A stretch of 40,205 nt of DNA from an uncultured Gammaproteobacteria bacterium (GCA_964640515.1 CAZXFG010000002.1:1-40205); one strand, 5' to 3'; counted from the first letter of the stretch, positions 1 through 40,205 are shown. The notes: generated by a model not told the origin, from the letters alone. Numbers and translations: made by a program.

Positions 1-1714
1 TGTTGCCGATATTAGCGGCCGGGGCGTCAATGCCGGAGATGTCTATGATGGAGAGGGCGTCGTCAATACCTGCGGTCACATAAGCGTATTTGCCAGATAC
101 AAAAACAGAATTAGCGCCATTAAGCTGTGTCGCTCCCACACCATCCTTGATAACACCCGCCTCCCACGGCGCGGTTGGATCAGAAATGTCTATGACAGAA
201 AGAGAATCGTCTCCTATAGAAGCTACATAAGCGTATTTTCCGGAAACATAGACTGATTCAGCATTATTTAATTCCGTGGCTCCACCTCCATCAACTATCG
301 TACCCACTTCTCTAGGGCTGGCCGGGTTGGAAATATCAATAATGGAAAGGGCGTTTTCTGTTGCCACAGCCACATAAGCGTACTTACCGGAAACATAGAC
401 TGATGACGGACCGGTTAGTTTAGTAGCTGTCCCGCCCGAACCATCATCAACTATCGTACCCACTTCTCTAGGGCTGGCCGGGTTGGAAATATCAATAATG
501 GAAAGGGCGTTTTCTGTTGCCACAGCCACATAAGCGTATTTGCCGGAAACATATATTGAGTAGGGGTAGGCAAGCTTGGTAGCAGTGCCGCCCACGGAAT
601 CGTCAGACAGAGAACCCACTACTACAGGATTGTTTGGATTTGAAATATCCACTATATAAAGAGCGCTATTGTCGATAGAGCCGACATAGGCATATCTGCC
701 GGAAACATAAACAGCGCTGGCGCTTAACCCGGTGACAGCGCCTGTCTCTCTGGGGCTGGCCGGGTTGGAAATATCAATAATGGAAAGGGCGCTATCATCT
801 CTCACAGCCACATAGGCATATTGGCCGGAAACAAACAAATCGTATGGAGATCCCAAATACCTCGCCCCTACACCATCTTTAATATATCCGACTGCCGTGG
901 AACTGGCAGGATTAGAGATATCTAACACCGAAAGCGAACTATCAGTCACAGAAATCACATAGGCATACTTACCTAAAACATCAACATCAGTGGCCGGGTT
1001 TAGCTGGTTACCGTCTATTTGAGACGAAGTAATAACACTCTTTTCGGTAGGATTGGAAGCCGACTGCAGATAATTTCCGCCATATTGATGGAATTTTTCG
1101 CTGGGGGTAGTGGTGCCAACACCAAATCTCCCTGTCACCGAAGAAGTCGCGACCGTAGTAGTGTTAAAAGTGAAACTGCCATCGCTGGCCGATATCGGAA
1201 TATAGGTGGAACTGGAAGCAGTGCTGGTAGCCGCTACCCCGCCCAAGTATAAAGCATTAAAAGCATAAGGAGCGGCGGTAATCTGTTTGCGGGGGCTAAG
1301 AGTCTGCGAGTTGATGCGCACCTCCAAGTATAGCGAAGCATTGTTTTGAAAAATACTTTGGTCCAGCGCGTTAGTTGGAACCGAGGTATCGCCCAAGTTA
1401 ATACTAAATAAACCATTGCTCGGCGTGGTGCTGACATGCAGAGGAGAGCCAATAGTGCCACTGGCTGAATATAAAATATTTCCTCCGGCGCTGGCGTCAT
1501 AAATCAAGAAATACATGGCCTGGGTGGTGGTAGCCGCTGAACCGCTGACCAGAAGCTTGCCCTGATAAGTGACAATAGCCGGTGGATTGGCGGCTTGCGC
1601 TTGAAAATCAAAAACCAGATATCCAACAGCAAGAACAGATAACAAAAATAACCCAATTAACGGCAAAAATCGGATTTTTACTTTTCGTAATCCCTGTTTT
1701 AAAGCCTCCAGCAT
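1..1714 (-). CDS. LVIVD-repeat surface protein, partial (C-terminus runs off the left edge)
   Basis: Open minus-strand frame from ATG at 1714-1712 to position 2; it is missing from the ORF track because no stop lies in the window. The N-terminus MLEALKQGLRKVKIRFLPLIGLFLLSVLAVGYL looks like a signal/TM segment. It is followed by about 7 repeats of the form GKYAYVA....ALSIIDISNPASP, the LVIVD beta-propeller repeat pattern. Confidence 0.8.
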   Translation of the reverse strand, partial: MLEALKQGLRKVKIRFLPLIGLFLLSVLAVGYLVFDFQAQAANPPAIVTYQGKLLVSGSAATTTQAMYFLIYDASAGGNILYSASGTIGSPLHVSTTPSNGLFSINLGDTSVPTNALDQSIFQNNASLYLEVRINSQTLSPRKQITAAPYAFNALYLGGVAATSTASSSTYIPISASDGSFTFNTTTVATSSVTGRFGVGTTTPSEKFHQYGGNYLQSASNPTEKSVITSSQIDGNQLNPATDVDVLGKYAYVISVTDSSLSVLDISNPASSTAVGYIKDGVGARYLGSPYDLFVSGQYAYVAVRDDSALSIIDISNPASPRETGAVTGLSASAVYVSGRYAYVGSIDNSALYIVDISNPNNPVVVGSLSDDSVGGTATKLAYPYSIYVSGKYAYVAVATENALSIIDISNPASPREVGTIVDDGSGGTATKLTGPSSVYVSGKYAYVAVATENALSIIDISNPASPREVGTIVDGGGATELNNAESVYVSGKYAYVASIGDDSLSVIDISDPTAPWEAGVIKDGVGATQLNGANSVFVSGKYAYVTAGIDDALSIIDISGIDAPAANIGN

Positions 1715-1852
1715 AATAACCAAAGCGTGATTATCTCTCTCCCACTTTAGTTGTTAGTAACATTATACCACAAAATGATAATATTATTTATATTGTAAGG
1801 ACACAAAACTGTTAATAACTTTTTTACCGAGATTTTTAATAAAAAATAAAAA

Positions 1853-1874
1853 CATCCTAAATAAAATTAGGATG
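1853..1874 (-). terminator. Hairpin terminator downstream of the 1084-aa gene
   Basis: CATCCTAA-ataaaa-TTAGGATG hairpin lies just past the stop at 1901. An A-run on the plus side gives a U-run on the minus transcript. Confidence 0.45.
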
Positions 1875-1900
1875 CTTAGGTTAGCCAAAAATCTTAATTA

Positions 1901-4900
1901 TCAGGCATGCGTTTTGCCGGCGCGCTTCAAAGGTACATTTACGGCGATCATACTCTCCTTTTTCCCGGCCATATCAATAACCCCTGTCTTGTGTTCTTCA
2001 TAAGCCGCGTGGCTATAAGTCATATAATATTTATTCTCTCCGGCCAAAAAATAATAACGCCCTCGGCTGTCAGTAACTTGAGTCGCCACTAATTTGTTGA
2101 ACTGCGAGTCAAAAAGCCGAGCGATAACCCGGGCGATAGGCCGTCTGGAAGCGACATCATAGACAATGCCCCATCCCTTGGGTTTTTTAGACACGGCCAA
2201 ACGCTTGAAAACAAAAAACAAAAACAAATGCGCGACCAGCAAAACACCAACATACCACTGACGGGAAATATAGAAAGAAATCGCGGTCACTATCAAGCCA
2301 GCCCAAGAAAGAAAGACCTGCAACCGCCGCAAAAATTTCTGTACGGCCAGCCGTCTGGGGCCGGCGGTGGCGCCCACCGGGTCAATTGGGATATTTACGG
2401 CTACCATAGCGTTTTCTTCAGACACCTCTATCGCCTCGCCGTGATAAATATCAGCGCGGGTCCCATCGGTTTTGAATTCTTTGAGCAAAGCTGAAGGAAA
2501 AACCAACCCATCCTTGGTTACCGCAATCTTATATTTTCCCGGCTTGGCGCTGAAAATATATCTACCTTGCGCGTCAGTAACCCGCGACTGCACTATCCTG
2601 CCGGTTGATTGATCCACCAGACGCACCATGGCTAAATCAATCGGCAATTTGTTTAAAGAATTATATACCTGGCCCCATTTCTCCCGTTTTTTCTTGCCCA
2701 ACAACAATAACGGCTGTAAAAATAAAAATTGCAATAAAGATAAAAGATTTGACCAAGAAACCACTGACACCGCGCTGACCGCCACTATGCCAATCGCTGT
2801 CGGGGCGACTACTTGGCTAGCGGTTTTTTTCACTTCCGGATTCTTTATCGTGTCGGCCACTCTTTCTACCGTCACTTGACTAATCGCGCCGGCTTGAAGA
2901 GTCAAATTCTTAGTTATACTTTTTACATTCTTCAAGACCGAAACTTGGGGGTCAATCTCAATCAACGGCGGTTTAGGAATTAAAGAAAAAACAAGATTAA
3001 CCAAATTATTTTTTACCTCTACCGGGATTTTGCGTCCATAATACCCCGCTTTTTTAGTCTCAATAAAATATTGCCCATTAGGCGCCATCCAGCCGTAGGT
3101 GCCATTTTGATCGGTAATCACCGGATTTGTTTCTCCATAGAGGGAAACATCAACTTTATTTCCTCCGGCGGCCAGTAAAATTATTTCCACACCCTCCAAA
3201 TGCATATTATCCTTGCCTCTCACTTCACCCAAACCGGCGCTCTGAAGCTCAAATTCCACGGTATCAAATTGATTGTTGCCATAATCTACTTCCAAAAAAG
3301 ACTGATGCGGACCGGCCGAAGGAAAACTAATATCGGAAAAATATATTTCCGCGACCGGATTATAGACAAACTGATGGGTGCTCCCGCCGTCAATCTTAAG
3401 CAATATGCTGATTGGCGGGCCGGCTAGAATTTTCTTGGGGACGCCGACTGTAAAAGCCGACCCAAACAAACCGGCGACTGTTTTCCCTTGGCCGACGCTT
3501 AATTTAATCTGACGATTACCGGCTAAAAACAATAAACCGGATAAATCTATCTTGGCAAACTCCGGCACACTGGACGGGGGCGGGTTATACTCCTCATTAT
3601 CAGCTTCATCAACACAGCCCGGGTCATTAGGAAAATCAACCAGGCCATCGCCATCATTATCTAAACCATCGGCGCAAGCCGTCCGGACAGTGGCTCCACC
3701 CGGGAGCGCCGGTCCGGCGCAAACCGGAAAACCGCCGCAATCCGCGTCCGCGCAATCCACTCTTCCGTCTCCGTCATCATCCAAACCATTGTCGCACAAC
3801 TCCGGCTGCGCCCCGCCTCCGGGGCCGGGAGGGACGACGCAAGATATATTGGTCGCGCAATCAAGGTCAGCGCAATCTATGAACCCGTCATTATCATCAT
3901 CAAGATTATTGTCGCAAATTTCAGCCGGTGGCGGAGGCGGCGCTTGAGGAGTGATTTTTCCATTCTTAAACACCCCGCCGCTGTAATTACCTGAAGTATC
4001 ATAGGAAAAAAGAGTGTAATAATAATCAACATTCGCCTGCGCGTTTTGATCAGTAAAATTTTCCAATTTACTCGTATAAACCAACAGACCATCGTTGACA
4101 TTGGCCGAACTGGCGCCGACCTTCCTCACTATCTTAATCCCTAAAAAATCCGGCACATTGAGCAAGGAAGGGTTGTTCCAACTCAAGCTGATGGAACTCT
4201 GGTTTACTGTCAATTGCAAGCCGTTTACATCGGGCGGCGGCACATTGTCTTTGTTGGTTTTAAAAGTGCCGTCAACGCTCTGGGCGCTATTGGCCGAGGC
4301 ATCGGTAGAAATCACCCGAAAATGATAGGTCGTATTGGGCAACAAACCGGGCACTACGACACTGTGTTGTGTGACACTCGCATTGTCTAAAGCGGTACTG
4401 CCATATTGACTGGTCAAACCAAAATTGACCTGGCTGTCAGCCACTTCATCAGTATCCCAAGTGATAGTGGCGCTGGTAATGGCCGGGACTGCCGTTACAT
4501 TGGAAATGACCGGCGGAACATTATCTACATCTGATAAAGTCTTAAAATTTCCGGCATTAAACACGCTTTGATTGATTGTATCGGTAACAGTGATGCGATA
4601 ATAATAAGTGGTGTTAACATTTAACCCGGCCAAATTAACTTCATAGCCCCCCCCCACATTTCCACTACTGCCGTATGCGTCAGTCAAACCATAAACAAAA
4701 ATTGTGGTGGATACGCCATGGTCATCGCTGGCGCTCCAGGTAATTTTAACTGAATTCTTCGCCGGCGTTACAACCACATTGTTAATCACCGGAGGATTAT
4801 CTGCCGGAGGCGGCGGAGGTGGAGTATCTCCACCACCAGGACAGGTCTTTAACGTACAATCGGCGTTACAATCATTAGGGCACGCGCTGCCATTTAAAAT

Positions 4901-5155
4901 TCCATCATCACAATCCTCTCCGATATCTACCAACGCATTACCGCAAACAGCCGCCGGCACAGTACCGCCCACGGTAATCGTTTCCTGCTGACTGGTTGAT
5001 AACGCTTCCAAAGTAAAAACAGATGTCACCGTCAATACCGCAAAAAACAAAAACAAAATTTTTGCTTTTTTTGATTTTAAAATATTTTTAATCAATTTTT
5101 CAACCACGATAATCATAATGACGCCTGTATAAACGATAAACCAGCGATAAACCAA
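1901..5155 (-). CDS. Giant multidomain cell-surface/membrane protein (FN3-like x3, Cys/Asp-rich Ca-binding-like repeats x3, CarboxypepD_reg-like domains, several TM segments)
   Basis: 1084-aa ORF. An N-terminal TM is followed by a Cys-rich module and a poly-Pro linker. Three ~95-aa FN3-like units are visible (VKITWSASDD..YYYRITVTD; ATITWDTDE..TYHFRVISTD; ISLSWNNPS..YYYTLFSYD). Three CDNxxDDDxDGxxDCxDxDC repeats follow. CarboxypepD_reg-like segments (DQNGTYGW..GQYFIETKKAGY; DAQGRYIF..GKYKIAVTKDG; DSRGRYYF) are interleaved with hydrophobic helices. The true start may be the in-frame ATG at 5116. Confidence 0.8.
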   Translation of the reverse strand: MVYRWFIVYTGVIMIIVVEKLIKNILKSKKAKILFLFFAVLTVTSVFTLEALSTSQQETITVGGTVPAAVCGNALVDIGEDCDDGILNGSACPNDCNADCTLKTCPGGGDTPPPPPPADNPPVINNVVVTPAKNSVKITWSASDDHGVSTTIFVYGLTDAYGSSGNVGGGYEVNLAGLNVNTTYYYRITVTDTINQSVFNAGNFKTLSDVDNVPPVISNVTAVPAITSATITWDTDEVADSQVNFGLTSQYGSTALDNASVTQHSVVVPGLLPNTTYHFRVISTDASANSAQSVDGTFKTNKDNVPPPDVNGLQLTVNQSSISLSWNNPSLLNVPDFLGIKIVRKVGASSANVNDGLLVYTSKLENFTDQNAQANVDYYYTLFSYDTSGNYSGGVFKNGKITPQAPPPPPAEICDNNLDDDNDGFIDCADLDCATNISCVVPPGPGGGAQPELCDNGLDDDGDGRVDCADADCGGFPVCAGPALPGGATVRTACADGLDNDGDGLVDFPNDPGCVDEADNEEYNPPPSSVPEFAKIDLSGLLFLAGNRQIKLSVGQGKTVAGLFGSAFTVGVPKKILAGPPISILLKIDGGSTHQFVYNPVAEIYFSDISFPSAGPHQSFLEVDYGNNQFDTVEFELQSAGLGEVRGKDNMHLEGVEIILLAAGGNKVDVSLYGETNPVITDQNGTYGWMAPNGQYFIETKKAGYYGRKIPVEVKNNLVNLVFSLIPKPPLIEIDPQVSVLKNVKSITKNLTLQAGAISQVTVERVADTIKNPEVKKTASQVVAPTAIGIVAVSAVSVVSWSNLLSLLQFLFLQPLLLLGKKKREKWGQVYNSLNKLPIDLAMVRLVDQSTGRIVQSRVTDAQGRYIFSAKPGKYKIAVTKDGLVFPSALLKEFKTDGTRADIYHGEAIEVSEENAMVAVNIPIDPVGATAGPRRLAVQKFLRRLQVFLSWAGLIVTAISFYISRQWYVGVLLVAHLFLFFVFKRLAVSKKPKGWGIVYDVASRRPIARVIARLFDSQFNKLVATQVTDSRGRYYFLAGENKYYMTYSHAAYEEHKTGVIDMAGKKESMIAVNVPLKRAGKTHA

Positions 5156-5981
5156 CGCACAATAAAATCCCTAATATCGCGATACTCCATTTGGGAAAAT
5201 ACCAAACCGGCGCTAAGACCGTAATGGTCTGTTGTGTCCGTCCGTAAACTACCTGCGCCCGCGCTTGGTATCTTCCCGGCCACAATATATCAGGGCGAAT
5301 ATTTTTTTCTAAACGACGATGAGCGCCAACCAAAAGCTGGCCGCCGGCCAACCAAGTTTCTTCAAAAATTTCTTTATTCAGATAACTGACAGACAACCGA
5401 CTGCCCAAAGGTATGTCAATATTTCCTTTATTGCTCACTTCCAAATTGATTTTCCAATCATTATCCCAAGTAAAAATATCATCGCACTTAAAATCTTCTA
5501 TTTTTACCACTTCCTCCGCCCGGCCGGCGACTTGAAGAGATAAAATAGAAAACAACCTACCTCCGATTTGATTTACTCCAGACTGACTATCTTCAGGTAT
5601 CGCCTCCGCGGCTAAACCCAAAAAATGTGAGAGCGGAGGCGCGCCGGAAGGAACGGAAACGAGAAATTTTACATTTTCTTCCGCCCCGGATTTCAGTGAA
5701 ATAATGTCTTTTTCCGGCTTCGCCCATTGCTCCGCCTCTTCTGTGCCAATACCAAAAATTATACCCCCCTGCTCATTTTGTTTTATACCGCCGACAAAAA
5801 TCCTAAAATCCTGACCCCCCCGCCCTTCGTTCTTGACCGTCAAATAAACCGCCTGTGACTGGCCGGGACCAAGAGTCACCAAATATTTAGTGGGTAAAAT
5901 GGAAAAAGCTTGTGACCGGCCGACATGAAGCGACGCGACAATTAAAAACAAGAAGAAAAAAAACCAAAATTTTCGCCACAT
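5100..5981 (-). CDS. Signal-peptide protein with C-terminal TM anchor; resembles DUF916/DUF3324 (WxL-locus) cell-surface proteins
   Basis: 293-aa ORF with N-terminal signal MWRKFWFFFFLFLIVASLHVGRSQA. The stretch FSILPTKYLVTLGPGQSQAVYLTVKNEG fits the DUF916-type pattern. The C-terminus has a TM plus basic tail (WSIAILGILLCVGLSLVYRLYRRH). The family assignment is by eye only. Confidence 0.6.
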   Translation of the reverse strand: MWRKFWFFFFLFLIVASLHVGRSQAFSILPTKYLVTLGPGQSQAVYLTVKNEGRGGQDFRIFVGGIKQNEQGGIIFGIGTEEAEQWAKPEKDIISLKSGAEENVKFLVSVPSGAPPLSHFLGLAAEAIPEDSQSGVNQIGGRLFSILSLQVAGRAEEVVKIEDFKCDDIFTWDNDWKINLEVSNKGNIDIPLGSRLSVSYLNKEIFEETWLAGGQLLVGAHRRLEKNIRPDILWPGRYQARAQVVYGRTQQTITVLAPVWYFPKWSIAILGILLCVGLSLVYRLYRRHYDYRG

Positions 5982-5986
5982 AAAAA

Positions 5987-6625
5987 TTACAGAGTCAAAT
6001 TAGCGGAGGCCTGCAAAATGATAGTTTGCGATCGCGCGCCGGCGGTAGTAACCTTGCTGACAGATGCCTTGAAAGTCAAGGTTTCTTGACTGTTATAAAC
6101 CGGAGTGCTGGAAACCGCGATCTGTAAACCAACCGCGACAGCATTGTCCCCGCTTAGGAGGTTGTCGTCTCCGCTTGCGGCAAACCCATACTCTTCCGAA
6201 CCGGCTGTAACCGCTCCGTCAGCTACGGCCGTCAGACTGGTGCCGCTTACTTCTCCTATAGAGAGAGCGTAACCGCTTTCATCATCCGTGGTAATGGTGA
6301 CCACCGTGCCGACAGAACTGACACCGGCCCTATAAATATCTCCTAGATCCAAGGTGCTATCGCTAAAACTTATAGAGATGGAACTGGATACCATCGCCTG
6401 ATAACCACCGCGCACTTCATAAACACCACCGCTGGTGGTAGTGGCGATGGCCTCTCCCCAACTATCCTCCAGACCATATATGCCTCCCTCGCTTAAGCCC
6501 CCGCCCGTATCAATCACATCGGCATAAATACGGTAACTATTATCCGGAGAAACCATGTCTCCTCTCACGGACATGGGTGTTGTCAATCCTAAAAAAACTA
6601 AAATTAAAACCGCTAACTTTCGCAT
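5987..6625 (-). CDS. Secreted Gly/Ser/Thr-rich hypothetical protein
   Basis: 212-aa ORF with signal peptide MRKLAVLILVFLGLTTPMSVRG. It is tightly packed between its neighbours (gaps of 14 and 5 nt). No recognisable catalytic motif. Confidence 0.7.
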   Translation of the reverse strand: MRKLAVLILVFLGLTTPMSVRGDMVSPDNSYRIYADVIDTGGGLSEGGIYGLEDSWGEAIATTTSGGVYEVRGGYQAMVSSSISISFSDSTLDLGDIYRAGVSSVGTVVTITTDDESGYALSIGEVSGTSLTAVADGAVTAGSEEYGFAASGDDNLLSGDNAVAVGLQIAVSSTPVYNSQETLTFKASVSKVTTAGARSQTIILQASANLTL

Positions 6626-6639
6626 AGATTAATCTTTTT

Positions 6640-8925
6640 TTATCTCCCTCCCACCAACAACCTAATCTTGTTGGTTATATCCTGATTGTTTGGATTCAAA
6701 TCTTTGACTTTATAATAATATTCTAAAGCCGCGCTGCGTTCGCCTCGTAATTCATACAGCAACCCCAAACTGTACAAAACATTAGAATAATTAGGAGACA
6801 AACGAGCCGCTTCCAACCATAATTTTTCCGCCTCGCCGCGATCGGCGCCCTTGTTGCGATTATAGAGCAAACGACCGTAATTAAACAAAATCTCCACATT
6901 TCCGGCTCCTGCCGGCAGAATACTTTTATAAACTTCAACAGCCCGTTCCGGTTGGTTGGTCTGCTCATAAGCATTGGCCAATCCGGTGTGCGCCCCCAGA
7001 TAATCACTCTTCAGCCGGATGGCCTCTTTATAATTTTTAATCGCGTCCTCCCATTTACCGGCCAAAGCATAGTTGTTGGCCAACCTCCAATACAAAACAG
7101 CGTTGGTCGGCTCTAAATCTTTGGCGGTCTGCCAAGTTTTAATAGCCCAGTCACGCGCCTCGGGCACTAAAGCCGAAGCATTTTCATACATCACAGCCAG
7201 ATTTTCCCAGATCATCACCGTATTGGGAGAAATTTCAGTCGCCCTTTTGGCCTCGTTCACCGCCTTAGCCACCAAAACGCTAATAGCCGGCACATCAGGT
7301 TGAGCAACCTTGGTCATGTCCGTGGCTTGGTACAGATATACTTGAGCCAAGGCAGAATGGTAGATATCGGTATTCGGACGCTGTCCAATCGCCCGGACCA
7401 GTTTGTCCTCGGCCACCTTATAATCATTGCTCTGCAAAGCCTGCGCGTACAACAGCTCCCCGGAATACAACCGCGCGCCCCATACCCCGGCCATAATCAC
7501 GGCGGAAATAATAACGATTAAAATAAAAGAAAAAGATAAACTATATTGCGGTGTATCTTCCACGGTCCATTCTCGGTCTTTGATAATCCCCTTGTATAAA
7601 AAGGCCAGACCGGTCACTACCAGACCGAGCAGTAGCCACCACAGCCACCAAAGCGCCGGCCCGAAAAAAATGAAACACATGCCAATAGACAAAACCAGCC
7701 AGGCCAGAGCCGTGAGAAAAATTTCCAATCTGATATTGTCTTGACGCAGGCCCAAACCGAATCCCGCGCTTTCCGGTATTCCTTGATCCCGACTGTGATA
7801 CCAGACTTGGAAGACATGCCCCAAGACATAGAGGATAATAAAAACAAAAAGCAGAGTAAACAATAAACCATTTTCAGAAACAAAAGCCTGCAGAGTATTG
7901 TAGGGCTGGCCAAAGCGCAACATCCAAGCTGTGCTGTCATAATTAAAGGCCTCGTCTCTAAACCTGGAAAAATCAACATTAAAAGTGCCGGCTCCGCTTC
8001 CTAACATAAAATTTTTCACTCCGCTAAAAACCGTGCTCCCGACGATTTTCCATGAAGGATTGCTACCCAAAGCCACTTCGGCCGGCACGACTGATTGCAG
8101 TTGTTTAGGCGTACCAAAAATAATCAAAATAATAGTCAGAACCAGCATGGCAAACAGCACTGACAACCATCCCATTCTCGCTTCTTTTACAAAGTTCACT
8201 CCTAAAATCAAGAGGAAGACTATCGCGATAACCAACATCCACCAAATCACTTCAAAACCCAATAAAACCAGGGATGTAATAGAAATTATGGAAATAAAAA
8301 AAACAACTAATGACCGGCCCGCCGGCAAATCTTTTTTAATCAACTGCCCGGCCGCGAGAATAAAAATCACCAACATCCACAAACCAAACGGACTATTGAT
8401 TTTTTCAATAGTATTCCAGACAGTCAGACCGAACCAAGAGGATAAAAAATCATAGTGAAACAAAGTCTTTAGACAAAACAGCGCTCCGGTCATCCCTCCC
8501 ACCAACAACAACGCGTCAGTCATCCCCCGCCACCAACCGGGTCGTTGCAAATAGTTAACCAGTACAAAATAAAAAACCGCTAAGGCCGATAAGAAAACAA
8601 AATGCAACACAAAATATTCGCTTCGCCCCAGGAAACTGTCATAGATATTGGCGGAAAATACTGAAGACAACAACATGAGACCAAGCAGAGCCAACACGAA
8701 AAAATCTAAAATTGACTGGCGATATGACAACCGCTTGGTTAAAACTATCTTTAGAGCGAAAAGCAGCACATTCATCAATACCAGCCCCATAAACAAATAC
8801 TGTTTTGGTATGATGTGAAAATCAACCAAATTTTTATCCATGACCAAGGGGATAAAAAACACATTCAAGACCAAAAGGATATAAGAAAATATATCCAAAA
8901 ACTTAAACAAGCGCCGGTTGGACAT
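6640..8925 (-). CDS. Polytopic membrane protein (O-antigen-ligase/Wzy-like) with C-terminal TPR repeats
   Basis: 761-aa ORF. The first ~480 aa contain at least 10 hydrophobic helices. The C-terminal ~270 aa carry repeated TPR-like units (AxxxYxxAlxlxPnn, e.g. WEDAIKNYKEAIRLKSDY, ALEYYYKVKDLNPNN). Confidence 0.7.
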   Translation of the reverse strand: MSNRRLFKFLDIFSYILLVLNVFFIPLVMDKNLVDFHIIPKQYLFMGLVLMNVLLFALKIVLTKRLSYRQSILDFFVLALLGLMLLSSVFSANIYDSFLGRSEYFVLHFVFLSALAVFYFVLVNYLQRPGWWRGMTDALLLVGGMTGALFCLKTLFHYDFLSSWFGLTVWNTIEKINSPFGLWMLVIFILAAGQLIKKDLPAGRSLVVFFISIISITSLVLLGFEVIWWMLVIAIVFLLILGVNFVKEARMGWLSVLFAMLVLTIILIIFGTPKQLQSVVPAEVALGSNPSWKIVGSTVFSGVKNFMLGSGAGTFNVDFSRFRDEAFNYDSTAWMLRFGQPYNTLQAFVSENGLLFTLLFVFIILYVLGHVFQVWYHSRDQGIPESAGFGLGLRQDNIRLEIFLTALAWLVLSIGMCFIFFGPALWWLWWLLLGLVVTGLAFLYKGIIKDREWTVEDTPQYSLSFSFILIVIISAVIMAGVWGARLYSGELLYAQALQSNDYKVAEDKLVRAIGQRPNTDIYHSALAQVYLYQATDMTKVAQPDVPAISVLVAKAVNEAKRATEISPNTVMIWENLAVMYENASALVPEARDWAIKTWQTAKDLEPTNAVLYWRLANNYALAGKWEDAIKNYKEAIRLKSDYLGAHTGLANAYEQTNQPERAVEVYKSILPAGAGNVEILFNYGRLLYNRNKGADRGEAEKLWLEAARLSPNYSNVLYSLGLLYELRGERSAALEYYYKVKDLNPNNQDITNKIRLLVGGR

Positions 8926-9011
8926 ACGTTTGATGGGTTAAAGAATAGATTTTACATATTCATTATACCATAATATTTCTTGATAAGAGATGTGCATAAC
9001 TACGGCTTGGT

Positions 9012-9041
9012 TTGACACGCGACTAGCGCGGGTGGTAAAAT
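9012..9041 (+). promoter_or_regulatory. Sigma70-like promoter for the LAGLIDADG-like ORF
   Basis: TTGACA (9012-9017), an 18-nt spacer, then TGgTAAAAT (extended -10, TAAAAT at 9036-9041), 30 nt upstream of the ATG at 9072. Confidence 0.5.
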
Positions 9042-9071
9042 ATAAGTGTTTCACAGAGATACGCTTAATTT

Positions 9072-9458
9072 ATGTCAGAAGTTCCCCAACAAACTAAGAA
9101 GGAACTCCCCTCTTTAGACTATATAGCCGGCCTAGTTTCCAGCCGCGGTAATTTTGGTTGGGCTAAAAAAGGAAAGCGGATAATCCCCTTCTTCCAAATC
9201 AAGATCCATCGTTCAGAACTCTCCACTCTTAAACTTGTTAAAGCCAAACTGGGTTTAAGGGAAAAGATATACGAATATTGCCATCAAAACAGAAACTATG
9301 CTTTACTGCTGGTAAGAAAAAAACTGGTCCTGGAACAGACGATTATACCCTCGTTTGAATTCCGCCTGTTTGGCGCGAGGCAAAAACAGTTTGAAAAATG
9401 GAAAAAACGGTTTTACCGGATATGGTTAGCCAAACTCTACCCGGAAGCTAAAATTTAA
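9072..9458 (+). CDS. Free-standing single-motif LAGLIDADG-like protein (degenerate motif)
   Basis: 128 aa. LDYIAGLVSSRGNF aligns by eye with the LAGLIDADG helix (YLAGFIDGEG type). It is followed by a beta-rich basic region typical of these folds (FFQIKIHRSELSTLKLVKAKLGL...IIPSFEF..LFGARQKQFEKW). Confidence 0.55.
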   Translation: MSEVPQQTKKELPSLDYIAGLVSSRGNFGWAKKGKRIIPFFQIKIHRSELSTLKLVKAKLGLREKIYEYCHQNRNYALLLVRKKLVLEQTIIPSFEFRLFGARQKQFEKWKKRFYRIWLAKLYPEAKI

Positions 9459-9517
9459 CGGGTGTTCCATAATAAACTCGCGTAAACATGTTACTTGTGA
9501 ACGGCTAAAAATGAAAA

Positions 9518-9541
9518 TTTGTATAGACTAGTCTATACAAA
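9518..9541. repeat. 24-bp perfect palindrome TTTGTATAGACTAGTCTATACAAA, copy 1
   Basis: Exact string match; self-complementary. It lies 85 nt downstream of tRNA-Ala. Confidence 0.95.
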
Positions 9542-9571
9542 TCGCACAGATTCACCACTTTATACACCAAG

Positions 9572-9580
9572 TTATCCACA
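9572..9580 (+). promoter_or_regulatory. Perfect DnaA box TTATCCACA (outside oriC)
   Basis: Exact consensus 9-mer within GTTATCCACAG. It is followed by CTCTATACACAAA, a degenerate half of the 24-bp palindrome. Confidence 0.5.
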
Positions 9581-9625
9581 GCTCTATACACAAAACCACC
9601 CTAAAAGGTGATTTTGACTCAAAAG

Positions 9626-9696
9626 TGGACCTAGGCAGAATCGAACTGCCGTCCCAGCAATGCGAATGCTGTGTTCTACCACTGAACCATAGGCCC
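9626..9696 (-). tRNA. tRNA-Ala (anticodon CGC)
   Basis: Cloverleaf folded by hand: acceptor GGGCCTA/TAGGTCC with the G3:U70 Ala identity pair, anticodon stem CAGCA/TGCTG, loop TTCGCAT, T-arm GGCAG-TTCGATT-CTGCC. No encoded CCA. Confidence 0.9.
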
Positions 9697-9707
9697 GTAA
9701 TCCATTG

Positions 9708-9731
9708 TTTGTATAGACTAGTCTATACAAA
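9708..9731. repeat. 24-bp perfect palindrome, copy 2
   Basis: Exact match. It sits in the 56-nt spacer between tRNA-Arg and tRNA-Ala. Confidence 0.95.
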
Positions 9732-9752
9732 CAGCCCCTCCCAAACAGCCCC

Positions 9753-9827
9753 TGGTGCCCCCGAAGGGAATTGAACCCCTATTTTGTCCTTAGGACGGAC
9801 CTGTTCTATCCGTTGAACTACGGGGGC
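9753..9827 (-). tRNA. tRNA-Arg (anticodon CCT)
   Basis: Acceptor GCCCCCG/CGGGGGC, D-arm GTTC..GAAC, anticodon loop GTCCTAA, T-arm AGGGG-TTCAATT-CCCTT, encoded 3' ACCA. Confidence 0.9.
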
Positions 9828-9836
9828 CTGGCAACA

Positions 9837-9865
9837 ATTTTACAGGAAAAAATATCTCTTGGCAA
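9837..9865 (-). promoter_or_regulatory. Sigma70-like promoter for the tRNA-Arg/tRNA-Ala unit
   Basis: Minus strand reads TTGCCA (9865-9860), a 17-nt spacer, then TAAAAT (9842-9837). The -10 ends 9 nt before the mature tRNA-Arg 5' end. Confidence 0.6.
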
Positions 9866-9924
9866 GTATCTGCTTGCTATTTTATCCCCGTCATAATACA
9901 ATTGTTAATGTTTTTCCATTAAAA

Positions 9925-11025
9925 ATGATTTATATGAATTCAGTCATCGCTTTAATAGCATCTTTGGGATTATTAATCGCCTGTCTGGTCATTTTTCTAC
10001 TTTTTAGAAAACTTCAGGAGAGCCAAAAACCTAAAGAAGGGGAGCAGAATATCTTTTTAATGTTGCAAAACCAGATTCAAGAGCTCAACCAACTGGTTGA
10101 TCGCAAGATTAGCGACACGCACAAGGTAATGACTGAAACCCAAAGCAGTCTGCACCGTACCATTCAAACGCAATTCGGTCAAAGCGCCAAGATTATTTCC
10201 GATGTGACTGAACGCCTGACCAAATTAGATGAGACCAATCGCCAAGTCGTCAATTTTGCCGACCAATTGCAGAACCTGGAAAATATTTTACAAAATCCCA
10301 AACACCGCGGCATACTGGGGGAATACTATCTGGAAAATGTCTTAAAAAATGTTTTGCCGCCCGGGAGTTATCAGATGCAATATAAATTTTCCGACGGCGA
10401 CATCGTGGACGCGGTGGTCTTCATTAAAGATAAAATCATACCAATTGACTCCAAGTTTTCTTTGGAAAATTACAACCGCGCCGTGAGTGAAAAAGACGCT
10501 AACCTTAGAGAAGAATTGGAAGGCGCTTTTAAGCGGGACCTCAAAAATAGAATTGATGAAACCAGCAAATATATCAAGCCCAAGGAGGGGACCATGGATT
10601 TCGCTTTTATGTTTATCCCGGCCGAGGGAATATATTACGACTTACTAATCAACCAAGTGGGCGCGCTAAAAACCAACACCCATGATTTAATTGAATACGC
10701 TTTTAAGGAAAGACATGTGATCATTGTGTCGCCGACTTCTTTCCTGGCTTATCTACAAACCGTCATGCAGGGCCTCCGAGCGTTAAAGATAGAGGAGTCA
10801 GCCAAAGAAATCAGGAAGAGGGTGGAGGAGCTGGGTAAACATATTCTGGCCTATGACGAATACATGAAAAAACTGGGCATCAACCTGGGCACTACGGTCA
10901 ACGCCTATAATACCGCCTATAAAGAGCTGAATAAGATAGATAAAGATGTGATGCGAATCACGGACGGAGAAAAACAAATTGAGCCGGCTTTGCTGGAAAA
11001 ACCAAATTTAGAGATAGAATCTTGA
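9925..11025 (+). CDS. rmuC: DNA recombination protein RmuC
   Basis: N-terminal TM, then a coiled coil, then the RmuC-type core (NPKHRGILGEYYLENVL...IVDAVVFIKDKIIPIDSKF...FMFIPAEGIYY). The track start at 9859 overlaps the tRNA promoter, so ATG 9925 (or 9934) is preferred. Confidence 0.85.
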   Translation: MIYMNSVIALIASLGLLIACLVIFLLFRKLQESQKPKEGEQNIFLMLQNQIQELNQLVDRKISDTHKVMTETQSSLHRTIQTQFGQSAKIISDVTERLTKLDETNRQVVNFADQLQNLENILQNPKHRGILGEYYLENVLKNVLPPGSYQMQYKFSDGDIVDAVVFIKDKIIPIDSKFSLENYNRAVSEKDANLREELEGAFKRDLKNRIDETSKYIKPKEGTMDFAFMFIPAEGIYYDLLINQVGALKTNTHDLIEYAFKERHVIIVSPTSFLAYLQTVMQGLRALKIEESAKEIRKRVEELGKHILAYDEYMKKLGINLGTTVNAYNTAYKELNKIDKDVMRITDGEKQIEPALLEKPNLEIES

Positions 11026-11050
11026 CTTTTCCGCCCATCTGTATTAATAT
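11022..11050 (+). promoter_or_regulatory. Sigma70-like promoter for rpsT
   Basis: TTGACT (11022-11027), a 17-nt spacer, then TAATAT (11045-11050). Confidence 0.5.
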
Positions 11051-11124
11051 ATCCGCATAATTTCGCCCGCTAAACTGTTTTTAGCTCTCATAAAACAGGC
11101 GGGCAGTAAACCACTCTAATCTCT

Positions 11125-11385
11125 ATGCCCAATAAAGCTAGCGCTAAAAAAGCCCTAAGACAGAACAAAAAAAGAGCCGCCATTAATCAGATGTACCGAG
11201 AAAAATTCAGAAACGCCGTGAAAAAAGCGGCCAAAGCTAATTCGGCTGAAGAATTCATGAAACTGGCCAGTTTGGCTCAAAAAGCTCTGGATAAAGCGGC
11301 TAAACACGGCACCATCAAGAAAAATACGGCCAGCCGCAAGCTATCCCGCCTGATGAAAAAACAAAAAACCGCGGTAAAAAAATAA
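11125..11385 (+). CDS. rpsT: 30S ribosomal protein S20
   Basis: 86 aa. MPNKASAKKALRQNKKRAAINQ... is a typical lysine/alanine-rich S20 N-terminus and length. Confidence 0.9.
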   Translation: MPNKASAKKALRQNKKRAAINQMYREKFRNAVKKAAKANSAEEFMKLASLAQKALDKAAKHGTIKKNTASRKLSRLMKKQKTAVKK

Positions 11386-11402
11386 AGTAAACAAAACAAT
11401 CG

Positions 11403-11427
11403 CCATCCTCAATTGAGGATGGTTTTT
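11403..11427 (+). terminator. Rho-independent terminator after rpsT
   Basis: CCATCCTC-AATT-GAGGATGG followed by TTTTT. Confidence 0.75.
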
Positions 11428-11487
11428 GTTTGCAAAAAGGGCCGCGTGGGATATAATGAATATATATTAAAATAATTCATATAAAAT

Positions 11488-12699
11488 ATGGGAGAACAAA
11501 GACCTTCACCGCCACCGGAATCCGGTTTAGAGCGAGATGCGCTACCTGGAATGAAAAAAATGAGAGAAAGAGGTGACCGGGCAAGAAAAATCACCGAGGA
11601 ACTTATACCTTTGATCCCAGACCCAGATGACGCCGAACGATTCTCACCCGAAGTCATCAAAACATATAAAAAACAAATGGCCGAAATAATTGCTCGGCAA
11701 ATTGAGCAACGACCAGACTGTGAACCAGCCGAACAGGAACAAATAACACAACAAATTATTAAAACTTTTGGGAGGCAAATGTTGCGCGCCTCCAAATCTG
11801 AACATGAATTGGAATCCTTTAAAACGCGGACTATGGAACTGGAGCGGGCGAGCAAAAGAGACCCTCTCACTGGCTTGCAAAACAGGAAAGGAGCGGAAGA
11901 GGGATACGCGGCCATCAGAGAATTAGAGAGGGAGGGTATCTTTCAAGGAGAAACTGTTTTTGTCAGATTTGACTTAGACAACTTCAAGCTAGTTAATGAT
12001 TTGCTAAGCCACAACCAAGGCGATCAAGTATTGCGCTGGGTGGCCAAAAATCTGGAAACAAAAGTCAATCAAACGGCCAATAGCGAATTGACTAAATTGG
12101 GGCTACGCCCGGCTGATGTGCGCATTCGTTTCAGCGGCGATGAATTTGGAATAATTCTTACCGATGTCCGACCGGGCAAACGGCAAACCGCAAATGGAGA
12201 GGAAGACATTTCTCTAGAAGACACGATAAAAAAAATTTTGGTCAGAGTTGTGGAAGCGATTGAGGATATAAATGAAGAATTGCCCGCTCAAGTAAAGGAT
12301 AAGATTTTTATTTCAGCCAGTGTCGGTTATGCTATTGTGCCTAAAAATGGAGCAACGTCATTTGATGAGGCCAACGCGCGAGCAGACAAAGCCGCTGGTA
12401 CGGCTAAACTGCTAAAATTCTTGCAACGGGAAGGAGAGGACTACCGCTCGGGTAAAAAAAGAATAATCAATTTTGATGTGGCAGAAAAAGAGGGTTTGCA
12501 GACGCAAGAAGAATTTCGCACTTTGAGTCCTTCTGAACTGGAAACCCTGCAGACTATTCAACCATTTTTACGGGCGTTAGACCAAGCAAAAAAAGTTGTG
12601 GACGAAGACATGGTCCCTTCCTTAGTTGCTCAATTCAATCAAATAGTAAAGACGATTCAGGAAGGTATAAGGCTCAAACAAGCGGAAAAAAAGGGGTAA
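11488..12699 (+). CDS. GGDEF-domain (diguanylate cyclase-like) protein with SGDEF active-site variant
   Basis: DPLTGLQNRKG...VFVRFDLDNFKLVNDLLSHNQGDQVL...RFSGDEFGIILTD...ASVGYA. The ~130-aa N-terminus is charged and coil-like, with no recognisable sensor domain. Confidence 0.8.
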   Translation: MGEQRPSPPPESGLERDALPGMKKMRERGDRARKITEELIPLIPDPDDAERFSPEVIKTYKKQMAEIIARQIEQRPDCEPAEQEQITQQIIKTFGRQMLRASKSEHELESFKTRTMELERASKRDPLTGLQNRKGAEEGYAAIRELEREGIFQGETVFVRFDLDNFKLVNDLLSHNQGDQVLRWVAKNLETKVNQTANSELTKLGLRPADVRIRFSGDEFGIILTDVRPGKRQTANGEEDISLEDTIKKILVRVVEAIEDINEELPAQVKDKIFISASVGYAIVPKNGATSFDEANARADKAAGTAKLLKFLQREGEDYRSGKKRIINFDVAEKEGLQTQEEFRTLSPSELETLQTIQPFLRALDQAKKVVDEDMVPSLVAQFNQIVKTIQEGIRLKQAEKKG

Positions 12700-12704
12700 T
12701 AACT

Positions 12705-13667
12705 TTATGATTCCCCGACAAATAAATCTAGAAGCATTGACTGGTCGCCCTGACCGGTTTTTGTTTTGATGTCAATTTCCAGCAGACGCTGATAAATATT
12801 TTTGAGTTTTTGCAAAGGATACCGGCGCACCAAAGGCAAACTTTTTTTTACCGCGTAAGGATGCAAGCCGAGCGTCTCGGCCAAAGCGTCGCTGGTCATC
12901 TTATCCTCCCGGTCAAACAAATCGCGCAACTGGATCAAAATCCTGAACTGGCGCAGTATCATACTAAATAAGTATGTATCATCTTCACCCAATTTTCGCT
13001 GGTCGTCCATCAGCTTAAAAGCCGTTTTTTTATTTCCGCTCACCACCGCGTCCACCATGCTGAAAATGTTATCGTCTTCTTTTTCCGCTAAAAATAGCCG
13101 CGCATCGGCCAAACTAATTTCCTCGCCTTTTTTATAAGCCAACAACTGATCCAATAGAGAATTAAGCAACCACATGTCTTGACCGGTATGGCGAGCCAAA
13201 AAAACCAACGCGTGCGAACCTATTTTACCACCGCGAACCGCGACTTCTTTCCCGACCCAAGCGGACAATTCTCCCGTTTCCAAACTTTTAAATTCTTGGG
13301 CGTATTTTTCTTTAGCTAACAGCCCGGCCAATTCCTTGGCCGACCCGCTTTTACCAAACACTTCGCCTTGCCAAAAAACCAACACATTGCTTTCGGGAAT
13401 TTTTTTATTTTTTACCCATTCCGCTAATTCGGACAGCATATCCTCATCTGCGGAAGACAGAGTGTTTTCCAAAACTATCATTCTTTTTTCAGCCAAAAAA
13501 GGCGCGGCCGTCATCTCGCTCAATATCTTGCCCATTTCTTCTATTTTGGCATCCAAAATCACCACATTATACCCTTGGGGATCGCGCTGTTTCTTGAATT
13601 GCTCAATGGTTTTTTTGAGATATTGCCGGCTTCTAAAAGTGTCGGCGCCGTAGATGTAAATAATCAT
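12705..13667 (-). CDS. holA: DNA polymerase III delta subunit
   Basis: 320 aa with a holA-like N-terminus (MIIYIYGADTFRSRQYL...YNVVILDA) and overall length and pattern. Called by eye only. Confidence 0.7.
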   Translation of the reverse strand: MIIYIYGADTFRSRQYLKKTIEQFKKQRDPQGYNVVILDAKIEEMGKILSEMTAAPFLAEKRMIVLENTLSSADEDMLSELAEWVKNKKIPESNVLVFWQGEVFGKSGSAKELAGLLAKEKYAQEFKSLETGELSAWVGKEVAVRGGKIGSHALVFLARHTGQDMWLLNSLLDQLLAYKKGEEISLADARLFLAEKEDDNIFSMVDAVVSGNKKTAFKLMDDQRKLGEDDTYLFSMILRQFRILIQLRDLFDREDKMTSDALAETLGLHPYAVKKSLPLVRRYPLQKLKNIYQRLLEIDIKTKTGQGDQSMLLDLFVGES

Positions 13668-13697
13668 AGCAGGGGAATTGTATTACAAGCGGAAATT

Positions 13698-14735
13698 TTA
13701 AGCAACCGCGCGTTTAATCATAAACTCCACATTTTCATCAGCATTTATATGTCCAATATTTTTTCCCGGATTGGCATTCTTCCATACCCGGAATATTTCA
13801 TCGGCAAAACTCTGGCCAACGGTTTCTACTCCGTTAAAATCCAATACAATATCCCGAAATTTATCCAACCCCATCATTACTCTGCGCGCTTCGGAGCGTG
13901 ATAATAAATTTTTATCAACTTCAAATAATTTGACCAGCACTTTGGTTTTTGAAAAATCAAAAGTGTCTTTATCCGTGTATTCGGCAAATATCGCCTGCGC
14001 GGTTTTGGCGCCATTCACATTTATATTGAAATAGATTTCCGTTCCGCCGCGATCAACGCAATCCTCTAAAATAATATCCTTAAAATTTTCTTCATTGAAA
14101 AATCTGATAACCTTACCTGAACTCCTTATCGTGAATGAATCCGCCATTTTAGAAGTAAAAAAAATGCCTTGACCGGTATGTCTGGCCGCGTCGGTAGATT
14201 GTTTCCCCTTCAACAGCTGTTGGATGGCGGATAAGATATCCGATAAACCAAATTCCTGTTTAATTTTATTGAATATCCCCACTCCGCCATCTCTAACGGC
14301 AAAATTAACTTCATCCTTAATTCTTTCCATCGCTACTATCACTTTATCGGAACGCGAGTGCTCAATAGCGTTATTTACCATTTCCAATAAAGCGTAGGTT
14401 ACGATGTTATTTATATTTTTTTTCAGACCGAACAATACTCCAGTCTGATCCTGGATTCTTTTTAAAACATACTCTTCCGACAGATTCTCATTGAGAAAAG
14501 TTTCACTAAAATCCTTGATATTTTCCTTGGCGCGCCGCAACGACCGCGCGTCGGCTAATATATAAACGGCTTTGTTGGCTTTCCCTAAAAGCAAAATTCT
14601 TCCTTCGTCGCGCAGATCCTGCAAAGCGCGGTTCACATAGGTACGCGAAAAACCGCTCGCGCGGACAATGTCCGCGGCCTTGAGCTGTTTGACGGTTGTT
14701 ATTTTGGCCAAAATTAAAGATTTCAGGTTATTCAT
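13698..14735 (-). CDS. wHTH + GHKL (HATPase_c-like) ATP-binding + C-terminal STAS-like DUF4325 protein
   Basis: N-terminal HTH (IVRASGFSRTYVNRALQDLRDEGRI). N-box-like NNAIEH, G1-like DGGVGIF and G2-like TGQGIFF motifs. C-terminal LLSRSEARRVM..FRDIVLDFNGVETVGQSFADEIFR resembles DUF4325. Confidence 0.65.
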   Translation of the reverse strand: MNNLKSLILAKITTVKQLKAADIVRASGFSRTYVNRALQDLRDEGRILLLGKANKAVYILADARSLRRAKENIKDFSETFLNENLSEEYVLKRIQDQTGVLFGLKKNINNIVTYALLEMVNNAIEHSRSDKVIVAMERIKDEVNFAVRDGGVGIFNKIKQEFGLSDILSAIQQLLKGKQSTDAARHTGQGIFFTSKMADSFTIRSSGKVIRFFNEENFKDIILEDCVDRGGTEIYFNINVNGAKTAQAIFAEYTDKDTFDFSKTKVLVKLFEVDKNLLSRSEARRVMMGLDKFRDIVLDFNGVETVGQSFADEIFRVWKNANPGKNIGHINADENVEFMIKRAVA

Positions 14736-14851
14736 AGTTTGCAGTTTGTTGACAACTTATATTTTATCATATTTATATAAAGTTGTCAACCACATGTAAA
14801 CAAAATACGCCAAAAATGGCGTATTTATTGGATTTTTACTATCGGCCAGGC

Positions 14852-17647
14852 CTACTTCATCTCCCCCCACCTCTTCCCGCTATGCACCTCAACCTTGATA
14901 GGCACGCGCAACTTCACCACTTTCTCCATAGTCTCTTTCAAAAGCGGGGTTAGCTTATTTTCCAACCCTTTTTTTACCTCAAACACCAACTCATCATGCA
15001 CTTGCAGAGTCATTCTGATTTCTCCTTTTTCATAAGGTTGCTTGGTCTCTTCGCTTCTCGCGATGACTTTTTTCACTTCAATCATGGCCATCTTTATCAA
15101 ATCCGCGGCCGTGCCCTGTACCGGATGATTAACCGCCATGCGTTCAGCCGCGGCCCGCAACTGATAATTGGCGGCTTTTAATTCCGGCAAATAGCGCCGG
15201 CGGCCAAATAAAGTTTCGCAATAACCTTCTTTTTTAGTGAACCCCAAGGTGCGATCAATGTATTTTTTGACCCCGGCGAACTCCTGAAAATATTTAGCGA
15301 TGAAATCTTTGGCCTCCCACTGGGGAATTTCGGCTCGCCAGCTCAAACCATAAGCCCCCATGCCGTAAAGGATGCCGAAATTAATTTCTTTGGCCGCCCG
15401 CCGCATCTCTTTGGTCACTTTATCCAAAGGCACGCCATTAATAGCCGCGGCCGTGGCCTGATGAATGTCTTCGTCTTTGGCAAAAATCTCCATCATCCGT
15501 TTATCTTCAGCCAGCGAGGCCACAATCCGCAATTCAATCTGCGAATAATCCGCGCTCACCAAAATATTACCGTCTTCAGCCACAAAAGCTTTGCGAATCT
15601 CCCGCCCCATCTCCGTGCGAATCGGGATATTCTGCAAATTGGGGTCGGAACTGGACAAACGACCGGTGGCTGTCACGGCCTGATTGAAACTAGTGTGAAT
15701 CCGTCCGGTTTTTTTGTTAATCAAAGCGGGCAACACATCAATGTAGGTGTTTTGCAGTTTGCTCAACTCGCGATGAATTTCTATCTCCTCAATAATCGGA
15801 TGAAGCCCGCGCATTTTTTCCAACTGCTCCGCGCCCGTGGATAATCCGGTTTTGCCTTTCTTGATTCCCTCCGCCGGAATATCTAATTTTTCAAATAAAA
15901 TTTCCCGCAACTGAAGCGGAGAGGAAATATTAAATTCCTGCCCGGCCATTTTATATATTTTTTGCGAAACTTTTTTTATTTCTTCCGCCGCTTCTTTGGA
16001 TAATTTAGCAAGCGCCCCCGTGTCCACGGCCACACCGTTTAATTCCATCTCCGCCAAGATGCCGATGAGCGGCATTTCCACTTTTTCAAACAATCCCTGG
16101 TCATCAATCTTTGCCAACTCTCCGCGCAACTTGGACACAGTTTGCGCCAATAGATACAGCTCTTCCGCCACTGCCTTGGCATCCAGGCCAAACAAACTGG
16201 TTTGATTATGTCCCGCCGGCAATTCCCTGCCCAGCTCTTTCAAAACCACGCTGGCCGGGTCGTGCGCGCGACTGCCCGGATTTAACAAATAGGAGGCGAC
16301 CATTATATCAAACAATTTATTTTTCACTGTCATTGCGAGCCCCGCAGGGGCGCGGCAATCTCCTGCTATTTTAGGGATTGCGGAGCCTGTCCCGAGACGA
16401 AGTGAGGGATCTCGTTTCTCGCAATGACAAGTTATGATTTTTATCAACTGCTTCAAATCATGCCCCGCCAATTCCAATTCTTTATCCTTAAAGACTCCCA
16501 GCAAGTCTTCCGTAAATTCGGCCGGCACCCAAAATCCGCGCCGGCCAATGACAAAAACCAAACCCTGCAAACGGGCGCTGAAAATATCCGTCCCGTCCAA
16601 CACCGCTTTACAGGCAAAATGTTTCGCCTCTCTGATTAAGCCGTCTATTTGCCCAACCGTCTCCTTAAATTTCACCTCCACAAAATTAAAATCTTCCGCC
16701 GGATGCTTTTTTGCCTTAGCCGTTTTTTCATCCGTTTCCAACCGGCTCGCGCTTTCCGCCTTCATCCCCGGCACTCTTTTTAAAAGAGAAGCGAACTCGT
16801 ATTCTTGAAAAATTTTAGCGATTTTTTCATGATCTATTTTCTTCAACTCGCAGTCTTCCATTTTAAAATTCATATCCGGCACTTTGTCGTCCAAGGTGGC
16901 TAATTCCTGGCTTAAAAAAGCGCTCTCTTTCCCGTCCTCCAATTTTTTAATCACCGATTCTCTGATGCCCAGCTTGGTTAATTTTTTCAAATCTTTATAT
17001 ATCTCTTCCAAACCGCCGGCTTTTTGAATCAACTCGGTCGCGGTCTTCTCGCCAATGCCCGGCACGCCGGGAATATTATCCGAAGCGTCGCCGCGCAAAG
17101 CTTTATAATCCAATACCCGCTCCGGCCCAAAACCAAATCTGTTCTTTACCATGGCCGAATCGTAAATCACCACATCGCTTAATCCTTTGCGCGAAGTATA
17201 GACCCGGACTTTTTCATTTACCAATTGCAGAGTATCCATGTCGCCGGTGACGATAAAAATTTCTCCGCCTCGAAACGGTTTTTTCTCCATTTTTTTCACA
17301 ATCGTGGCAATCACATCATCGGCTTCATAGCCCCTCTTCTCATAAACCGGAATGCCAAAAGCTTTCACCACTTCATGAACCAAAGGAATCTGATCATAAA
17401 GTTCTTGGTCCGCTTTCACCCGAGTGGCTTTGTATTTTTCATATTTAACATGCCTAAAAGTCCCGCCGGCCACATCAAAAGTCACGGCCACATGCGTGGG
17501 TTGCAAATCTTGCCAAACTTTTAACAGCATGGAAGTAAAGCCATAGACCGCGTTGACCATCTGTCCTTTTTTGGTGGTCAAAGGCGGTAAAGCGTGATAG
17601 GCGCGATGCACAATCGCGTTGCCATCAATTATTATTAACTTTGACAT
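14852..17647 (-). CDS. polA: DNA polymerase I
   Basis: 931 aa. 5'-nuclease N-terminus (LIIIDGNAIVHRAYHA...GDASDNIPGVPGIGEKTA). Polymerase motifs: A (ILVSADYSQIELRI), B (RRAAKEINFGILYGM) and C (LQVHDELVFE). Confidence 0.95.
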   Translation of the reverse strand: MSKLIIIDGNAIVHRAYHALPPLTTKKGQMVNAVYGFTSMLLKVWQDLQPTHVAVTFDVAGGTFRHVKYEKYKATRVKADQELYDQIPLVHEVVKAFGIPVYEKRGYEADDVIATIVKKMEKKPFRGGEIFIVTGDMDTLQLVNEKVRVYTSRKGLSDVVIYDSAMVKNRFGFGPERVLDYKALRGDASDNIPGVPGIGEKTATELIQKAGGLEEIYKDLKKLTKLGIRESVIKKLEDGKESAFLSQELATLDDKVPDMNFKMEDCELKKIDHEKIAKIFQEYEFASLLKRVPGMKAESASRLETDEKTAKAKKHPAEDFNFVEVKFKETVGQIDGLIREAKHFACKAVLDGTDIFSARLQGLVFVIGRRGFWVPAEFTEDLLGVFKDKELELAGHDLKQLIKIITCHCEKRDPSLRLGTGSAIPKIAGDCRAPAGLAMTVKNKLFDIMVASYLLNPGSRAHDPASVVLKELGRELPAGHNQTSLFGLDAKAVAEELYLLAQTVSKLRGELAKIDDQGLFEKVEMPLIGILAEMELNGVAVDTGALAKLSKEAAEEIKKVSQKIYKMAGQEFNISSPLQLREILFEKLDIPAEGIKKGKTGLSTGAEQLEKMRGLHPIIEEIEIHRELSKLQNTYIDVLPALINKKTGRIHTSFNQAVTATGRLSSSDPNLQNIPIRTEMGREIRKAFVAEDGNILVSADYSQIELRIVASLAEDKRMMEIFAKDEDIHQATAAAINGVPLDKVTKEMRRAAKEINFGILYGMGAYGLSWRAEIPQWEAKDFIAKYFQEFAGVKKYIDRTLGFTKKEGYCETLFGRRRYLPELKAANYQLRAAAERMAVNHPVQGTAADLIKMAMIEVKKVIARSEETKQPYEKGEIRMTLQVHDELVFEVKKGLENKLTPLLKETMEKVVKLRVPIKVEVHSGKRWGEMK
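16326..16432. repeat. GTCATTGCGAG-type palindromic element inserted in frame in polA
   Basis: 11-bp terminal inverted repeats GTCATTGCGAG (16329-16339) and CTCGCAATGAC (16418-16428) enclose GC-rich hairpins. The element translates as CHCEKRDPSLRLGTGSAIPKIAGDCRAPAGLAMT. Confidence 0.8.
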
Positions 17648-17746
17648 AATTTTTATCTCAATAATTTTACTTCAATATCTTACCTCTAAACATGGCTTTG
17701 GGCAAGAAAAAATCCCTCCGACTTTATAACGGGGGGATGGTTCTTG

Positions 17747-17819
17747 AGGCCACGATGGGATTCGCACCCATGCATAGCGGTTTTGCAGACCGCCGTGTTA
17801 ACTGCTTCACCACGTGGCC
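17747..17819 (-). tRNA. tRNA-Cys (anticodon GCA)
   Basis: Acceptor GGCCACG/CGTGGCC, anticodon stem GCGGT/ACCGC with loop CTGCAAA, T-arm ATGGG-TGCGAAT-CCCAT. No encoded CCA. Confidence 0.88.
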
Positions 17820-17876
17820 ACTTTTATGGACAAATAATACCATCGGTAAACGCGAATGTCAAAATAAAAAGACCCC

Positions 17877-19190
17877 CTACCTCACATAACCCAGCGGGTT
17901 CACCAGAGTATTATTGACACGAATTTCAAAATGCAAGTGGATACCCGTGACCCCGCGCACATTGCCGGTTTTGCCCATTAAGGCAATGGACTGGCCAATC
18001 CCCACATAATCACCCACGGAAACGAGCAGGCGTGAATTATGGCCATAGACCGTTTTATAACCATCGCCATGATTCAAAATAATATAACAGCCATAACCGC
18101 CGTTCCATCCGCATTGCGATACTTCCACTGTTCCGGCCCTGGCCGCATAAATAGCCGACGCCATGGGGCCGGCGATATCAATGGCATGGTGTTGCCAATT
18201 ATAATATTGGGTTACGGTGCGGGCGGAGGAAGGCCAAACAAAACCATAGGCCCCGACCGCTTGACGCGAACTGGCCGGAGCGGCAATAGAGCCGACAGTC
18301 GGGCGGACCACGGGAGGCACATAGACATTGGGCTTAGCCCCGCCCGGGATCATAATTTCCTCGCCTATAATCAAATCCGTCCCGTCCTCTTTCAACTTAT
18401 TGAATTTGACGATCTCGTCTGCCTTGGCGCCATACAAAATCGCGATTTTGTTCAGAGTATCTCCTTTTTTAATTTTATGCGTGATACCGGAAGTGGGAGG
18501 AATCTTGAGTTTATTGCCCGGCCTGATTACGCTTTGCAAGCTCAAATTGTTAGCCCACAAAACAGTGGCCACGGAAATATCAAACTGATAAGCGATAGTG
18601 CTTAAAGAATCCCCCGGTTCCACTATATATTCCACGGTTTTATTTCGCACCCCGCTAATCACCGCGCCGGGCATGATATATGGTTTATTGATTGCCAAAC
18701 CACCGGGAGCTATAGCCGCTAAATCCTGCCCGGCCGAGTAGAGTTGGCGTTGGGGAACAGCGTAAATATCCGTGCTGACCACTCCTTCTTTCCAAGAGGG
18801 AGCTACCTGTTCTGAAACCGGCGGTTCGGCTACCACTTCCTCCAATGCGTAATCTTCAGAAGGAACAGATAGCGCGTAAGCAAGAGTATTCCGGCCGACC
18901 GTGTAAGAATCCTGTCTTTTGGATAATACGGTCTGGGGCAAAGCCACTAAAAAAAGGGCTAGAAAAATGACCACTTGCAGATTACGGCGTTGTAAAATCC
19001 AATTATCAGGCCTCGTCAATCCGTGCCTTTTCAAAAAATAATTCAACTTATAATTGATAAAAGCTCCAAAACGCCAAAAAGGGCTGGCCAATCCGCCCAA
19101 GACAAAAAATAGGCCCCGGCCGACCCACCAAAAAAAACGCTTTCCATACATCAAAACCCGCAGAAATTTTAACAGCAAGTTATATTTCAT
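17877..19190 (-). CDS. LysM-domain M23 family metallopeptidase
   Basis: N-terminal TM. Two LysM units (YIVEPGDSLSTIAYQF..., HKIKKGDTLNKIAILYG...). M23 core (HHAIDIAG...GYKTVYGHNSRLLV...GIHLHFEI). Confidence 0.9.
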   Translation of the reverse strand: MKYNLLLKFLRVLMYGKRFFWWVGRGLFFVLGGLASPFWRFGAFINYKLNYFLKRHGLTRPDNWILQRRNLQVVIFLALFLVALPQTVLSKRQDSYTVGRNTLAYALSVPSEDYALEEVVAEPPVSEQVAPSWKEGVVSTDIYAVPQRQLYSAGQDLAAIAPGGLAINKPYIMPGAVISGVRNKTVEYIVEPGDSLSTIAYQFDISVATVLWANNLSLQSVIRPGNKLKIPPTSGITHKIKKGDTLNKIAILYGAKADEIVKFNKLKEDGTDLIIGEEIMIPGGAKPNVYVPPVVRPTVGSIAAPASSRQAVGAYGFVWPSSARTVTQYYNWQHHAIDIAGPMASAIYAARAGTVEVSQCGWNGGYGCYIILNHGDGYKTVYGHNSRLLVSVGDYVGIGQSIALMGKTGNVRGVTGIHLHFEIRVNNTLVNPLGYVR

Positions 19191-19272
19191 AGCTTGACTT
19201 CCGGTCTATCTTACCATAAAATAGGAGCAAAAATCAACCTACCTTTAATTTATTCTTAATTCGTCCAATTCT

Positions 19273-21261
19273 ATGACGACAGTCCTTTGGGGAGCCATTT
19301 TACCGGCCCTACTGGCCGTAATCTATGGTATCATCTTAATTCGCTGGATTAACAAGCAACCGGCTGGCGATGAACGCATGCAGGCCATTGCCCGCGCCAT
19401 TCAAGACGGGGCTAAGGCCTATTTATTACGCCAATACAAAACGATTGCCGTGGTAGCAATTGTGGTTTTTTTCTTAATCGGTTGGTTTATTGATTGGGTG
19501 ACGGCTTTTGGCTTCTTGACTGGCGCTATTTTCTCCGGTCTAGCCGGCGCCATTGGCATGACAATATCTGTCCGCTCTAATGTGCGCACTGCTGAAGCGG
19601 CTAAAAAGGGTTTTAAGGAAGCTCTAAATGTGGCGGTCCGGGGCGGTTCTATTACCGGAATGCTGGTGGCTGGTCTGGGTCTTTTGAGTGTGGCCGGTTT
19701 TTACTATATTACTCATGATATCTCCGCTCTGATCGGCCTGGGTTTTGGCGGAAGTTTGATTTCAGTCTTTGCTCGCATTGGCGGCGGTATTTTTACCAAG
19801 GCCGCTGATGTGGGCGCTGATCTGGTGGGCAAAGTAGAAAAAGGCATTCCTGAAGATGACCCGCGCAACCCGGCGGTTATTGCCGACAATGTGGGAGATA
19901 ATGTGGGGGACTGCGCCGGCATGGCCGCTGACTTGTTTGAGACCTACGCTATTACCGCTCTGGCCGCCATGATATTAGGTTCACTGCTAATTCCGGGCAA
20001 TGAAAAAGTTTTGGTTTATCCTTTGCTCTTGGGCGGCATTTCTATTATCGCTTCCATTCTAGGCATTTTCTTCATCCGTTTGGGGAAAACTAAAAATGTC
20101 ATGAACGCGCTATATAAAGGATTGGCGGCCGCCGGCTTCCTGGCCCTCATTGGATTTTATCCGGCCACCCGCTGGCTGATTAGCGGGTTAGACGGTTACA
20201 GCGTGAACAAAATATATCTGACCGCGGTGATTGGCTTGATTTTAACGGCGGCCATGGTTTGGATTACAGAGTATTACACCTCGCAAAAATATAAACCGGT
20301 AAAAGATATTGCCAAGGCCTCCACTACCGGTCATGGCACTAATATCATCACCGGATTAGCCGTCTCCATGAAATCCACGGCTTTGCCGGTACTCTGCATT
20401 ATGGCCGCTATCTTAGCTTGTTATTGGCTGGCTGGTTTGTATGGCATCGCTATCGCGGCCGTGAGCATGCTCTCTCTGACCGGAATTATCGTGACTATTG
20501 ATGCTTATGGTCCAATCACTGATAATGCCGGCGGTATCGCGGAAATGGCAAACTTGCCAAAAGAAGTGCGCGATATTACCGACCCTCTGGATTCTGTGGG
20601 CAATACCACTAAAGCTGTCACTAAAGGTTACGCGATCGCTTCGGCGGCTTTAGCGTCATTGGTCTTGTTTGCTGATTTCACCCACAAACTCCCTGATACC
20701 GTAAAATTTTTGTTAAATGACCCCAAAGTACTGGTTGGATTATTTATCGGCGGTCTTTTGCCTTATCTATTCGGCTCCATGCTGATGGAATCCGTGGGTA
20801 AAGTGGCCGGAAGCGTGGTAGAAGAAGTGCGCCGACAATTTAAAGAAATTTCCGGTATTATGGAAGGCGCCAATAAACCGGATTATGGCAAGGCAGTGGA
20901 TATTGTAACCAAGGGCGCTATCGGACAGATGATTGTCCCCTCTATGCTCCCAATCTTCGCTCCAATTCTTGTGGGCTGGTTATTAGGCGTGGAAGCTTTA
21001 GGTGGAATGTTGCTCGGCACCATCATCACCGGCATTTTCGTGGCTATTTCCATGACTACCGGCGGCGGGGCTTGGGATAATGCTAAAAAATATATTGAAG
21101 AAGGAAATTACGGCGGCAAAGGTTCCTTTGCCCACCAAGCCGCAATTACCGGAGACACAGTCGGCGACCCATACAAGGACACGGCCGGCCCGGCCATCAA
21201 CCCGATGATTAAAGTGGCGAATATCGTTGCCTTGTTGATTGTGGGATTGTTGATAAAGTAA
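19273..21261 (+). CDS. hppA: Membrane-bound ion-translocating pyrophosphatase
   Basis: 662 aa, polytopic, with signature [43 protein letters not shown] and C-terminal [17 protein letters not shown]. Confidence 0.95.
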
Positions 21262-21273
21262 AAAATATTTTTT

Positions 21274-21304
21274 AAAGACTCCGGTGTACGCCGGAGTCTT
21301 TTTG
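21274..21304 (+). terminator. Rho-independent terminator after hppA
   Basis: AAAGACTCCGG-tgtacg-CCGGAGTCTTT followed by a T-run. Confidence 0.75.
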
Positions 21305-21308
21305 TTGC

Positions 21309-21367
21309 TTGACAACTATTTTTTTCATGATATACTTGTATTACAAACATAATATATTGTATTACAA
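21309..21367 (+). promoter_or_regulatory. TA-operon promoter with two palindromic operator copies
   Basis: TTGACA (21309-21314), a 16-nt spacer, then TATACT (21331-21336). The palindrome TTGTATTACAA occurs twice (21336-21346 and 21357-21367), 21 bp centre to centre. Confidence 0.55.
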
Positions 21368-21372
21368 ATCAT

Positions 21373-21588
21373 ATGCGTCAAATTTTGAATATTTCTCTAC
21401 CCGCCCAAATGGCCACCTTAGTAAAACAAGAACTAAAGAATGGCGAGTACGCTAGCACTAGCGAGTTTTTCCGCTGTCTACTCCGAGGATGGATGGAAGA
21501 ACGGGCATTGATAGAACTTAATAAAGGCCGTAAGGAAATAATATTAGGCCGAGCTAAGAAACTTCGTTCTCTCAAAGATTTGCGGTAA
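21373..21588 (+). CDS. Type II antitoxin, ribbon-helix-helix (ParD/CopG-like)
   Basis: 71 aa. N-terminal beta strand (ILNISLPAQMATLV) plus ...YASTSEFFRCLLRGW fits the RHH/ParD pattern. It lies 18 nt upstream of the toxin gene. Confidence 0.7.
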   Translation: MRQILNISLPAQMATLVKQELKNGEYASTSEFFRCLLRGWMEERALIELNKGRKEIILGRAKKLRSLKDLR

Positions 21589-21606
21589 AATATCTTTAAG
21601 GAGGGT

Positions 21607-21864
21607 ATGGATATTTTTTATACAACCAAATTTTCCAGAGAATATAAAAAGCTACCAGAACAGATTAAAAATATAGCCGAAAAACAAGAACAGATTTTTC
21701 GGCAAAACCCTTTTTCTCCTGTTCTGAAGACGCATAAATTGGGAGGTAAATTAAAAAAGTTCTGGTCTTTCTCTATAGGATATAAGTACAGAATAATATT
21801 TGAATTCGGTAAGAATGAAACTGTAAATTTTTTATTAATTGGCACACACGAAATATACCAATAA
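21607..21864 (+). CDS. Type II toxin, RelE/ParE superfamily
   Basis: 85 aa. F.REYKKLP...HKLGGKLKKFWSFSIGYKYRIIFEF..ETVNFLLIGTHEIY is a typical RelE/ParE-fold pattern. Confidence 0.75.
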   Translation: MDIFYTTKFSREYKKLPEQIKNIAEKQEQIFRQNPFSPVLKTHKLGGKLKKFWSFSIGYKYRIIFEFGKNETVNFLLIGTHEIYQ

Positions 21865-22017
21865 AATTATGTGCTATAGCAAAGAAGTACAACTTACCAC
21901 TTCCATCTTGGCTCTGTTGGCCTCGTTTCTTATCCTCATTTTTTTAATTTCCTCGCTTCCTTTCTTCCAGTGTCTAACCTGGAAATTTATTTGGCCTTAA
22001 TTTTTACCGGGCCATAG

Positions 22018-22046
22018 TTGACATTTCTCTCAATTTAAAGTAAAAT
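22018..22046 (+). promoter_or_regulatory. Sigma70-like promoter for tig
   Basis: TTGACA (22018-22023), a 17-nt spacer, then TAAAAT (22041-22046). This places repeat copy A inside the tig 5' UTR. Confidence 0.55.
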
Positions 22047-22067
22047 CACCCTTGTTTTATCCATACC

Positions 22068-22187
22068 TAGGATATGTAGATTTGGTAATTTTCTCGCTTT
22101 CCTCGGCCGCCAAGGCCCCCGCCTAGGCGGGTGAAAAGCCTGTGGGCTGCATAACCCGCTCAAAAAATACCAAATCTACATATCCTA
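22068..22187 (+). repeat. Core-in-arms structured element, copy A (tig leader)
   Basis: Perfect 20-bp inverted arms TAGGATATGTAGATTTGGTA (22068-22087) and TACCAAATCTACATATCCTA (22168-22187). They enclose CTCGCTTTCCTCG..GGCC-gccaa-GGCC..CCCGCCTAGGCGGG..GCATAACCCGCTC. Confidence 0.85.
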
Positions 22188-22200
22188 AATTTAATATTTT

Positions 22201-23511
22201 ATGCAATACGAAGCCAAAAAATTGGAAAAAGCCCAAATAGAGCTAAAAGTAACTGTTTTGCCGGCTGATTACGAAAAAAACCTGCAAAACGCGGCCCAGA
22301 GACTGTCCGAAAGAGCGGCCATCAAAGGCTTTCGCCCGGGAAAAGCCCCCTATAATATTGTTAAGGAACAATTGGGTGAGCTGAAAATCATGGAAGAAGC
22401 TCTGGAATCCATCGTCCAGGGCAGTTTTTACGAGGCCGTACAAAAAGAAAAGCTGGAAACCATAGGCATGCCCCAGATTACCATTGAAAAAATGGCTCCG
22501 GGCAATGAATTGGCATACAAAGCCGTAGTCGCTCTGTTGCCACAAGTCAAACTTCCGGATCTGACCACTATCAAAGTAGAATATAAGGAAGTAAAAGTGG
22601 AAAAAGCCCAAGCTGACGAGGTTTTGGAAAATTTGAAAAAAATGCAACGCCGAGAAAGTTTAAAAGCTGAAGGCGCCACCAAAGATGACAAAATAGTGAT
22701 TGATATGGATATGTTTGTGGACAAAGTGCCGATGGAAGGCGGACAGGCCAAAGACCATCAGGTATATATGAGTGAGGACCACTATATTCCCGGCCTTACC
22801 GAACAATTATTGGGCTTGAAAAAAGATGATGCTAAAGATTTTACCCTTAAATTTCCCAAAGAACATTACCAAAAACATTTTGCCGGCAAAGATGTGGATT
22901 TTAAAATTAAAGTGAAGGATGTTTTTGCTTTGAGCTATCCGGAATTGGACGAGACTTTTGCCAAGAGTCTTGGTCAGGAAAGTATGGAGAAATTACATGA
23001 GCTTTTACAACACAATTTATTACATGAGGCCGAACACAAAGAAGAACAACGAGTGGAAATCGCCATTTTGGAACAAATGGTGGAGAAAAGCACTTTTGAC
23101 GAAATACCGGAAGTGCTGGTCAATTCGGAAAAAAGAAAAATGTTTTATGAATTAAAACATAATTTGGATCAACACGGCGTAAGCATGGAACAATATTTGA
23201 AAGATTTGAAAAAAACCGAAGACCAAATCTTCGCTGACTTCACCGAACAGGCGACTAAACGCGCCAAATCCGCTCTTATCTCCCGCCAAGTGGCTCTGGA
23301 AAATAAAATTACGGTAGAACCGACGGAAATAGACGCGGAAATAAAAATGATTAGAGAATCCTACCCTGAAAATCAGACCGTGGAAGAAAATCTGAAAAAA
23401 CCGGAGGTGCTGGAAACTCTCGCCTCTACCATCCAAAACCGAAAGGTGATACAATTTTTGAAAGAAAAACTCGGTGTCAAAACGCACAAGTGTGAACATG
23501 GCCACAAGTAA
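22201..23511 (+). CDS. tig: Trigger factor
   Basis: 436 aa. The N-terminal ribosome-binding signature GFRPGKAP is present in ...IKGFRPGKAPYNIV. Overall architecture fits trigger factor. Confidence 0.9.
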   Translation: MQYEAKKLEKAQIELKVTVLPADYEKNLQNAAQRLSERAAIKGFRPGKAPYNIVKEQLGELKIMEEALESIVQGSFYEAVQKEKLETIGMPQITIEKMAPGNELAYKAVVALLPQVKLPDLTTIKVEYKEVKVEKAQADEVLENLKKMQRRESLKAEGATKDDKIVIDMDMFVDKVPMEGGQAKDHQVYMSEDHYIPGLTEQLLGLKKDDAKDFTLKFPKEHYQKHFAGKDVDFKIKVKDVFALSYPELDETFAKSLGQESMEKLHELLQHNLLHEAEHKEEQRVEIAILEQMVEKSTFDEIPEVLVNSEKRKMFYELKHNLDQHGVSMEQYLKDLKKTEDQIFADFTEQATKRAKSALISRQVALENKITVEPTEIDAEIKMIRESYPENQTVEENLKKPEVLETLASTIQNRKVIQFLKEKLGVKTHKCEHGHK

Positions 23512-23532
23512 ACCACCCGGGAGGAACAGGTC

Positions 23533-23865
23533 ATGGGCAACAATAACACCCGACTCGTCATCCCACCGGAACTGAAATCCCGTCCGGAGGCGCTAGCGCT
23601 ATATGTGGCGCAAAATGTGGCCGAGCTGATGCTGGCCACGGTCCAAAAGATGTCATCGGAATGGCAGAGAGAAAGACTGTATTATCATCTGGAGGTCATC
23701 AAATTGAGGGGCGAGGATCGTAAAGCCGAAGCGCAGGTAATAGACGATTCTCGCAGGACCTTTGACCACTTCGTGGAGGCTGTGGACAAAATCATGGAAG
23801 CGCTCCTTCGTCAAAGGGACGCGATTGTGGCGGACACCTCCGCGGACACCCCCAAAGGAGAATGA
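23533..23865 (+). CDS. Hypothetical protein (GC-rich orphan)
   Basis: 110-aa ORF with GGAGG 7 nt upstream of the ATG. Helical, charged sequence with no recognisable family. Confidence 0.55.
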   Translation: MGNNNTRLVIPPELKSRPEALALYVAQNVAELMLATVQKMSSEWQRERLYYHLEVIKLRGEDRKAEAQVIDDSRRTFDHFVEAVDKIMEALLRQRDAIVADTSADTPKGE

Positions 23866-23920
23866 AACCAGCATGACGATGGTGAGGGGCTCGTCGTCAT
23901 GCCCTCACCAAAAAACAAAA

Positions 23921-23946
23921 AACCGGCCATTCTGGCTGGTTTTTTT
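23921..23946 (+). terminator. Rho-independent terminator
   Basis: AACCGGCCA-ttc-TGGCTGGTT (one G.U pair) followed by TTTTTT. Confidence 0.7.
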
Positions 23947-24018
23947 GTACTTATCCACCAATCTGCTTGACAAAACATTATATATAGTGCATAATTCATA
24001 GTGAACTATGAACTATGT

Positions 24019-24996
24019 ATGGAAAACAACACAAAAAGTACAATCTTGGCTTATATTAAAGAAAAGGGGGCAGTGGCCCCTAAAGATTTGAAATCAATCA
24101 CTAACATTGGCCCTCGGGCTATTTTTAAACAGCTAAAAAATCTAATAAACAAAGGCATTTTGGCCAAAACCGGCCAACCGCCTAAAGTTTACTACCGACT
24201 AGCCGAGTCAGACATTCCGTCTCCCAGCCCGGCTATTCCACTGCAAAACACTGACATCTTGGAGCAAAACTATCTAATTATCACCCCCCAAGGACAGGCC
24301 AAAACCGGAGTGGATGGTTTTTTGTATTGGTGCAAAAAAAACCAGCTGGATCCGAACAAGGCCTTTGAGGATTACAAAAACACTCTGGCCAAATATAATC
24401 GATTCAAAAAAGACGGACTGATCGACGGTCTGCCTAAATTTAAACAAACTTTTCCCACGGTGTATTTGGATGAAATATATTACCTGGATTTTTACAGTTT
24501 GGAGCGTTTTGGCAAAACTAAATTGGGTTGGTTGCTGTTGTACGCCAAACAAACGCAGAATCTGGAACTGATGAAACAAATTTATGAGCTTATCAAAGAA
24601 CCAATACAAAAAATTATCTCCGCAAAAAAAATAAAAGCCGTGGGATTTATTCCGCCGACTATCGCCCGACAGCTGCAATTGCAAAAAGAATTGGAGAAAA
24701 TGTTGAACTTGGGACTGCCTAAAATAAATCTGATTAAAATAGCGAACCAAATCGCCGTGCCGCAAAAAAGTTTGAATAAATTGGAAGACCGGATAGAAAA
24801 TGCCTCTCACACCATTATGATTGACGATAAAAATATCTATGATAATATTCTCCTCATAGATGACGCGGTGGGATCAGGCGCGACTCTGAATGAAACGGCC
24901 CGGCAAATAAAAAATAAAAAACTTTGCTCGGGAAAAATTATCGGTTTGGCGCTCACCGGGAGTTTTAAAGGTTTTGATATCATTAACGAAGTATAA
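24019..24996 (+). CDS. Winged-helix + phosphoribosyltransferase-domain protein (PurR-like architecture)
   Basis: N-terminal wHTH (ILAYIKEKGAVAPKDLKSITNIGPRAIFKQLKNLINKGIL). C-terminal PRPP-binding loop ILLIDDAVGSGATLNE. The track begins at GTG 24001; the in-frame ATG at 24019 is preferred. Confidence 0.7.
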   Translation: MENNTKSTILAYIKEKGAVAPKDLKSITNIGPRAIFKQLKNLINKGILAKTGQPPKVYYRLAESDIPSPSPAIPLQNTDILEQNYLIITPQGQAKTGVDGFLYWCKKNQLDPNKAFEDYKNTLAKYNRFKKDGLIDGLPKFKQTFPTVYLDEIYYLDFYSLERFGKTKLGWLLLYAKQTQNLELMKQIYELIKEPIQKIISAKKIKAVGFIPPTIARQLQLQKELEKMLNLGLPKINLIKIANQIAVPQKSLNKLEDRIENASHTIMIDDKNIYDNILLIDDAVGSGATLNETARQIKNKKLCSGKIIGLALTGSFKGFDIINEV

Positions 24997-24997
24997 T

Positions 24998-25831
24998 ATG
25001 CTTTTCGGCGCTCATGTTTCCACTGCCGGCGGCCTCCAGAACGCCCCGCTCAATGCCGGTGAAATAGGTTGTGAAGTCTTCCAAATGTTCACCCGTTCTC
25101 CGCAGGGCGGTTTTGTCGCTCCGCTGGATGAAAAAACGGTGAGAGAATTTAAAAATGCTTGTGAGGAAGCCGGACAAAAAGAATGGTATGTCCACGCGCC
25201 GTATTTTATTAATTTCGCCTCGGGAAACAACCGGATTAAACACGGATCAATCTCTACCATCCGCCAAGAATTGGAACGCAGCAGTCTGCTTGGGGCAAAA
25301 TATTTAATGGCGCATTTGGGCAGTTATAAAGACCTGGGGCAATCCTTGGGGCTGGCCCAAGTGGCGGAAGCGTTGGACGAAACACTGAAAGGATACAAGG
25401 GTGAGACGCAATTTTTGATTGAAATTTCAGCCGGCGCTGGAGAAATTATCGGCGATACTTTTGAAGAAATCGCCGAAATAATTCACCACAAAAAACTAAA
25501 AAAGCATGATATCGGAGTATGCTATGACACTCAACACGGCTTTGCCTCGGGTTATGACATCCGCACCATAGAAGCCGTGGAAACGATGCTCAAAAAATTT
25601 GATAAAATAATCGGCTTGGATAAATTGAAACTTTCCCATTGCAACGATTCGCTAACCGAGTTTGGTTCACATAAAGATCGCCACGCGCATATTGGCGAAG
25701 GCAAAATCGGACTGGCGGGATTTGAGGCGCTGTTGAAAAATAAAAAATTAAAAAATATTAATTTCGTTTTGGAGACCGAACATAACGCGGTAAAAAAAGA
25801 TTTAAAAATTTTAAAAACCATAAGAGGATAA
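24998..25831 (+). CDS. nfo: Endonuclease IV (deoxyribonuclease IV)
   Basis: MLFGAHVSTAGGL...YVHAPYFINFAS...MAHLGSY...HCNDS...GSHKDRHAHIGEGKIG match Nfo metal-binding motifs. The ATG at 24998 lies 1 nt after the upstream stop. Confidence 0.9.
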   Translation: MLFGAHVSTAGGLQNAPLNAGEIGCEVFQMFTRSPQGGFVAPLDEKTVREFKNACEEAGQKEWYVHAPYFINFASGNNRIKHGSISTIRQELERSSLLGAKYLMAHLGSYKDLGQSLGLAQVAEALDETLKGYKGETQFLIEISAGAGEIIGDTFEEIAEIIHHKKLKKHDIGVCYDTQHGFASGYDIRTIEAVETMLKKFDKIIGLDKLKLSHCNDSLTEFGSHKDRHAHIGEGKIGLAGFEALLKNKKLKNINFVLETEHNAVKKDLKILKTIRG

Positions 25832-25834
25832 ATT

Positions 25835-26605
25835 ATGTCTGATTTAAACCGAGCCATTAAAATCGTCCGCGGAGCGAACAAGATATTGAGTAAAAAATTC
25901 CAAACTCTGGGTCTGGATGCCGTGCGCATGAAAAAAAATCAAGAAATTGTGACGGACGCGGACATGACTACGAATAAATTTATCACCGCCAAACTGCTAA
26001 AATATTTTCCCAATGACGATATAGTGAGCGAAGAAGCTAAAAAGATAGATAACCCGGGCAAAAATACCTGGTTTGTAGATCCATTGGACGGCACCACCAA
26101 TTTCTCTTACGGACTGCGCGATTTCGCCACTTGCCTGGCTCGCGTCACCCCCAAACGCATTCAATTGGGTGTAGTCGGGCTACCTTTAGCTAAAGAAATT
26201 TATTGGGCCGAAGCCGGCGGAGAAGCTTTTCTCAACGGAGAAAAAATAACTGTCTCGCGCACCAACAATCATGGCGCTAAATCCATGGTATTACTCTGTG
26301 GCGGACATTCTCCCGTGGAACAAAAAAAGTTTTTACAAATCATCCAACGACTGGACCCGGAACAAGTGCGTCTGCGTATTTTATCTTCAGCCGGTATTGA
26401 AACATCAGCGGTGGCCTGCGGCCGAGCTGATGGATATATTACCACCGGCATCAAACCGTGGGATGTGCTGGCCGGCGTAATTATCATCCGCGCGGCCGGA
26501 GGCAGGGTGACCAATTTCACCGGAGACGATTGGACTTTAAAAGACTCAACTTTCGTAGCCAGCAACGGCATCATCCATGATAAATTACTAGCTTTGGTAA
26601 GATAG
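25835..26605 (+). CDS. suhB: Inositol monophosphatase family protein
   Basis: Contains IVSEE and WFVDPLDGTTNF, the IMPase signatures, plus C-terminal WDVLAG. Confidence 0.85.
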   Translation: MSDLNRAIKIVRGANKILSKKFQTLGLDAVRMKKNQEIVTDADMTTNKFITAKLLKYFPNDDIVSEEAKKIDNPGKNTWFVDPLDGTTNFSYGLRDFATCLARVTPKRIQLGVVGLPLAKEIYWAEAGGEAFLNGEKITVSRTNNHGAKSMVLLCGGHSPVEQKKFLQIIQRLDPEQVRLRILSSAGIETSAVACGRADGYITTGIKPWDVLAGVIIIRAAGGRVTNFTGDDWTLKDSTFVASNGIIHDKLLALVR

Positions 26606-26614
26606 CTTTTTACC

Positions 26615-26657
26615 GAGGGATTGCTTCGTCCCCGCCTAGGCGGGTCCTCGCAATGAC
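26615..26657. repeat. Partial GTCATTGCGAG-type element with CCCGCCTAGGCGGG module
   Basis: GAGGGATTGC...CCCGCCTAGGCGGG (26631-26644)...CTCGCAATGAC (26647-26657). It shares AGGGATTGC and the terminal repeat with the polA insert, and shares the 14-bp palindrome with copy A (22118-22131). Confidence 0.7.
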
Positions 26658-26666
26658 ATTTGAAAT

Positions 26667-26894
26667 ATGACAAAACTAAACATCAAAGTCTTACCGCGCT
26701 CATCCAAAAATGAAGTCGTAGGCCAAATGGCCGATGGTATATTGAAAGTAAAACTGACTGCTCCGCCGGTAGACGGGGCGGCTAACGAAGCGCTAATAGA
26801 ACTACTTGCTGAATATTTTGACACTTCAAAAAGTAAAATAAAAATAGTCAGGGGTCTGACTAATAAAAATAAAACAGTAGAGATAACAAACTAG
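26667..26894 (+). CDS. DUF167 (YggU-like) family protein
   Basis: 75 aa. L.VKVTAPPVDGKAN-type motif (LKVKLTAPPVDGAANEALIELLAEYF). Confidence 0.8.
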   Translation: MTKLNIKVLPRSSKNEVVGQMADGILKVKLTAPPVDGAANEALIELLAEYFDTSKSKIKIVRGLTNKNKTVEITN

Positions 26895-26914
26895 ATTCCC
26901 GCTTTCGCGGGAAT
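26895..26914. terminator. Hairpin between convergent genes (GTCATTCCCGC-type repeat unit)
   Basis: ATTCCCGC-tttc-GCGGGAAT followed by GAC. It lies between the stop of the DUF167 gene and the stop of yidD. Confidence 0.5.
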
Positions 26915-26920
26915 GACAGA

Positions 26921-27184
26921 CTATGGGAGATCTACTCCGCCTTTGTTAAAAGGATTACACCGTAAAACTCTCCAAACGGCCTTTGGCACACCAACCAACA
27001 GGCCTCTTTTTTTTATCACCTGATATCCATATTCACTGCAGGACGGATAAAAACGGCAGTAGCCATGCGGGAACAGGTATTTTAATAATCCGTGGTCAGG
27101 AGACACCGTTTTTTGATAAATTTTAATGAATAGGGCCACAACTCGCCTTGGCAACCAGATAATTTCCTTGATAGCGCGATGCAT
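26921..27184 (-). CDS. yidD: Membrane protein insertion efficiency factor YidD
   Basis: YQKTVSP......CRFYPSCSEYGYQVIKKRG...RVLRCNPF..GG is the YidD signature. It lies immediately downstream of rnpA. Confidence 0.9.
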   Translation of the reverse strand: MHRAIKEIIWLPRRVVALFIKIYQKTVSPDHGLLKYLFPHGYCRFYPSCSEYGYQVIKKRGLLVGVPKAVWRVLRCNPFNKGGVDLP

Positions 27185-27186
27185 AA

Positions 27187-27576
27187 TTACAAAATACCGA
27201 ATTTTTTCAACAAACCCACCGCTTCTTTTTCTATGGCCGCGTATTCTTGGCCCAAAATATCCTTTTTGGCCACAAACAATAAATAAAAACCTGTTTTCAA
27301 ACGATTTTCTTTTACCAACAAACGAACTACCTCACGCATCTGCCGACGCACCCGATTCCGCGCTACAGCCCGCTTATCTATCTTCAAACCCACGGTAAAA
27401 GCCACCTTAAGTTGCCCTACAAACTCCGTCGAATCCACTTTTTTGGGAAAATACTGTCTCACTTTGGCCAGCTCCAAACATTTCAAATCCAAAAACCGGC
27501 CATTTGCCCAACAGCCGTATTTCATCAGCAAATTAAAATCCCGGACTTTTTTTAAACGATTGGTTTCTTGTAGCAT
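27187..27576 (-). CDS. rnpA: Ribonuclease P protein component
   Basis: LKKVRDFNLLMKYG...AFTVGLKIDKRAVARNRVRRQMREVVR is the RnpA RNR motif region. The start was moved to ATG 27576, because the track start at 27651 would translate repeat copy C. Confidence 0.85.
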   Translation of the reverse strand: MLQETNRLKKVRDFNLLMKYGCWANGRFLDLKCLELAKVRQYFPKKVDSTEFVGQLKVAFTVGLKIDKRAVARNRVRRQMREVVRLLVKENRLKTGFYLLFVAKKDILGQEYAAIEKEAVGLLKKFGIL

Positions 27577-27609
27577 AATATTTATAATATACCATACCTG
27601 GTTGACCCT

Positions 27610-27696
27610 GCGCCAGATATTTTCCGAGCGGGTTATGCGCCCGAGGCGCATCCCCGAGTCCTCGCGGACGAGGAAAGCGAGGGAACTATCTGGCGC
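27610..27696 (-). repeat. Core-in-arms structured element, copy C (rpmH-rnpA spacer)
   Basis: 10-bp arms GCGCCAGATA (27610-27619) and TATCTGGCGC (27687-27696). They enclose GAGCGGGTTATGCGCCCGAGGCGCATCCCCGAGTCCTCGCGGACGAGGAAAGCGAG. Confidence 0.85.
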
Positions 27697-27704
27697 GCTG
27701 AATC

Positions 27705-27729
27705 AAAAAGAGCCCGGATGGCTCTTTTT
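27705..27729 (-). terminator. Hairpin terminator after rpmH
   Basis: The minus strand reads AGAGCC-auccg-GGCUCU followed by UUUUU, 13 nt after the rpmH stop. Confidence 0.6.
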
Positions 27730-27741
27730 ATTTAGTTTTCT

Positions 27742-27912
27742 CTATTTCCTCAATCTTTTTCCTTTCTTTTCATCTGACACGGTCAGTTTCTTACGGCCTT
27801 TGGCGCGGCGGCGGCTCAAGACGGTTCGGCCGTTTTTCGTGCTCATCCGCTTTCTAAAACCATGGCTTTTCATTCTCTTGCGTTTTTTAGGCTGGTAAGT
27901 TCGTTTTGGCAT
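27742..27912 (-). CDS. rpmH: 50S ribosomal protein L34
   Basis: Hand-translated 56-aa ORF, below the track size cutoff: [56 protein letters not shown]. This is the canonical L34 sequence in the canonical position upstream of rnpA. Confidence 0.92.
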
Positions 27913-27934
27913 ATTTTAACATTTAATATCTGGA

Positions 27935-28033
27935 GTCACATATTTGGTATTTTTTGAGCGGGTTATGCCGCCGAAGCGGCATCCCCGAGCCCTTGGCGGG
28001 CGAGGAAAGCGAAAAAAATACCAAATATGTGAC
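27935..28033 (-). repeat. Core-in-arms structured element, copy B (rpmH leader)
   Basis: Perfect 21-bp arms GTCACATATTTGGTATTTTTT (27935-27955) and AAAAAATACCAAATATGTGAC (28013-28033). They enclose GAGCGGGTTATGCCGCCGAAGCGGCATCCCCGAGCCCTTGGCGGGCGAGGAAAGCGA. Confidence 0.85.
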
Positions 28034-28057
28034 CCGCAAACTATTTTTAATAAATTA

Positions 28058-28086
28058 AGTATACTCTAATTTTGACAAAAAGTCAA
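28058..28086 (-). promoter_or_regulatory. Sigma70-like promoter for rpmH
   Basis: Minus strand reads TTGACT (28086-28081), a 17-nt spacer, then TATACT (28063-28058). Confidence 0.55.
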
Positions 28087-28100
28087 GGGAACTATATTAT
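28072..28100 (+). promoter_or_regulatory. Sigma70-like promoter for dnaA
   Basis: TTGACA (28072-28077), a 17-nt spacer, then TATTAT (28095-28100). Its -35 lies face to face with the rpmH -35 (TTGACAAAAAGTCAA). Confidence 0.55.
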
Positions 28101-28107
28101 GCCACCG

Positions 28108-28184
28108 CTATCCACAGCTTATCCACACTCCATCTACTTTATTGCCCGCCCGCTCGGTTTGTCATATCCCAACCGTGTGGTAGA
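28108..28184. other. Upstream DnaA-box cluster (oriC part 1 / dnaA autoregulation)
   Basis: CTATCCACA (28108-28116), perfect TTATCCACA (28119-28127) and inverted TGTGGTAGA (28176-28184). Confidence 0.65.
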
Positions 28185-28214
28185 ATGGAAAATACAGACT
28201 CATAAAATCTTCTT

Positions 28215-29621
28215 ATGTCCATGTCCAACCATGAAACTTGGCAGGCCGTGCTGGCCGAGTTGGAGCTCACCATCTCCAAGCCCAATTTCATCACCTGGTT
28301 TAAAAATACCGGCATTATCAACCATCAAGAGGGCCAGGTGTTAATCTGCGTCCCTAATACTTTCAATAAAGCGTGGTTGGAAAAAAAATATCATCAACTT
28401 ATCATAAAATCTCTGGAGAGAATCACGGAAAAACCCATTAAAAAGCTGGAATACAAGATTGAAAACATCAAAAATGTGGCTGAACAAGCGGCAGTCGCGC
28501 CAGAACAGACAACCACCCCTGAAATCGGCTTTTCCTCCACTCCCTTTGCCACTTCCACCACTTTTAAGACAACCACAGACTCTCACGGTGGTTTTATTTT
28601 AAACCAAAAATACACTTTTGAGACTTTTGTGGTGGGAAAGGGCAGTGAATTGGCCTATGCCGCGGCCCAAGCAGTCACTAACCGCCCGGGCGAGGCATAT
28701 AACCCTCTCTTTATCTATGGTGGCGTGGGGTTAGGCAAAACCCATCTTATCCAAGCTGTGGGCAATCAATTGATGAAAAACAACCCTCAAACCAATATTC
28801 TGTATGTCAGCGCCGAAAAATTCTCCAATGATTTTATAGAGTCAATCAAAAACGGCGCAGCCAAAGACTTCCAAAACCGCTACCGCAACATTGATGTGCT
28901 TTTAATTGACGATATTCAGTTTATCGCCGGAAAAGACCGCACCCAAGAGTCGTTTTTCCATACTTTTAATGAATTACACCAACAAAATAAGCAGGTAATC
29001 CTGACTTCCGATCGGCCTCCCAAGGCCATTCCGGCTCTGGAAGACCGTCTAAAATCCCGTTTTGAGTGGGGGATGATCGCTGATGTGGCGGCCCCGGATT
29101 TTGAGACCAGAGTGGCTATTTTACAGAAAAAATGCGCGGAAAAATCCTTTTCTCTGTCGGAAAAAGCCATTCAAACCATTGCGACCATTGTTCAAAACAA
29201 TATTCGTGAGTTGGAAGGCGCTTTAAACAAAATTATTGTTTATCACCAACTGAAAAACTCCGAACCCACCCTGGAATCAATAAAATCTCTGCTTTCCAGT
29301 CTGGAAGCGGCCTCTATGCGCCGTTCTTTAACCTCCAAACAACTAATTAATGTGGTTTCCGAGTTCTACAGCTTGGGTTTAGAGGATATTCTGGGCAAAA
29401 GCCGAGAAAAACGCTTATCTTTCCCCCGCCAGATCATTATGTTCCTCTTGCGACAAGAACTAAAAATGTCTTACCCTACGATTGGCGATGAATTGGGGGG
29501 CCGAGATCACACCACGGCCATGCACGCTCATGATAAAATCGGCAAAGAAATAGAAAACAACCTCAAGTTAAGGCAAGAAATGGAATTAATTAAACAAAGA
29601 TTGTATATCAATAATATCTGA
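28215..29621 (+). CDS. dnaA: Chromosomal replication initiator protein DnaA
   Basis: 468 aa. Walker A GGVGLGKTHL, Walker B LLIDDIQF, sensor and box VII regions, and the C-terminal DNA-binding motif (GGRDHTTAMHAHDKI). Confidence 0.97.
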   Translation: MSMSNHETWQAVLAELELTISKPNFITWFKNTGIINHQEGQVLICVPNTFNKAWLEKKYHQLIIKSLERITEKPIKKLEYKIENIKNVAEQAAVAPEQTTTPEIGFSSTPFATSTTFKTTTDSHGGFILNQKYTFETFVVGKGSELAYAAAQAVTNRPGEAYNPLFIYGGVGLGKTHLIQAVGNQLMKNNPQTNILYVSAEKFSNDFIESIKNGAAKDFQNRYRNIDVLLIDDIQFIAGKDRTQESFFHTFNELHQQNKQVILTSDRPPKAIPALEDRLKSRFEWGMIADVAAPDFETRVAILQKKCAEKSFSLSEKAIQTIATIVQNNIRELEGALNKIIVYHQLKNSEPTLESIKSLLSSLEAASMRRSLTSKQLINVVSEFYSLGLEDILGKSREKRLSFPRQIIMFLLRQELKMSYPTIGDELGGRDHTTAMHAHDKIGKEIENNLKLRQEMELIKQRLYINNI

Positions 29622-29882
29622 TTTTGGCTAACTAAAAAGGTTATCAACAGTTGTTGTGTATAAGTTGTTGGTGAACGGTGATAACACCACATACATATCA
29701 ACAGATTTTATCCAAAAACATTTTTGACATAAAGTTGCCCACATATTAAGATACTTTTAACGCACTTTATATCCACAAATATTTTGGCTAACATAAAACA
29801 AAAAAAACAGTTATCCTCTCTATCCACATCCTTATTATGATTATTACTTTAATATATACTTAAAGATAATATAACAGACAAT
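29622..29882. other. dnaA-dnaN intergenic origin region (oriC part 2: DnaA boxes + AT-rich unwinding stretch)
   Basis: DnaA-box-like 9-mers: TTATCAACA (29641), ATATCAACA (29695), TTATCCAAA (29708), ATATCCACA (29769), TTATCCTCT (29811) and CTATCCACA (29820). An AT-rich run follows at about 29832-29880. Confidence 0.65.
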
Positions 29883-31007
29883 ATGAAATTAACTTGCACG
29901 AGGGAGAATCTGGCCAGAGCGTTAACTCTAGTGAGTGGAGCGGCGGGAAAAAACATAAACCTACCAATACTGTCTAATGTTTTGATTAAAGTAGACAATC
30001 AAAAAGCCGAGATAATTTCTACTAATCTGGAATTGGCAATAATCATAAATTTAAGGTCAAAAATAGAAGAAACCGGTTCTTTTACCGTCCCGGCCAAAAC
30101 TTTAACTGATTTTGTCAGTCTGTTATCCGATGAAAAAGTGGAATTGGAACAAAAAGAGAGCGAACTGGTGATTAAATGCGGAAAATCATCCACCAAAATA
30201 AAAGGCATTCCGGCTGATGAGTTTCCGGTTATACCTAATTTAGAAGATGGAGAAGGATTTTTAGTGAAAGCCGAAGATTTTAAAAAGGGTTTGGGCCAGG
30301 TGACACCGGCTATTTCTAAAAACGACATCAGACCGGAGTTGGCCGGAGTTTGTTTTGGTTTTAATCAGGGGGAGAAAAAAGAATTGGTCATGGCCGCGAC
30401 CGACAGTTATCGTTTAGCTGAAAAGAAAATCAATGTTTCCCAAGGAGACGGAAAACACCGGATAATCGTGCCGAACCACACAGCGCATGAAATCGGGCGG
30501 ATTTTAGCTTTAGTGGATGGGGAACAGCACGAAGAAAGCGCGCGGATTTTGGTGGGAGCCAGCCAACTGGCTCTGCATTATGGCAATGTGCAATTAATTT
30601 CCCGCTTGGTAGATGGACAGTATCCGGATTATACCCAGATTATCCCCAAAGATTTTAGAACCCAAACCACCTTTTCCACCCATCAATTAATAAAAGAAAT
30701 AAAAGCGGCGAGTTTGTTTACCACTTCGGGGGTGAACGCTATCACTTTTGACTTTAATACCGCGGAAGGGGCGATAAAAATAACTTCCGCCTCCACCCAA
30801 ACCGGTGAATATAGTTCAGAAATCAACACCGAGATTCAAGGGGAAAATAATTCTATCTTGCTCAACCACCGGTATTTGTTGGATGGATTGAATAATTTAG
30901 GCACGGAAAACACGGTGTTCAATCTCATTAACGGTGATAGCCCGTGTATTTTCAGGCCGGAGGGGGATGAGAGTTATCTTTACATCGTGATGCCGATTCG
31001 GAAATAA
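29883..31007 (+). CDS. dnaN: DNA polymerase III beta subunit (sliding clamp)
   Basis: 374 aa. MKLTCTRENLARAL....NLPILSNVLIK...ATDSYRLAEK...QYPDY..IIP is the typical DnaN pattern, in the position after dnaA. Confidence 0.95.
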   Translation: MKLTCTRENLARALTLVSGAAGKNINLPILSNVLIKVDNQKAEIISTNLELAIIINLRSKIEETGSFTVPAKTLTDFVSLLSDEKVELEQKESELVIKCGKSSTKIKGIPADEFPVIPNLEDGEGFLVKAEDFKKGLGQVTPAISKNDIRPELAGVCFGFNQGEKKELVMAATDSYRLAEKKINVSQGDGKHRIIVPNHTAHEIGRILALVDGEQHEESARILVGASQLALHYGNVQLISRLVDGQYPDYTQIIPKDFRTQTTFSTHQLIKEIKAASLFTTSGVNAITFDFNTAEGAIKITSASTQTGEYSSEINTEIQGENNSILLNHRYLLDGLNNLGTENTVFNLINGDSPCIFRPEGDESYLYIVMPIRK

Positions 31008-31029
31008 TAAAAAATATACAAATAAAAAA

Positions 31030-31054
31030 ACAGGAGTTGGCGCTCCTGTTTTTT
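31030..31054. terminator. Bidirectional hairpin terminator between convergent dnaN and PBP genes
   Basis: A-run, then CAGGAG-ttggcg-CTCCTG, then T-run. Confidence 0.7.
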
Positions 31055-31059
31055 GTCTG

Positions 31060-33918
31060 TTATCGGGTATTGATGGATAAATCTTTCTGCGTAGTCCGGC
31101 CGGAGCTGTCAGTGGCCACGGCCGAAAGGATGGAACTGCCACTGCCCGGGGAATGATTCCAGGTAAACATCAATTTTTTACCTGTTAAAGCTTCGCCCTG
31201 TTTGAAAGTGTAGATGAGCCGGCCATCCAGTAAAATTTTTACTTCTTTTATTTCCGGCCAGCGGAAAGTGTTCAGGTACATGGCGCGCGGAAAGTCCGAA
31301 CCGGATAAAACCAGAGGAGACGAATCCATCCAGTCCACGCTGGAAGGGGCCATTTCGGCCTGCAGATTGATTTTTACCTCTTGACTGGTGTTATTACCCA
31401 AGTCGTCCATAGCCACCGCTCTAATCGTGTGCCAGCCGTTGTTTGTCTCCGGCAAATCCAGCCCCCAATCAAAAGGAAATTGAGTTGAGGCGCCCGCTGA
31501 TTGTTCATCCAAATAAAAAGTTACCCGAGCCACTCCGCGCGGAGCGCTGGCGCTGACACGGATGGTTATTTGTCTGGTGGTGACAGTTTCATTATTGGCG
31601 GGGGAAATGATTTGGAGAGTCGGCGCTAATTCAGGCGAAGTTTCAACATCATATTCAGTGGGCGGAGTTTCAAAAGAAATTTCCCGACCGGCTTTTTTCT
31701 CTCTTTCCACCCATTCCAACAACGCGTTTTCCCAATTGGCGTATTGCGGGTCGTCATTCGGGTTGGCTGGTTCCGGCCCGCGCGGGTCGTCTTTATTTAC
31801 ATAATGCAAAATATCGTGCGGAGGCAAGAAAGTTTTTTCCACCGCCAATTCATCGGGGGTGGAAGAAGAAGCGATTCTGCCGGTGAGCTGGTTGATTCTT
31901 AACTTGATGCCATTATCACCCCCGCGCAATACCGGTTTGGAAGCGTCGTTAGCCGGTGGTGTTGGAAAGGTTTCAATCGGAGTATTTTTGAGCGATTCGG
32001 CCATAAAGCGGTTCCAGATTTTTCCGGCCAATGAATTGCCCCCGGATTTCATCGGTGAAGAGACCGGGGTGTTGCCGACCCATACTCCCGCCACCAAAGA
32101 TGGGGTATAGCCCATAGTCCAAGCGTCCTTATTTTCATTGGTGGTGCCGGTTTTAGCGGCCACCGGACGGCCCCCCGGCAGGACCAAATAACTGTTTTGG
32201 CCAAAGATAAAGGCGCGGGCGTTATTGTCGGAAAGGATGCTGGTGGTTAAGGCGGCCAGTTCCGGCGTTACTGCTTCTTCTCCTGTTTTTTCCCGCCATT
32301 CTTCCAAAACATCGCCCTGTTGATTGGTAACTTTCAAAATACCGGTCGGTTCAAGGCGTATTCCTTTGTTGGCTAAGGTGGCAAAGGCATTGGCGTGTTC
32401 CAATAAATTCACTTCTGTTCCTCCGAGCACCATAGTTAAATCCGGGTCTTTATCAAAAGTGGTGTAGCCGAATCGTTCGGCAAATTCCGTAGTTTGCGCC
32501 GGACCCACCAGATACATGGTTTTTACGGCCGGAATGTTTAAAGAGCCCTGCAGAGCTTTGCGCATAGTAACCAGACCGTGATCTTTGCCATCGTAATTGC
32601 CGGGGATATAAGGTTTGGCTCCGGCGCGCATTTCAAAATTGGTTTTAACATCATACAACACAGTGTCCGGAGTAAAACCTTTTTCAAAAGCGGCCGTATA
32701 GACAAAGGGTTTGAAAGAAGAACCGGGTTGGCGTTTGCCAAAAGCCACAATATCAAACTTGCCGTCAATATCGTCATTGTCAAAATCACGCGAACCGATA
32801 TAAGCCAAGATTTGTCCGGTCTTCGGGTCCATAGCCACCATGGCCGCGTTGTCAGCGCTCGCTTCTTTGGCAAATTGATCACCCAATTCTTTTACTGTTT
32901 GTTGAGCGATGATTTGTTTATCGTAATCCAGAGTGGTAATCACTTTTAGCCCGCCCGTGTCCACCAGCAATTCGCCATACTTTTCCGCTAATTGCTGTTT
33001 GATGTACAGCACAAAATGCGGCGCGTCCGAGAGCAGAGAGAATCGGGTCAGTTTTAATTCTTCAGCTTGCGCTTCTTTCATTTGCGTTTCCGTAATCATG
33101 CCTTGCTCCAGCATTAGTTTTAACACATAGTCTCGGCGGCTGGCTAAAACATCCAGTTTGTTTAAATAACGGCTGGGCGCTTGAATCAAAGCGGCCAAAG
33201 CGGCTGATTCGCCCAAGGTCAAATCCTTGGCGTTTTTTTTGAAATAGCTTTGGCTGGCTGATTCCACGCCATAATTGGTGGAGCCCAAAGGAATTTCGTT
33301 TAAGTACATTTTTAAAATTTGGTCTTTGGTATATTTTTTTTCCAATTGCGGGGCCAGGATAAATTCTTTTAATTTCCTGACTACTTTTTGGAAGAGACTG
33401 GGCTTGTTGCCGATGATGGTGTTTTTGATGAGCTGTTGAGTGATAGTGGAAGCTCCGCCCGCGCCGGTACTGCGCTGGATGACATTGTTGAAGAAAGCGC
33501 GCAAGATGGATATGACGCGGATGCCTCCATGCTCGTAAAAATGTTTGTCTTCAATAGCCACCACCGCCTTAGGCAACCAAGGGGCCATCTCTTCCAACTC
33601 CACCATGGTACGGCGTTGGTCTTGATAGATTTCATAAAGCAGATGCTCGCCGGCGCGGTCATATATTTTAGTGCTTTGCGCGACTTGACGATCCTGCAGT
33701 CTGTTTGGGTCGGGCAAATCACGGCTGGCCCAGAGAATTAAAAAAGTGCCGCCGATGAACAACATCACTGCTCCGGCTAAAGCGGCTTTGGCCAGTAATT
33801 TGATGGTCGGCCAAGACAGGCGGTGTTTTTTAGGAGGCCGGCTGTTAGGGGTAAGATTGCCGTAGGAACGGCGAGGGGTTGGTTTGAGATGAAAAATAGG
33901 CATAATAAAAATAATCAA
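31060..33918 (-). CDS. Class A penicillin-binding protein (transglycosylase/transpeptidase) with C-terminal Ig-like extension
   Basis: GT51 motifs (EDKHFYEHGGI, GASTITQQLIKN), transpeptidase SSFKPF (SxxK) and KTGTT. The extra ~250 C-terminal residues are beta-rich. Confidence 0.9.
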   Translation of the reverse strand: MIIFIMPIFHLKPTPRRSYGNLTPNSRPPKKHRLSWPTIKLLAKAALAGAVMLFIGGTFLILWASRDLPDPNRLQDRQVAQSTKIYDRAGEHLLYEIYQDQRRTMVELEEMAPWLPKAVVAIEDKHFYEHGGIRVISILRAFFNNVIQRSTGAGGASTITQQLIKNTIIGNKPSLFQKVVRKLKEFILAPQLEKKYTKDQILKMYLNEIPLGSTNYGVESASQSYFKKNAKDLTLGESAALAALIQAPSRYLNKLDVLASRRDYVLKLMLEQGMITETQMKEAQAEELKLTRFSLLSDAPHFVLYIKQQLAEKYGELLVDTGGLKVITTLDYDKQIIAQQTVKELGDQFAKEASADNAAMVAMDPKTGQILAYIGSRDFDNDDIDGKFDIVAFGKRQPGSSFKPFVYTAAFEKGFTPDTVLYDVKTNFEMRAGAKPYIPGNYDGKDHGLVTMRKALQGSLNIPAVKTMYLVGPAQTTEFAERFGYTTFDKDPDLTMVLGGTEVNLLEHANAFATLANKGIRLEPTGILKVTNQQGDVLEEWREKTGEEAVTPELAALTTSILSDNNARAFIFGQNSYLVLPGGRPVAAKTGTTNENKDAWTMGYTPSLVAGVWVGNTPVSSPMKSGGNSLAGKIWNRFMAESLKNTPIETFPTPPANDASKPVLRGGDNGIKLRINQLTGRIASSSTPDELAVEKTFLPPHDILHYVNKDDPRGPEPANPNDDPQYANWENALLEWVEREKKAGREISFETPPTEYDVETSPELAPTLQIISPANNETVTTRQITIRVSASAPRGVARVTFYLDEQSAGASTQFPFDWGLDLPETNNGWHTIRAVAMDDLGNNTSQEVKINLQAEMAPSSVDWMDSSPLVLSGSDFPRAMYLNTFRWPEIKEVKILLDGRLIYTFKQGEALTGKKLMFTWNHSPGSGSSILSAVATDSSGRTTQKDLSINTR

Positions 33919-34005
33919 AGTAACCTTAATTTTGCCTGATTTTAGCTATCCTGTCAATTATTCCTCTATATTATACACTGGCTTGAAGCTATATACAAAA
34001 ACCTG

Positions 34006-35520
34006 TTAAAGCTCGGTTTTAGCCCTAAATTGCAGGGCTTCGGCCAGATGAGGCAGTTGGATGTCGTCTTTTTTGTCCAAGTCGGCAATAGTGCGCGCTA
34101 CTTTGAGGATGCGATTGTAACTGCGGGCCGAGAGATGTAATTGCGTTACAGCCGAGCGCAACAATTCCAAGGATTGGTCGTTCAGCTTGCACCAGGAGCG
34201 GATTTCTTTATTGCCCATTTCGCCGTTGGTATGAGTGGGTAGATTTTTGAAGCGCGTTGTCTGGCGGGTGCGGGCTTCTTCAACTCGGTTGCGGATATCA
34301 GCTGATGATTCGGCTGTGTCCGGAGAAGTTAATTTTTCCCATTTTACTCGCGGTACCTCCACATGCAAGTCAATGCGGTCCAAAAGCGGTCCGCTCACTC
34401 TTTTTTTATAGCCCAGAATCTGGGCGGCCGAACAAACACAAGGACGGTCTGTATCAGTAGCATAACCACAAGGGCAAGGATTCTGACTGGCTACTAAAAT
34501 GAAGCGGGCCGGATAAGTAAGGGTTTGGTGAGCGCGGGAAACAGTAATCACACCGTCTTCCAAGGGTTGGCGCAATGATTCCAAAACCAAGCGCGGGAAT
34601 TCCGGCAGTTCGTCTAAAAATAATACGCCGCGGTGAGCCAAAGAAATTTCTCCGGGCCGAGCCAATCGTCCACCGCCCACCAAAGCCGGCGAGGAAGAAG
34701 TGTGGTGGGGCGAGCGAAAAGGCCGTTCGCGCGCCAGTCCGCCGGATAATAATCCGGCCACGGAATAAATTTTAGTGACTTCTAAAGTTTCTTCTTTATT
34801 CAGGCCGGGCAAAATAGAGGGGAGAGTGCGGGCCAATAAAGTTTTTCCTGAACCGGGTGGTCCGCTCATCAGAATATTATGATTTCCGCTGGCCGTAATT
34901 TCCAACGCGCGTTTGGCAAATTCTTGGCCTTTGATTTGGGCCATGTCCAATTCATAATCTTGTCTTTTGGTTGCGATAGCGGTATGCGGAACGGCCGGAG
35001 GTATTTTTTCTTGGCCGATTAAGTGGGCGATTAGTTGAGCCAGATTTTTGACAGGGTAAATTTCCAGCCCTTCCACCATGGTAGCTTCCATGGCATCATT
35101 GGCGGGCACAAAAAGGCGTTTGAACCCTCTTTGTTTGGCAAAAATGGCTACCGGTAGAACACCGTTAACATGCCGCAGTGATCCGTTTAAAGCCAATTCT
35201 CCCATAATTAGCGCGTCCTCCAGCACCCAATTAAATTCGTTCGTAACCGCGATAATCCCCACGGCCATGGGCAAATCATAGGATGGACCTTCTTTGTGCA
35301 AGTCAGCCGGGGCCAAATTGATTAGCACTCGGAAATTGAAAGGATAGGAGAATCCGGAGTTTTTAAGGGCCGAATGAATGCGCTCCTTGGCCTCTTGAAT
35401 GGAAGTGTCAGCCAGACCGACGATATTGAAGGCGGTTTGGCCTTTATTAATATCCACTTCAATGTCTATCGGCACGCAATCCAGTCCATTCACGGCGGCC
35501 GATGACAATTTGAAGAACAT
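34006..35520 (-). CDS. YifB/ComM family Mg-chelatase-like AAA+ ATPase
   Basis: N-terminal Lon-protease-like domain, Walker A GPPGSGKT, VLFLDELPEF and a C-terminal ChlI-like region. Confidence 0.9.
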   Translation of the reverse strand: MFFKLSSAAVNGLDCVPIDIEVDINKGQTAFNIVGLADTSIQEAKERIHSALKNSGFSYPFNFRVLINLAPADLHKEGPSYDLPMAVGIIAVTNEFNWVLEDALIMGELALNGSLRHVNGVLPVAIFAKQRGFKRLFVPANDAMEATMVEGLEIYPVKNLAQLIAHLIGQEKIPPAVPHTAIATKRQDYELDMAQIKGQEFAKRALEITASGNHNILMSGPPGSGKTLLARTLPSILPGLNKEETLEVTKIYSVAGLLSGGLARERPFRSPHHTSSSPALVGGGRLARPGEISLAHRGVLFLDELPEFPRLVLESLRQPLEDGVITVSRAHQTLTYPARFILVASQNPCPCGYATDTDRPCVCSAAQILGYKKRVSGPLLDRIDLHVEVPRVKWEKLTSPDTAESSADIRNRVEEARTRQTTRFKNLPTHTNGEMGNKEIRSWCKLNDQSLELLRSAVTQLHLSARSYNRILKVARTIADLDKKDDIQLPHLAEALQFRAKTEL

Positions 35521-35521
35521 A

Positions 35522-35968
35522 TTAAGTTTTTTTCTGGAAGTTTTTTAGTAAATAAATGGCGAATCCGCCGGCAATCATCACATCCGCTATGTTGATGACC
35601 AGGGTAAACAGACGCAAGTAATCAACAGTGTGTTGATAGAGCAGACGGTCAATCAGATTAGATGACGCGCCGGCGATAATCAAACATAAAGCCCATTGGT
35701 TTATTTTTTGGTTATTTTTTATAGCCGTGAACAACAGTCTGCCTAAAATCAGGAGAATGGGGATGGTCAAAATCACCACCGCTTGGTTGGGAGCGGGCAA
35801 ACTGAAAGCCACTCCCGGGTTTAACGAAGGGTCCCATCCCAAAAAGTTATGCCAGAGTCGAGCGTCGCGCCATTGGTATAAAGCAAGATGTTTTAACAAG
35901 CGGTCAACCAATAAAAAAAGGCTATTCGCTGTTATTATCAATAGCCAATAGCCTTTGGGCATAAACAT
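35522..35968 (-). CDS. lspA: Signal peptidase II (lipoprotein signal peptidase)
   Basis: 148 aa with 4 TM segments. NPGVAFSL and NLIDRL...VDYL...NIADV motifs. Confidence 0.85.
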   Translation of the reverse strand: MFMPKGYWLLIITANSLFLLVDRLLKHLALYQWRDARLWHNFLGWDPSLNPGVAFSLPAPNQAVVILTIPILLILGRLLFTAIKNNQKINQWALCLIIAGASSNLIDRLLYQHTVDYLRLFTLVINIADVMIAGGFAIYLLKNFQKKT

Positions 35969-35972
35969 TTAT

Positions 35973-36362
35973 CTAAGCTTCTTGCACAATCGCTTTTTTA
36001 CATTCTACACAAGCGCTGGAAGTGGGGCGAGCCAGCAATCTTTTTTCTTCAATCGGTTTTTGACAGTATTTGCAGATGCCATAAGCGCCGTCAGCTATTC
36101 TTTTCAGAGATTGGGTGACATCGCGTAGATTTTTTTGCAAGTTATCTTCCAACGGAATGTTAGTGATGTATTCAGCCACTTCAGCCGCGTTTTCATCATC
36201 CTTGTCGCCGTAGTCTGGAAATTTAGCGTCAATCGCGTCCGGGTCTTTACTGCCTAACTTACTAAGCTCCTTTTCCAGTTTTTCTTTTTCCAATAATAAA
36301 GTTTCCTCAATTTGTTTCAGGAAAGTCGGAGAATGAGCCGTATTCTTATCGTTTTTAGCCAT
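35973..36362 (-). CDS. DksA/TraR family C4-type zinc-finger protein
   Basis: Coiled-coil N-terminus plus CKYCQKPI....RPTSSACVECK (CxxC-17-CxxC). Confidence 0.85.
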   Translation of the reverse strand: MAKNDKNTAHSPTFLKQIEETLLLEKEKLEKELSKLGSKDPDAIDAKFPDYGDKDDENAAEVAEYITNIPLEDNLQKNLRDVTQSLKRIADGAYGICKYCQKPIEEKRLLARPTSSACVECKKAIVQEA

Positions 36363-36385
36363 AAGAGTTTACTAATAATGCCTAT

Positions 36386-36413
36386 ATTATACTGTAATAA
36401 AAGATTAAGTCAA
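36386..36413 (-). promoter_or_regulatory. Possible sigma70-like promoter for the dksA-like operon
   Basis: Minus strand reads TTGACT (36413-36408), a 16-nt spacer, then TATAAT (36391-36386), about 24 nt upstream of the ATG. Confidence 0.5.
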
Positions 36414-36428
36414 GAGAAGAATAGGGAT

Positions 36429-36783
36429 AAAAAAAGGGCGAAGAATCAATAAGTATTATTTTAAATTCTCGCCCTTAGCAAACTGCTAGGCGAGCTTCCT
36501 TCCGTCTAGAAAGACGAAAGGCGACAATACACCTAGAGTTAAAATCTCCGACCGCTAGGGGGTAGGGCTCTCGGACCAACCGGCGCAAAAGGCAAGCTGG
36601 TAAAATTGAGAGTTACCCGAGAAGTAGTACGGATTTGCCTTGCCTCCCGCTCATGATTGAAGTTTCCGCTCAAAATTCTTTTTATTTTTTTTGAGCAGTG
36701 GCAAATCCCTCTTCTTCTAGTTCGCAGTTCTAGAGATATACGCCCCATATAGGGGCTTTGAATTGTAGAAGAACATTCTACGC
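36429..36783 (-). ncRNA. Unclassified ~355-nt structured RNA (promoter-to-terminator unit)
   Basis: Bounded by a consensus promoter (36789-36817) and a hairpin plus U7 terminator (36476-36429). The interior is dense in hairpins and has no credible ORF. Confidence 0.6.
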
Positions 36784-36788
36784 TATGT

Positions 36789-36817
36789 ATTATACTATTT
36801 TTTCAAAGTTGTGTCAA
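36789..36817 (-). promoter_or_regulatory. Consensus sigma70 promoter of the unclassified RNA
   Basis: Minus strand reads TTGACA (36817-36812), an exact 17-nt spacer, then TATAAT (36794-36789). Confidence 0.7.
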
Positions 36818-36881
36818 GGGTGGCGGGTTTTGGCTAAAATACGCGGAAAAATAAACAATCTTGGCCATTTTTGGGTTAAAA

Positions 36882-36905
36882 TTTGTATAGACTAGTCTAT
36901 ACAAA
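36882..36905. repeat. 24-bp perfect palindrome, copy 3 (extends to a 34-bp palindrome, 36877-36910)
   Basis: Exact match. The flanks TAAAA / TTTTA extend the dyad. Confidence 0.95.
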
Positions 36906-36986
36906 TTTTATCTATTTTGTTATTTGGCTACAGTTAGCCAAAATCGTATTAACTTATCCCCTTTTGGATGTGGGTTTTCCACCGAG

Positions 36987-36995
36987 TTATCCACA
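36987..36995 (+). promoter_or_regulatory. Perfect DnaA box TTATCCACA abutting palindrome copy 4
   Basis: GTTATCCACAG is followed directly by TTTGTATAGAC.... Confidence 0.5.
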
Positions 36996-36996
36996 G

Positions 36997-37020
36997 TTTG
37001 TATAGACTAGTCTATACAAA
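36997..37020. repeat. 24-bp perfect palindrome, copy 4
   Basis: Exact match, 115 bp from copy 3. Confidence 0.95.
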
Positions 37021-37121
37021 TTTTCAAAAAATGAAGAAGGCCAGCGGTACTTTTCGATTTCTCGAATTTTCCGCCGGCCTTTTGCCGACCTCCTTATGTT
37101 GTCGTTCACAACCTCATCACT

Positions 37122-37451
37122 TTACTGAAGATTGAGGATGTTCGCCAAGACTACACAGACAACCGCACTGGCTAAGAACCCCACCATTGCCCAGCCAGTG
37201 GCGGCCTTGCAAAAGTATACACGCTTCTCCCGTTCCTTGGACAGTTTGGTCTGTTTGTAGGCATGCCAGCCATGCTCTCCCGGTTGAAGGAGGTCGGCCA
37301 TGTCAGCTTCGATGGTCATCATGCCAATGATCATTGGTGCACAGACACCCATTGGGATGAGGACGGTAGCGAGTGCGTTATCCGTGAGGAGAAGCACCAC
37401 AGGGCCGGCAGGAGTCAGAAGGACGAAGAACATCACGACGCAGTAAAACAT
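37122..37451 (-). CDS. Small GC-rich membrane protein (orphan)
   Basis: 109 aa from ATG 37451, with GGAGG 6 nt upstream and three hydrophobic helices. The longer track ORF (start 37532) would begin inside its own promoter. Confidence 0.6.
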   Translation of the reverse strand: MFYCVVMFFVLLTPAGPVVLLLTDNALATVLIPMGVCAPMIIGMMTIEADMADLLQPGEHGWHAYKQTKLSKEREKRVYFCKAATGWAMVGFLASAVVCVVLANILNLQ

Positions 37452-37511
37452 TGTAGACCTCCGGTTGTGAAGTTGTGAAACATCATCCCCACACCATGCA
37501 GGGAACAATGA

Positions 37512-37539
37512 ATCATAGCAATAATATGACATCTGTCAA
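37512..37539 (-). promoter_or_regulatory. Sigma70-like promoter for the GC-rich membrane orphan
   Basis: Minus strand reads TTGACA (37539-37534), a 16-nt spacer, then TATGAT (37517-37512). Confidence 0.55.
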
Positions 37540-37663
37540 GTTTTCAGACATAAAAAATATACAAAATAGAGTATATAAATATACAGCTATAATGTGGATA
37601 CTATTGACAGTATAGCCAAAATACGATACTGTCTATAATATAGACGAACATCATAATATACCT

Positions 37664-38398
37664 ATGAAAACTACGAATTTAACCGCAACCCTTCAAAATT
37701 TGGGTCTAAACGAGAAAGAAGCCAAAGTATACTTGGCTTGTCTTGAGTTGGGGAGCGCGACAGTGCAAGAAGTGTCCGATAAAGCGGGAGTAAAACGAAC
37801 GAGCGTGTACAACTTTCTTGAAGATATGAAAGCGCGCGGTTTTATTACAGAAGTAAAGCAGGGGAAGAAAATGCTTTTGATTGCTGAAGATCCGCGCGCG
37901 CTTCTTAAAAAAGCGGATGAACAGAAAAAACAACTGGAAGAAATTCTGCCCGAGTTTTTGAGCATTTACAATTTGCCGGGTGAAAAACCGAAAGTGCGGT
38001 TTTATCAAGGTATCGATGGGTTGAAACGAATCTATGAAGACACTCTCAAAGAGGGCGGGGAGATTTATTTAATATCAGACTACGAAAAAATGTTTTCAGC
38101 GATTGAGCCGGATTGGATGTGGCAGTACGCGAAACTACGCGCGGAAGAGGGAATCAAAGCATTTTCCATTTCAAAAGATGGGCCAATGGCGCGGGAAGTT
38201 AAAATAAGAGATAGCGAGCAGTTGCGTGAAACTCGTTTTGTCAAAGATGTTAATTTTGAAACCGAAATCAATATCTATGGCGATAAAGTCGCGTTACTTA
38301 GTTTCCGCAGTCCGTATGCGGGGGTGATTATTGAAGACAGAGCAATTGCGCAAACATTACGATCGATGTGGAAGATAATTTGGAATCAAGCAAAGTAG
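37664..38398 (+). CDS. TrmB family transcriptional regulator
   Basis: N-terminal LQNLGLNEKEAKVYLACLELGSATVQEVSDKAGVKRTSVYNFLEDMKARGFI is the TrmB-type wHTH. The C-terminus is an effector-like domain. Confidence 0.85.
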   Translation: MKTTNLTATLQNLGLNEKEAKVYLACLELGSATVQEVSDKAGVKRTSVYNFLEDMKARGFITEVKQGKKMLLIAEDPRALLKKADEQKKQLEEILPEFLSIYNLPGEKPKVRFYQGIDGLKRIYEDTLKEGGEIYLISDYEKMFSAIEPDWMWQYAKLRAEEGIKAFSISKDGPMAREVKIRDSEQLRETRFVKDVNFETEINIYGDKVALLSFRSPYAGVIIEDRAIAQTLRSMWKIIWNQAK

Positions 38399-38475
38399 AA
38401 AAGGCGATTGAGGTTGTTTTTTATGGTAAAATGTGGTAAAATACCAGCGCTAAAGTACTGTTAGCGCCATTTATT

Positions 38476-38670
38476 ATGCGTAATTGGAGCGTAGACACCA
38501 AAGAGCTCAAGAAAGATAAAAAGAAGTATGCCGTCTGGCGATTGGAGCAGTTGGTGAATTTTGGTTTGGGAAAGGAAAAAATTGACGCTAAACAGCTGAA
38601 AAAAAATTGGGGTTTATTGCGTCTAGATCCGCGTAAAAAATCTTTTTTAAAAACTCTTTTATGGCCGTAG
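38476..38670 (+). CDS. Small hypothetical protein upstream of and overlapping the AbiEii-like gene
   Basis: 64-aa basic ORF that overlaps the next gene by 10 nt. No recognisable HTH. Confidence 0.45.
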   Translation: MRNWSVDTKELKKDKKKYAVWRLEQLVNFGLGKEKIDAKQLKKNWGLLRLDPRKKSFLKTLLWP

Positions 38671-39323
38671 GTATCATCTTGAGCGTCAATCAACAAAAAT
38701 TATTACAACTGATTGGCAAGGATAAAATAATTTGCGATAATTTTTATTTGACCGGCGGCACAGCCCTGGCGGAATATTATTTACAGCATCGATTGTCCGA
38801 GGATCTGGATTTTTTTTCTGAAACGGAATTTATTCCGCAGGTTATTTCTGTTTTTTTCAAAAAGATTCAAAAGAAAGCGGGGATTAAAAAAATTGAATTT
38901 GAACAGAGTTTTAACCGCAATTTGTTTTTTTTAGATTTGGGCGGCGATTCCATTAAAACCGAATTTACTTATTTTCCTTTTTCGCGGATAGAAAAAACCA
39001 AAAAAATTGGCCAGCTGGCCATTGATAGTTTGGTGGATATTGCCGTGAATAAAGTGTTTACGATTTATCAAAAACCGCGGGCGCGCGATTTTATTGATTT
39101 GTATCTTATTATTCAACAACAGGGTTGGAAAATAGCCGATTTGACTAAGAAAGCCAAGGTTAAATTTGATTGGCATATTGATCCTCTGCAATTAGGATCT
39201 CAATTTATGCAAGCGACAGAGGTGAAAGATTATCCAAAAATGACGGTGGAAATCAAGCACGAAGATTGGCAGAAATTTTTTACGGCTGAAGCTAAAAAAT
39301 TTAAAAATAAAATTTTAGTTTAA
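38661..39323 (+). CDS. Nucleotidyltransferase AbiEii/AbiGii toxin family protein
   Basis: FYLTGGTALAEYYLQHRLSEDLDFF matches the AbiEii (DUF1814) NTase motif (GGTAL...R.S.DLDF). Confidence 0.78.
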   Translation: MAVGIILSVNQQKLLQLIGKDKIICDNFYLTGGTALAEYYLQHRLSEDLDFFSETEFIPQVISVFFKKIQKKAGIKKIEFEQSFNRNLFFLDLGGDSIKTEFTYFPFSRIEKTKKIGQLAIDSLVDIAVNKVFTIYQKPRARDFIDLYLIIQQQGWKIADLTKKAKVKFDWHIDPLQLGSQFMQATEVKDYPKMTVEIKHEDWQKFFTAEAKKFKNKILV

Positions 39324-39347
39324 TTAATCTTTAATTTAGCGAAAAAT

Positions 39348-40205
39348 ATGAGGAGGATATTTTTTGTTGCGTTACTGCTTTTTAGCAGTTTTTTCTTTTT
39401 ATTAAGCCAAAAAATGGCTAAAGCGGAGGGATGTGCGACATCCAGCGCCTGGTCGCAGGTAAAAATTAACGAGTTTATGCCAGTGCCTACGAGTGGCGAT
39501 GAGTGGGTGGAGTTGTTTAATACTGATGACGAACCGGTAGATCTATGTGGCGGATATATTTGCGATAGTACCGCACATGACGCTAAAATTGGACATGACA
39601 ATATAAAAAAATGTAAATCTTTTGCTACTAGCACCGCTAAAGATGTAATTCAGCCCCACGGATGGTTTCTGTTTAGTGGATGGACCAGTTATTTCAATAA
39701 TGGAAGCGTGGATGAAGTTATATTAAAAGATTCCGATGGTGCAGATGTAGATAAAGTAACCTATGGCACTTCTACTTTAGAGCTTCCTGAATCAGGGGAG
39801 TCAATCGGCAGGAGCGAGGATGGAGCTGGTATGTGGCAAATTTTTTCAACTCCCACTCCCGGTACCACCAATGTTTTATTGGTTGAACCAGTTGGAAATA
39901 CGCAAGAACAGGAAAACTCGGAGATTGCCGCATCCACTTTTGACCGCTTCGTTTGGGAACAAATAAAAATTAACGAAATGATGATTGATCCGGACGAAGG
40001 GGAAGATGAATGGGTAGAGCTTTTTAATACTGCCACGACCAGCATTGATTTAACCGGCGGCGTGTTGTGCGATGGGCGCGTTAATAATTGCGAGATGATA
40101 GCGCCCACTAGCACGATTGCGGTTGGCGGATATTTAGTTCTGTCTTGGAGTAGCAGTAAATTAAATAATGATACGGATAAAGTGATTTGGAAAAATCCGA
40201 ATGGA
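39348..40205 (+). CDS. Lamin-tail-domain (LTD) repeat secreted protein, partial (runs off the right edge)
   Basis: Open frame from ATG 39348 to the window end (286 codons). Signal peptide MRRIFFVALLLFSSFFFLLS. Two LTD-type units (VKINEFMPVPTSGDEWVELFNTDDEPVDLCGG; IKINEMMIDPDEGEDEWVELFNTATTSIDLTGG). Confidence 0.8.
   Translation, partial: MRRIFFVALLLFSSFFFLLSQKMAKAEGCATSSAWSQVKINEFMPVPTSGDEWVELFNTDDEPVDLCGGYICDSTAHDAKIGHDNIKKCKSFATSTAKDVIQPHGWFLFSGWTSYFNNGSVDEVILKDSDGADVDKVTYGTSTLELPESGESIGRSEDGAGMWQIFSTPTPGTTNVLLVEPVGNTQEQENSEIAASTFDRFVWEQIKINEMMIDPDEGEDEWVELFNTATTSIDLTGGVLCDGRVNNCEMIAPTSTIAVGGYLVLSWSSSKLNNDTDKVIWKNPNG

Follow-up and report, generated by a model that had tools for sequence, protein, structure and literature searches.

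Copies of a sparse and probably mobile hairpin family in the tig and rpmH–rnpA regions of a Magasanikbacteria-like genome

Three hairpins beside tig, rpmH and rnpA

The window investigated in this study, which is the entire analysed stretch of 40,205 nucleotides, carries yidD, rnpA and rpmH on its − strand (26921–27912) and dnaA and dnaN on its + strand from position 28215, and the relatives of its DnaA point to a Magasanikbacteria-like genome. Three hairpins, termed copies A, B and C, are found next to these genes and to tig. In each of them a core is enclosed by complementary arms, which form a closing stem (P1), and the strand on which this core is read is referred to as the core strand. 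The elements and the predicted signals in their vicinity are located as follows:

22018–22046, + strand: tig promoter-like site TTGACA-17-TAAAAT, upstream of copy A
22068–22187, − strand (core strand): copy A, divergent; family covariance model 56.4 bits
22163–22187 and 22068–22092, − strand: arms of copy A, 25 nt, 96% complementary
22094–22161, − strand: core of copy A
27610–27696, + strand: copy C; family model 90 bits, folding and arm complementarity
27610–27625 and 27681–27696, + strand: arms of copy C, 16 nt, 88% complementary, outer 10 bp perfect
27626–27680, + strand: core of copy C
27705–27729, no strand assigned: bidirectional terminator-like hairpin outside the element, between copy C and the rpmH stop codon
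27935–28033, + strand: copy B, whole hairpin element; family covariance model 104.7 bits, fold z −7.5
27935–27955, + strand: 5' arm of the P1 closing stem of copy B (GTCACATATTTGGTATTTTTT), complementary at 21/21 positions to 28013–28033
27956–28012, + strand: core of copy B, defined by core matches, structural alignment and folding
28013–28033, + strand: 3' arm of P1 of copy B, defined by its complementarity with the 5' arm, from which it is separated by 57 nt
28086–28058, − strand: rpmH promoter-like site TTGACT-17-TATACT, sigma-70-like, upstream of copy B

The relationship between the three copies is reflected in two sequences, each with exactly three occurrences in the window: GAGCGGGTTATGC (22149–22161 on the − strand, 27626–27638 and 27956–27968 on the + strand) and CGAGGAAAGCGA, which in each case follows GAGCGGGTTATGC. 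In copy B the core begins with GA and GC, which are followed by GGG-UU-AUGCCGC(CGAA)GCGGCAU-CCC, constituting the hairpin P2, and by CGA, and it continues with GCCC(UUGGC)GGGC, constituting the hairpin P3, and with GAGGAAA, GC and GA. Copy A diverges in its middle, where it contains an additional hairpin (CCCGCC-UA-GGCGGG) and a degenerate P2, and it scores 56 bits with the family model, with which C and B reach 90–105 bits. In their arms, A and B have the inner 15 nt (ATTTGGTATTTTTTG) in common. When folded on the core strand, B, C and A show z-scores of −7.5, −5.3 and −7.9, respectively, with none of 200 shuffles being equally stable, and the gene-sense strand of B folds as well (z = −9.1), both of its strands thus being very stable.

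The sigma-70-like site at 28086–28058 (−) places copy B in the predicted leader of rpmH, to which its core strand (+) is antisense, and the TTGACA-17-TAAAAT site at 22018–22046 (+) likewise places copy A in the predicted leader of tig, where it ends 14 nt before the ATG with its core strand antisense to the gene. Copy C is located between the rpmH stop codon and the probable start of rnpA (27578) and is antisense to both genes. Copy B also lies in the spacer between rpmH and dnaA, near DnaA boxes, and copy C has a weak promoter-like site before it (27551–27579, +) and a terminator-like hairpin after it on the + strand.

These features agree in large part with the original prediction for this region, which had described a core shared by A, B and C within complementary arms, as is borne out by the arm coordinates and core matches, and which had correctly quoted the covariation in the first and second hairpin. 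Its placement of B between the rpmH promoter and ATG and of C between the terminator hairpin and rnpA holds at the level of predicted signals, and all three copies in the window indeed have the same orientation relative to the adjoining genes. The description of the outer arms as unrelated applies to their outer parts, which are free in sequence, but not to the inner ones, since A and B share 15 nt and the inner ~10 bp are semi-conserved throughout the family.

Family architecture and the selected strand

Further members of the family were sought by pattern scans for the ends of the core in species-representative genomes and JGI metagenomes, and by a covariance model that was built from 24 copies and subsequently run on the fetched loci, together with a search for orphan halves. 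From scans and model, about 30 distinct copies were obtained that are intact, along with two that are degenerate; the ratio of intact to degenerate copies is biased upward, as is the invariance of the core, since the scans demanded exact core ends. Nearly all copies reside on contigs of Patescibacteria (labelled Saccharibacteria, Magasanikiibacteriota or Patescibacteria), including the further copies recovered by the covariance model, a type of search that had been envisaged along with the original prediction. One metagenome-assembled genome (contig L005) carries the bin label Gammaproteobacteria, an observation that concerns the label only. The family is sporadic, with exact-core matches accounting for six true copies in four genomes among 185,579 species representatives, and two copies in one genome are never near-identical. 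Two more stretches from the exact-core scan (L007 and L008) look like chance. No true copy was found in phages or viruses by blastn against phage genomes and pattern scans of IMG/VR, where the sole hit (L054) arose by chance in coding sequence and is unmatched by the family model.

The element spans about 100 nt (95–125 nt) and follows in every copy the same plan, which is that of the strand reading GAGCGGGUUAUGC. Its closing stem comprises 13–29 bp, and the outer part of this stem is free in sequence yet complementary. The outer 8–15 bp are unrelated among most copies and the inner ~10–14 bp are semi-conserved, with the 5' side of the inner ~10 bp being pyrimidine-rich and the 3' side purine-rich. 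In 16 of the 28 copies in the model alignment, a U.U or U.C mismatch is found at a fixed place, ~6 bp away from the core. Between the stem and the three-way junction lie a tandem G.A and GC/GC, in this order. The junction is near-invariant and consists of GGG-UU-AUG[variable 4–5-bp hairpin]CAU-CCC, YGA, a short hairpin and GAGGAAA. The short hairpin of the junction (P3) contains 3–7 bp and a loop that is usually UCGC. Among the copies detected only by the model, the variants AUGG, AUGA, CCUUGAG and GAAGAAA are encountered.

The helices are well defined by the model-based alignment of 28 copies, where 95.1% of the cells at paired positions contain standard pairs, compared to 67.3% in shuffles and 32–48% for slid partners. 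In the same alignment, 290 cells have changed on both sides, compared to 90 in shuffles, and 28 of 37 pairs covary; a version based on MAFFT was also made. Two alternative pairings that had been considered are not supported by the loop variants UUGGC, CCGC and UAAG: a pairing of the P3 loop CCUCG with CGAGG is not kept in these variants and a UCGC:GCGA pseudoknot is lost in them, whereas the pairs of P3 covary.

Since apparent covariation would likewise arise from inverted repeats in duplex DNA, the informative signal lies in the type of mismatch. In alignments of the arms, the mismatches on the core strand comprise 15 G.U/U.G but only 2 A.C/C.A (binomial p=0.002), and the model alignment contains 32 G.U compared to 7 A.C on this strand. 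The bias persists among copies that are antisense within operons and it includes copies A and C of the window. In 19 of 26 copies the core strand is also the more stable one, and where C-to-U variants occur in CCCYGAG and CUCCGAG, the pairing with GGG survives on the core strand only. A mutational strand bias is unlikely, since the orientation of the copies is mixed relative to both genes and replication. The excess of G.U over A.C thus identifies the core strand as the selected one, which in the window is antisense to tig, rpmH and rnpA. As judged from these substitution patterns, the conserved feature of the family is the fold of one strand, namely the one reading GAGCGGGUUAUGC. The GCGA and UUCG tetraloops, which had been emphasised on the gene-sense strand, consequently belong to the strand that the wobble counts mark as non-selected. 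With respect to replication, the GC-skew minimum is found at ~29–30 kb and A (−) and B and C (+) are located on one replichore; a replication-linked orientation as in IS200/IS605 is unsupported by these mixed strands, of which there are three copies only.

Gene context and mobility

Across the family, the orientation of the element relative to its neighbours is random: where both neighbouring genes were called, about 8 copies are antisense and 7 sense between co-directional genes, 4–5 are found between divergent and 3 between convergent genes. The distance to the neighbouring genes is often 1–40 nt, and these are unrelated housekeeping genes, which encode EF-P, GatB, CysRS, PilM, RNase H, MiaA, RelA/SpoT, ArgRS, TyrRS, YceG, ClpP, DprA, TopA, SmpB, UvrC and others. 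No recurrent neighbouring protein was detected in the loci, except for a shared synteny of the pil operon. Similarly, no transposase, reverse transcriptase or HUH gene is contained in the window and none recurs in the ~300 kb of loci, no autonomous partner with the same ends was seen in either of them, and no integrase adjoins the copies in the examined loci. The lack of strand asymmetry in −10-like boxes upstream of the element (13 on the core strand and 14 on the other strand of 28 copies) and in T-runs of at least 5 in 7 after the stem (9/28 and 10/28, respectively) argues against an own promoter or terminator, and the function of an intrinsic terminator is equally disfavoured by T-runs that are equal on both strands and by the location of A and B between promoter and start codon. 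A conserved peptide was also rejected, since each frame is open in only 4–12 of the 28 copies, most copies contain stops in every frame, and the common CCCTGAG variant stops the frame used in ksgA.

The absence of the element from equivalent sites in relatives is illustrated by two loci. In L041, whose DnaA is 76% identical, the genes occur in the same order (tig, an nfo-like gene, yidD, rnpA, rpmH, dnaA, dnaN) and all three copies are missing: without C, rnpA overlaps rpmH; without B, the rpmH–dnaA spacer measures 189 nt; and without A, the same tig promoter precedes a leader of ~35 nt compared to ~148 nt in the window. A search of this region with the family model found no copy. In L052, whose DnaA is 84% identical, a 209-nt rpmH–dnaA spacer aligns on either side of B but lacks the element, and the site of B is occupied by 17 unrelated bases that contain no palindrome. 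The spacers of relatives, with a protein identity of 76–85%, are too diverged to fix the exact insertion junctions. Contigs with identical RpmH represent the same strain.

Gain, decay and renewed insertion can be followed at the divergent pilM–cysS spacer, which is occupied by an identically oriented copy in L002, L035 and L049/L050 and empty in L045/L047 and L048. In L049, an internally deleted remnant consists of the left arm, AGCGGGTTA and, directly thereafter, the right arm, and its arm matches that of the L035 copy, to which the remnant is orthologous, at 17 of 22 positions. Adjoining this remnant is a complete new copy, whose stem (CTCACAGGTTTGGTTGTTTTTG) shows homology along its entire length with that of copy B in the window. 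The two stems, which belong to different loci and different organisms, are distinguished by two double substitutions, both of them compensated (AT/AT to GG/CC). A further group of related stems, likewise from different loci, is formed by L014, L021 and L022. Homologous stems at unrelated loci imply that the stem is not derived from the target but is carried along by the element, and that it diverges while its pairing is constrained. The possibility that a smaller element had entered a host palindrome or terminator, which would then provide the stem, is contradicted by the empty site in L052, which contains no palindrome, by the new copy of L049, which brought a stem homologous to that of B, and by the fact that T-tracts adjoin the element only in three cases of convergent genes.

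One of the ~30 copies is intragenic. In L018, the element is found in frame within ksgA, where it leaves a frame of 312 amino acids intact (RrnaAD match 6e-50). Residues 1–115 and 157–306 of this protein align with residues 1–117 and 123–281 of KsgA from B. subtilis (PDB 6ifs), and an insert of ~36 amino acids just before the NLPY motif marks the exact site of the element. In other cases copies are clustered: B and C flank rpmH, two copies are located ~1 kb apart in L027, and cysS in L053 lies between two copies, the sole ones in 21.5 kb. Examination of the flanks in 29 copies revealed no target-site duplication, no target consensus and no common sequence at the base of the hairpin.

Collectively, these sequence comparisons indicate that, at the DNA level, the hairpin undergoes gain, loss, decay and renewed insertion as a whole, including its stem. 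The sites where it has landed are tight intergenic spacers, 5' UTRs and, in at least one case, a gene in frame. The random orientation, the unrelated neighbours, the empty sites and the copy in coding sequence together argue for a mobile insertion and against a regulator of rpmH. The notion of a structured RNA, put forward for the copies around rpmH, has thus stood in part, since the copies do form a genuine family in which the core is conserved and the helices covary, whereas its reading as a gene-linked element on the gene-sense strand does not agree with the random orientation across the family, an outcome that had been named in advance as contradicting it.

Interpretation, alternatives and relation to known elements

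The properties described above are best explained if A, B and C belong to a sparse, non-autonomous family of mobile hairpins of Patescibacteria (CPR bacteria), an interpretation to which we assign a probability of about 60%. The element is apparently undescribed, as it is contained neither in Rfam nor in the searchable literature. At the gathering score, Rfam identifies three tRNAs only in the window, and at E<=10 the region 27560–28080 shows similarity only to generic hairpin and miRNA models, far below their thresholds, and to no ribozyme, Y RNA/YrlA or ribosomal-protein leader, in line with the earlier remark that the core was not recognised as any described RNA family. Neither the core sequence nor a CPR MITE or a similar structured-RNA motif from CPR bacteria was found in the literature. 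A mobile hairpin of this kind would propagate through a single-stranded intermediate, either RNA or DNA, with the polarity of the core strand. A factor encoded elsewhere would recognise its conserved apical junction, or the junction would itself be catalytic, and its stem would be needed only as a duplex joining both ends. The location of the copies in the leaders of tig and rpmH and in the rpmH–rnpA interval would then be incidental. As a more speculative extension, which is rather doubtful at present, the junction might constitute an active module, either as a new small ribozyme or as the handle of an unknown structure-specific enzyme, which excises and re-inserts the folded single strand; with the same reserve, the ends of the element might in this case be set only by the limit of a stem of any sequence.

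Several observations weigh against a purely selfish element. A near-invariant core across distant CPR lineages would also fit an RNA selected by the host, and the absence of near-identical copies within a genome implies that no recent burst is visible. If the copies L002 and L035b and the remnant in L049 descended from one insertion, the core would have been held in place over ~25% protein divergence, and retention at pilM–cysS would in that event be easier to explain by a function at this site than by pure selfishness.

Such retention in three lineages is possibly accounted for by the alternative that the copies are independently transcribed genes of small RNAs, such as a protein-binding RNA with a long stem and a conserved apex resembling Y RNAs, whose paralogues have diverged in the stem by compensatory change. 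We consider this explanation unlikely, though a genuine competitor. It would be in accord with the near-invariant nucleotides of the junction, the covarying helices and the strand-specific wobble pairs, and with the weak promoter-like site before C and the terminator-like hairpin on the + strand following it. In contrast, neither −10-like boxes (13 and 14) nor T-runs (9 and 10 of 28) are enriched on the core strand, and many copies are located inside operons in antisense, at 1–20 nt from genes on both sides, which leaves no room for a promoter. The sporadic occurrence in four genomes among species representatives, the lack of the element at the same sites in close relatives, the decayed copy and the copy in coding sequence are equally difficult to reconcile with such genes.

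The possibility that the core is a new self-cleaving or self-ligating ribozyme within a hairpin is compatible with mobility, in which case the junction would be catalytic, but taken by itself we find it improbable. The architecture is reminiscent of the hammerhead, twister, twister-sister, pistol and hatchet ribozymes, with which it would share a multi-helix junction, invariant nucleotides therein and covarying stems, and also the dispersed occurrence in multiple copies without association with a gene. In the present family, the near-invariant strands (YGA, GAGGAAA, the UU bulge and the tandem G.A) are combined with freely covarying helices in lineages that were poorly covered when the known classes were defined. 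However, there is no covariance-model match to the small ribozymes, with no similarity to any ribozyme in Rfam even at E<=10, and the junctions differ in sequence and, in our own comparison with the hammerhead, also in the order of strands. The very long and perfect closing stems of 20–30 bp are atypical, and the copy in ksgA is in frame and free of stops, as if it were read through by the ribosome and not removed. Group II intron domain V, the kink-turn, the hammerhead junction order and the 11-nt receptor were checked by eye and none of them fits, nor does a resemblance to CR-I of RNase P (GAGGAAAG).

A quite improbable explanation regards the element as a structured RNA that acts in cis within the mRNA of its neighbouring gene, located in a leader or between cistrons and read on the gene-sense strand, where it might serve as an RNase III site or as a stabiliser. 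Although all copies in the window are contained in the predicted transcripts of tig, rpmH and rpmH–rnpA in one sense and both strands fold very stably, the orientation over the family is random next to unrelated neighbours, the wobble pairs favour the opposite strand, including in A and C, and the same leaders occur in relatives without the element. A duplex of 20 bp is a plausible substrate of RNase III, but a plain duplex would not need a conserved core of 57 nt. As the reason for the existence of the family, a cis-acting role is thus largely refuted. Finally, a palindrome acting in double-stranded DNA as a protein-binding site or cruciform, without any folded single strand, would by its inverted repeats alone yield covariation in all three helices and could be related to the proximity of B to DnaA boxes, but it is very improbable in light of the 32 to 7 bias for G.T on one of two strands that are equivalent in a duplex, the non-palindromic strands of the junction and the conserved Y.Y mismatch and UU bulge.

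When considered as a mobile hairpin, the element on our best reading resembles most closely in its behaviour the Rickettsia palindromic elements (RPEs), with a design that is unlike that of both RPEs and MITEs. RPEs are palindromic, hairpin-forming repeats of ~100–150 bp in a reduced genome, whose in-frame insertions are tolerated by the host protein (PMC10969869). Similarities include the lack of an own transposase, the location beside or inside unrelated housekeeping genes, with one copy in frame in the coding gene ksgA, and the occurrence of gain, loss and decay. However, RPEs are conserved over their full length and encode a conserved peptide, whereas here only the apex is conserved and the stem is free, and the two are found in different phyla; the likeness is one of behaviour, with no sequence similarity being expected.

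MITEs are defined by conserved terminal inverted repeats that match those of a parent insertion sequence and by target-site duplications. With the Correia/NEMIS, RUP and ERIC elements, the hairpins share their short, non-coding, mostly intergenic and hairpin-forming nature, the co-transcription with neighbours, the polymorphic presence among relatives and the long duplexes that are potential substrates of RNase III. Unlike in MITEs, it is the centre that is constant while the ends vary freely, the copy number is low and the copies within a genome are dissimilar. Insertion polymorphism was found, but not conserved termini or target-site duplications in the flanks of 29 copies, in agreement with the initial view that this is not a classical MITE.

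A function that resides in the fold of one strand, with an orientation independent of genes and a variable stem that preserves its pairing and some extrahelical or mismatched positions, is also a property of integron attC sites, REP/RAYT elements and the ends of IS200/IS605. These systems differ in other respects: attC sites carry conserved boxes at the base of the hairpin and form cassette arrays with an adjacent intI, REPs comprise 20–40 nt at high copy number alongside a RAYT gene, and the ends of IS200/IS605 flank tnpA/tnpB, none of which was seen in the ~300 kb examined. An assignment as integron attC was rejected, as the hairpin bases have no common sequence, unlike those of attC with their R''/R' core sites (RYYYAAC / GTTRRRY), and the copies are solitary with no adjacent integrase. 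TIGR-Tas arrays, which are found in CPR bacteria, contain variable palindromic stems around box C/D-like motifs with tandem G.A and form tandem arrays with variable spacers in the loop beside a Tas gene with a Nop domain (PMC12045711). Here, the copies are solitary with an invariant interior and the window contains no Tas gene, and an origin as a stem of such an array was thus discarded.

The genomes of CPR bacteria or Patescibacteria are tightly packed within ~1 Mb, and their non-coding and mobile content is little known. In the described family, the usual logic of small repeats appears inverted, with a centre that stays constant between distant lineages, ends of free sequence and selection on one folded strand. 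If the core were catalytic or recruited a structure-specific enzyme, it would represent a novel mode of DNA movement or a new class of ribozyme, and if the junction were indeed an active module, the family would constitute a new class of structure-defined mobile elements that so far is known from CPR bacteria only. We see a moderate chance that the hairpin repeat hides something categorically new.

For the host, insertions strike the leaders of highly expressed genes (tig and rpmH) and coding sequence (ksgA). Cleavage of the 20-bp duplex by RNase III is possible and copies A and B may have side effects on the mRNAs of tig and rpmH. In genome assemblies, the element is a possible cause of contig breaks, and it can mislead gene callers, as in the case of rnpA, whose called start falls within copy C.

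Paired copies and relatives of the element

A single gene is bracketed by two non-identical copies of the element in three different organisms, a pattern suggestive of re-insertion nearby or of a preference for certain regions:

Window, copies B and C: direct orientation, around rpmH
L053, 9891-9989 and 11482-11579: inverted orientation, around cysS
L027, ~74-170 and ~1116-1212: inverted orientation, around one gene

A remnant of an older copy carrying an internal deletion (ACATTTTATATTTTCCGAGCGGGTTAAAAAATGT) is found on the minus strand of L049 (~2490-2530), a locus with an element in its pilM-cysS spacer, where it adjoins the complete copy at 2385-2482. The near-direct repeats TTAGTTTTAG and TTAGTTTTTAG on either side of this remnant are the only repeats resembling a target duplication that were seen. 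A weak GC-rich relative (22.5 bits) on the minus strand of the Saccharibacteria contig L001 (3559-3693) retains CGGGUU...CCCUGAG-hairpin-GAGGAAAA within complementary arms, but the GAGC/GCGA step is missing. Scans for the exact core may show the family as narrower than it is.

Copies overlapping reading frames

The longest reading frame of rnpA (window 27187-27651, minus strand, 154 aa), which is also the public gene call (L042-L044), begins at an ATG within copy C, with the copy and its flank encoding the first ~24 residues. The true start is likely the ATG at 27578 (MLQETNRLKK...). In L018, an element (1879-1976) is inserted in frame into ksgA/rsmA (ORF 1528-2466), where it contributes ~36 extra residues directly upstream of the catalytic NLPY motif and the frame remains open.

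Promoter-like sites and replication origin

The region between rpmH and dnaA contains divergent promoter-like sites of both genes, whose overlapping -35 boxes are located within the palindrome TTGACAAAAAGTCAA:

28072-28100, plus strand: promoter-like site of dnaA, -35 box from TTGACAAAAAGTCAA
28086-28058, minus strand: promoter-like site of rpmH, -35 box from TTGACAAAAAGTCAA
~28105-28130: DnaA-box-like TATCCACA repeats
~29700-29830, dnaA-dnaN spacer: further DnaA-box-like TATCCACA repeats

The palindrome is kept in the close relative L037 and in L052, a syntenic relative devoid of copy B, and partly in L041, a second relative of the latter kind. The minimum of the cumulative GC skew at ~29-30 kb of the window places oriC at the rpmH-dnaA-dnaN region. 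Three independent assemblies of the close relative (L037-L039, DnaA 85% identical) share an identical break base: position 1 lies at TGACAGTTGTG..., 294 nt upstream of dnaA, and these contigs may have been ended by a repeat such as the element.

Upstream of pilM, 5/5 regions (L035, L002 and L049 with a copy in the pilM-cysS spacer, L045 and L048 without) share the conserved motif CTTATCAACAGGGG and, downstream of it, an extended -10 (TTTGRTATAAT); outside of these motifs the regions are unalignable.

Other genes in the window

9072-9458, plus strand: free-standing 128-aa ORF matching the LAGLIDADG homing-endonuclease family (E 2.5e-6)
21373-21864, plus strand: small antitoxin/RelE-ParE-like pair, directly downstream of copy A on the strand carrying the conserved core
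37664-39323, plus strand: pair of TrmB-like regulator and AbiEii nucleotidyltransferase toxin, close to the right end

No obvious intron surrounds the LAGLIDADG ORF, which adjoins two tRNA genes (9626-9696 and 9756-9827, minus strand).

Follow-up and report, generated by a model that had tools for sequence, protein, structure and literature searches.

A large structured RNA family upstream of dksA-like genes in Candidatus Magasanikbacteria, probably transcribed as a gene of its own

Large bacterial noncoding RNAs with complex folds are rare, and most of those that are understood are ribozymes or core parts of ribonucleoproteins. The raiA motif RNA is reportedly a large noncoding RNA of Firmicutes and Actinobacteria, said to have been reported by Weinberg et al. 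in 2017 and in later work from the Breaker laboratory. The 6S and Ms1 RNAs bind RNA polymerase; 6S is a rod of ~185 nt with a central bubble, closed by its own ends, which binds RNA polymerase holoenzyme containing sigma-70 and serves as the template of a product RNA. The OLE RNA of Firmicutes is ~600 nt long, lies next to oapA, and assembles into a ribonucleoprotein with proteins encoded by adjacent genes.

The RNA analysed here is found upstream of a dksA-like gene and shares features with each of these systems. Like the raiA motif RNA, it is structured, a few hundred nucleotides long, and was recognized by comparison with its function unknown at discovery; both usually lie just upstream of one gene on the same strand, with a terminator of their own and as a separate transcript. 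It gave no match to the raiA motif RNA, although that family is in Rfam, and the phylum, the neighbour (dksA instead of raiA), and the architecture differ. With 6S and Ms1 it has in common a stand-alone layout, a strong sigma-70-type promoter, and, as far as the promoter suggests, abundance; it also adjoins the gene of an RNA polymerase regulator and is similar in size to Ms1 (~300 nt). Unlike 6S, it is multi-branched with unpaired ends and a median length of 333 nt, and RF00013 did not match. The promoter, the junction-type fold, the intrinsic terminator, and the co-oriented, specific gene downstream recall terminating riboswitches and T-box leaders, but dksA has its own conserved promoter, an antiterminator is not clearly supported, other genes are inserted in between, the T-box sequence is absent, and no riboswitch family matches. 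OLE RNA is likewise lineage-restricted, large, and supported by covariation, and the fixed gene neighbours of both suggest a ribonucleoprotein partner encoded next door; OLE is larger, however, occurs in another phylum beside oapA, and gave no Rfam match in this analysis, and DksA as a partner is speculative. RNase P RNA has a similar length, several domains, a long-range helix, and GNRA-capped hairpins, and its CPR forms may score below Rfam thresholds (PMC8172020); in the dksA-linked RNA, the conserved regions of the RNase P P4 helix and the P1 pairing of the ends are absent, and the helices follow another order.

Gene anatomy and family

The window, which is the whole stretch of DNA that was analysed (40,205 nt), was assigned to Candidatus Magasanikbacteria (Patescibacteria/CPR) from groundwater via DksA homologs and near-identical contigs. 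Bins that carry the locus are often titled 'uncultured Gammaproteobacteria bacterium' in public records (L015, L018, L020, L022, and others), and one (L064) is titled 'Candidatus Udaeobacter sp.'; titles of this kind suggest mislabelling or mis-binning. The main features of the locus are as follows.

36817-36789, minus strand: promoter of the RNA gene, TTGACA, 17 nt, TATAAT, a 12/12 sigma-70 match
36429-36783, minus strand: predicted noncoding RNA transcript of ~350 nt, both ends inferred from consensus motifs
36476-36429, minus strand: terminator P7, a long G+C-based hairpin, AAGGGCGAGAAU...AUUCUUCGCCCUU, then U7
36429-36476, minus strand: stem sequence of P7, AAGGGCGA GAAUU AAUAA / UUAUU GAUUC UCGCCCUU, then U7
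36386-36413, minus strand: dksA promoter, TTGACT, 16 nt, TATAAT, an 11/12 match between the terminator and the dksA start codon
35973-36362, minus strand: dksA-like gene encoding a TraR/DksA C4 zinc finger protein of 129 aa

The promoter of the RNA and the terminator with its U7 tract had both been proposed in the original prediction and were present; the promoter was the best among nine promoter-like sites of the region. The RNA start was placed ~7 nt past the -10 element and the RNA end at the U-tract. The minimum free energy (MFE) of the window RNA was -128.1 kcal/mol, compared with -93.9 +/- 5.0 kcal/mol for dinucleotide shuffles (z = -6.86), and 0/100 shuffles were as stable. The dksA-like gene is followed by lspA and then by a yifB/comM-type ATPase gene (Pfam PF01258, PF01252, and PF01078 in these genes). 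On the other side, the upstream neighbour of the RNA in the window is a gene for a 136-aa predicted membrane protein without a Pfam family (37122-37532, minus strand), and a TrmB-family regulator gene (37664-38398, plus strand) is divergent from it.

For the comparative analysis, 80 species-level Magasanikbacteria genome loci were collected around DksA homologs. Iterative nhmmer with the window RNA as the seed gave an RNA homolog in 54 of the 80, in every case upstream of dksA and on its strand (54/54), mostly 60-270 nt away. Covariance model R2, built on the P5 core, found the window as well as each of the 54 (E<3e-6; zero false positives) and gave three additional weaker matches; weak nhmmer matches at the same position were obtained in 13 further loci. 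Family length ranges from 282 to 421 nt with a median of 333 nt. Metagenome contigs were also scanned with a degenerate RNA motif, and the 120 resulting loci were divided into 34 true members and 86 chance matches. Among the true members, dksA follows on the same strand in 23 and is missing within 1.3 kb in 2, and the remaining 9 are truncated where the contig stops, so that dksA lies downstream in 23/25 copies with enough 3' sequence to be informative. More than 85 family sequences were collected in all, and as far as sampled the family appears restricted to Candidatus Magasanikbacteria.

The gene upstream of the RNA varies widely among species in family and strand, and the membrane-protein gene of the window is not kept there in other species. 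Since the upstream neighbour is variable and dksA constant, the conserved unit is the RNA plus dksA.

About 14 loci that were undetected by the searches, being missed by both the family profile and the P5 model, nevertheless have a strong promoter, 400-430 nt, a T-run, a second promoter, and then dksA.

About -700 to -100 relative to dksA: diverged-layout loci L017, L025, L028, L045, L056, L060, L066, and L072
About -700 to -100 relative to dksA: further diverged-layout loci L076, L079, L080, L084, L086, and L090

In some of these, the GTTCWTT motif is present together with a weakly similar terminator hairpin. Because the promoter, T-run, and promoter layout is kept, a diverged form of the RNA is probably there, and these loci likely represent a longer subtype of the dksA-linked RNA.

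Conserved fold

The fold was examined with a 56-sequence MAFFT alignment (A2), in which six helices comprising 27 pairs were tested against shuffled partners. The 27 pairs were 92.1% paired compared with 82.5% after shuffling, with 190 double-change cells compared with 60, and on each of five measures for this set the observed value was attained by 0/500 shuffles. Pairing fell to 34-52% when the partner was slid by 1-3 columns. Folding z-scores per domain were negative in nearly all of 55 species, with medians from -2.3 to -4.6. The unconstrained MFE fold of the window RNA includes every helix supported by the family, and the 5' and 3' ends are unpaired in both the MFE and the family fold. The elements upstream of P7 are listed below in transcript order, except that the two strands of P3 are given together.

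36765-36781, minus strand: H1, the 5'-terminal hairpin GUAG(AA)/(UU)CUAC, with the GUUCWUU motif in its loop
36742-36756, minus strand: H2, a variable hairpin, GCCCC-UAUAU-GGGGC, in the MFE fold of the window
36724-36737, minus strand: 5' strand of P3, AUCUCU..ACUGC, identified by covariation
36544-36555, minus strand: 3' strand of P3, GCGGU.GGAGAU, closing the three-way junction P3/P4/P5
36620-36718, minus strand: P4, a long irregular hairpin with an A-rich apex, AGAAG/CUUCU, GGAUUUGCC/GGCAAAUCC, and CUGCUCAAAA/UUUUGAGCGG
36560-36618, minus strand: P5 domain, GGGUA/UACCC, CUCUC/GAGAG, a conserved AAUU, and a variable inner hairpin
36481-36540, minus strand: P6 domain, outer helix AACU.CUAGGUG/CGCCUAG.AGUU and capped hairpin CCUUUCGUCU-UUCU-AGACGGAAGG, holding the conserved CUCGCC

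Most of the hairpins that had been read from the single sequence (GUAGAA/UUCUAC, GCCCC/GGGGC, GCUCAAAA/UUUUGAGC, GGAUUUGCC/GGCAAAUCC, and CCUUUCGUCU/AGACGGAAGG) were recovered in the MFE fold. Two more, UCUAG/CUAGA and UAGCA/UGCUA, occur in the window as described but are not conserved, their bases being used otherwise in P3 and P6a.

By inspection of the alignment, the H1 stem varies with pairing kept (GUAG/CUAC, GUUG/CAAC, and GUGA/UCAC), and its loop is kept as GUUCAUU or GUUCUUU in most aligned sequences. At the position of H2, relatives have a hairpin of other sequence, or none in some; the median z-score of the 5' region was -2.3. The two core strands of P3, ACUGC and GCGGU, are ~170 nt apart and 96% paired, with G-C 39, A-U 8, and G-U 6 at one position. 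They are extended by 5-9 variable, compensating pairs, which gives a long-range helix of ~12 bp. The mean duplex energy of this extension was -7.9 kcal/mol for native partners and -4.1 kcal/mol for permuted partners, and -6 kcal/mol or below was reached by 80% of the native compared with 19% of the permuted duplexes. Two other long-range pairings were considered and rejected: that of ACUGC with a 3' CAGU, since CAGU pairs with the P6a 5' strand (UAGUUUAG/CUAAACUA in L068) and ACUGC with GCGGU, and a helix of the linker that follows GCGGU with the tail that precedes the terminator, to which the P3 extension was preferred.

The architecture of P4 is common to the per-species folds (median z -4.0, with 95% of species below -2), and the P4b and P4c columns are 85% paired with double changes at 7/7 pairs. 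P5 folds alike in all species and was recovered by model R2 in all family members; P5a is 95.5% and P5b 93.8% paired, with CG/UA/UG exchanges, and the P5 of the family fold has CCCC/GGGG beside GGGUA/UACCC. In the terminator, the P7 stem is 92.8% paired with double changes at 7/7 pairs (at one pair AU 22, GC 22, and CG 6), its median z-score is -4.6, and in 54/55 sequences it is followed by a run of four or more T.

The strands of P6 were misaligned by MAFFT, and RNAalifold returned no structure on the MAFFT alignments of this domain; covariance models were therefore used for P6. As aligned by model R1, the outer helix shows 75% pairing, one of its positions has five pair types, and its variants include UAGUUUAG/CUAAACUA (L068), GUCUACG/CGUAGAC, and AUACUA/UAGUAU. 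The capped hairpin is 93% paired in the same alignment, with a GNRA apical loop in 17/40 sequences, and the middle helix as drawn is only 50% paired. P6a, the outer helix, covaries strongly, and P6d covaries as well. In about half of the species, an alternative partner for the 5' strand of this outer helix lies just downstream (alignment A5, by inspection), as in CUGUCA/UGACAG, GUCAAC/GUUGGC, and AUCUGC/GUAGAU. These pairings would be mutually exclusive with the long-range P6a helix and could represent a co-transcriptional folding intermediate or a conformational switch.

Transcription unit and alternative readings

The comparative sequence evidence indicates that this is a real and new family of large structured noncoding RNA. 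It is called new because no described family matches it; noncoding RNAs of this general kind, structured and stand-alone, are familiar. Judged from sequence, the RNA has its own promoter, its own terminator, no conserved open reading frame (ORF), and a covarying structure. All homologous loci (54/54) have an RNA promoter that matches at 10/12 positions or more, and 52 match at 11/12 or more. Its place just upstream of H1, its TTGACA-like element, and its 17-nt spacer are constant, and only 4/204 control windows contain a match of at least 10/12. A second promoter of at least 10/12 follows the terminator directly upstream of dksA in 51/54 species, and it stays beside dksA even where genes have been inserted after the RNA. 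Such insertions were found in at least 6 species, in the form of unrelated ORFs that lie past the RNA terminator and ahead of the dksA promoter.

Between the RNA terminator and dksA, RNA strand: insertion loci L037, L051, L057, L071, L062, and L064

The inserted ORFs are 76-183 aa long and mutually unrelated, one of them encoding a membrane protein, and all lie on the strand of the RNA and dksA (7/7). Genes seem to insert preferentially in the gap that separates the RNA from dksA.

Separate promoters for the RNA and for dksA, the inserted genes, the covarying terminator, and the result for the antiterminator given below all favour an independent transcription unit. We consider it rather probable that the locus holds a stand-alone, independently transcribed structured noncoding RNA gene of ~330-355 nt, the first described of a Magasanikbacteria family. 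A stand-alone RNA was one of two readings that the original prediction had offered, and it gained support from the conservation, the covariation, the lack of a known family, and the non-coding nature of the ORF. The homologs upstream of dksA-like genes that it had suggested looking for were conserved with covariation in more than 54 species.

The other reading was that of a very long leader of the dksA-lspA-yifB operon, that is, a cis-acting riboswitch or protein-dependent attenuator. The junction would then be the sensor, P6 and the terminator would form the expression platform, and read-through would raise dksA expression. Consistent with this reading are the constant same-strand adjacency to dksA (54/54 genome loci and 23/25 metagenome copies) beside a varying upstream flank, and the order of junction domain, helix, and terminator, which resembles that of riboswitches. 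The alternative pairing of the P6a 5' strand, seen by inspection in about half of the sequences, hints at strand exchange. The switch itself had been proposed to operate through CUCGCC (36494-36489), located in the window together with its proposed partner GGCGAG (36473-36468) in the 5' strand of the terminator. CUCGCC lies inside P6, where its own partner helix was not consistently recovered. Complementarity of 6-9 bp to the 5' strand of the terminator occurs in about half of the sequences and is strong in some clades, with compensatory cases in L039, L061, and the L068 clade, but the L014 and L032 clades have almost none. Across the family, the CUCGCC/GGCGAG pairing was 69.4% compared with 66.6% in shuffles (8/500), and the covariation score was reached by 41/500 shuffles. 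The mutually exclusive antiterminator and terminator folds gained no clear support, with 69% compared with 67% paired in shuffles and no significant covariation.

A leader is further opposed by the near-consensus promoter that 51/54 species have past the terminator and ahead of dksA, a position that would bypass any switch, by the unrelated genes that separate the RNA from dksA, and by a terminator that is long, strong, and conserved, its loop included. Species-specific complementarity between the RNA and the region of the dksA translation start was not found (native compared with permuted, p = 0.41-0.55), and antisense pairing with that region was rejected on the same comparison, as native equalled permuted. 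A leader function is unlikely on this evidence. A residual role in cis, or some coupling of the RNA with dksA, is possible from the tight same-strand linkage, and read-through could matter since the inserted genes are all on the same strand.

A stand-alone RNA could also be a housekeeping RNA (RNase P RNA, tmRNA, SRP RNA, or 6S) so diverged in CPR bacteria that Rfam misses it. The length of 282-421 nt would fit RNase P RNA or tmRNA, the consensus promoter suggests abundance, and canonical 6S is unreported for the host group in the literature searched. CPR RNase P RNAs are diverged and known to fall below Rfam thresholds (PMC8172020), so the defining motifs were also checked directly.

Rfam 15 at gathering thresholds gave only tRNAs in the window and 18 homologous loci, which agrees with the original designation of the RNA as unclassified. 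Scans at E<=10 (851, 371, and 366 nt), which list matches down to ~12 bits, gave only noise-level matches, among them Oskar, SAM-II at 18 bits, and miRNA models. Models for RNase P, tmRNA, SRP, 6S, T-box, and riboswitches were absent at E<=10 from the window RNA and a distant member, and no housekeeping match was obtained at E<=10 for two distant members.

The motif counts agreed with Rfam, and with the original prediction, that the hallmarks of RNase P, tmRNA, SRP, and T-box are lacking. RNase P CR-I (GGAAAGUCC, <=1 mismatch) occurred in 4/56 sequences and GAAAGUC in 2/56, with no conserved position, and CR-V (ACAGAA..GGCUUA, <=2 mismatches) in 1/56, not at a conserved position. P1-type pairing of the RNA ends was absent in the MFE and family folds. 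ARAGORN found no tmRNA in the window and 0 tmRNA or tRNA in the 56 family sequences, and the tmRNA T-loop motif (T-arm GGUUCGAnUCC) was present in 2-3/56 only. The SRP helix-8 motif GGAAGCAG (<=1 mismatch) occurred in 7/56 at non-homologous places, and the SRP-like GGAAGGAAGC of the window is private to its species (the window and its strain variant, 2/56). A 6S-type rod closed by both ends was not found, the RNA being multi-branched (H1, H2, junction, P6, and P7), and RF00013 (6S) was without a match at gathering thresholds or E<=10. The T-box motif occurred in 1/56 with no Rfam match, and the downstream gene is dksA and not an aminoacyl-tRNA synthetase or amino-acid gene.

The defining motifs are thus found in at most 7/56 sequences, and the ends are unpaired, where RNase P P1, the tmRNA acceptor, and the 6S closing stem need pairing. 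The invariant blocks ACUGC, ACUUCUU, GGUAAC, UACC, and AAGCGGU match none of the RNase P, tmRNA, SRP, and 6S families. A diverged housekeeping RNA is therefore very improbable. The RNA also had no match by blastn against phage and plasmid collections, and a literature search on structured RNAs of CPR and Magasanikbacteria, 6S, and dksA-associated motifs gave no description of a dksA-linked RNA.

The reading of the region as a gene for a 69-aa Arg-rich protein, to which the conservation would belong, is effectively refuted: the ATG-initiated ORF without a Shine-Dalgarno sequence exists on the RNA strand (36539-36748), as had been noted, but it has no Pfam family and is not conserved, the longest same-strand ORF in the 56 homologs being 15-91 aa (median ~35), the alignment is rich in indels that are not multiples of three, and conservation tracks base pairs and not codons.

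Possible function and neighbouring repeats

In the proposed scheme for a stand-alone RNA, the near-consensus sigma-70 promoter would start the transcript at H1 with its GUUCWUU loop. The body would form a three-way junction in which the ~12-bp P3 closes the P4 rod and P5, followed by P6 as a second domain with a capped, often GNRA, hairpin, and the P7 intrinsic-terminator hairpin with its U-tract would end the transcript. Directly downstream, dksA would be transcribed from its own promoter. The sequence comparison shows the anatomy of the gene, its conservation, the fold, and a dksA promoter that is independent of the RNA. The RNA would act in trans, not as an mRNA leader, as an abundant, folded, and most likely protein-bound molecule. 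Abundance is suggested by the consensus promoter, and compact folding by the GNRA cap, the conserved junction nucleotides, and the long-range helix.

The RNA is almost never found apart from dksA while its upstream neighbour is free to change, which suggests that its function is probably tied to DksA or RNA polymerase. The DksA-like product has retained the acidic, coiled-coil-tip-like motif FPDYGDKDDENAAE, which shows little or no variation among 32 homologs, and we take this to fit a factor of the RNA polymerase secondary channel. The RNA might bind or titrate RNA polymerase or DksA as a functional analogue of 6S and Ms1. This role is the preferred, weakly supported hypothesis for an RNA that is structurally unrelated to 6S and Ms1, and, as the fold is unlike that of 6S, the proposed link to RNA polymerase or DksA is drawn from gene neighbourhood. 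A more far-reaching proposal, that the RNA represents a new class of large tertiary-structured RNA specific to a CPR phylum and working with the DksA-like protein or RNA polymerase, is tentative and rather unlikely. It would imply an RNA cofactor or decoy replacing circuitry of the 6S/ppGpp type that is missing or altered in reduced genomes, or alternatively a new ribonucleoprotein or ribozyme with its partner encoded next door.

No regulatory RNA was described for Patescibacteria in the literature searched. Most of the sampled members of this uncultured CPR phylum have the dksA-linked RNA, with a consensus promoter in front of it and the gene of an RNA polymerase regulator beside it, and it offers a testable way into the transcription control and RNA biology of Patescibacteria. 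A family ready for Rfam (>85 sequences with a covariation-supported structure) would improve annotation, and the spurious 69-aa ORF would not be called.

A perfect 24-bp palindrome, TTTGTATAGACTAGTCTATACAAA, occurs four times in the window with 0 expected (9518-9541, 9708-9731, 36882-36905, and 36997-37020) and was detected in no contigs other than those of the same species, L001-L010. One pair of copies flanks tRNA-Ala and comes after tRNA-Arg, and the second pair is located in the interval from the RNA promoter to the membrane-protein gene upstream. Possible roles are those of a terminator or insulator acting in both directions, or of a repeat of the REP/MITE type associated with stable-RNA genes. 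Beside the palindromes is a repeated CTGTGGATAACT(Y)GGTG (~9565-9585 and ~36975-36996), which holds a perfect DnaA-box-like TTATCCACA on the other strand, and dnaN is only ~6 kb away in related contigs.
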